Part shown: piece by piece, positions 1 to 32,000 of the stretch
Layout of the letters: every line of letters starts with the position of its first letter
Numbering within the stretch: position 1 is the first letter of the stretch
DNA from: Candidatus Harpocratesius repetitus
GTDB lineage: Archaea > Asgardarchaeota > Lokiarchaeia > Sigyniarchaeales > Promethearchaeaceae
Direction: 5' to 3'
Assembly: GCA_021498095.1 (NCBI GenBank)
Contig: JAIZWK010000001.1
Coordinates: 4,110,001 to 4,142,000 of the forward strand
DNA: 32,000 nucleotides
Position numbers and translations under genes: made by a program
Notes under the pieces: generated by a model
What the model was told of the DNA's origin: nothing
Databases searched by the model: none
What the model saw: the letters and a program-made list of their open reading frames with translations, nothing else

Positions 1-1509
1 TAGGAAATTTCCAGTTTGAACAGTATTGTTATTTTCAGCAATAATATAGAATTCGACTGTCGTGCCATTTGAAAAAGGTCCTAAACTACCTTTGAAAATA
101 GCATTATCAGATGAGGCAGAGTCATAAGCCATAGGAGATAAATTCCAAACTCCAGTATCATTAAGAGTATAGTTGATATTAACTTCTGTCATTACATCGA
201 AGGTTACTTTATCAGTTCCATTCCATAATTGTTCAATTTGAACTTCAACTTCAAAAGCTTCATCTGGATCTTTAAATCCACCAGCAGGAGTCACTGCACC
301 AATAAAACCTAAGTCAATTGGTGGCATTGGAGAAATACCATTCTCAAATGAATAATACTCTTCGGCAGCAGTTGCATTTACATCACCTGCATAGATAAAC
401 CAGTAAAATTTGTCACCCACTGAATATCCATCTTCTACTAATAAGGGGATAGTGTATCGATAAATTTCATTAGCACCAGCCATATCGCCTGTCTCGTGAT
501 GCATCATTACTTCATAGGTACTATTTGAATCTGAAGTTGAGTTATAATATGTAATATGCAAAATTGGCCATTGAGAATTATTCATAAATTCAGAATGACT
601 ATCACTATACCACATTTCATAATAGAATTCCATGTCTAATCCTAAGGTTACATTTCCATCTTTATCGTTAACCTTTGCGCTTGTATAAGAACCATCGCCA
701 TTTTCTCCAGACCATCCAATTGAATATGGAATTAATTGAGGATCACCATCAGCATCAGCAATTTTTACTGCTACATAGGTATGATATTCATCATTTTCAA
801 CACCACCATATTGATTAGGAATAACATCTCCAGGATTTCCACCAATCATAGCAGCGAAGAAACGCAATTCGGCATCCGCAGGAATACCTGCAGGATAAAG
901 AAGATCATATGGAATAAAAGCTTCAAATGTCATAGGAATACCATAACTCCAAGTTCCATCAAAAGCAGTTTCATTAACTGCAGATGTAATAAAACCTGTT
1001 GTAAGATTTGCATAATTCCCAATTTCATCTGTAAAGTTTAAAAGACTCCAAGGACTTGCCCAGTTTCCTTGATCTGATAAAAGAACCAAATTTGGCACAA
1101 ATCCATCACTTGTGAACTTTAAGGATTTTTCATATCCGTAAGTAGGAACAGTACTATAATCAGTTATTCCAGTATTTCCTGCGTCTGTATCAATAAATAC
1201 GTTAAATTGATTAGCAGGACCAGCAAGAGTAATTTTCAATCCCACAAATATTCCGGTATCGTTTAAAGCAAAATACAACCCATCAAGACCCCAATCAGCA
1301 TTCCAAGATGATTGATCAGGATCCAACCTTACTGTATAATTACCATCAGTCCAATCGCTCCCAATAACACCATCAATAATAATATTATTGTGACTGGAAG
1401 TATCTACAACTGCAGATGCACCAGCTAAAAAGGGAGAAAACGACATGGCAACTAACAGGGTCATAAGCAAAACACCAGTTGATTTTTTCGTCATGATAGT
1501 TGTCACCAT
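1..1509 (-). CDS. Secreted/surface glycoprotein with an N-terminal DOMON/CBM9-like carbohydrate-binding domain; 3' end runs off the window
   Basis: Manual translation gives an open frame of 503 codons from ATG 1509 (alternative ATG 1494) to position 1. It begins MVTTIMTKKSTGVLLMTLLVAMSFSPFLAGASA (signal-peptide-like), then IIIDGVIGSDW...GLDGLYFALNDTGIFVGL...FNVFIDTD...FEAFIPYDLL. About 16 N-x-S/T sequons. Absent from the ORF track because it has no stop in the window. Confidence 0.85.
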   Translation of the reverse strand, partial: MVTTIMTKKSTGVLLMTLLVAMSFSPFLAGASAVVDTSSHNNIIIDGVIGSDWTDGNYTVRLDPDQSSWNADWGLDGLYFALNDTGIFVGLKITLAGPANQFNVFIDTDAGNTGITDYSTVPTYGYEKSLKFTSDGFVPNLVLLSDQGNWASPWSLLNFTDEIGNYANLTTGFITSAVNETAFDGTWSYGIPMTFEAFIPYDLLYPAGIPADAELRFFAAMIGGNPGDVIPNQYGGVENDEYHTYVAVKIADADGDPQLIPYSIGWSGENGDGSYTSAKVNDKDGNVTLGLDMEFYYEMWYSDSHSEFMNNSQWPILHITYYNSTSDSNSTYEVMMHHETGDMAGANEIYRYTIPLLVEDGYSVGDKFYWFIYAGDVNATAAEEYYSFENGISPMPPIDLGFIGAVTPAGGFKDPDEAFEVEVQIEQLWNGTDKVTFDVMTEVNINYTLNDTGVWNLSPMAYDSASSDNAIFKGSLGPFSNGTTVEFYIIAENNNTVQTGNFL

Positions 1510-1829
1510 TGATTTACATTATTTTTCAATTCTATTGATAGAAATAGAAAAAGGTATAAATCTGGTTAAAAAAAAAATTGACATTTATTATTAATATGAA
1601 ATCCTATTTAAAGATCCCACAAAAATGGGAAAAGTCCAAGCTAGGAAATGCTTATAAAAAATGCGTAAAAATCGCTTGTGTAATTGTTTCGCAGAGGACA
1701 TTGAGCTTATAAAAAATCATAGATCTACAAATTCTGCGGATTTTTATTCGATTGAAGTTTCTAAATAGACGATCTTCAAAAGAAAATAAATAAAATTTTA
1801 TCGGCTTTTGAGTGCCTAAGAAAATATAA

Positions 1830-1987
1830 TGTTAAACATTAAAATAGATTTTGGTTTCAAGATTTTTATTTTAATACAATTTTTTGTTTAACATTCAACT
1901 TGATTAAATATCAGTTTATCAAAATTATGAAGCGAATTAATAAAAAAGTGAAAAAAATGAGATTTAAAGCATTTTTTGTGTTAAACA
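1830..1987. promoter_or_regulatory. Three copies of the palindrome TGTTWAACA in the divergent intergenic region; candidate operator array
   Basis: TGTTAAACA at 1830-1838 (extends to AATGTT-A-AACATT), TGTTTAACA at 1885-1893, TGTTAAACA at 1979-1987. Confidence 0.5.
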
Positions 1988-2055
1988 GAATTTAAATTGA
2001 TCACGTAAATTATTTAGCATTTAATCAAACAATTTTAACTGGAGGGAGAAATCTT

Positions 2056-2691
2056 TTGGAAGCTTTTTTAGAAATTTCAATAATATCTAAATCTGACAAA
2101 CAACAGTCAGATCTTAAAATATTGAATATAGTTAAAGAGAACATCTGCAATTATGCTCCCTATCCACCAAAAAGGGCAAAAATTACCAAAATTCCATCTG
2201 TTTATCTAGAATTTGATTCGAAAAATGCATTTGAAGCTTTGTACGAAAAAGATTATCTTATTTACTCGTATTTATATGAGAATATATTGAAATCTAATTT
2301 AATTTTAAACCATAATTCATTAAAAAATAAAGATTTAACATCTAATCAAGTAAATCGAGCAGATTTTAGTCATGAATCGTCTTTAAAACAGGAATATTCA
2401 GATAATTATATTGTATTTAGATATAAAACTAATTATAAAGAACCTCTAAAAAGGAATTATGACCTAATTTATAAAGTAAACGAGATTTTAGGTTTGAATA
2501 TTGTCAATGAAGAGATTCATGATGGATTTATTCGATTCATTCAGACAGAAAAAGATTTTAAAGCGTTATTATCTGGAAACGATGATCTTTCGCGATGGAT
2601 GTCATTTTTAAAGACTCTAAATTTAAATTTAGAACATCCAACAGTAAAAAAATTCCTACAAATAATAGAACACACACTAAATGGATTGTAA
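2056..2691 (+). CDS. Hypothetical protein, possibly two tandem alpha/beta repeats
   Basis: 211-aa ORF with TTG start and GGAGG at 2041-2045 upstream. No family motif recognised. Confidence 0.7.
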   Translation: MEAFLEISIISKSDKQQSDLKILNIVKENICNYAPYPPKRAKITKIPSVYLEFDSKNAFEALYEKDYLIYSYLYENILKSNLILNHNSLKNKDLTSNQVNRADFSHESSLKQEYSDNYIVFRYKTNYKEPLKRNYDLIYKVNEILGLNIVNEEIHDGFIRFIQTEKDFKALLSGNDDLSRWMSFLKTLNLNLEHPTVKKFLQIIEHTLNGL

Positions 2692-2729
2692 AAAATAAAG
2701 TACAATCTTAATACAACTTTAACATAAAT

Positions 2730-5141
2730 TTAAAGAAAAATTTCATCCCTTTTTCTTTTTCGCATTTCCGTCTGTTTTAAAATAATAATTATTCCGATAA
2801 ATGAAGCCATTCCTAAAGATAATTGTAAATAACCATTAATTGAAATCTTGTTTCCATTTAGAAAATCATCAGAACTAGAATCATCTAAGCCGTTATTTGT
2901 GCTAGTATTTGAATTATTGCTTATCTCTGGAATCGAAAGAATAATTGGTTCTGGTAATGATAACCATGTTTCAGCATCTCCATAATCATCTGTGGTAATA
3001 TCATTAGGTACCGAATCAGCGGCACCTGATTTTCCTTCTTGTGTAGAAAAAAGCATAATAGAAAGTTCATCACCTTCAGATAAATCAAGCTTTTCATAAG
3101 GTATTTTGAATGTTGCAAAGCGGTAAATCGATGAAGAACGAAAATCTTCTGATGGAATTAAATCCCATATACTTTTCCAATCCGTTGATTCACGATCATA
3201 TATATATAAGGTTGCTTTTTGAATCTCATTACTTGGTTCTTCATCTACATCTGTTGATGAATAGAGGATAAATTCTGGTAAAACAGAACCAGCAAAATTC
3301 AGTTGTTCATGATTTTTTAGTCCCCAATTTGTTCCACCATTTTTGGTGCTAATTGCAATTCCAAATTCCAAATCACCTCCAGAAGTCCAAGTATTTTCTC
3401 GATACGGAAAGCCGATATATAAATTTTCATGATCTTTCGATAAATATAAATAGGTTAAATCTTCCGCTCTCCCTTTTGTATCATCAAATGGATCAGAATA
3501 AACAGGAAATCCCCATTCTCCTGAAAGGAGTGGAATTTGAGCATCCCAATTAATTATTCCTTCTCCTATCTTCAATTCAGTATAAGGATCTAAATGATTG
3601 ACTGGTCGCGGTGCAAATACTAATTCTGATCGGAGATCTATAGGTGACAAGATACGGTAATCATTTGCAGGTATTTCAAAAGTTAATTGTCCAGAAGAAT
3701 CAACGTTGATTGGAGAATTATATGGATTAGTTAAATCATAGAGCACAGCATTTGACCACTGGGTAGAAATTGTGCGTATTTTATTCTCAATTGGATCATC
3801 GTTTAAAGCAATGATAAATCCTGTATTAGTCCCGGAGCTGCTCATACCCACATCCTCAGCAATGTATACATCTGAATCCGTCCATCGTGTTTGCATGATA
3901 CCTGAACTTAACTCATTTCTTATTCGAATTAAATTGGTGATATGGGAATGATACCAAAGATCAAAATAATCTTTCCAAAAAACAGATGGATATCCAGGAT
4001 GTGTTAAAATATATGCATACGCCAAATGACGGTTGTAGTCTACTCGACTGTATTCATCCCGTTCTGTATCATGATTCATCACGAAAGTAACCGCTTTATC
4101 AGGATTAATATCTATTAATTTATTAACATAATCAAGTTCCATCATGTTAAAATTTCCGTTTCCATCACACATCTCTTCCAATCGGTAAATCAAGGCAAAA
4201 TCAAATGCGCCAACAGAATTTTCAGTAGATTCTATGTAATTTTGAATCAGATTTTTATCCCCGTGCCAATATTCGGCAACTCCCCAACCACCAACATTTT
4301 TCATCCAATCTCGTACAAAGGTTGGATCAAAATTAATCACATTATCAAAACGCCATCCATCGAATCCAACATCGTTTGCCATCCATGAACCCCATTCAAT
4401 CAAACCATTATGAACATAAGGATTTGCATGGCATAGATCAGGAAAATTTGCGAAGACTCCTTCATCCGCGGTTTCATATTCACATGGATGAAAACAAGTA
4501 TAATTTCGTGGAAATCGACCACTGGCAATATTACTAAAATCTGTGTAAGAATAATCTCCCACATTTGGATTATATTCCAAATCACCGCCATTATTATGGT
4601 TAACTACGATATCTGCAACCATGGCGATGTTATTTCTGTGTGCATTGGCAATTAAATTCCGAAGTTCGGTTTCTGTGCCAAATCTAGTTCGAACATTTCC
4701 TTTTTGATTATAAGTTCCCAAATCATAATAATCATAGGGTTCATACCCCATTCCAGAAACTCCACTTGTTCCAGCAGCTTTATATGGAGCAGGTAACCAG
4801 ATAGAATCAATTCCAACTTGACTAAATTCAGGAATAAATTCATTAATTGTTTTCCACCAATTCCCTTCTGGACAAAGCCAATAAAAACCTTGAAGCATTA
4901 CTCCTTGTCCAATAGAAACTGAATTGTAAAAAGAAGTAGATGAGTAGGGATAGTTCTTATAACTAGAATTTGAATTAAAATTTGTTAAAGAAATAGGAAA
5001 GCTTATTTTATTATCCTTTATGATTAAAAGATTAATTACAGGCATAGATAAGATGTACATAATGATAAGAATAAATATGAAGTGTTTTTTTTTTCTTCTT
5101 GGTAAAAAAAATTTCTTTAATTTCTGGTTCTTTCGATGCAT
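2730..5141 (-). CDS. Extracellular membrane-anchored alpha-amylase (GH13, Thermococcales/GH13_7-like) with a C-terminal DOMON-like domain and TM anchor
   Basis: Motifs: GVMLQGFYW, MGYEPYDYYDLG, TRFGT, DIVVNH (region I), GFDGWRFD (nucleophile), AEYW (acid/base), FVMNHD (region IV), GYPSVFWKD. N-terminal basic then hydrophobic segment. C-terminal S/T/N linker, then INGY, a hydrophobic helix and RKRKR. Confidence 0.93.
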   Translation of the reverse strand: MHRKNQKLKKFFLPRRKKKHFIFILIIMYILSMPVINLLIIKDNKISFPISLTNFNSNSSYKNYPYSSTSFYNSVSIGQGVMLQGFYWLCPEGNWWKTINEFIPEFSQVGIDSIWLPAPYKAAGTSGVSGMGYEPYDYYDLGTYNQKGNVRTRFGTETELRNLIANAHRNNIAMVADIVVNHNNGGDLEYNPNVGDYSYTDFSNIASGRFPRNYTCFHPCEYETADEGVFANFPDLCHANPYVHNGLIEWGSWMANDVGFDGWRFDNVINFDPTFVRDWMKNVGGWGVAEYWHGDKNLIQNYIESTENSVGAFDFALIYRLEEMCDGNGNFNMMELDYVNKLIDINPDKAVTFVMNHDTERDEYSRVDYNRHLAYAYILTHPGYPSVFWKDYFDLWYHSHITNLIRIRNELSSGIMQTRWTDSDVYIAEDVGMSSSGTNTGFIIALNDDPIENKIRTISTQWSNAVLYDLTNPYNSPINVDSSGQLTFEIPANDYRILSPIDLRSELVFAPRPVNHLDPYTELKIGEGIINWDAQIPLLSGEWGFPVYSDPFDDTKGRAEDLTYLYLSKDHENLYIGFPYRENTWTSGGDLEFGIAISTKNGGTNWGLKNHEQLNFAGSVLPEFILYSSTDVDEEPSNEIQKATLYIYDRESTDWKSIWDLIPSEDFRSSSIYRFATFKIPYEKLDLSEGDELSIMLFSTQEGKSGAADSVPNDITTDDYGDAETWLSLPEPIILSIPEISNNSNTSTNNGLDDSSSDDFLNGNKISINGYLQLSLGMASFIGIIIILKQTEMRKRKRDEIFL

Positions 5142-5209
5142 ATCAGTATTATAGAGTTAAATCTTGAAATATTTTCGTACTAAATTCTAAATCTAAATTT
5201 TATTTTATT

Positions 5210-5929
5210 TTATTTATGTAAGTGATGTAATCCTTTACCAATCAAGAACATAATAATGTTCAAGATATTTTCTTCTGTATACCCTCGCTCTTGAAGAACA
5301 CGATTACGATTTCCTAATTCAGTAATAATACCATTAATTAATAATGCAAGTATTTCAACAAAATCATTTGATGAAATTTCTTGTTTTAAGATGGATGCAC
5401 TAATCTCTGATAAGGCTAATTCATTTTCATCAAATGCTTGTGCAATTGCATTACGAAATTCTTCCCAAGCTTGGAAATATTCCAACTCACTTTGACTTAC
5501 AGAATTTTTATCTTGAATCAATTTTTGTTTTATTATCAAATATCGATTTTGTTTTCCATATAAGTTAAGAATTTGAAAAATCCCATGATTAGTTGATGCA
5601 AAATGAAAGTATGCTATGCTTACTGCATTTAATCTATTTGCCACATCATCTTGATAATGAAGTTCGAGCTGTTCTTTCATAAAATTTGTTAACTTTCGAT
5701 AACTATATGCTGCAAATCCTGTAAGTAAGTCATCTTTAGAAGAAAAATAACGATAAAGTGTTGGTTTTGTTAATCCTGCTTCAGCAGCAATATCTTCTAA
5801 GTTTAACTTATCAAAAGAATTAAACTGATTCCTTTCACCTAGACGTTCGAGTGCTTCCAAAATATCCCTTCTACGTCGTTTAAAATCAAGAATTTTTCGT
5901 TTTTCTTTCGGACTGAGAGTAGCATCCAT
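5210..5929 (-). CDS. TetR/AcrR family transcriptional regulator
   Basis: N-terminal HTH LNLEDIAAEAGLTKPTLYRYFSSKDDLL followed by a helical C-terminal domain. Confidence 0.92.
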   Translation of the reverse strand: MDATLSPKEKRKILDFKRRRRDILEALERLGERNQFNSFDKLNLEDIAAEAGLTKPTLYRYFSSKDDLLTGFAAYSYRKLTNFMKEQLELHYQDDVANRLNAVSIAYFHFASTNHGIFQILNLYGKQNRYLIIKQKLIQDKNSVSQSELEYFQAWEEFRNAIAQAFDENELALSEISASILKQEISSNDFVEILALLINGIITELGNRNRVLQERGYTEENILNIIMFLIGKGLHHLHK

Positions 5930-5955
5930 AAGGTGTTTTAGTATAATTACTACCC

Positions 5956-5972
5956 CGTAAAAAATTTTTACG
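5956..5972. promoter_or_regulatory. Perfect 17-bp palindrome; probable TetR operator
   Basis: CGTAAAAA-A-TTTTTACG lies in the 103-bp gap between the divergent TetR and aminotransferase starts. Confidence 0.65.
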
Positions 5973-6032
5973 TCTCATCAAAGTAAGTATAAATTTAAAT
6001 AACCATCTCACTTAATAAAAGAGTGATAAACA

Positions 6033-7490
6033 ATGGTTCCGGGCTTTGCAATTACAGAATATCCGAATACAGCGGAAATTTATGCAAAAATGAATCAATT
6101 GCTCCAACTTCCTTTGTACCGGGTCAAAACCGCTAATATGAAACAGTATTTGAATTTTTTTGAACAAAAATGTTCAAAATCAAAAGCAATAATTACTGAA
6201 GCAAAACAATATATACCAGGAGGAGTTCAACACAATCTTGCATTTAATTATCCCTTTCCACTAGTAATTAATAAAGCAGATGGGGCTTATTTGTACGATG
6301 TAGATGGAAATCAATATATAGATTTTTTACAAGCGGGAGGCCCAACTCTTTTAGGAAATAATTACGCACCCGTGCGCGAAAAAGTTATCAATGTTATTAA
6401 AGAATGTGCTCCTGTAACGGGGTTATTTCATGAATATGAATTAAAACTTGCAAAAGAAATCCATCATCATATGCCAACAATCGAAATGTTTCGGATGTTA
6501 GGTAGTGGTACAGAAGCAGATATGGCGGCAATTAGAATCGCCCGACTTGCGACAAAAAAAAAGAAAATTATAAAGATGGGTGGTGCATATCATGGTTGGA
6601 GTGATCAACTAATATATGGAATTCATTTACCCGGAACTAAACGATTTGAAGCTCATGGAATTCCAGCATCTTGTTCTCGACATACTCAAGAAGTATTTCC
6701 TAATGATATTCATGCTTTGGAGAGACAACTTCGATTGAACAGATTTCAAGGAGGAACCGCCGCGGTTCTGTTAGAACCAATTGGTCCTGAAAGTGGAACA
6801 CGACCAATTGATAAAGAATATCTTCATCGAGCGAGAGAATTGTGTGACAAATATGATGCATTATTAATTTTTGATGAAGTTGTTACTGCTTTTCGATTAG
6901 GTATGGGGGGTGCTCAAGGTTATTTTAATATTAAACCAGATCTCACCGTTTTTGGTAAAATAATTGCAGGAGGATATCCCGGTGCAGGCGGTGTTGGCGG
7001 ACAAGCAGAATTGATTAGCTTTTTAGCAGCAGGAGTAGAAAGCGGTAAAAAAAGAGCATATGTTGGAGGAACTCTTTCTGCTAATCCATTAAGTACAGCC
7101 GCAGGTTATTATTCTATAAAAGAAATTGAAAGAACCGATGCAGCAATTAAAGCCGGACAAGCTGGAGATAAATTAACTAAAGGTCTTCAAAAAATAATTG
7201 ATAATTATAGTCTTCCATTTGTTGCCTACAATCAAGGATCGATATGCCACTTAGAAACTGTAGGAGCGATGTTTCTCACTTTAAATTACCTTAAGATCTT
7301 TAAGATTTTAAAAGAAATTAAGGAACGTAAATTTGCAATGGAAGAATACGGTGCTGCTTATATGGCAGAAGGAATGATCACGCTAGCTGGAAGTAGGTTG
7401 TATACCAGTATGGCGGATACATCAAAAATAATAGATGAAGCTTTATCAAGATTCGAAAGAGTATTTCAAAATATTCAAATACCAGAATAG
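6033..7490 (+). CDS. PLP-dependent class III aminotransferase, HemL/GSA-aminomutase-like (true substrate uncertain)
   Basis: Motifs: IPGGV, GAYLYDVDGNQYID, SGTEA, GAYHGWSD, LIFDEVVTAFR, FGKIIAGGYP (PLP lysine), GGTLSANP. Confidence 0.85.
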   Translation: MVPGFAITEYPNTAEIYAKMNQLLQLPLYRVKTANMKQYLNFFEQKCSKSKAIITEAKQYIPGGVQHNLAFNYPFPLVINKADGAYLYDVDGNQYIDFLQAGGPTLLGNNYAPVREKVINVIKECAPVTGLFHEYELKLAKEIHHHMPTIEMFRMLGSGTEADMAAIRIARLATKKKKIIKMGGAYHGWSDQLIYGIHLPGTKRFEAHGIPASCSRHTQEVFPNDIHALERQLRLNRFQGGTAAVLLEPIGPESGTRPIDKEYLHRARELCDKYDALLIFDEVVTAFRLGMGGAQGYFNIKPDLTVFGKIIAGGYPGAGGVGGQAELISFLAAGVESGKKRAYVGGTLSANPLSTAAGYYSIKEIERTDAAIKAGQAGDKLTKGLQKIIDNYSLPFVAYNQGSICHLETVGAMFLTLNYLKIFKILKEIKERKFAMEEYGAAYMAEGMITLAGSRLYTSMADTSKIIDEALSRFERVFQNIQIPE

Positions 7491-7574
7491 AGGTGTATTC
7501 TTCCTATTCTTTAGGTAGAAAAGATAATATCTTCATATTATATTTATATTTTTCGCTTCTTTCTTCGATATTAT

Positions 7575-10500
7575 ATGAAGCAAAGTAATTCAAATTCTCT
7601 CCGTAATGTTGAAATCTTGGAAAATAATACCAAATACGTTGGAATTAATATTGGTGCAGTATCAGTCAATGTAGTATGGAAAGATAAGAATGGAACATAT
7701 TTCAGTAAGAAACAAGGCCATTTAGGAAATCCTCAAATGATTTTAAACGATATTTTAATTTCAAACCAACTAATTCATAATAATTCTAATTCTTATTTTG
7801 AAGTTTCAGGTACTTTTGGTGAAATTTCTGAGATTAAAGCTATTGAAAGAGGAGTCCAGCAAATTGAGCAACAAATAGATGCTGTTCTTTCTTTAGGGGG
7901 AGAAGCATTTGTCCTATATATTCTCAATAAACAAGGACATATTGTTAATATTTTATCCCAAGACAAATGTGCGGCAGGATCTGGAGAATTTTTCCTGCAA
8001 CAAATTGAACGACTTAATTTAAGCTTAGAAGAAGCTATTGATCTGGCAGAAAAAGGAAAAAAAATTCAAATCGCTTCACGTTGTTCTGTGCATTGTAAGT
8101 CAGATGTAACACATAAGCTTAATCGTGGCGAGGCTTCCATTGAAGATATCTTATTCTCTTTGATTTCGAATATGATTAACAAAGGTTTAGCAATGATCCA
8201 GCAATCGCGCGTTTCAATCAAAAATTTATTAGTAATTGGAGGGCTCACACTAAACAAAGTTGTTGTTCAACAACTTCATCAAACTTTATCAGAAATAAAT
8301 GTAATTATTCATCCATTTTCTTCTTTATTTGAAGCATATGGAACCGCTTTACTGGTACAAGACGTACCAACAAAAAGAGAACCCTCATTAAAAATTCAAC
8401 AAACTTTCACAATATTGCCTTCATTAGAAAAATACAGCCATTTAGTCAGAAGTATGCAAAATTTTCAAACAAATGATTCTACAAATATCGAAAAAATAAC
8501 CAAAATTGATCCTTTACAAGCTTATATATTAGGAATCGATGTAGGATCGACCACGACAAAAGCAGTTCTATTTCACCCGGACAACCGCCAGATTCTTGCA
8601 TCACATTATGGTAGGACAAATGGAAACCCTATTGAAGCCACCCGGAAATGCATTCAAGAAATAATTAATCAAGTAGGTTCTGTAAATATTAAATTAATTG
8701 GAGTAACAGGCTCAGGGAGGCAAATGGTGGCCGCTTATTTAGGAACTTCAGCAGTATATAACGAAATTTCAGCTCATTCAGAAGGAGCGGCTTATTTTGA
8801 TCCTGAAGTTGATACAATATTTGAAATTGGGGGTCAAGATGCAAAATACATGTTTTTAGCAAATGGAGTTCCTGTAGATTATGCCATGAATGCATCATGT
8901 TCAGCAGGGACAGGATCATTTTTAGAAGAAAGTGCGAAATGCGACTTGGGGGTAACTGTATATGATATCGGAGATGTCGCAATTAAGTCACCCCGCGCAG
9001 TTAGATTTAAAGCCGATTGTGCTGCTTTTATCAATTCTGATATTCGAACTGCTCTTCAAGAAGGTTATTCTAAACCTGAAATTATAGCTGGTTTAGTCTA
9101 TTCTATTGTAAATAATTATTTAAATAAAGTAAAAGGAACCCGTCCTATTGGTAAGAAAATATTCCTACAAGGTGGTGTTGCAAAAAATCGAGCAGTTGGA
9201 AATGCTTTTGCCCAAGTTACAGGGAGAGAAATAATTATTCCCCCATTTCCAGAATTAATGGGAGCATTTGGAATTGCTTTAATCGCACAAGCGAAATATA
9301 AAGAAGGTGAAGTATCAGCAATGCCTCCAAATACCACTTTAGAGCATATTATTGCAACTCCCTTGAAACATTTAGGTTCCTTTACATGTAAATCATGTCA
9401 AAATTACTGTCAAATCGAACGGTATGCAGTAGGAAATCGAAAATTTCCATTTGGAGGTAAATGTACTCGCTATGAACATATTTGGAGACAAACAAAATCA
9501 ATCAAAGAACAGGAAGATTTGGTGAGTTATAGAACAAACCTCATGTTTCCTGCTTCAAATACAAGAACTTCACAAGATGTTATTGATAATTCATCAACGG
9601 AAGAATTACAGAGAATAGGTATTCCACGCGCATTATTAACTCATAGTCTTTATCCCCTTTTTTCAACCTTCTTTACGGAATTAGGGTTTGAAGTTATTTT
9701 GTCAGATATTGATCCAGATTTTGCACTAATTCCCAATGCACCACTATGTTACCCAATGCAAATATTTCATGGAGCTGTAGCTGATTTAGTCAAAAAAGGA
9801 GTTCATTTCATCTTTACTCCTCATATTACAAAAATGAAGAAATCTGAAAAATGGTATAGTTCAACTTTTTGCCCGATTACTCAATCTGGTCCATATATGG
9901 TTGCACAAATCTTTGATCATGTTGAATTCTTAATACCTGAATTGGATTTTAGTGAAGGATACTTTGAAAATGACAGTATCATTAGAATGGCTGTTGAAAA
10001 ACTCCACATTGATGAAGATGTGGCGAATGCTGCCTATAATACCGCAGTACTTGCTCAAGAGATGGTTGAAAGAAAACTAAAAGAAAAAGGCCGTCAAGTT
10101 CTTAAAAATCTAATAAAATCAGGTCAAACAGGAATAATAATTGTTGGTCGAAGTTATAATGTGTATCCTAAAGAGACATCTCAAAGTATTCCTAAAAAAT
10201 TGACAAGTATGGGTGTTCAAGTTATCCCATTTGATTTTTTGGAGCCAATATCTGAATCAGATACTCCATGGTATTTCGCAAATTATGTAACTGAAGCAGT
10301 AAATTTAGTAAAGCAGCATGATAATCTCTTCTTGCTTTATATCAATAATTTCAGCTGCACTATCGATGCATTTATTCAACATTGGGTTAGATCTCAAATG
10401 GATGCTAAACCATATTTATTAATGGAACTAGATGCACACATGGCTGATGCTGGTACTCAAACCCGCATTGAAGCATTTTTAGAAATTATTAAAAATTACC

Positions 10501-11921
10501 GTCAACAGCACTATGATCCTATCTCAAACTCATTCCGAATCGCAAGAGTAGAGCAAAAAAATGGAAAGACAGTGATTATACGCACTTCTGGAGAAGAAAT
10601 AGATATTTTTGATCCCAAAGTCAAAATACATCTCTTCCCTTTTTCACCTTATCATACTGATTTATTCGAAAAGATGCTTTCAAGTTATGGATATAATGTT
10701 GAACCTACAGGAGATATCCAATTATCATATCCAGTAGAAGGTTTGAAATATTGCTCAGGAAAAGAATGTATTCCTCTTCCAATTGTACTAGGTCATATAC
10801 TCCACTTAGTTAGAAATCGTAAACCTGGAGAAGTGATTGGTTATTTTATGTTACGTGGAGGAGAACCTTGTGTAGTTTTTAGTTATGGTCAATATATCAG
10901 AGATTTTTTGGAAAAGAATCATATTTCAGATGTATTCTTTTTTGATTTTGATAAAAAAAGTAATTTTATGGGAGCAAATATCATGAGTGTGATACAATAT
11001 GCTCCAAGAATCTTGATATTAGGTGATATAATTAATGATATTCACAGCGCACTTGAAGTTGTTGGTAGACCAGGAAGTATAAATCAATTACAAGTATATT
11101 GGAAAGAATTGCTAAAAGAATTTAACTCTCTTTCTGTTCTCGATGGATTGATAGATAAATTAATAAATCAGATTACAACAATTCCAATCCAAAGTACACC
11201 TCAAGAAAAACCAATTGTTTTACTTTCTGGAGATTTCTTTGTCCGTTTCAGCCCATTTTTCTTGAAAGAATTGAAAAAAATATACAATTCACATGGAATT
11301 ATCGTAAAATCGACTGATTTATTCGAATTATTTGCATATGGTATTCCTTTTGGTAGTCTGGTAAATCCAAAAAATAGAAGCAAATACCTTAGTAAAGTTA
11401 GAGATAAATTTAAAGGAAAAGATAGAATATGGAAGAATTTCTCTGCTGGTTTTTATGCAAGCCAATTAATCTACAAATATATGGAGCAAGTAGATCACAA
11501 ACTCCGAAAGCGATTTGAAAAAACTAATTTGCTTTTTGCTCCTCCAAATGATATTATTCGAATTGTAAAAAATGCAGATACATTAATCAATCCTCAGATT
11601 TATGGAGAAGGCATTCTCACTGTAGGAAAAGGAATTGAAGTGCTTGAGGATCAAACTTATGATGGATTAATCTTAATTGGTCCACAATTTTGCCTACCTT
11701 ACCGAGCTTCACAAGCAATTCTCAAACCAATATATTATGAAAACAATTTTCCATATATGGTATTTGATGCTGAAATATCTGCCATATCTCCAAATATAAA
11801 ACGATTAATCGAAGCTAATATTGAGCAGATAAAACGACACTTTAAAATACGGCATATAAAAAATATCGATGATAAATCAAGCGCAAAGAGAAAGTTCATA
11901 TTCAAAATTCTTGGTGGTTAA
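7575..11921 (+). CDS. Large 2-hydroxyacyl-CoA dehydratase activase-type fusion: two BadF/BcrA/HgdC ASKHA ATPase domains plus DUF2229-like Fe-S domains
   Basis: Domain 1: GINIGAVS, DKCAAGSGEF, SRCSVHC. Domain 2: GIDVGSTTTK, EIGGQDAK, SCSAGTGSFLEE, DCAAF, QGGVAKN. Then CKSCQNYC...GGKC, IGIPRAL, CYP, FCP, NNFSCTID, ELDAH and GKECIP. Confidence 0.9.
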   Translation: MKQSNSNSLRNVEILENNTKYVGINIGAVSVNVVWKDKNGTYFSKKQGHLGNPQMILNDILISNQLIHNNSNSYFEVSGTFGEISEIKAIERGVQQIEQQIDAVLSLGGEAFVLYILNKQGHIVNILSQDKCAAGSGEFFLQQIERLNLSLEEAIDLAEKGKKIQIASRCSVHCKSDVTHKLNRGEASIEDILFSLISNMINKGLAMIQQSRVSIKNLLVIGGLTLNKVVVQQLHQTLSEINVIIHPFSSLFEAYGTALLVQDVPTKREPSLKIQQTFTILPSLEKYSHLVRSMQNFQTNDSTNIEKITKIDPLQAYILGIDVGSTTTKAVLFHPDNRQILASHYGRTNGNPIEATRKCIQEIINQVGSVNIKLIGVTGSGRQMVAAYLGTSAVYNEISAHSEGAAYFDPEVDTIFEIGGQDAKYMFLANGVPVDYAMNASCSAGTGSFLEESAKCDLGVTVYDIGDVAIKSPRAVRFKADCAAFINSDIRTALQEGYSKPEIIAGLVYSIVNNYLNKVKGTRPIGKKIFLQGGVAKNRAVGNAFAQVTGREIIIPPFPELMGAFGIALIAQAKYKEGEVSAMPPNTTLEHIIATPLKHLGSFTCKSCQNYCQIERYAVGNRKFPFGGKCTRYEHIWRQTKSIKEQEDLVSYRTNLMFPASNTRTSQDVIDNSSTEELQRIGIPRALLTHSLYPLFSTFFTELGFEVILSDIDPDFALIPNAPLCYPMQIFHGAVADLVKKGVHFIFTPHITKMKKSEKWYSSTFCPITQSGPYMVAQIFDHVEFLIPELDFSEGYFENDSIIRMAVEKLHIDEDVANAAYNTAVLAQEMVERKLKEKGRQVLKNLIKSGQTGIIIVGRSYNVYPKETSQSIPKKLTSMGVQVIPFDFLEPISESDTPWYFANYVTEAVNLVKQHDNLFLLYINNFSCTIDAFIQHWVRSQMDAKPYLLMELDAHMADAGTQTRIEAFLEIIKNYRQQHYDPISNSFRIARVEQKNGKTVIIRTSGEEIDIFDPKVKIHLFPFSPYHTDLFEKMLSSYGYNVEPTGDIQLSYPVEGLKYCSGKECIPLPIVLGHILHLVRNRKPGEVIGYFMLRGGEPCVVFSYGQYIRDFLEKNHISDVFFFDFDKKSNFMGANIMSVIQYAPRILILGDIINDIHSALEVVGRPGSINQLQVYWKELLKEFNSLSVLDGLIDKLINQITTIPIQSTPQEKPIVLLSGDFFVRFSPFFLKELKKIYNSHGIIVKSTDLFELFAYGIPFGSLVNPKNRSKYLSKVRDKFKGKDRIWKNFSAGFYASQLIYKYMEQVDHKLRKRFEKTNLLFAPPNDIIRIVKNADTLINPQIYGEGILTVGKGIEVLEDQTYDGLILIGPQFCLPYRASQAILKPIYYENNFPYMVFDAEISAISPNIKRLIEANIEQIKRHFKIRHIKNIDDKSSAKRKFIFKILGG

Positions 11922-11931
11922 TCAGATTATT

Positions 11932-11961
11932 TTGATATTTTTTTCTATTTCTAAATTTTTT
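11932..11961 (+). terminator. T-rich tract, possible archaeal-type terminator after the activase gene
   Basis: Several oligo-T runs start 10-40 nt after the TAA at 11921. Weak evidence in an AT-rich genome. Confidence 0.3.
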
Positions 11962-12148
11962 GTATGAGCCTTTATCAACATTTGATAGATTAATAAAAAA
12001 ATAAAAATCCTGCATAATTTACACATTTACCAACATTCCATCCAAATTTGAAATTTGTCGATCAGAAATTTAGAACTTTTTTTATCAAATTCAACTATAA
12101 TATGATTAAAAATAGTCAAAAATCGACCCATAATTATATTTTCTAAAG

Positions 12149-12206
12149 TTCATTTTTGCCGACTGAAATAATTCTTGGATAAGTTTGGTTATTGTCGGAA
12201 AATGAA
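12149..12206. other. Imperfect inverted repeat / stem-loop in a 478-bp intergenic gap
   Basis: TTCATTTT(TG)CCGAC pairs with GTCGGAAAATGAA, with an inner AATAA/TTATT pairing. Confidence 0.35.
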
Positions 12207-12399
12207 AGATTAAAATGGAAATTCTGTCAAAAATAAAGAAGTTGCTAGAACCTCGTATAATTTTTTTTTCTTTAATGATGAAAATAATTAATTCTGTCTA
12301 ATTGATTACGGAGAATTCATTTGATTGCTCTTGACTTTTATTATAATTTAAAATAAGATTATTAAATAATTAATCAAAACAATAATTCTTGAATGAAAA

Positions 12400-12999
12400 A
12401 TGAAATTGCGCTATAAATTCCACATTTGGCTTTTTAATATAATTGCTCCTGGTTATCAATGGTTTTTTCGCTCTCAACTTAACTCATACCGTAAATTACT
12501 GGAAAAATTTAATTCAAATTTACCTGTTCAAGCACCTGCTAAAGTTCTTGATGTAGGATGTGGGACTGGTGCTTTTGGTGTTGCTTTTCAAGAAAAAGGA
12601 TTTAGTGTTTTAGGAATAGATAGTTCAGAAAAAATGATTAAAATTGCCAAAAAAAACTCTCTTGAGGCTACACGGACAAATTTATTAGAACCTTTGCCCT
12701 TTCCAGATGATACTTTTGATTTAGTTATTGCAGCCAATGTAATGCATGGATTTCAAGTAAGTGAAAGAAAGCAAATTTATCAAGAAATTGCCCGTATTAG
12801 CAAAAAATATGCACTTTTCCATGATTATTCAAAAAAGCGAAATATTTTTGTTACATTAATAGAATGGATAGAACACGGAGATTATTTCAATTTTATTCGT
12901 AAAATACCAGAAGATTTTCTTCAAGTATTTCAAGAAGTAAAGACTTTAGGTGAAAGCGAAGATTACTCCGCTTGGTATTTATGCACAAAAAAAAAATAA
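12400..12999 (+). CDS. Class I SAM-dependent methyltransferase
   Basis: Motif I VLDVGCGTG, post-I GIDSS, and LPFPDDTFDLV. Confidence 0.92.
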   Translation: MKLRYKFHIWLFNIIAPGYQWFFRSQLNSYRKLLEKFNSNLPVQAPAKVLDVGCGTGAFGVAFQEKGFSVLGIDSSEKMIKIAKKNSLEATRTNLLEPLPFPDDTFDLVIAANVMHGFQVSERKQIYQEIARISKKYALFHDYSKKRNIFVTLIEWIEHGDYFNFIRKIPEDFLQVFQEVKTLGESEDYSAWYLCTKKK

Positions 13000-13040
13000 A
13001 ACTTTTTTAGACTTTTCACTCATATAATTTGATTATAAGA

Positions 13041-13670
13041 TTATAAGATTTGGTTTCCCATCACGTTATAAGCTTTAATCGGCAATTCTTTGGCAAAACT
13101 TTGTTGATATTCTTCAAAATTTAGAGACCAGATCATACTGTCTTGTGGTTCTTCTTTTTCATTTAAGACTCGATCTCTTAACGTTGCTTCGTGCTTAAAA
13201 TTTAATTTTCGAGGAATTGAAGCACTTCTTATATTTCTTGGATCACAATGAATCTCAACCAAATGAAATTGATAAATTTCAAATGCAATTTTTGTAAGTG
13301 CTGCTGCAATTTCGGTAGCTATCCCTTGATTAGTGAAATCTGCATGAATCCAATATCCAATTTCGATAGAATTAGGTTCCACACGTGGATGAAGCCCTGT
13401 ACCTCCAATTAATTGATTTTCTTTTAAATTAAAGATACCAAATACAAATTCTTTATTCAGATCGAAAGATGCACGCATTTTGCGAAGACGATTAATTTTC
13501 TTTTCAATTGGTTCAGGTTCTACATGAACCCAAGGCATCCATGGTTTTAAATGCTCAAGACTTTCTGTAATTGCTTGTTCAAGTAGTGGTGCATCCTTTG
13601 GATCATAGCATCTGATAATTGTTCTAGGTGTTTCAACACGATAAATAACTTGTAATACTGGAATGTCCAT
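13041..13670 (-). CDS. GNAT N-acetyltransferase, RimJ/RimL family
   Basis: Motifs: ETPRTIIR, HLKPWMPW, EIGYWI, NQGIATE, NIRSASIPRKLNFKHEATLR. Confidence 0.9.
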   Translation of the reverse strand: MDIPVLQVIYRVETPRTIIRCYDPKDAPLLEQAITESLEHLKPWMPWVHVEPEPIEKKINRLRKMRASFDLNKEFVFGIFNLKENQLIGGTGLHPRVEPNSIEIGYWIHADFTNQGIATEIAAALTKIAFEIYQFHLVEIHCDPRNIRSASIPRKLNFKHEATLRDRVLNEKEEPQDSMIWSLNFEEYQQSFAKELPIKAYNVMGNQIL

Positions 13671-13742
13671 ATTTTATTAATAAAAGAGAATATAACAAAA
13701 AATTTTCTATTTTTCTTATAGTTATTATTTCATTAACTGGAA

Positions 13743-14057
13743 TTATCCACCAGAATGATGAGTGACCATATCAATTTCTGCTACTTCAACTGATCTTCCT
13801 TCAATTTGTTCCACATTTCGCTTTAGGTCAGTAAAAAGATTACCTTTAGAAACTTGTCTACCTTGATTAAAGAGTTGGTGTGATTCATAAAGAGTAGCCA
13901 ACTGCTTTGATTGCAGCGGTTTACCTACATTTTCTAATTCATCGATAGCTTCTGAAATGATACTATCTATTGACATATGTTCCTGGTCAATTTTGATATA
14001 GAATGGAGAATCACTCAAAGCAGTATTAATTTTTAAAATATAAGTTGAATTCTTCAT
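13743..14057 (-). CDS. Ubiquitin-like (beta-grasp) protein with a C-terminal diglycine
   Basis: Ends EIDMVTHHSGG-stop. The internal HQLFNQGRQVSKGNLFTDL parallels ubiquitin QRLIFAGKQLEDGRTLSDY. Start placed at ATG 14057 (GAAGGT upstream); 14072 is an alternative. The 14186 start in the track adds an implausible extension. Confidence 0.7.
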   Translation of the reverse strand: MKNSTYILKINTALSDSPFYIKIDQEHMSIDSIISEAIDELENVGKPLQSKQLATLYESHQLFNQGRQVSKGNLFTDLKRNVEQIEGRSVEVAEIDMVTHHSGG

Positions 14058-14427
14058 GATATTTACCTTCATATTTGAATTTTTTTGCGGTAGAATACAA
14101 AGACTCACTTCTTTTTCATACAAGAAGAGTGAATCAATGCTTCTTTTAAAAAAAAATATTTTAAAGAGATCTTTTTTACCTTTCATCGATTTGAAATTTT
14201 TAATCTAACAAAAAAGATCTAGATAAAATATATATAATTTAATTATTTAAATCTATCTCGCAAAATACATAAAATTGTTCTAAAAAAATAAAATTTCATC
14301 AATGTGAAAAAGGATTATATTTTTTCTTTGGCAAAAATCGAAACATTTTATTTTATATCAGGCAAATTTTAATTAAATAAATATGTTTTTAAATAATTTT
14401 TTAATTTATTATTAGAGTTAGAGAACA

Positions 14428-15516
14428 GTGAACGACGATAGTGATTATTTAGTAGAACGATTTACAGTTACACCTGAAGATTTCCCAGTATTAGCAAAAC
14501 TAATCGCAGAATCTTTCTTGAATGAAGAATTGACAGAAGAAATGGGAGGAACAATTCAATTTGATGAACAAACATTTAATATTATGTTCGGATCTCCAAT
14601 AATATCCCGAGATTTCTTTGTACGCACAATTTATAAACCTACAAATGAAGTTGTTGGCTTTTTAGGTGCGATACCCCGAGCAGTGAATATGAAAGGTAAA
14701 ATTTTAAATTACGCAGTTCCTTCTTGGGCAGCAGTTCATTATAAACATAGAAGAAAAGGATTAGCATTTAAAATGGGACTAAAACTACGAGAAATTGGTA
14801 TTGAAAAGAATGTAGATGGAGGATTCAGCATTCATGAACCAGAACAGCATGGAATTGATACCTCAAAAGCTGTTGCAAGAGAAACAAATTTAGAAATGAT
14901 CAAATTTGCATTAATACACCAATTTGTTGTTCGATGTTTTGATGTTACGCGTGTTGCGAGTGTTATAAAACTTAAATGGTTTGAAAAATTAGCATTTCGA
15001 TTATTTCAATCAGTTCCTAAGAACAAGAATCCTCATGTACGGAACTATCGACCATCTGATGGAGAACAAATGTTTCTTATGATGCATGATCATATCGATC
15101 GCAATGAAGTTTCATTAGTTAGAGATCATGATGATTTCTTATGGTATTTAAACCAACCGGGAGTTAACTGTGTTGTCTATGAAGATCCAGTAGGAACAAT
15201 AAAAGGATTTATTTTAGCATGGAAAATGAATTTAGCTGGTTTTGGTAATTCGATCCCATTCGGATGGCTCGATTTAGTGCATACATATCGCTTAAATACG
15301 AGAGAAACGAAAGATTTAGCAAATTACCTTTGTATAACATCGAAAGAATTAGGGTGGGCAGGATTACAAACACCTTATATTCCTTATTTTGAAGCAAAAC
15401 CGTTTAAAAAAGCGAAATTTATTTTTTATAGTAAAAAAATGTCAATTGATGTTTTTAATTTGAAGAAATTTAATATCCCTACTAATGTTTCGCATTTTTA
15501 CTTTGATTGGAGATAA
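14428..15516 (+). CDS. Tandem-GNAT acyltransferase resembling glycylpeptide N-myristoyltransferase (NMT)
   Basis: VVGFLGAIP and VHYKHRRKGLA match NMT LVGFISAIP and VHKKLRSKRVA. The second GNAT half is also collinear to the C-terminus. GTG start. Confidence 0.72.
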   Translation: MNDDSDYLVERFTVTPEDFPVLAKLIAESFLNEELTEEMGGTIQFDEQTFNIMFGSPIISRDFFVRTIYKPTNEVVGFLGAIPRAVNMKGKILNYAVPSWAAVHYKHRRKGLAFKMGLKLREIGIEKNVDGGFSIHEPEQHGIDTSKAVARETNLEMIKFALIHQFVVRCFDVTRVASVIKLKWFEKLAFRLFQSVPKNKNPHVRNYRPSDGEQMFLMMHDHIDRNEVSLVRDHDDFLWYLNQPGVNCVVYEDPVGTIKGFILAWKMNLAGFGNSIPFGWLDLVHTYRLNTRETKDLANYLCITSKELGWAGLQTPYIPYFEAKPFKKAKFIFYSKKMSIDVFNLKKFNIPTNVSHFYFDWR

Positions 15517-15607
15517 ATTTGGTATATTTATTTTTGAGAACTTAAATATTTGAAACTTTCTTTAATTTTTCTTTTTGACGAAAATGTCAAAAGATTAAAA
15601 TTTTTTA

Positions 15608-17227
15608 ATGGAAAATATTAATATGCTCAAAAATGCATTGTTAAATACATTTATGATTAAATTTTTCCCTCCACTTGAAAAATATACTGTTAAGCAATCA
15701 ATGGGAATATTTGCCAGTATTTTTGTTGGTTCCACAATGTGGCTAGCACACTTTGTTTTGGAAATTAAAGCAATTTTAGAAGCAAATTTACCGCTTTACT
15801 TTGCAATTTTTCCATATATAGGGTGTATTTTTGGGGGAATTTTTGCATTTATCATGTGTAATCGAGTAAATTTCGATTTTTCCTACTTATTCTTGTTTGG
15901 ATGTTATATTGGCAATTATATTCTTCAAATATGGATACACAACAAAATCTTTACAATAATTTCAATCTTCTTAGCTGGTCTTTTAAGTGGTTCTTTTTAT
16001 GGATTTCTTCATGTTCAATTAATTCCTGCGTTTTCTGATTCATATTATAGTGGTCGAATGAATGCATTATCATATTGTGGAGTTGCAACTTTAATTATAA
16101 TTGATATATTGCTTACTCAAGCAAATCTACCGATATGGAGTTCTATATATTTAGCTAGCATCTATTTTATCTTCTTCTTAATATATATTCTCTCACGTTC
16201 TGAAAGAATTATCTTCAAACAAATCACATTGACTCCAAAAGAATACATTAACCAGCCCAAAATAGGATTTAAAATATTATTGAATCTTTTATGGGGTTTT
16301 TTCTTAACCACTCCTGCTTATGTGATTATGACTTATTACATTTTATGGGGACGTGAAGCAGAGATATTTCATTTTATATTGGTCTTTTTTATTTCAGTAG
16401 GAATTTTTTCTCCCTTTAATGGATATCTACTAGATCATTTTGGTCGTAAAGGTGTAGTATTAACAGGATTTGGAATATTATCATTTGCTTTTCTCTTTTT
16501 ACCTTTTTTAAATTTTGAAAATACATGGAACTGCCACCTATTAGCTATTATTTTAGGAATCGGTTTAACTATGGCAATTACGACTAATACTCTCGTTAGT
16601 ATGGAATTAGCAAAAACTCACACAACTTATCGAGAAAGTGCAACTAGTTATATATTGATGGGAGTAGGGTTAAATCTTGGTGTAATTTTTGTGGAGATAT
16701 TAAAACCACTCTTTTCAGAGAATTTTTTTGTATTACCAGCAGCAATGTCGATTATTTTTGTTATTGCAACAATTGTTATCACTCAGCTAGAAGAATCTCT
16801 TCCATCTTTAAATGAACGAAAATGGAAATCAGATCTACTTTTTCTTTATTTATTTACAAAAACAGGTATTCCTATTGCGTCTTTTGGATTTAACGACATG
16901 CAAGCTAAAGAATATAGTCAACAGACACTCATGAGCGGAGCATTGACCGCAATATCCAAGATAATTCAATATTTAGTTCACAACAAACAACCCATTAAAG
17001 TAATTAAACAGGAAAATTCACTAATTTTAATTGAAGAAGGTATAGAATATTCCGTAGCATTAGTTATAAAAAAGGAATATGAAATTGCAAGAATTTTGAT
17101 GCAGAAATTTCTCACGCATTTCGAAATCTTATGTCAAAAAGAAAAAATAATAGCAAGTTCTCAAAATTTTATTCAGATAAAAAATAAATGCGTAATTGAA
17201 GAACTAGTTAAGAATTATTTTAGATAA
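15608..17227 (+). CDS. MFS-type transporter fused to a C-terminal soluble longin-like domain
   Basis: About 12 hydrophobic segments and MFS motif A (GYLLDHFGRKG). The last ~130 aa are soluble: LYLFTKTGIPI...LMSGALTAISKII...IKVIKQENSLILIEEG...ALV...FLTHFE. Confidence 0.75.
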   Translation: MENINMLKNALLNTFMIKFFPPLEKYTVKQSMGIFASIFVGSTMWLAHFVLEIKAILEANLPLYFAIFPYIGCIFGGIFAFIMCNRVNFDFSYLFLFGCYIGNYILQIWIHNKIFTIISIFLAGLLSGSFYGFLHVQLIPAFSDSYYSGRMNALSYCGVATLIIIDILLTQANLPIWSSIYLASIYFIFFLIYILSRSERIIFKQITLTPKEYINQPKIGFKILLNLLWGFFLTTPAYVIMTYYILWGREAEIFHFILVFFISVGIFSPFNGYLLDHFGRKGVVLTGFGILSFAFLFLPFLNFENTWNCHLLAIILGIGLTMAITTNTLVSMELAKTHTTYRESATSYILMGVGLNLGVIFVEILKPLFSENFFVLPAAMSIIFVIATIVITQLEESLPSLNERKWKSDLLFLYLFTKTGIPIASFGFNDMQAKEYSQQTLMSGALTAISKIIQYLVHNKQPIKVIKQENSLILIEEGIEYSVALVIKKEYEIARILMQKFLTHFEILCQKEKIIASSQNFIQIKNKCVIEELVKNYFR

Positions 17228-17233
17228 AAAAAT

Positions 17234-18349
17234 TCAAAGTTTAGATTTTTCCAATTCTATTTGTTCTTGCTCTTTTTGCAGTTTTTTTTCCCGTTTTCCA
17301 TATTTTCCCCTAAGTTTTAGATCATAACGCTTTAACGCTGTGAGAATAAGATCGTTTATCATCTCTCTATAAGATAAACCTATATGTTTGGCAGCAATGG
17401 CCATTTTTCCATTAGATAACAAATTGGTTATAGGATTAATTTCATGTAAAAGCAAATTTTCAGTTTTTTGATCAATTAAAAAGACAGCCATAGCAAAATC
17501 TCTGCAGTGACAAGAAGTATAAGCCTTATGAGCAACTTTTCTTGCTCTTTTAACAATAGGATTAGTAATTTCCAAAAAAGTATACTTAAGATCTTCACTT
17601 TTTGCTTTAATACGTTGCTCTATTGACCAATTTTCTGGAAAAATATATTCAATAGCAGGTAGGAAATGGATATCATCATTTAAGTCATTTCCAAATATAG
17701 GAAGATAGAACTTACGAGAGTGAATATATTCTTCAATCATTGCATATGTAAATCTTTTCTTTTTGCTAATATTTTTTAGGATTGAATCAATTTCTTCAGT
17801 TGAATTTGCAATTTGGTCTGGAATTGAAGGTTCATGGATACCTTCTGAGAAAATTTTGATTATTACGGGATAGTGAAATCCAGGATTTATTTTAGGAAAT
17901 ATTCCGCTTTGTATTTTCAAGATTTGAAATTTTGGTGTTGCAATGAAATTTAATTGTAAAATAGACTTAAATAATGCTTTATTTTTACAAATACCAATTG
18001 CATCAAGGCGCGAGCCTAAATATGGAATTTGAGCTAAATCAAACAAACCAACATACTGTGCCGGCTGAAATTTTGTCGCTACTTTATCAGCAGTATTTAA
18101 TATAAAATCGAATTTTCTTGTTAAAAGATGAGAAAGTAATTCTTCATTAGGAATCAAGAATTCAGTTTTATTACCATATTCTTCAACAACTTCTTTAAGT
18201 TCTTGTAAAGGATGGGTAACATCTTCTTTTTCATCTTCTTTATCCTTAGAAGAATCTTTCGATGAGTCTTTTGAATGACTTTTCAATTTCTCAAGATATT
18301 TGTTATATGATTCTAACAAATGAGGATCTACAATTAAAGCAATTTTCAT
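17234..18349 (-). CDS. D-Ala-D-Ala ligase-like ATP-grasp protein with a degenerate active site
   Basis: Motifs: IPYLGS...NKALFK, YPVIIK..SEG, MIEEYI, LPAIE, LHEINP. The Ddl EGSSxG, GxE, RxD and PG motifs are substituted. Confidence 0.8.
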   Translation of the reverse strand: MKIALIVDPHLLESYNKYLEKLKSHSKDSSKDSSKDKEDEKEDVTHPLQELKEVVEEYGNKTEFLIPNEELLSHLLTRKFDFILNTADKVATKFQPAQYVGLFDLAQIPYLGSRLDAIGICKNKALFKSILQLNFIATPKFQILKIQSGIFPKINPGFHYPVIIKIFSEGIHEPSIPDQIANSTEEIDSILKNISKKKRFTYAMIEEYIHSRKFYLPIFGNDLNDDIHFLPAIEYIFPENWSIEQRIKAKSEDLKYTFLEITNPIVKRARKVAHKAYTSCHCRDFAMAVFLIDQKTENLLLHEINPITNLLSNGKMAIAAKHIGLSYREMINDLILTALKRYDLKLRGKYGKREKKLQKEQEQIELEKSKL

Positions 18350-18411
18350 TCTTATCTACACCCTATAAAGGTACGATTAATAAATAATGCTTTTGTGAAA
18401 GCTGAAAAACG

Positions 18412-19503
18412 ATGGCTCATGTAATATCTCAGAAGATGGAAATATTACACTTTCCTTTTGTAGCGATTTTAGGGCAAAAAAACATGAAAACTGCTTTGAT
18501 CTTAAATGTAATTGACCCAAAAATTGGTGGAGTCCTTTTAACTGGACAACAAGGAACTGGAAAAAGCACTGCAGTTCGTTCATTAGTAGATATTTTACCA
18601 AAAATCGAAGTAAATGAAGGTTGCCAATTTCAGTGCAACGTTACCGATCCTCAAACAGATCCGAGTACTTGGTGCGAATACTGTACAACTACAAAAAATA
18701 ATCACACAATAATTCAAAAACCTATCAATTTAGTAAACCTTCCTCTTGGTGCAACTGAAGAGATGATTATTGGTACATTAGATATTCAGAAAATAATAAA
18801 GCAAGGAAAGCGAGCCATTCAACCAGGATTACTTGCTAAAGCTCATAGAGGTATATTATATGTAGATGAAATTAATTTACTCCAAGATCATTTGGTTGAT
18901 ATTTTATTAGATGTAGCGGCTTCAGGAATAAATATTATTGAACGGGAAGGAATTTCATTAAAACACAAGTCTTCATTTGTATTAATTGGAAGTATGAATC
19001 CTGAAGAAGGTGATCTTCGCCCTCAAATATCCGATCGACTTGGTCTTGAAGTTCCAATTCAAGCTCCAACAGATCCTCAAATTCGTGCAAAAATTACTCA
19101 ACGTGTTATTGAATTTAATGATGATCCTATGGCGTTTATTTCAAAATTTAGTAAAGAAACTCAAGATTTAAGACATCAAATTATTTTTGCTAAGGAAATT
19201 CTTGATGAAATTGAAGTTCCTGATGAAATTTTTAATCTGACAGCCCGTCTTGTTCTAAAAGCAGGATTATATTCTCAACGAGCAGATATTACATTCATCC
19301 GGTGTGCTCGAGCTCATGCAGCATTTATGGGAAGAAAAAAAATAACAAAAGAAGATTTAGAAATATCAATAGATTTGGTATTTCGACATCGCTTAAGTCG
19401 GTATCAGCAAGAAATTCCTTTAGAAGAAATTCACTCTATCTTTAATACCATGTATAATAACAATAACAACATTTCTAATTCATCTTCAGAGGTTCAGAAG
19501 TAA
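18412..19503 (+). CDS. ChlI/BchI-like (magnesium chelatase subunit I family) AAA+ ATPase
   Basis: FPFVAILGQ, Walker A GQQGTGKS, LPLGATEE, PGLLAKAHRGILYVDEINLL, EREGIS, GSMNPEEGDLRPQISDR. ATG 18436 is an alternative start. Confidence 0.9.
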   Translation: MAHVISQKMEILHFPFVAILGQKNMKTALILNVIDPKIGGVLLTGQQGTGKSTAVRSLVDILPKIEVNEGCQFQCNVTDPQTDPSTWCEYCTTTKNNHTIIQKPINLVNLPLGATEEMIIGTLDIQKIIKQGKRAIQPGLLAKAHRGILYVDEINLLQDHLVDILLDVAASGINIIEREGISLKHKSSFVLIGSMNPEEGDLRPQISDRLGLEVPIQAPTDPQIRAKITQRVIEFNDDPMAFISKFSKETQDLRHQIIFAKEILDEIEVPDEIFNLTARLVLKAGLYSQRADITFIRCARAHAAFMGRKKITKEDLEISIDLVFRHRLSRYQQEIPLEEIHSIFNTMYNNNNNISNSSSEVQK

Positions 19504-19504
19504 A

Positions 19505-20188
19505 ATGTTCCAAAATTACCCAGAATATGCAGAATATCTATGTTCATCCTACTATTTTAACTATAATCACCCTACAATTCAAAATAAATTAACTGAAATT
19601 ATCCCAGATCCAAGTAAATTAACGCAACTTGAACAAATTCAGAGAATTTTTATTTTTGTTAGGGATAAAATTGCATATAAAGTAACCCACGAAATTACTA
19701 CTCCCAAATTCTTGCGTGCTTCAAACACTCTTGCGCGAGGTTATGGCCATTGCGTTGCGAAAGCAATATTATTAGCTGCATTTACTCGATTGATGGGAAT
19801 TCCTACTAGAATGCATTTTGTTGATATCAAAAATCACCAACTTAGTGATAAATGGATTGAACAATTTGGAGAAGAACTTTTATGGCATGGATATGTTGAA
19901 ATATATTTCAACAATAAATGGATTGCTTTAAATCCAGCATATGATAAGAAATTATGCGAAAAACATGGATATTTTGTAGTGGAATTTGATGGAAAAAATG
20001 ATGCTTTATTTGCAAAAACAGATAAAAAGGGAAATATATTTATGGAATACGTGGCAGATCACGGTGTTTATTCAAAGATTCCTTATATTAGAATTTTTTC
20101 AGAATGGTTTTCGTATTATACGCCATATTATTTAAAGTATTATAAAAAAGTAAGAAAAAATAGAAAGAAAAGTAAAATCAAGCAATAA
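19505..20188 (+). CDS. Transglutaminase-like (papain-fold Cys-His) protein
   Basis: FIFVRDKIAY, GHCVAKAILLAAFTRLMGIP (catalytic Cys), WHGYVEIYFNNKW (catalytic His). Start is 1 nt after the upstream stop. Confidence 0.88.
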   Translation: MFQNYPEYAEYLCSSYYFNYNHPTIQNKLTEIIPDPSKLTQLEQIQRIFIFVRDKIAYKVTHEITTPKFLRASNTLARGYGHCVAKAILLAAFTRLMGIPTRMHFVDIKNHQLSDKWIEQFGEELLWHGYVEIYFNNKWIALNPAYDKKLCEKHGYFVVEFDGKNDALFAKTDKKGNIFMEYVADHGVYSKIPYIRIFSEWFSYYTPYYLKYYKKVRKNRKKSKIKQ

Positions 20189-20299
20189 TTTCATTTAATA
20201 TTTAAAATTTGTACCTTTTTCCTTCTTTATTTATCCTTTTTATCAATTATTATTATTATTAAAAAAAAATAATTCCCATTTATGGCATTAATCAATTAT

Positions 20300-20644
20300 T
20301 CAATTTATCCAGAATTTTTTTTCGAATTTCTCTAAAAATGCTAATCCTTTAGGCTCTATACGATAAAAAACATGGAATGTTTTTCCAGGTATCTCAATTT
20401 CTGAGATTAATTTCTTTTCTTTGAGAGTATCTAATACTCGTTTACAATCATAATACTGTCGATTGATTTTTTTTGAGAAATAACTTGCAGGAATAACTCC
20501 TGTTTGACATTCTTTATTTCTATTTAAGCAGTTATAACACTGAATGTCAGTTCCCTTTAAGTCACAACTCTTTTTTCCCCTAACACGATTTGCCAACCAT
20601 CTTAAAAATAAAAATTGGCGCATTGTAAGCATGTCTGAGTTCAT
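20300..20644 (-). CDS. Small winged-helix protein with a 4-Cys insertion; putative regulator
   Basis: LTMRQFLFLRWL (helix 1), CDLKGTDIQCYNCLNRNKEC insert, VLDTLKEKKLI, wing FYRIEPKGLAFLE. Confidence 0.7.
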   Translation of the reverse strand: MNSDMLTMRQFLFLRWLANRVRGKKSCDLKGTDIQCYNCLNRNKECQTGVIPASYFSKKINRQYYDCKRVLDTLKEKKLISEIEIPGKTFHVFYRIEPKGLAFLEKFEKKFWIN

Positions 20645-21017
20645 GGTAAATTATTCCATTTTTGTCATAAATATGAGAGATTGCTCACGAATATGTCTCT
20701 AATTCAATGTTCACACTTCTACAATTATAATTGAGAGTAATAAAAGATACGCATCTTATGATAGAAATTGCATTATTCAACAAGATAATAGTAAAATGGT
20801 TAAATTATTTAATAGATTGAAATATTTAAACCAAAGAAATTAGAAAATAAATTGGAATCTTCCCAACATATATCTTAAAAGGTATTTTGTTATCAAATAA
20901 TAATAAAAATGAAAATAAATTCGATAATAGAAATTAAATCCTAAAATCGAATTATTTATTAGTTTGTTTGATGTTCTTTTACATGTACGATTTGTACATT
21001 TGTAAGGTTGAAGAATA

Positions 21018-21407
21018 ATGAAACCAGAAAGATCTCCAAATATCTTAATTTTAGATATGCCAGACCTGATTTATACTGAAAAGCGATTATGTGAATTTGT
21101 TATTCCAAATTCAAATATTTTCGTTTCTTCCTATATTGAAGAAGCAAAGGAGATCATACAAACAAAACCCATTGATATCATTTTGATGGATTTATTCACT
21201 GATCACGAGCAAGAGAAAATGGTCGACAGCTTTTTAGCTAAAGTTAAGCGAGAAAAAGATGATACAAAAATCATTGGTACTTCAGGAACATTCATTTCTC
21301 ATAAAAAAGCTGAATTTTTAGATCACATCTTGATGAAACCCTTTTCATTGAAAGATCTTCAAATTGCACTAAGCAAATTTGATGAAAGTGTTAAACTGTT
21401 TAAATAA
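21018..21407 (+). CDS. Stand-alone response-regulator receiver (CheY-like) domain
   Basis: ILILD, DIILMD (phospho-acceptor Asp), IIGTSG, LMKPFSLKDL. Confidence 0.82.
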   Translation: MKPERSPNILILDMPDLIYTEKRLCEFVIPNSNIFVSSYIEEAKEIIQTKPIDIILMDLFTDHEQEKMVDSFLAKVKREKDDTKIIGTSGTFISHKKAEFLDHILMKPFSLKDLQIALSKFDESVKLFK

Positions 21408-21430
21408 TTCCATTTTTTATATTTTTTATA

Positions 21431-22597
21431 TTATTTTTCTAATATTTTATCTATAATATCATGAAATTTAGAAGCTTCTTGAAGGAAGAGAGTATATAAT
21501 TTGAATTGGACTCGAGCTCGAAATAAATTTTGATTATTATAAGAAATTTGAAAATAAACATCATTTTTTAAAAAATCTGTCAGAAATCGTAAACCCAGCA
21601 TGAAAGAAAAGTAAGCAGGAGCGTATTTCAATATCGACCACTCTGTTGCTGTCCATAAATTCGAAGTTTTATTCAAGAAACCTTCAGAAAAGGAATAGAA
21701 TCGCTCCAAATCGATATCTACAAGCGTAAGATCTTGTTCATCTTCTGTAGCAGTATTGCATATTGATCTTAATGCATCTCCATAATCATAAAAACCAAAT
21801 CCTGCGCTTACTGTATCTAAATCCACAATTGAAACAACACTATCCCTTTTATCAAACAAAATGTTGTTAAATTTAGGATCATTATGAGTAATCCGAAGTG
21901 GTATTTGCCCTGATTTCAATTTTTTTTCGATTTCATGCATTTTCGGGTAATTTTTTTTAAAAAATTCCACTTCAGAGGTAGCAAGAAGTTTTCTGGAAAA
22001 AGGATCTTTGGAATAACAATTTTGAAATTGCTGCCAATAGAATGATAAATCATGAAAGTGAGAAATAACAGGAAATAGGTTTTTATGAGGAAAATCATAA
22101 AGAGCCTGCTCAAAATCACCAAATACTTCCCCAGCATGATAGACTTGCGTCAAATTTTTTGGAATCTCAAATGAGTATGTATTTGGAATAAATTTATATA
22201 AGCGCCACCATTGTTCTTCTTTTTTTTCTTTTTTTGGTAATTTTGGAATTTGAATCCAATGAGAACCTGAATTTGTTAAAACAAGTTGTGGAACAACCTT
22301 GAATGAATAATTTCTTTTTTCTTCTTCAATTTTTCTTTTTATATGTGAAGTAACTTGATGAATATTTTTTTGTAATAAATCAGGACGTGGAAAAACATAA
22401 TGATTGATCTGTTGAAGTAAATATTGAGCATTTTTTTTTTTATTTGTGAATACCAGATAACTCTTGTTGATGTGGCCTATCTTTAACGGTTCAATTTTCT
22501 TAATTTTGTCATATATTTGAAATTCTTCTACAATTTTTTGAAGATCTTCTTGATGATAATTTATCACATTAAACTCCATTTTAATTGATTGATTCAA
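21431..22597 (-). CDS. APH/choline-kinase-fold phosphotransferase, N-acetylhexosamine 1-kinase-like subfamily
   Basis: GHINKSY, YLLQQINHYVF, RITHNDPKFNNILFD, VDLDTV, YDYGDALRS, GLRFLTDFL. Confidence 0.82.
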   Translation of the reverse strand: MNQSIKMEFNVINYHQEDLQKIVEEFQIYDKIKKIEPLKIGHINKSYLVFTNKKKNAQYLLQQINHYVFPRPDLLQKNIHQVTSHIKRKIEEEKRNYSFKVVPQLVLTNSGSHWIQIPKLPKKEKKEEQWWRLYKFIPNTYSFEIPKNLTQVYHAGEVFGDFEQALYDFPHKNLFPVISHFHDLSFYWQQFQNCYSKDPFSRKLLATSEVEFFKKNYPKMHEIEKKLKSGQIPLRITHNDPKFNNILFDKRDSVVSIVDLDTVSAGFGFYDYGDALRSICNTATEDEQDLTLVDIDLERFYSFSEGFLNKTSNLWTATEWSILKYAPAYFSFMLGLRFLTDFLKNDVYFQISYNNQNLFRARVQFKLYTLFLQEASKFHDIIDKILEK

Positions 22598-22671
22598 TCA
22601 GTGTATACTTTTATATTAGGTAATCCAATTTTAACAAAAAGTTTTTTCGATTTTATTTCTTTAGAAAGGGT

Positions 22672-23709
22672 ATGATCCCCACTATTGAATGGGATGCAAA
22701 AACCCGAACTGTGAAATTAATTGATCAAACAAAATTACCCGGACACTTGGAATATATTACCGCATCAACCCATGCAGAAATTGGGCGCATCATTAAGAAT
22801 ATGAATATTAGAGGGGCGCCTGCAATTGGTGTGGCAGCTGCTTTTGGTATGGTATTAGCAGCACAAGAAAATCAAAATCAGAATTTCGAACATTTTATAA
22901 AATCTATGCATCAAGCAGCTAATCTATTAAAAAATACCCGTCCAACTGCAATAAATCTTTTTTGGGCAATCAAACGCATGTTAAAAATAATTCCAGCAGA
23001 AAAATCAGATATTGAACAAATAACTGAAAGATTATTGGAAGAAGCGCTTCAAATGTGGCAGGAAGATATAAATTGTAATAAAGCAATTGGCAAACACGGT
23101 GCATCGCTTTTATCAGATAATGATGTGGTTCTTACTCATTGTAATGCAGGATCTCTGGCAACTGTGTTGTACGGCACAGCATTAGCTCCAATTCGATGGG
23201 CTATAGAAGAAGAAAAGAAAAAAATCGAAGTAATTGCAGATGAAACCAGACCCCGATTACAAGGAGCGCGTTTAACTGCATGGGAACTCAATTATGATAA
23301 AATTCCAGTAAAAATTGAAACAGATAATACCGCCGGGTTATTAATGCGAAAGGGATTAGTTCAAAAAATAATTGTGGGTGCCGATAGGATTGTATCAGAT
23401 GCAGTTTTTAACAAAATTGGAACATATATGTTAGCAATTGTTGCCAAATATCATAATATCCCATTTTATGTAGCTGCTCCGAGCAGCACACTCGCTCTTG
23501 AGCAAAAAGAATCAGACGTTATTATTGAACAACGAGATGGTCAATTTGAAGTTGCCAAAATAATGGGGATTGCTACTAAACCAATAGCACCAAATGGGGT
23601 TGAATGCATAAACTTTGCATTTGATGCAACACCTATGGAATTAGTAACCGCAATTATTACTGAAGATGGAGTATTTAGCCCAAAAGAACTGCTTGCGCAC
23701 TATCTCTAG
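22672..23709 (+). CDS. mtnA: S-methyl-5-thioribose-1-phosphate isomerase (eIF-2B-like family)
   Basis: LIDQTKLP, IRGAPAIG, TRPTAINL, LTHCNAGSLAT, DETRPRLQGARLTAWEL, VGADRI, NKIGTY, FDATP. Confidence 0.85.
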   Translation: MIPTIEWDAKTRTVKLIDQTKLPGHLEYITASTHAEIGRIIKNMNIRGAPAIGVAAAFGMVLAAQENQNQNFEHFIKSMHQAANLLKNTRPTAINLFWAIKRMLKIIPAEKSDIEQITERLLEEALQMWQEDINCNKAIGKHGASLLSDNDVVLTHCNAGSLATVLYGTALAPIRWAIEEEKKKIEVIADETRPRLQGARLTAWELNYDKIPVKIETDNTAGLLMRKGLVQKIIVGADRIVSDAVFNKIGTYMLAIVAKYHNIPFYVAAPSSTLALEQKESDVIIEQRDGQFEVAKIMGIATKPIAPNGVECINFAFDATPMELVTAIITEDGVFSPKELLAHYL

Positions 23710-23772
23710 TTATATAGTGAGAATAACTTAAGAAAAAAGTAGATTTTAGTAAAAAAGAATTATTAGTTGATT

Positions 23773-23946
23773 TTAACCATTTTTTGGCCATTCATATCCA
23801 CAGGCACCACAATGAAGTTTTTTCGGGTAGACCGGACTTCCTTGCATGCTGAAATATAGAGGCCTTTGACTGTTGTCGTCTTTTTCTTGTATTTTTCGAC
23901 GATCTTCATTACCACATTTCGGGCATTTAAATATTCTACCGGACAT
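23773..23946 (-). CDS. Small Zn-ribbon protein (57 aa)
   Basis: Two CxxC pairs: CPKCG and HCGACGYEW. ATG at 23946; the track's TTG 23955 is 3 codons upstream. Confidence 0.75.
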   Translation of the reverse strand: MSGRIFKCPKCGNEDRRKIQEKDDNSQRPLYFSMQGSPVYPKKLHCGACGYEWPKNG

Positions 23947-24068
23947 TTTAAACAAACGACTATTATATTTGATTAAGTAATATTCTTATATTTGTGACTT
24001 GAATATTAAATCCTTTTGATTCAATCCTTGCATGCACTGATAAAAAAAGGAATGATAGTTTTTTCAAA

Positions 24069-24773
24069 TCAAAACTTCATTTGAAATCCGACATAAATGG
24101 GGAAATATTTTACTGATTGACATGTCTGGAGAATATCAGGATTTCGGGTGCAATGACCTGCAAATAGATGAGAAATGCCTGATTTTTCAAGATATTTTAC
24201 ATCTTTAAATCCATGCATTCCTCCTAAAAAAGCTTTAACTTCACCAAAGTCTCTAGTTGCATTTATAAATGATTTCAAACCAGGATGAAGACAGCCAACT
24301 ATCAATAAATTTCCACCAAATCGCTCAGAGCGTAGGATTAATGCATGTTCGCCAATATTTATATCAGATTTTAATGTTCCAGATGAAAAAAGAGAAGAAT
24401 TCAACCCATCAAGTTCACCTTTTTCGCCCATTCGATGAATCTGAAGCGAAGGAGCATATCGTAAAAATTCTTTCGGTTGAACTAAACTGTAATCAGATGG
24501 AAGAAAAATATGCTTGGGATGGCATAGTGTGAGCACTTTTGGAATCCCACCTGCATGATCCCAATGTCTGTGAGAAATAAATACCGCATCCAAATCATTC
24601 AATGAAATGTTTAGCTTATTAAGATTTTGTAAAAGCAAATCACCATCCCATCCAGTATCAAACAAAATTTTTATACCATTAGTTTCAATTAAAACACTGA
24701 ATCCATGAGCGGGTTCCAAATCAACTCGATTAGGATGTGGATGATTTTCATATACCACCGTTAGTTGACCCAT
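24069..24773 (-). CDS. MBL-fold metallo-hydrolase (archaeal methanopterin-pathway-like subfamily)
   Basis: HGFSVLIE, ILFDTG, SHRHWDHAGG, GCLHPG, GGMH, AGHCT. Confidence 0.88.
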   Translation of the reverse strand: MGQLTVVYENHPHPNRVDLEPAHGFSVLIETNGIKILFDTGWDGDLLLQNLNKLNISLNDLDAVFISHRHWDHAGGIPKVLTLCHPKHIFLPSDYSLVQPKEFLRYAPSLQIHRMGEKGELDGLNSSLFSSGTLKSDINIGEHALILRSERFGGNLLIVGCLHPGLKSFINATRDFGEVKAFLGGMHGFKDVKYLEKSGISHLFAGHCTRNPDILQTCQSVKYFPIYVGFQMKF

Positions 24774-24831
24774 GATATCATCTTAGAAATAAAACACCTT
24801 TATTTTTAAAGTAACGAGAATTTGAGAAATT

Positions 24832-26043
24832 GTGCTTCTAGTATTTTCATATCCACCTTCATGGATCAGTTTTATTGGAGTAATTATACTGATTTTAATT
24901 TTCTCAAAGCAAGATTTAAGTTTAGTTCTCTTTATTGGAACAACAATTTTTGGAATGTTAACTCAAGTTCCAATAATTTCAATTTTTTTCTATACAATAA
25001 CAAATATTTCTACTATTCTTTTGGCTTTTATAATGTTGTTCATTCCATTATTGGGAGGATTAATGGAAAAAACCAATTTAATGATGGAAGCTATTGAGAA
25101 AATGAATATTTCTAAAAAAGTGGCATTAATGGTAACACCTGCATTATTTGGATTGCTTCCTGTTGCTGGTGGAGCTTTAATGTCAGCGCCAATGGTCGAT
25201 CAAATAGATCCTAAAATTTCGGGTGCTCAGAAAGTAGCAATCAATGTATGGTTTCGACATTTGCTAGTTTTCATTTATCCTTTATCTCAAGTGATTCTAA
25301 TCTGTACAGTAATTGCAGGATTAAACCAATACAAGACAGTTCTCTTTCTTATTCCATCTTTCTTGACAATGGGTATTGCGGGCTATATCTTTTTAATTCG
25401 TCCACTTCAAGAAGAACCTAAAAATAATACAAGGAATTTAAAAAGAGTATTTCGAAATTTATTACCCATTCTAATTGCACCAATGCTCGATCTTTTTACC
25501 CGCCTCTTTTTTGAATTGCAATATCCTGAAATAATTACAATTTTCAGTTTAATCATCAGTATTATTCTAATTTTTTATTTTAGTTCCTTTGAGATTAAAT
25601 TAATACCAAAATTAATGAAAAAAATGAAGATCTGGCGCTTTCCACTATTGATTTTTGCAATCTTTTATTTTTTAAATGTATTTAATTCATCTGATGTTCC
25701 AGTTCAAATTGGGAATCTTCAAATGCATTTCATTCTTTTATTGCTTCTAGGATTTTTTCTTGGATTTGCAACTGGACGAAATCAAATGCCTTTTTCATTA
25801 TTAATTCCAATTTACCTTATTCAAAATCAAATTAGTATTATGCCGATATTTGATTTTGTTTCTTTATATACAGCCATTTTTATTGGATATCTACTCACAC
25901 CATTGCATCCTTGCTTAGCTTATTCGATAAAATATTTCAATACAGATTATAAATCCAGTTTAAAAGCGCTGTTTCTTCCTGCAATCTCTTCGTTAATGGC
26001 ATTGTTTTCGATATATGGTTTATATCTCCTTTTTATTGATTAA
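24832..26043 (+). CDS. DUF401-like integral membrane protein (putative transporter)
   Basis: Highly hydrophobic throughout. GLLPVAGGALMSAPMV, NVWFRHL..FIYPL, LTPLHPCL. GTG start. Confidence 0.75.
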   Translation: MLLVFSYPPSWISFIGVIILILIFSKQDLSLVLFIGTTIFGMLTQVPIISIFFYTITNISTILLAFIMLFIPLLGGLMEKTNLMMEAIEKMNISKKVALMVTPALFGLLPVAGGALMSAPMVDQIDPKISGAQKVAINVWFRHLLVFIYPLSQVILICTVIAGLNQYKTVLFLIPSFLTMGIAGYIFLIRPLQEEPKNNTRNLKRVFRNLLPILIAPMLDLFTRLFFELQYPEIITIFSLIISIILIFYFSSFEIKLIPKLMKKMKIWRFPLLIFAIFYFLNVFNSSDVPVQIGNLQMHFILLLLLGFFLGFATGRNQMPFSLLIPIYLIQNQISIMPIFDFVSLYTAIFIGYLLTPLHPCLAYSIKYFNTDYKSSLKALFLPAISSLMALFSIYGLYLLFID

Positions 26044-26161
26044 TACTTATAGGTGATCATGATGGTGATAAAAATGATCTTACCATTTTTTTTTAAGGAA
26101 TTAAAATGAATTAATATTTGAGAAAATAAAGTGAATATAAAGAGGTATGGAGTCGATCGAG

Positions 26162-26551
26162 ATGGGAGCAAAAAAATCAACAAAAACCAGAAAAAACATT
26201 AAAACAACCTCCCGTCGATCAGAACATTGGAAAACTCTCCCAAGGGATAAAAAAGGAAGATGGACTAAAGCCAGAAAGAAAAAAAAATCAACAAAAAAGC
26301 ATATTAAAAGTTCATCAGCAAAATCAAAATCAGTCCGAACCCAGAGAACTGTGCCAATCAAAAATAAAGCAAGTACAGTTAAATCCCATACATCTCGTAC
26401 CTCTAATATTAGTATTTCTTCTCAAACTAATAATTTATGCCCTCGATGTGGCGGGGATATGAAATTTCATCGAATTAGATGTGGTCCGGAAAGATTAGTT
26501 TCAGTAACAAAATGCGAAATTTGTAACTTTTGGTTACCAATTGGAAAATAA
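26162..26551 (+). CDS. Lys/Arg/Ser/Thr-rich protein with a C-terminal Zn ribbon; probable N-terminus MGAKKSTK
   Basis: C-terminal CPRC...CEICNFW. In-frame ATG 26162 has GGAG about 9 nt upstream, whereas ATG 26147 directly abuts its GAGGT. Confidence 0.7.
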   Translation: MGAKKSTKTRKNIKTTSRRSEHWKTLPRDKKGRWTKARKKKKSTKKHIKSSSAKSKSVRTQRTVPIKNKASTVKSHTSRTSNISISSQTNNLCPRCGGDMKFHRIRCGPERLVSVTKCEICNFWLPIGK

Positions 26552-26572
26552 TCATTATAATTATTATTATTA

Positions 26573-27121
26573 TTAATCCATAGAATAATAATATTTCATC
26601 ATTTTTTCACACGTTTCAAACAATTCTGCAATACCTTCTTTCGTTTTGGCAGAAATATAATAATTTCCAATAATATTCTTACTATTGGGTAATGACTCTT
26701 TCAATTGAGAGAACTCTTCATTATATGAATTTAGCAGAGAAGGATCCACCAAATCTTTTTTAGTCCCAACAATAAAAACAGGAATCATTGGATTTTCGTG
26801 ATATATAAGTTCATACCACATAGGAATTGAAAGAAATGACGGATATCGAGTGAGATCATAAACTATTATTGCAGATTTGACACCTTTAAGATAAGCATCA
26901 TGAATAAAATGAAAACGAGGTTGTCCACCGAGATCCACAGCTAAAAACGATGAATTTGCTTGATCAACTTGATTTAATTCAAAAGGAATAACAGCTATGT
27001 CTACACCAATTGTAATTTGACTTTCTTCGATAAATGTTAATTCTTTTCTAGCCCTTAATAGCGAGGTTTTTCCCACACCACCATCGCCCAAAATTGCTAT
27101 TTTTATAACAGAATTCAGCAC
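26573..27121 (-). CDS. Ras-superfamily (Rab-like) small GTPase
   Basis: G1 GDGGVGKT, G2 TIGVD, G3 DLGGQ, G4 TKKD, G5 SAK. GTG start with GGAGA upstream and an in-frame TAG further upstream. Confidence 0.93.
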   Translation of the reverse strand: MLNSVIKIAILGDGGVGKTSLLRARKELTFIEESQITIGVDIAVIPFELNQVDQANSSFLAVDLGGQPRFHFIHDAYLKGVKSAIIVYDLTRYPSFLSIPMWYELIYHENPMIPVFIVGTKKDLVDPSLLNSYNEEFSQLKESLPNSKNIIGNYYISAKTKEGIAELFETCEKMMKYYYSMD

Positions 27122-27200
27122 TAAGAGATCTCTCCATTGTTTTATTGTGATCCCCTAACTAATACGCATTCATAAATTTTTTCCTAGCTCTAATTAATAC

Positions 27201-27237
27201 CACATTTTAGTAAGAATTACTAAATGTGACTAAATGT
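27201..27237. promoter_or_regulatory. Direct plus inverted repeat of ACTAAATGT in a divergent promoter region
   Basis: ACTAAATGT at 27219-27227 and 27229-27237. Inverted near-copy CACATTTTAGT at 27201-27211. Confidence 0.45.
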
Positions 27238-27405
27238 AAATAGTGTGAGAAATTTGAATGAAAATCTAAAAATTTCTTAAAGTTGAGTAAAACCAAGACG
27301 GTAATGATTTAGAAGTGCATTAATATTCAGACATTTAATAATTCTCTCCTTGTTAATAAGAGAAATTAAGCGGATATTTATAAATATAAAAGATAATGCA
27401 ATAGT

Positions 27406-28440
27406 ATGAAAGCGGTTTATTTTCTTCAACATGGAGATTTATCCCAGGTAAAGTATGGAGATCTTCCCAAACCGGAAATAAATTCTACCGAATTACTAAT
27501 TCAAACAAAATATGCTGCATTAAATCACTTAGATCTGTTTGTTCTACGAGGTTGGCCTAGTTTACAGTTGAAGTTACCTCATATCATGGGGAGTGATGGT
27601 TCTGGAATTGTTAAAGAAGTCGGATCAAATGTAGTTAATATCAAAAAGGGAGATCGAATTGTTATTAATCCTGGGATTGGCTGTGGTTACTGCAGCTATT
27701 GCTTAGCAGGTCAACAGAGCTTGTGTAACAATTTTTCTATTAAAGGAGAACATCAAGATGGAACATTCGCAGAATTTTTCACAATTCCAGCCCAAAATGC
27801 ATTGATTATCCCAGAACATATAGGATTCAAAGAAGCGGCTGCTGCATCGCTTACATTCTTAACAGCATGGCGTATGTTAGTATCAAAAGCTAAAATTAAA
27901 CCTGACGATTTTGTATTAATTCAAGGAGCAAGTGGTGGTGTTAGTATAGCAGCAATTCAAATCGCCAAACTATTTGGAGCAAAGGTAATTGCGACTACAA
28001 GTTCTGCTGAAAAAGTTGAAAAAACGAAAAAATTGGGAGCAGATTATGTTATAAATTATAGAGAAACTCCTAATTATGTCAAAAAAATTTATAAAGAAAT
28101 TACAAATCGACATGGAATTGATATAGCTGTTGATAGTGTAGGAAAAGCTACATTCAGTAATAGTATTAAGCTTTTATGCAAAGGAGGAAAGTTGGTTACT
28201 TGTGGTGCAACTACAGGCCCAAAAACAGATATAGATATAAGATATCTGTTTTGGAAGCAGATTTCCTTAATTGGCTCGACAATGAGCAACCATCAAGAAT
28301 TTACAAGCGTAATGCACTTACTGTTTGAAAAAAAGTTAATTCCACAAATTGATTCAATTTATTCTTTAGAACATGCTAAAGAAGCAGAACATCACATGGA
28401 AACGGGAAATCATTTCGGAAAAATTGTTGTTCAAATATAA
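27406..28440 (+). CDS. Zn-binding MDR dehydrogenase / quinone-oxidoreductase-like
   Basis: ALNHLD, PHIMGSDGSG, structural-Zn motif CGYCSYCLAGQQSLC, GASGGV, HFGKIV. Confidence 0.92.
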   Translation: MKAVYFLQHGDLSQVKYGDLPKPEINSTELLIQTKYAALNHLDLFVLRGWPSLQLKLPHIMGSDGSGIVKEVGSNVVNIKKGDRIVINPGIGCGYCSYCLAGQQSLCNNFSIKGEHQDGTFAEFFTIPAQNALIIPEHIGFKEAAAASLTFLTAWRMLVSKAKIKPDDFVLIQGASGGVSIAAIQIAKLFGAKVIATTSSAEKVEKTKKLGADYVINYRETPNYVKKIYKEITNRHGIDIAVDSVGKATFSNSIKLLCKGGKLVTCGATTGPKTDIDIRYLFWKQISLIGSTMSNHQEFTSVMHLLFEKKLIPQIDSIYSLEHAKEAEHHMETGNHFGKIVVQI

Positions 28441-28510
28441 AAATCAAATAATTTATTTGTTAACTCTGAAAATAAAATAAAAATTAATAAAATTTTAGGA
28501 AAAAAAGCAA

Positions 28511-29062
28511 TTAAGCATCAAACCAGTATTTTTCGATTCCAGGATGATTATATCCCAATTCAATGTATTTACGCCCTGTTTCGACATAATGTAAGGCATC
28601 TTTTCTTGCAGTCTCTGGAAAGTCTGGAGCTAAATCGCGGATTTTTTTTGCTGGAACACCAGCAACCAAACTTAATGAAGGTATTTCTTTTCTTGCCACA
28701 GCACCTGCAGCAACGATGGTTCCTTCACCAACTGTAGTCCCTTGTAGCACAACTGAATCAATCCCGATCATACAATTATTTCCAACCTTGCATGGTCCAT
28801 GAACAGTTGCTTTATGCCCTACAATAATATTCTCGCCTACCCAACATTCAGTGTCGTAATCCGAATGCAAAACAGCATTATCCTGAATAGAAGTATTCTT
28901 TCCTACATAAATACTACAAATATCACCCCGTAACACTGCACCGTACCAAATATTTGCACCAGCTTCGATAGTAACATCACCAATAATTATAGCAGTAGGA
29001 GCTACAAAAGCATCTTTAGATATTTTCGGAATTTTACCCGAATTCGGAGATGGAAGAATCAT
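28511..29062 (-). CDS. Gamma carbonic anhydrase family (YrdA/CaiE-like hexapeptide-repeat) protein
   Basis: IIGDVTI, GAVLRGD, IQDNAVLH, VGHKATVHG (three His ligands), LVAGVPAK. ATG 29062; GTG 29071 is an alternative. Confidence 0.92.
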   Translation of the reverse strand: MILPSPNSGKIPKISKDAFVAPTAIIIGDVTIEAGANIWYGAVLRGDICSIYVGKNTSIQDNAVLHSDYDTECWVGENIIVGHKATVHGPCKVGNNCMIGIDSVVLQGTTVGEGTIVAAGAVARKEIPSLSLVAGVPAKKIRDLAPDFPETARKDALHYVETGRKYIELGYNHPGIEKYWFDA

Positions 29063-29120
29063 TTTTTTCACCGTAGTTTAAATAACTGAACCTTATTTTG
29101 ATTAATTTACAGCAATTTAT

Positions 29121-30035
29121 TTATATAATGATTTCTCCTTGGGCAGTTAAAATTACACGCCCCCCAATGTTCACTTGAATTTGATCATTTTGAAGTTCTG
29201 CCCTTACTACAATGAGAGACGGCCGACCAATTTCATAACCTTGTTCAATATGTAATTCAATGGAATTTTTCTGAAAATAATCATTTCTAATAAGATACGC
29301 ACCTAAACAACCAGATCCACTTCCTGAAGCGGCATCTTCGGGGATATTATAATAATTTGCAAAGACTCTGGAATGAATATCATGTTCAGAATGCTCAGTA
29401 TCAGAGCAAAAAGCAAGAATTACTTTTGCTTTTGCTTTTTGTACTAACCAATTGTAACGTTCTACATTAATTTGAATATTTTTTACACTTTGAAGTGTTT
29501 TAATCGGCACAATTATAAAACCTAAACCACTGAAAACTTCTTGAATTGGAAAACGATTATCTATTTCTGCAGGTTCAAGACCTAATACACGTGAAAGTAA
29601 GACAGGTTCGAAAATATGCCCAAATTCTGGTTCCTTTTGATCTGATAAAAGAATTGTTTTTTGCTTAGATATGAAATTTGAACCATTTTTTTTCAATTCC
29701 ATATATTCCACAAAAGTAACACCTGATTTGAGTTGTAGTGAAATTTGCTTTTTTGCACCAAATGAAAGAAAATGATTTACAACAAACGCAGTACCTAAAG
29801 TGGGATGGCCAGAAAAAGCAACTTCTTTCTTTGGGGTGAAAATTCGCACATCATAATGACCTTCAGTATTTGGTTCAGATGAGATGAAACTTGTCTCTCG
29901 AAAATTCATTTCTTGAGCAATTTTCAACATTATTTCCTCATCAAGAGGACTCTCTACTACTACGACCGCAACTTGATTTCCTGTAAAACGCTCTTGGGCA
30001 AACACATCAACAATATAATATTTTAAATTAGACAT
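29121..30035 (-). CDS. PhzF-family isomerase/epimerase
   Basis: VDVFAQERFTGNQVAV, EMNFRETSF, RIFTPKKEVAFSGHPTLG, EDAASGSG, EQGYEIGRPS. Confidence 0.9.
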   Translation of the reverse strand: MSNLKYYIVDVFAQERFTGNQVAVVVVESPLDEEIMLKIAQEMNFRETSFISSEPNTEGHYDVRIFTPKKEVAFSGHPTLGTAFVVNHFLSFGAKKQISLQLKSGVTFVEYMELKKNGSNFISKQKTILLSDQKEPEFGHIFEPVLLSRVLGLEPAEIDNRFPIQEVFSGLGFIIVPIKTLQSVKNIQINVERYNWLVQKAKAKVILAFCSDTEHSEHDIHSRVFANYYNIPEDAASGSGSGCLGAYLIRNDYFQKNSIELHIEQGYEIGRPSLIVVRAELQNDQIQVNIGGRVILTAQGEIII

Positions 30036-30146
30036 GGGGATTCACTTTTGTAAAGAAGGAAGTCATAGACGTATTCTTCAATGAGATATAAAAGTAAATA
30101 AAGCCAAAAAAGTTTTCAAGCAATTTTTCACTAAAATACGAAAAAA

Positions 30147-30542
30147 TTAATCTTTTGCAACATCTCGATATGCAAAATGTGAAATATAATAATCCAAAGA
30201 TTCTTTTACAGCTCGTTTAACAAGTGGAATATATTCATTACTATTTAATGTACGTAATAAAATTCGCTCTAATTCAAGAAACATTTCGGATACGTATTTT
30301 TTTCTAGCTTCTGGGATCATTGTTCGAAATTCTCCAATTGGTACCATTCGTTTTTTTTGCCATTCTTGAATTGCCATCAAAAAGAAACCGCGCATAGCGA
30401 GTTCTTCCATTTCGATATAGTTTAAAGCAACTTTAACTAATTGATCAACAATTTTTCTTTGTTCTTTTAGGAGAGTAACTCGTGCTAAAGATTCTCTGGC
30501 GCGAATTAAATCATCAGCTTTAAATAAATTCCCTTTATGCAA
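30147..30542 (-). CDS. Hypothetical all-helical protein
   Basis: 131-aa ORF with TTG start and purine-rich GGAGAGGGTG upstream. No motif recognised. Confidence 0.7.
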   Translation of the reverse strand: MHKGNLFKADDLIRARESLARVTLLKEQRKIVDQLVKVALNYIEMEELAMRGFFLMAIQEWQKKRMVPIGEFRTMIPEARKKYVSEMFLELERILLRTLNSNEYIPLVKRAVKESLDYYISHFAYRDVAKD

Positions 30543-30697
30543 AGATTACCACACCCTCTCCTTCTTCTAATTTAACATATTTATATCAATATCGAGATTT
30601 AAAAATACTGCTTTGGAAATATATGTATTCTGTATTAGTTCATAATTTGTGAAATTTAAATATGGTTGAAAATGAAAAAAAAAAGGAACAATGTCAA

Positions 30698-32000
30698 TTA
30701 AAACCAGATAGTTTTGCGAATATGATGAATGTAATCTTGGATTTCATTTTGAATTCGTTCAGAGTCCCATTTCATTTTTACAGCGAGAATTTTTGCTACT
30801 TTTTCAGCAATTACTTCTTGTTGATCATGTCGAACTTTCATAAAAATTTCAGTTCGACGGCGAAGTATGTCTACTAAATGCACTATATATTCATGTTCAA
30901 TAATGTACTCAATTTCTGCAGGAATGAATGGATGGCCGGATAAAAGCGGAACACCTAAATCAGAATTATTTTTTACCATTATTACAATTTCCTTTGCGCC
31001 TTTGCCATATTGTTGATATAGATGACTTAAAATCTGTTCTGATAGTGTTGTTGAAGTCTCTTGAAGAAACTTTCGCCACTCTTGTTTAGAAAGATTAACC
31101 AAGAATGGACGACGAGAAAAATTCTTCTTTTTCATTTTCTTAGGAATTCTGGCAGCAAGTTTAGGATCCTTTTTAAAAAGGTGAAATAGCAAGTCTTCAG
31201 CCATTTTTCGGTAGGTTGTTAGTTTTCCTCCGCACAAAGTGGTTAATCCATCACTGGCATCTAAGATTACATGTTTACGAGATACTTCACTCTCAGATTT
31301 GCCTTCTTCCATTACAAGCGGACGAATACCTGCATATGTTGAAATAATATCGTCATAAGTCAAGTTTGCCTTAGGAAACAAATAATTGACAGTATGAAAA
31401 AGATAATCACAATCTTCTTTAGTACAATATGGTTGAGCAAGATCTTCATTCGGTTGACCATTTTTCTTATCAATATAATCTGTATCAGTTGTACCAATTA
31501 AGGTTATATCTTCTCGATTAAGGACAAAAAATACCCGCCCATCATCTATTGATTTTAAGCCAATTCCATCCCGATTCCCAATTTTGTCAATAGGCACAGC
31601 CACATGAACTCCCTTAGTGGGCCGAATTACCTTTCGATGACCAGGTGGTAACAAATCATCCGTCCAAATTCCTGTAGCATTAATGAAATGTCGCCCTTTA
31701 ATATGAAATTGTTCATTTGAGATTAAATCGTGGACTTTAAGAGAAATAATCTTTCCATTCTTACGTTCAAATCCATCTGCTTTAACATAATTAACTGCAA
31801 TTGTTGATCCAAGAAATACTGCTTCCTTTATAGTTTCAAGAGTTAAACGAGCATCATCAACATTTGTATCGTAATATTCACCAATCATCTGAAGATCGTC
31901 AAAACGCATATTTGGTTGAATTCTTTCTGCTTCTTCTTTTGTGTAAAATTTGTGTTCGGCATACTGTTTAAATTTGGAACAGCAATTAGAGAGAAAATCA
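30698..32000 (-). CDS. glpD: FAD-dependent glycerol-3-phosphate dehydrogenase/oxidase (GlpD/GlpA family); 5' end lies outside the window
   Basis: DDARL, INATGIWTD, RPTKGVH, IGTTDT, TYAGIRPL, VSRKH, GGKLTTYRKMAED, DILRRRT. The frame stays open from 31909 to the window end (DFLSNCCSKFKQYAEHKF...). Confidence 0.88.
   Translation of the reverse strand, partial: DFLSNCCSKFKQYAEHKFYTKEEAERIQPNMRFDDLQMIGEYYDTNVDDARLTLETIKEAVFLGSTIAVNYVKADGFERKNGKIISLKVHDLISNEQFHIKGRHFINATGIWTDDLLPPGHRKVIRPTKGVHVAVPIDKIGNRDGIGLKSIDDGRVFFVLNREDITLIGTTDTDYIDKKNGQPNEDLAQPYCTKEDCDYLFHTVNYLFPKANLTYDDIISTYAGIRPLVMEEGKSESEVSRKHVILDASDGLTTLCGGKLTTYRKMAEDLLFHLFKKDPKLAARIPKKMKKKNFSRRPFLVNLSKQEWRKFLQETSTTLSEQILSHLYQQYGKGAKEIVIMVKNNSDLGVPLLSGHPFIPAEIEYIIEHEYIVHLVDILRRRTEIFMKVRHDQQEVIAEKVAKILAVKMKWDSERIQNEIQDYIHHIRKTIWF

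Follow-up and report, generated by a model that had tools for sequence, protein, structure and literature searches.

Work on how ubiquitin signalling arose in eukaryotes draws on Asgard archaea, and the focus has so far been on the eukaryote-like operon of ubiquitin, E1, E2 and RING. In the sampylation of Haloferax (SAMP/UbaA/HvJAMM1) and in Urm1/Uba4, the modifier is a GG-ended beta-grasp protein whose gene lies away from that of a MoeB/ThiF-type E1 with a single domain, and a JAMM protease acts as remover. We know of no E2 in sampylation. Bacterial Bil systems of Type II (BilABCD, 'ISG15-like') have the order ubiquitin-like protein (Ubl), E2, JAB/JAMM and E1. BilC trims one residue behind the glycine of BilA (PMC10557695), and BilD is a pseudo-dimeric E1 of the IAD-AAD-CYS architecture with a conserved Cys 417 and C-terminal zinc cysteines at 491/493, i.e. 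a protein of approximately 500 residues (PMC11601596, PMC10557695). The Bub systems (6E/DUF6527) combine a DUF6527 serine protease with an E1 and an E2 that have no catalytic cysteines and employ oxyester chemistry (PMC11601596). BubAB, a Ubl-E2 fusion of Bub type I, is cleaved by BubCD, a fusion of JAB and E1 (PMC11601596).

Prokaryotic systems of the Ubl/E2/JAB/E1 kind are accordingly already known; what is new in the present case is that modifier and enzyme genes are split in the genome, which is unusual, and that one branch consists of fusions carried by virus-like elements. We think it fairly probable that the gene analyzed here encodes a conjugatable modifier in its mature form, that the corresponding enzymes are encoded in trans, and that together they make up an archaeal system which is Bil-like but distinct. 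Two seemingly orphan sets, i.e. an E2-JAB-E1 operon without a modifier and two modifier genes without enzymes, would thereby be joined. This would amount to a second Ubl system, unrecognizable by sequence, in a group that includes cultured Asgard strains. With its small SAMP-type E1, E2-like enzyme and JAMM peptidase, it would stand as an intermediate between sampylation, which has no E2, and the Bil and eukaryotic cascades.

The gene is located in a window of 32,000 nucleotides (C1:4110001-4142000) in a genome of 4.36 Mb that consists of one contig, C1. The features of the window that are needed here are the following, with positions counted from its first nucleotide.

13743..14057, minus strand: Ubl gene, 104 codons plus TAA, with a beta-grasp product of a new HxGG family
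13746..13760, minus strand: the last five codons (H100-H101-S102-G103-G104), constituting the HxGG end of the family
14058..14072, minus strand: start region of the Ubl gene, with an alternative ATG at 14072-14070 that would add five residues (MKVNI)
13041..13670, minus strand: GNAT acetyltransferase gene (Acetyltransf_3, RimJ/RimL-like; Pfam 4.1e-22), 72 bp downstream of the Ubl gene and on the same strand
14428..15516, plus strand: gene of a GNAT with two lobes, weakly matching NMT in its N-terminal part, divergently transcribed from the Ubl gene

According to the listing of open reading frames, the longest open frame around the Ubl gene covers 13743-14186 on the minus strand. Translation from the ATG at 14057 gives 104 amino acids, the last of which are H-H-S-G-G, followed by TAA at 13745-13743; this is the length and the ending that a preliminary description of this DNA had reported. 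The entry for this Ubl in the protein database is instead a 109-aa form, starting at the ATG at 14072. A length of about 104 aa is favored, because a Shine-Dalgarno-like stretch (GAAGGT) is situated 7 nt upstream of ATG 14057 and because the N-termini of the homologues line up with the shorter form in a 17-row alignment. The frame is no product of chance either, since it has a paralogue as well as orthologues, to which pN is far lower than pS. Adenylation and conjugation are predicted to occur at the H100-G104 end.

An AlphaFold2 model based on an alignment of 17 homologues (pLDDT 89, pTM 0.79) adopts a beta-grasp fold, with strands at residues 5-12 and 19-23, a helix at 30-43, an additional helix at 47-59, strands at 60-64 and 67-69, and a hairpin at 80-85/88-99. 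This is in line with the secondary-structure pattern that had been read from the translation alone, including the two insertions pointed out at that stage, i.e. the additional helix 47-59, which corresponds to PLQSKQLATLYES, and the hairpin 80-85/88-99 with its NVEQIEGRSVE turn. The five C-terminal residues are modelled as a flexible tail with low confidence (pLDDT 51), which is how a free tail is expected to behave. When the model was compared to the PDB using Foldseek, the top matches were ubiquitin, NEDD8, SUMO and the ubiquitin of Caldiarchaeum (6fnn), with E-values of 3e-4 to 2e-3 and a probability of 1.00. Among the Swiss-Prot models, SUMO, NEDD8, FAT10 and the cleaved Ubl of Sde2 were matched. 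A VIA-align comparison against 48,161 chains gave a best match with Z 8.7 over 75 residues (rmsd 2.1), and the 50 matches listed were all beta-grasp domains (Z 8.7-6.6). The fold matches also comprised the bacterial E1-E2-Ubl complex 8tyz (Z 7.2). Fold prediction and structure comparison had been suggested as a check on the first reading, and both returned a beta-grasp; judging from the model, the window protein is a real ubiquitin-fold (beta-grasp) protein.

Which branch of Ubls is nearest is not told by the fold, because MoaD (Z 7.8 and 6.8 in VIA-align) is on par with ubiquitin and SUMO (Z 7.2-7.7). At the sequence level, the best E-value in a Pfam search of the Ubl was no lower than 0.02, and Ubl families were absent at E up to 1; neither eukaryote-type ubiquitin (PF00240) nor the ThiS/MoaD models (PF02597, PF09138) matched at this threshold. 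Searches of the PDB sequences, performed with the single Ubl sequence as well as with a 53-member profile, found no Ubl. The sole matches of the profile were designed helical repeats, which were judged spurious as they cover just helix 28-50. The PADLOC models left the Ubl unmatched, and the best result of an ESM Atlas feature search (0.85) was below the trusted level, the bacterial 'ubiquitin-like domain' clusters found there being leads only. With no sequence matches to Ubl families and a tie with MoaD in fold score, the proposal that the protein resembles eukaryotic ubiquitin more than ThiS/MoaD/SAMP had to be given up. Ufm1, of which Asgard homologues have been detected by structure in a 2026 report (PMC12962969), was considered as a possible identity and rejected, as the genome has no match to PF03671 at E up to 1 and Ufm1 is absent among the top folds. 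A genome-wide search with the UFC1 model (PF08694), which likewise spoke against Ufm1, yielded a sole match, at E 0.8, located elsewhere.

A word-indexed homologue search with the Ubl retrieved the query itself as the sole match. Relatives were instead obtained from six-frame genome searches and by running HMMER exhaustively over 1.84 billion representatives, which brought up 55 clusters of the Ubl family. The protein initially taken for an orphan Ubl thus has relatives in some 55 clusters, one of them a paralogue in its own genome, and a probable cognate operon of E2-like, JAB and E1 genes. The literature found by full-text keyword search does not describe this family (a prior description elsewhere is possible), and as far as that literature goes it is an undescribed Asgard-archaeal family with an HxGG end. 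Its distribution is patchy, with members in 14 out of 400 genomes of the phylum. In the six-frame searches it was found in 10 of 13 further genomes from this taxonomic family and in one genome from another family of the class, i.e. in 12 out of 161 class genomes in total, and in none of the 135 genomes of the sister family.

Residues H101, G103 and G104 are invariant among the 17 genomic sequences of one alignment (A1), and H60, G103 and G104 among the 53 sequences of another (A2), in which H101 is conserved in at least 90%. The conservation of the terminal GG, likewise proposed as a check, is hence complete, with the GG kept in all homologues of both alignments. What follows it varies considerably. 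Out of 48 representatives bearing the motif, four have no residues after the GG, 17 have one (the G015 copy, for example, ends in GGM), three have two, one has three and two have five, while an unrelated C-terminal extension of 26-296 residues is found in 21. Because of the relatives with 1-5 extra residues and the 21 fused clusters, cleavage after the GG probably belongs to the system. The window copy itself would not need trimming, because the stop codon comes directly after the GG. The earlier remark that no processing protease is needed is consequently valid for this copy, but not for most of its relatives, with their 1-5 residues or long fusions, and the JAMM peptidase of the linked operon is intact.

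The genome contains a second Ubl copy at C1:927011-927319, which is 54% identical to the window copy and ends in SHSGG-stop. This second copy is the TFE-linked one, situated between TFE-alpha on one side and a cyclophilin and the Rio2 kinase on the other, an arrangement present in 7-9 genomes. The window copy is flanked by a methyltransferase, the GNAT and the NMT-like GNAT; it is restricted to three genomes, all belonging to this genus, with a clade support of 100/98 in the tree. It is a genus-specific duplicate of the older TFE-linked copy. Compared to its nearest orthologue, the window copy has a pN of 0.19 and a pS of 0.72, with synonymous sites being saturated. The pN of 0.19 in the window lineage versus 0.09 in the TFE-linked lineage corresponds to a roughly twofold quicker change. 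On these substitution patterns, the window Ubl is under purifying selection, if somewhat relaxed.

The immediate neighbors add little to the functional annotation of the window copy. The GNAT gene at 13041..13670 adjoins the Ubl gene in L004 and L005 only, i.e. its synteny is confined to one genus. The product of 14428..15516 matches Acetyltransf_9 (2.4e-5) and NMT (1.4e-4), both below the Pfam cut-offs, and the NMT-like GNAT gene adjoins the Ubl gene also in G014. The idea that the Ubl is used together with these neighboring enzymes had synteny within a single genus as its only basis, and we therefore set the GNAT and NMT-like proteins aside as functional partners.

Genome-wide searches for ThiF, UQ_con and JAB placed no matches in the window, just as had been stated for E1, E2 and JAB at the outset. 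In the genome as a whole, they identified five ThiF-type proteins, one of which sits in a CBASS system, a single E2 of the UQ_con type and four matches to JAB. The link to a particular set of enzymes comes from the most distant Ubl carriers (G004, G308 and G397), where the Ubl gene is followed by directly adjoining genes for an E2-like protein of about 260 aa, a JAB protein and an E1. The E1s of these three genomes score 229-260 bits against the E1 at C1:432 kb of the present genome, whereas the four further E1-like proteins encoded there give them scores of just 20-86 bits. The E1 at 432 kb is part of the following operon, at a distance of approximately 3.7 Mb from the window Ubl gene.

C1, about 431-434 kb: operon of E2-like (433634-434455, minus strand), JAB and E1 (431999-432847, minus strand) genes plus a fourth gene, with the same three-gene order as in the distant genomes and no Ubl gene beside it

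The fourth gene encodes 344 aa without a Pfam match. The operon is syntenic across the taxonomic family, and its E2-like gene occurs in the same 12 out of 161 class genomes as the Ubl. Three genomes of the family lack both genes, and so do all 135 of the sister family; this co-occurrence is a pattern and not a statistic, as related genomes are non-independent. Since the Ubl genes lie apart from the operon in the whole taxonomic family, the pairing builds on the three distant genomes together with the co-occurrence. It is argued at the family level, given that the genome has two Ubl paralogues, either or both of which could serve the operon. Taken together, the genomic comparisons make the operon at about 431-434 kb the probable source of the cognate enzymes, and activation in trans, one of the two options originally offered for this Ubl, is the likely arrangement.

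The E2-like protein (274 aa, of which about 100 aa form an extra N-terminal domain) has no Pfam and no PADLOC matches. Tyr188, His190, Phe192, Ile204, Cys205 and Gly207 are invariant among 13 homologues, and the resulting HPx...ICxG motif resembles an E2 active site. In-frame stops within the E2-like matches of five genomes were found to be true gene ends, beyond which a Lys-rich tail of the query had been aligned. In the structure model (pLDDT 83), the best 45 VIA-align rows for residues 100-263 are all E2/UEV folds (Z 7.5-4.3); Foldseek alone reached a best E of 0.07. Considering the middling Z-scores of the model together with the invariant motif, the first gene of the operon looks E2-like, with a C-terminal domain of apparent UBC fold. 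The E1 (283 aa, C1:432-433 kb) has a single ThiF domain at residues 8-245. Its nucleotide loop (GxGxxGN), NxNRQ, two pairs of cysteines and C181 do not vary, the last of these being situated in a short crossover loop. The JAB protein (257 aa), unmatched by PADLOC, has the full JAMM motif, with E96, H149, H151, S159 and D162 invariant among ten sequences. Catalytic residues thus look intact in all three proteins, as far as can be judged from their conservation.

Co-folding of the E1 with the Ubl lent the pairing weak support, with a score of 0.35, compared to 0.00 for the best control, a value within the range up to 0.60 in which the mark was reached by just seven of 80 solved complexes and by both of the passing mismatches (for the mark overall, the numbers are 58 of 80 solved complexes and two of 110 mismatched pairs). 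Contact agreement between runs was at least 93%, with a partner pLDDT of at least 81. The analysis covered one pair, i.e. the 432-kb E1 and the Ubl, and the pass may mirror known structures, because E1-Ubl complexes have already been solved.

By analogy with SAMP/UbaA, Bil and the eukaryotic systems, the pathway can be sketched as follows. The small single-domain ThiF-type E1 would adenylate Gly104 of the Ubl. The Ubl thioester would then be handed from Cys181 of the E1 to the E2-like protein, with its His190 and Cys205, and the Ubl would be attached to target proteins. The JAMM metalloprotease of the operon would take the Ubl off these targets, and it may also trim those relatives in which 1-5 residues or whole proteins are found behind the GG.

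Bil is among the closest of the described systems. Besides the gene order in the three distant genomes, the two have in common a single beta-grasp Ubl that ends in Gly, often with one extra residue, catalytic cysteines in E1 and E2, and a Zn site of two Cys pairs. There are also differences. The archaeal E1 is shorter, with one ThiF domain and its cysteine in a short loop, an HP(F) motif and the extra N-terminal domain distinguish the E2-like protein, the PADLOC sequence models do not match, the host is archaeal, and the Ubl genes of this taxonomic family are unlinked, duplicated and in a housekeeping-like context. With the IAD-AAD-CYS E1 missing, membership in Bil was rejected despite the shared gene order of G004, G308 and G397, as was membership in Bub, given that Cys181 of the E1 and Cys205 of the E2-like protein are invariant and that the fourth operon gene has no Pfam match. 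Sampylation and Urm1 are similar in having a small GG-ended Ubl encoded away from a single-domain E1, and a JAMM protease. The present operon differs in its UBC-fold protein with an invariant Cys, and in that a ThiS/MoaD sequence signal and sulfur-transfer neighbors are absent. The eukaryote-like operons (Ub, E1, E2, RING E3, Rpn11) known from Caldiarchaeum and from Asgard archaea share the Ubl-E1-E2-JAB logic and, in the latter case, the host phylum. The genome has its own Pfam-recognizable ubiquitin, an 83-aa protein ending in GGY, and C1:1085331-1085522 is all that the PF00240 search matches. This canonical ubiquitin, the UQ_con E2 and a large E1 lie elsewhere and constitute a separate system, whereas the HxGG Ubl matches none of those Pfam models, its E1 is of the small type, and a RING gene was not observed among the operon genes.

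The Ubl fold of 21 clusters is found in frame ahead of an unrelated protein, with the GG exactly at the junction. Wherever the DNA was readable, these long forms were true in-frame fusions. Among the proteins fused to the Ubl are a dUTPase (Pfam 1.3e-19), a winged helix (wHTH) of the TrmB type, a domain of the phage family phrog_419 (5e-21) and unknowns. Source metagenomes of the fusion-bearing elements include SRR26080961, ERZ27247850 and GCA_029935735.1. The contigs in question carry overlapping co-oriented small ORFs without known families, and also DNA methyltransferases, dUTPase, ThyX and a Hel308-like helicase. By gene content, they may be described as virus-like, although these short fragments hold no capsid, terminase or other viral hallmark genes, and a scan of IMG/VR with alignment A1 gave no relatives. 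In the tree, 18 of the 21 fused forms interleave with copies of the host family, the operon-linked forms being placed in another clade. A Ubl ahead of an unrelated protein with the GG at the junction is also characteristic of ubiquitin-fusion precursors, e.g. Ub-ribosomal protein, Sde2 and BubAB. The partners are, however, varied here and found on virus-like contigs, and the cleavage is a predicted one.

Sulfur carriers likewise use a C-terminal GG on a beta-grasp fold, and an E1. Gly104 could accordingly be thiocarboxylated by the E1-like enzyme, with the sulfur going to tRNA thiolation or cofactor synthesis as for ThiS, MoaD, Urm1 and SAMP2, possibly beside conjugation. The ubiquitin-like scores of MoaD structures are in keeping with this, as is the linked E1, which is small, of MoeB/ThiF type and equipped with Zn-binding cysteines; Urm1, too, has a His right ahead of its GG. 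We nevertheless find such a role quite improbable. The ThiS/MoaD Pfam models are silent, sulfur transfer would require neither the JAMM peptidase of the operon nor its E2-like protein with the invariant Cys, and genes for MoaE, ThiG, NcsA and rhodanese are absent from all neighborhoods read. Unrelated C-terminal fusions suit a processed tag better than a carrier, and the genome has a separate MoeB-like E1 adjoining what is, by eye, a cysteine desulfurase-like gene. The protein might alternatively be a ubiquitin-fold adaptor or regulatory subunit that is never conjugated, its GG being kept for binding instead of chemistry. Many beta-grasp domains are of this sort, and Raf RBD, DIX and PI3K ABD are among the fold matches; moreover, the Ubl gene lies apart from any enzyme gene in this genome. 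We consider this very improbable, given that the invariant GG is positioned right at the domain boundary, whether followed by a stop, 1-5 residues or unrelated proteins, that the C-terminal tail is modelled as flexible, and that genes for E1, E2-like and JAB proteins are both linked to this family and found in the same genomes.

Another question is what a conjugated modifier would be used for. The operon and its Ubls could tag virus proteins in the manner of a Bil/ISG15-like defence, with the virus-borne fusions serving as decoys or enzyme hijackers. The gene order is that of BilABCD (PMC11601596), the occurrence in the phylum is patchy, and the fused forms that interleave with host copies are found amid packed ORFans and genes for DNA methyltransferase, dUTPase, ThyX and helicase, all of which would fit a conflict with viruses. 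An antiviral role nonetheless seems unlikely to us, as synteny, and seemingly vertical inheritance, extends over five genera for both the operon and the TFE-linked Ubl, beside housekeeping genes, as PADLOC models match none of the Ubl, E2-like and JAB proteins, and as no defence-island neighbors were seen in the neighborhoods read. The contigs with the fusions, being short, do not contribute a viral hallmark gene, and IMG/VR was empty in this respect. This alternative concerns the biological role and is compatible with the conjugation mechanism.

With conjugation by trans-encoded enzymes as the preferred reading, the occurrence of fusions on virus-like contigs hints at a part for cleavage behind the GG, and perhaps for conjugation, in virus-host dealings. 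The host and its viruses or mobile elements might share a private Ubl currency, in which the host provides free modifiers together with E1, E2-like and JAMM enzymes, and the elements provide Ubl-fused proteins that are cleaved by the host JAMM or activated by the host E1/E2. We put this forward only tentatively. The wyrdviruses of Asgard archaea are a possible lead, as they have a dUTPase-ThyX block and TFB genes (bioRxiv 10.1101/2021.07.29.453957), a ubiquitin-like protein not being among the genes in the text of that paper (bioRxiv 10.1101/2021.07.29.453957). Lastly, one of the fusion-bearing elements was assembled from three samples.

Second copies of the gene for the ubiquitin-like modifier (Ubl) are interrupted by in-frame TAA codons in two genomes of genus g6, two of them in locus L019 (G018:C231) and one in L020 (G017:C16). 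The counterpart of these copies in G020 is intact. Together these states suggest that the modifier gene has been duplicated and has decayed repeatedly. On virus-like contigs, a Ubl fusion gene immediately adjoins a standalone dUTPase gene in one case (L076:1803-2953), while in another the dUTPase itself carries the fused Ubl (L035:2444-3235), a pattern suggesting that genes of related elements have been joined or split at the GG junction.

Further features of the genome of Candidatus Harpocratesius repetitus (G000), inside and outside the window:

L002:829-1350 (G000:C1, approximately 926.3-926.9 kb), plus strand, TFE-alpha gene (Pfam TFIIE_alpha) upstream of the Ubl paralogue
Window 14428-15516, plus strand, protein of 362 aa with a weak NMT match, Pfam matches below cut-offs
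Window 7575-11921, plus strand, very long ORF of 1448 aa, read by eye
G000:C1:2401316-2404813 (locus L029, outside the window), three genes on one strand, type II CBASS-like cluster

In the TFE-alpha gene, the conserved TFIIE_alpha N-terminal region (Pfam; residues 15-117 of the frame) precedes every in-frame ATG, GTG or TTG in G000. When orthologues were compared (L010, L012 and L017), the earliest canonical start codon in G014, G018 and G020 likewise fell within or past the aligned conserved region. In each of the four genomes the codon aligned at the start is ATT, preceded in G018 and G020 by a GAGGCGG-like stretch, and the gene may start at this ATT.

The preliminary description had called the 362-aa protein beside the window Ubl NMT-like. 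This label is unproven, because the matches to the N-terminal lobe of eukaryotic N-myristoyltransferase (E 1.4e-4, 22.3 bits) and to Acetyltransf_9 (24.8) both lie under the cut-off of 25. To judge by eye, the 1448-aa ORF has two actin-fold ATPase-like repeats at its N-terminus (GINIGAVS and GIDVGSTTTKAV), and it may encode an activase-type fusion protein.

In the distant genome G397, the Ubl/E2-like/JAB/E1 operon and a proteasome alpha-subunit gene (L044:10597-11319, plus strand; Pfam 4.9e-46) form a pair of divergent transcription units. G012 has a tandem pair of E2-like paralogues (33% and 38% identity to the query) upstream of JAB and E1 (L068, G012:C136:3500-11000), and three Ubl-family matches, one truncated, away from the operon. 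The CBASS-like cluster comprises an oligonucleotide cyclase (PADLOC match 3.6e-43), a Cap2-type E2-E1 fusion of 557 aa and a Prok-JAB protein of Cap3 type.

Follow-up and report, generated by a model that had tools for sequence, protein, structure and literature searches.

To our knowledge, N-myristoyltransferase (NMT, EC 2.3.1.97; PF01233 and PF02799) is presented in textbooks as an enzyme of eukaryotes only. Its acyl-CoA-binding half comes first in the chain, and the C-terminal domain, NMT_C, is the acceptor-binding half. The backbone amides at N-F-L-C of the NFLCVH signature make the oxyanion hole, and the catalytic base is the C-terminal carboxylate (PMC12219266). As cited in that paper, Meinnel et al. 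2020 view N-myristoylation as a marker of eukaryogenesis.

NMT-type folds outside eukaryotes are already known since 2025, when double GNATs of this type were described from AlphaFold models of archaeal and bacterial proteins (PMC12219266; Nat Commun 2025, Fig. 6 and Supplementary Table 8). There, the NMT type is defined by a C-terminus that reaches the active site as in NMT1, and the archaeal examples include the Thorarchaeota protein A0A3L6J856 and one from Euryarchaeota that bears an NMT annotation. The report terms these archaeal and bacterial finds "surprisingly" present and stresses that their activity is unverified. Its scope is a structural dendrogram with a few AlphaFold DB entries, whereas the conservation of the family described here, its invariant tail, its spread in Loki- and Heimdallarchaea, its exchange with bacteria and its sequence relation to NMT lie outside that scope. 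Apart from this paper, the literature searched for a link of NMT or myristoylation to Asgard archaea, Loki and Heimdall lineages included, contained no report devoted to it.

Two other groups of double GNATs are comparable. HisAT/NAT16 and Ta0821 also carry the acyl-CoA-binding half first, and occur in archaea including Asgard lineages; the HisAT chain stops right after its last strand, and the enzyme uses a Trp of a beta-hairpin. Eis and MAB_4324, from actinobacteria, are tandem GNATs, and Eis has a third, SCP2-like domain.

The gene and its conserved features

The window, which is the whole stretch of 32,000 nucleotides analysed from Candidatus Harpocratesius repetitus, is located on a single 4.36-Mb contig. 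The ORF list and its translation gave an intact frame encoding 362 aa from a GTG start (Table 1). This start is considered correct because the next ATG (M39) would cut the conserved N-terminal strand (Y7, E10, F12). The database holds one identical 362-aa protein plus the homologues counted in Table 1, which are mostly 360–365 aa long, share 45–85% identity with the window protein and are labelled Promethearchaeota/Lokiarchaeota, Heimdallarchaeota, or Thor-, Gerd- and Sigynarchaeota. The host genome (4.36 Mb) has one copy of the gene. The proteins of the family are small, and no membrane segments are predicted in them. The identity between Loki and Heimdall orthologues, 45–55%, argues for a functional protein.

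Table 1. Features of the NMT-like gene, in positions of the window
Feature	Position	Strand	Basis
Complete NMT-type double-GNAT gene, 362 aa (stop codon 15514-15516)	14428..15516	+	Translation; identical protein recorded; 139 homologues
N-terminal GNAT domain, residues 1-170, predicted acyl-CoA-binding half	14428..14937	+	Model secondary structure; PF13527 and PF01233 matches; HMMER/hhalign to the NMT N-domain
S99-W100-A101-A102, strand beta4, counterpart of N-F-L-C in the NMT signature NFLCVH	14722..14733	+	Alignment to NMT
R108-R-K-G111-L-A113, canonical GNAT motif A for CoA pyrophosphate	14749..14766	+	Family consensus HQRKGLA
HEPEQHG, residues H136-G142, family-specific, beta5/alpha4 junction	14833..14853	+	Conservation; helix 141-152 in the model; hhalign gap against NMT
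C-terminal GNAT domain, residues 201-344, equivalent to NMT_C	15028..15459	+	Model; hhalign columns to residue 346; invariant residues
C-terminal tail, residues 345-362, ending FYFDWR-COOH	15460..15513	+	Register against NMT termini; near-invariance

In the N-terminal domain, the matches to PF13527 and PF01233 both fall on residues 15–116. By analogy with the established NMT mechanism (PMC12219266), the amides of S99–A102 would be the counterpart of the oxyanion hole. The protein has the GNAT motif A as defined by Q/R-x-x-G-x-G/A (PMC12219266); in the family alignment, H107 is invariant and A113 is conserved at 90% or more. In the HEPEQHG segment, E137 and P138 reach at least 90% conservation and G142 is invariant, and a catalytic role for this segment may be considered. 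In the C-terminal domain, the invariant residues are G260, W265, G271, G279, W280, H285, G309, W310, Q314, P316, Y320, F321 and F331.

Relationship to NMT in sequence and structure

As a single sequence, the window protein gave borderline matches in a phmmer search of the PDB (E-values of 0.004–0.009), and the top ones were all NMT. A profile built from 45 members of its family ranked 36 NMT sequences before any other protein, the best of them at an E-value of 3.9e-11 in an alignment that extends across the N-domain and on to the C-domain; Eis appeared at E ~3, and HisAT/NAT16 and Ta0821 were absent from the PDB matches of this profile. In Pfam, the window protein scored 22.3 bits on PF01233 and 24.8 bits on Acetyltransf_9, both under the threshold of 25, and the search with PF02799 gave no match. 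Across the family, PF01233 was matched by 43 of the 45 members (E<0.01; best 3e-10) and PF02799, weakly, by three.

Bona fide NMTs for comparison were giant-virus genes, found with a back-translated DNA pattern of NFLCVHK-x-LRSKR, which scored 194–252 bits on PF01233 and PF02799. The alignment of the 45 members matched them in hhalign with 98.1% probability and an E-value of 7.6e-14, over 308 columns covering both halves, while the control, a tandem GNAT family of other Asgard genomes with Eis-like features, was unrelated to the window family (0.8%). The aligned blocks, given as family and NMT, are TIQFDEQTF..GSP and FRFDYSTEF..MPP; VVGFLGAIP and LVGFISAIP; PSWAAVHYKHRRKGLA and VNFLCVHKKLRSKRLA; VVRCFD and YHRVIN; VRNYRPSD and IRPMVETD; VYEDPVGTIKGF and VIIDSTDNITEF; DLANYLCITSKELG and NLMNDVLIMAQRNEF; and FKKAKF..VFNLK and LNKLKF..IYNWK. 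Essentially every block of the collinearity with NMT1 that a previous sequence-only reading had drawn by eye is recovered in this comparison. The window protein is a true though distant homologue of eukaryotic NMT, with 11–16% identity.

The structural evidence comes from a template-free AlphaFold2 model, built on the 45-member family alignment, with a pLDDT of 93.2 and a pTM of 0.90. The model presents the full GNAT alpha/beta pattern in residues 1–170 and again in 201–344, in agreement with the two GNAT-like halves described in the sequence-only reading. In Foldseek, the top 50 matches in the PDB were all NMT (E-values down to 2e-21, TM ~0.75), and the searches of AlphaFold DB clusters and Swiss-Prot were NMT-dominated, with NMT on top. 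A representative-based structure search (VIA), independent of Foldseek, aligned the model with NMT at Z of about 29–32 over 328–337 residues, with rmsd of 2.6–3.0 Å. When compared with other GNATs in the same search, the NMT representatives reached Z 31.2 and 29.2 over 335 and 328 residues with rmsd of 2.8–3.0 Å, followed by MAB_4324 (22.4), the PH protein 3ddd (19.6) and Eis (19.2); HisAT (14.9), MshD (14.8) and Ta0821 (12.0) were weaker, and FemX and FemA (13.2–13.5) were far under NMT. Best structural hits to Eis or FemX, which the sequence-only reading had named as counting against its own proposal, were not obtained; NMT, at Z 31–32, tops the structure search. The relation to NMT that was then proposed for a prokaryotic protein stands, with specific NMT affinity by profile, hhalign and structure.

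In alignments with six NMTs, residue 362 of the model falls on the terminal residue, which is 496 in human, 455 in yeast, 451 in C. albicans, 492 in A. fumigatus, 421 in L. major and 410 in P. vivax. With the engineered human truncations, the alignment ends at residue 359 against 493 (deltaC3) and at 360 against 494 (deltaC2). The equivalent chain end that had been noted from the sequence is supported by the six orthologues and both truncations, and R362 lies in exact register with the catalytic C-terminus of NMT in this predicted model, whose final 20 residues have a pLDDT of ~80. The terminal carboxylate is predicted to occupy the site of the catalytic carboxylate of NMT. Every member of the family alignment has R362, and Y358, F359, D360 and W361 each reach at least 90% conservation; a (W/L)R terminus is present in 65 of the 67 genomic copies and in 114 of the 115 database homologues. 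More distant relatives have aromatic-x-D/E-x-R-like termini. By its fold and its C-terminus, the modelled protein belongs to the structural class "NMT-type double GNAT" of PMC12219266.

On the other hand, the window protein differs from NMT in several features, and those listed from the sequence (the missing EINFLCVHK, FSIH replacing YTAG, and the end FYFDWR) were all found again. It starts at about human residue 148, without the eukaryotic N-terminal, ribosome-binding extension. EINFLCxHK reads V-P-S-W-A-A-V-H-Y-K and YTAG reads F-S-I-H; across the family, the N of NFL is replaced by S, A or G and the T of YTAG by S, G or A. Where NMT has L-R-S-K-R-x-A, the window protein keeps the canonical motif A. 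It has an extra helix with HEPEQHG (136–142), at a place where YTAG is followed in NMT by a short loop; the acidic FGxGDG loop of NMT is replaced in the family by a basic FxFYSKK or FFPKK; and the tail is Y-F-D-W-R instead of G-L-V-L-Q/L. Around the reactive amine, the family does not keep the residues of NMT. These signature and motif differences, the sub-threshold Pfam scores and a position outside the NMT clade in the tree described below indicate that the window protein is not an NMT sensu stricto.

The remaining known types fit less well. A protein of the HisAT/NAT16 type was rejected, since the window protein has an NMT-like tail reaching ~18 residues past the last strand, Z values of 14.9 (Ta0821, 12.0) stand against 31 for NMT, and no profile match was obtained. 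An Eis-type protein was also rejected: the 362 aa comprise two GNAT halves and the tail, the Z value is 19.2 with an alignment rmsd of 6.0 Å, and the profile E-value is ~3. MAB_4324 is the next-best structure after NMT. A second Asgard "NMT_C" candidate is a tandem GNAT of another kind, 421–456 aa long and Eis-like both in this length and in its match to Acetyltransf_9.

Distribution, transfer and phylogenetic position

The NMT-like gene has a patchy distribution in Asgard archaea. Strong matches were found in about 43 of the 301 sampled genomes of the phylum and are concentrated in three families (6 of 6, 24 of 28, and 11 of 11 genomes). In a family of 69 genomes of the same order no matches were found, though many of these genomes are ~100% complete. 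Lokiarchaeum ossiferum carries the gene, and several Heimdall genomes have 2–4 copies. In Heimdallarchaeum aukensis the gene has in-frame stops, and a 1.8-kb insertion with a TnpB/Cas12f-like gene divides it in H. endolithica; being a pseudogene in these two complete genomes, it is dispensable there.

Further members, with 37–55% identity, come from MAGs that bear the labels Smithella, Syntrophaceae, delta/proteobacterium, Leptospirales, Neomarinimicrobiota and Fusibacter. A 16S gene was found in seven of these genomes, and all seven are truly bacterial, with scores of ~1560–1610 bits on the bacterial model against ~1020–1077 on the archaeal one, and in two genomes the 16S and the NMT-like gene share a contig. 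In the family tree, the bacterial sequences interleave with those of Loki and Sigyn, which requires at least five changes of domain and therefore repeated inter-domain transfer. Members of the window family have passed between Asgard archaea and anaerobic bacteria. An Asgard-specific protein does not agree with the ~50%-identical orthologues of the 16S-verified bacteria or with the small share of positive Asgard genomes.

Further full-length relatives of 330–411 aa, with 19–27% identity, were found by exhaustive phmmer searches. Their profile fits NMT better than that of the window family (PDB E-values of 3.4e-25 and 3.9e-11, respectively), and hhalign placed them at E 4e-21 from NMT and at E 8e-57 from the window family. 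Judged by these profile comparisons, the window family and its distant relatives clearly form one superfamily. The nearest Atlas clusters, by language-model features and shape, are bacterial GNATs of ~350 aa (TM 0.81–0.87) from Aminicenantota, Pseudomonadota, Acidobacteriota and Myxococcota, and the clusters of eukaryotic NMT reach a TM of up to 0.81.

The phylogenetic tree (58 rows, LG+C20, rooted on the Eis-like family) recovered a monophyletic NMT clade (100/99) whose sister comprises all prokaryotic NMT-like proteins (99/97), in a sampling where giant-virus NMTs stand for the eukaryotic ones, with long branches and an uncertain root. The window family (100/100) is several nodes deep inside the prokaryotic clade. 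A tree constrained to join it with NMT was 22.6 log-likelihood units worse and was not rejected (AU p 0.09). Within a prokaryotic NMT-like superfamily that is largely bacterial and, as a whole, sister to NMT, the window family makes up a single branch; the taxonomy of the distant relatives is that given by the labels of Atlas clusters and by two short contigs from metagenomes. As a member of this wider prokaryotic family, the window family is very unlikely to be the direct Asgard ancestor of eukaryotic NMT; this part of the sequence-only reading, which had allowed for an ancestor of NMT, is not supported, given the nested position and the better match of other prokaryotes to NMT, with the AU value given above.

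Candidate functions

By its predicted model, the protein is a putative NMT-type acyltransferase, a prokaryotic relative of NMT with its key C-terminal feature. We propose that the gene product is probably an active acyl-CoA-dependent N-acyltransferase of this type, compact and without the N-terminal extension. The acyl-CoA would be held by the N-terminal GNAT half through the intact Q/R-x-x-G-x-A (R108–A113); the thioester would be polarised by the beta4 bulge (S99–A102); the acceptor amine would sit in the cleft between the GNAT halves; and the free carboxylate of R362, held by the near-invariant YFDWR tail, would be the base in the active site as in NMT, where the family-specific E137 may assist. 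By this analogy, acyl-CoA-dependent N-acyl transfer by the NMT mechanism is the most likely function. The catalytic activity, the identity of the acceptor and the acyl chain length are points that we infer. The best guess for the acceptor, by a slight preference, is the N-terminal alpha-amine of a peptide or protein; a small molecule is possible as acceptor and somewhat less probable; and the acyl donor need not be myristoyl-CoA.

The gene neighbourhood does not point to a single pathway. Among 72 loci, no neighbour family is present in more than 13, by which a conserved operon was rejected, and no biosynthetic operon context or consistent functional clue was found. In the window, the gene is flanked by genes for a RimJ/L-type GNAT, an MFS protein and an ATP-grasp protein, and by an ORF without a Pfam match. 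In Heimdall subclades, an M28 aminopeptidase gene is divergent upstream, a DinB_2 protein is encoded directly downstream, and a gene of the Sir2 family is found 4 bp to 5 kb away. These neighbours are suggestive of N-terminal or lysine acylation, as a clade-restricted hint.

A functional N-myristoyltransferase, or another long-chain N-acyltransferase for Gly N-termini, that is also the direct Asgard ancestor of eukaryotic NMT is very unlikely; with such an enzyme, lipidation of protein N-termini would be older than eukaryotes. NMT is the best match on every measure of sequence and structure, the C-terminus is in register, nearly all genomes of several Heimdall and Loki families carry the gene, and a sister relation to NMT was not rejected; yet the best tree puts the family inside the prokaryotic clade and not beside NMT, other prokaryotic relatives are nearer to NMT, the gene is common to bacteria through transfer and patchy in Asgard (43 of 301 genomes), and the NMT signature and substrate-contact motifs are not conserved. 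The Heimdall MAG 12F4_9, for which an Arf-like protein with a Gly2 N-terminal helix was described (PMC11914678), carries the NMT-like gene, but Asgard Arfs are reported without recognisable myristoylation sites (PMC11914678). Arf GTPases were rejected as obvious Gly2 substrates in the host genome, where Met-Gly is a possible start for only a few of the 33 Arf-family GTPases, some of these starts being ambiguous.

An N-acetyl- or N-acyltransferase of small molecules (amino acids, amino sugars, polyamines or comparable metabolites), having only fold ancestry in common with NMT, is a doubtful but more serious alternative. MshD, Eis, the clavulanate tandem GNAT, GlmA and HisAT, all of them detectable structural relatives, mainly use small molecules; the canonical motif A of acetyl-CoA type is kept; the basic loop and the invariant terminal Arg would suit a carboxylate-bearing acceptor; and the superfamily has many bacterial members, although bacteria are not known to lipidate N-termini by NMT. 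Against such an enzyme, the whole peptide-binding C-terminal half of NMT is kept, with ~335 of 362 residues superposing at 2.6–2.8 Å, NMT is ahead of the small-molecule tandem GNATs by at least 9 Z units, and the biosynthetic operon context is absent. A tandem GNAT without catalytic activity, serving as a scaffold or for binding, is hardly credible, even if several side chains of the NMT catalytic site are not conserved and a pseudogene occurs in Heimdallarchaeum: motif A is intact, and the beta-bulge region, the tail and ~27 invariant positions are kept across Loki, Heimdall and bacteria.

In a wider proposal, which we consider improbable as a whole, Asgard archaea and some anaerobic bacteria would N-acylate protein N-termini or lysines by the NMT-like chemistry of a C-terminal carboxylate, and in some Heimdall lineages this could be linked to the Sir2 deacylase and the M28 aminopeptidase encoded nearby. 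If true, enzymatic fatty-acylation of proteins for membrane targeting would have been present in prokaryotes before eukaryogenesis. The importance of the family is tempered by its nested position in a mostly bacterial superfamily, its movement between domains, and the fold class noted in 2025. It nevertheless retains what is predicted to be the most unusual catalytic feature of NMT, a C-terminus in register, strongly conserved in Heimdall and Loki, and makes it testable whether acyl transfer to protein N-termini may have preceded eukaryotes.

Genes around the NMT-like gene

The NMT-like gene of the window is flanked by two genes. The downstream one encodes a membrane protein with a sole Pfam match, MFS_1, at residues 231-409; its soluble C-terminal ~130 residues have no match in Pfam. 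The 147-aa ORF on the other side also had no match in Pfam, and its position next to the NMT-like gene is not conserved in other genomes.

In Heimdall subclades, the NMT-like gene has three recurring neighbours, each found at corresponding positions in ~10 Heimdall loci. The M28 peptidase gene is transcribed divergently from it; the DinB_2 gene lies directly downstream on the same strand; and the Sir2-family (NAD-dependent deacylase) gene is separated from it by 4-15 bp in three loci, ~2.3 kb in five and ~4.9 kb in two. Since this pattern is clade-restricted, the neighbourhood is treated as a lead only.

Coordinates of the features discussed (L, loci from other genomes; G000:C1, contig of the window's genome)
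Feature	Location	Strand	Remarks
539-aa membrane protein ORF	window 15608-17227	+	90 bp downstream of NMT-like gene, same strand
147-aa ORF	window 13743-14186	-	divergent from NMT-like gene; ends ...HHSGG
ORF with possible Met-Gly start	window 26147-26551	+	MGAKKSTK...
Arf-family GTPase	G000:C1:721465-722010	-	one of 33 in the genome; outside window
M28 peptidase gene (example)	L043:1422-2576	-	Heimdall
DinB_2 gene (example)	L045:7184-7756	+	Heimdall
Sir2-family gene (example)	L035:9416-10174	-	Heimdall
421-456-aa tandem GNAT	L092:1039-2304	+	also L093, L095
421-456-aa tandem GNAT	L094:910-2181	-	
Tandem NMT-like pair	L036:5992-7089 and 7254-8405		
Tandem NMT-like pair	L073:5986-7074 and 7197-8300		
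NMT-like pseudogene	L082:3735-6672		Ca. Heimdallarchaeum endolithica PR6; split by 1.8-kb insertion
NMT-like pseudogene	L079:5863-7083		Ca. H. aukensis PM71; in-frame stops (2 TAG, 1 TAA)

Candidate Gly2 N-termini

Within the window, the N-terminus of one candidate ORF is ambiguous, because translation from its first ATG (26147) gives MESIEMGAKK... and a Met-Gly start requires the second ATG, at 26162. Elsewhere in the genome, an Arf-family GTPase has a match to the Arf model that starts at position 4; the N-terminus of this protein, MGIKMLINYKKKEI..., is of the Arf-like Gly2 type, and the protein could be used as a test substrate.

Other tandem GNATs and viral NMTs

Sister-family Asgard genomes without the window's gene carry another tandem GNAT, in which Acetyltransf_9 is followed by a second half with a near-threshold likeness to NMT_C and then by additional C-terminal sequence. 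This protein resembles Eis both in its length and in matching Acetyltransf_9, and in hhalign it scored 95% to NMT versus 0.8% to the window's family. Many of the NMTs from giant-virus contigs (L108-L130) are compact (338-348 aa), lack the N-terminal extension of eukaryotic NMTs and end in ...INIIIP or ...INIKIP instead of GLVLQ/L.

Decay, duplication and exchange of the gene

In the two complete Heimdallarchaeum genomes, the orthologue of the window's gene has become a pseudogene, and the insertion in PR6 bears a 500-aa TnpB/Cas12f-like ORF on the opposite strand. Tandem duplicates occur in some Heimdall and bacterial genomes, with up to four paralogues per genome (genome G199 has four matches to the family), which hints at diversified substrate specificity.

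Orthologues with 37-55% identity, retaining the DWR end, were found in bacterial MAGs (L016, L017, L027, L036, L040, L048, L053, L059, L075-L078 and L080). Seven of these genomes yielded a 16S gene, and all seven are genuine bacteria. The bacterial orthologues are interleaved with Loki and Sigyn sequences in the family tree, a topology which implies that the NMT-like gene has been exchanged repeatedly between archaea and bacteria, possibly between syntrophic partners.
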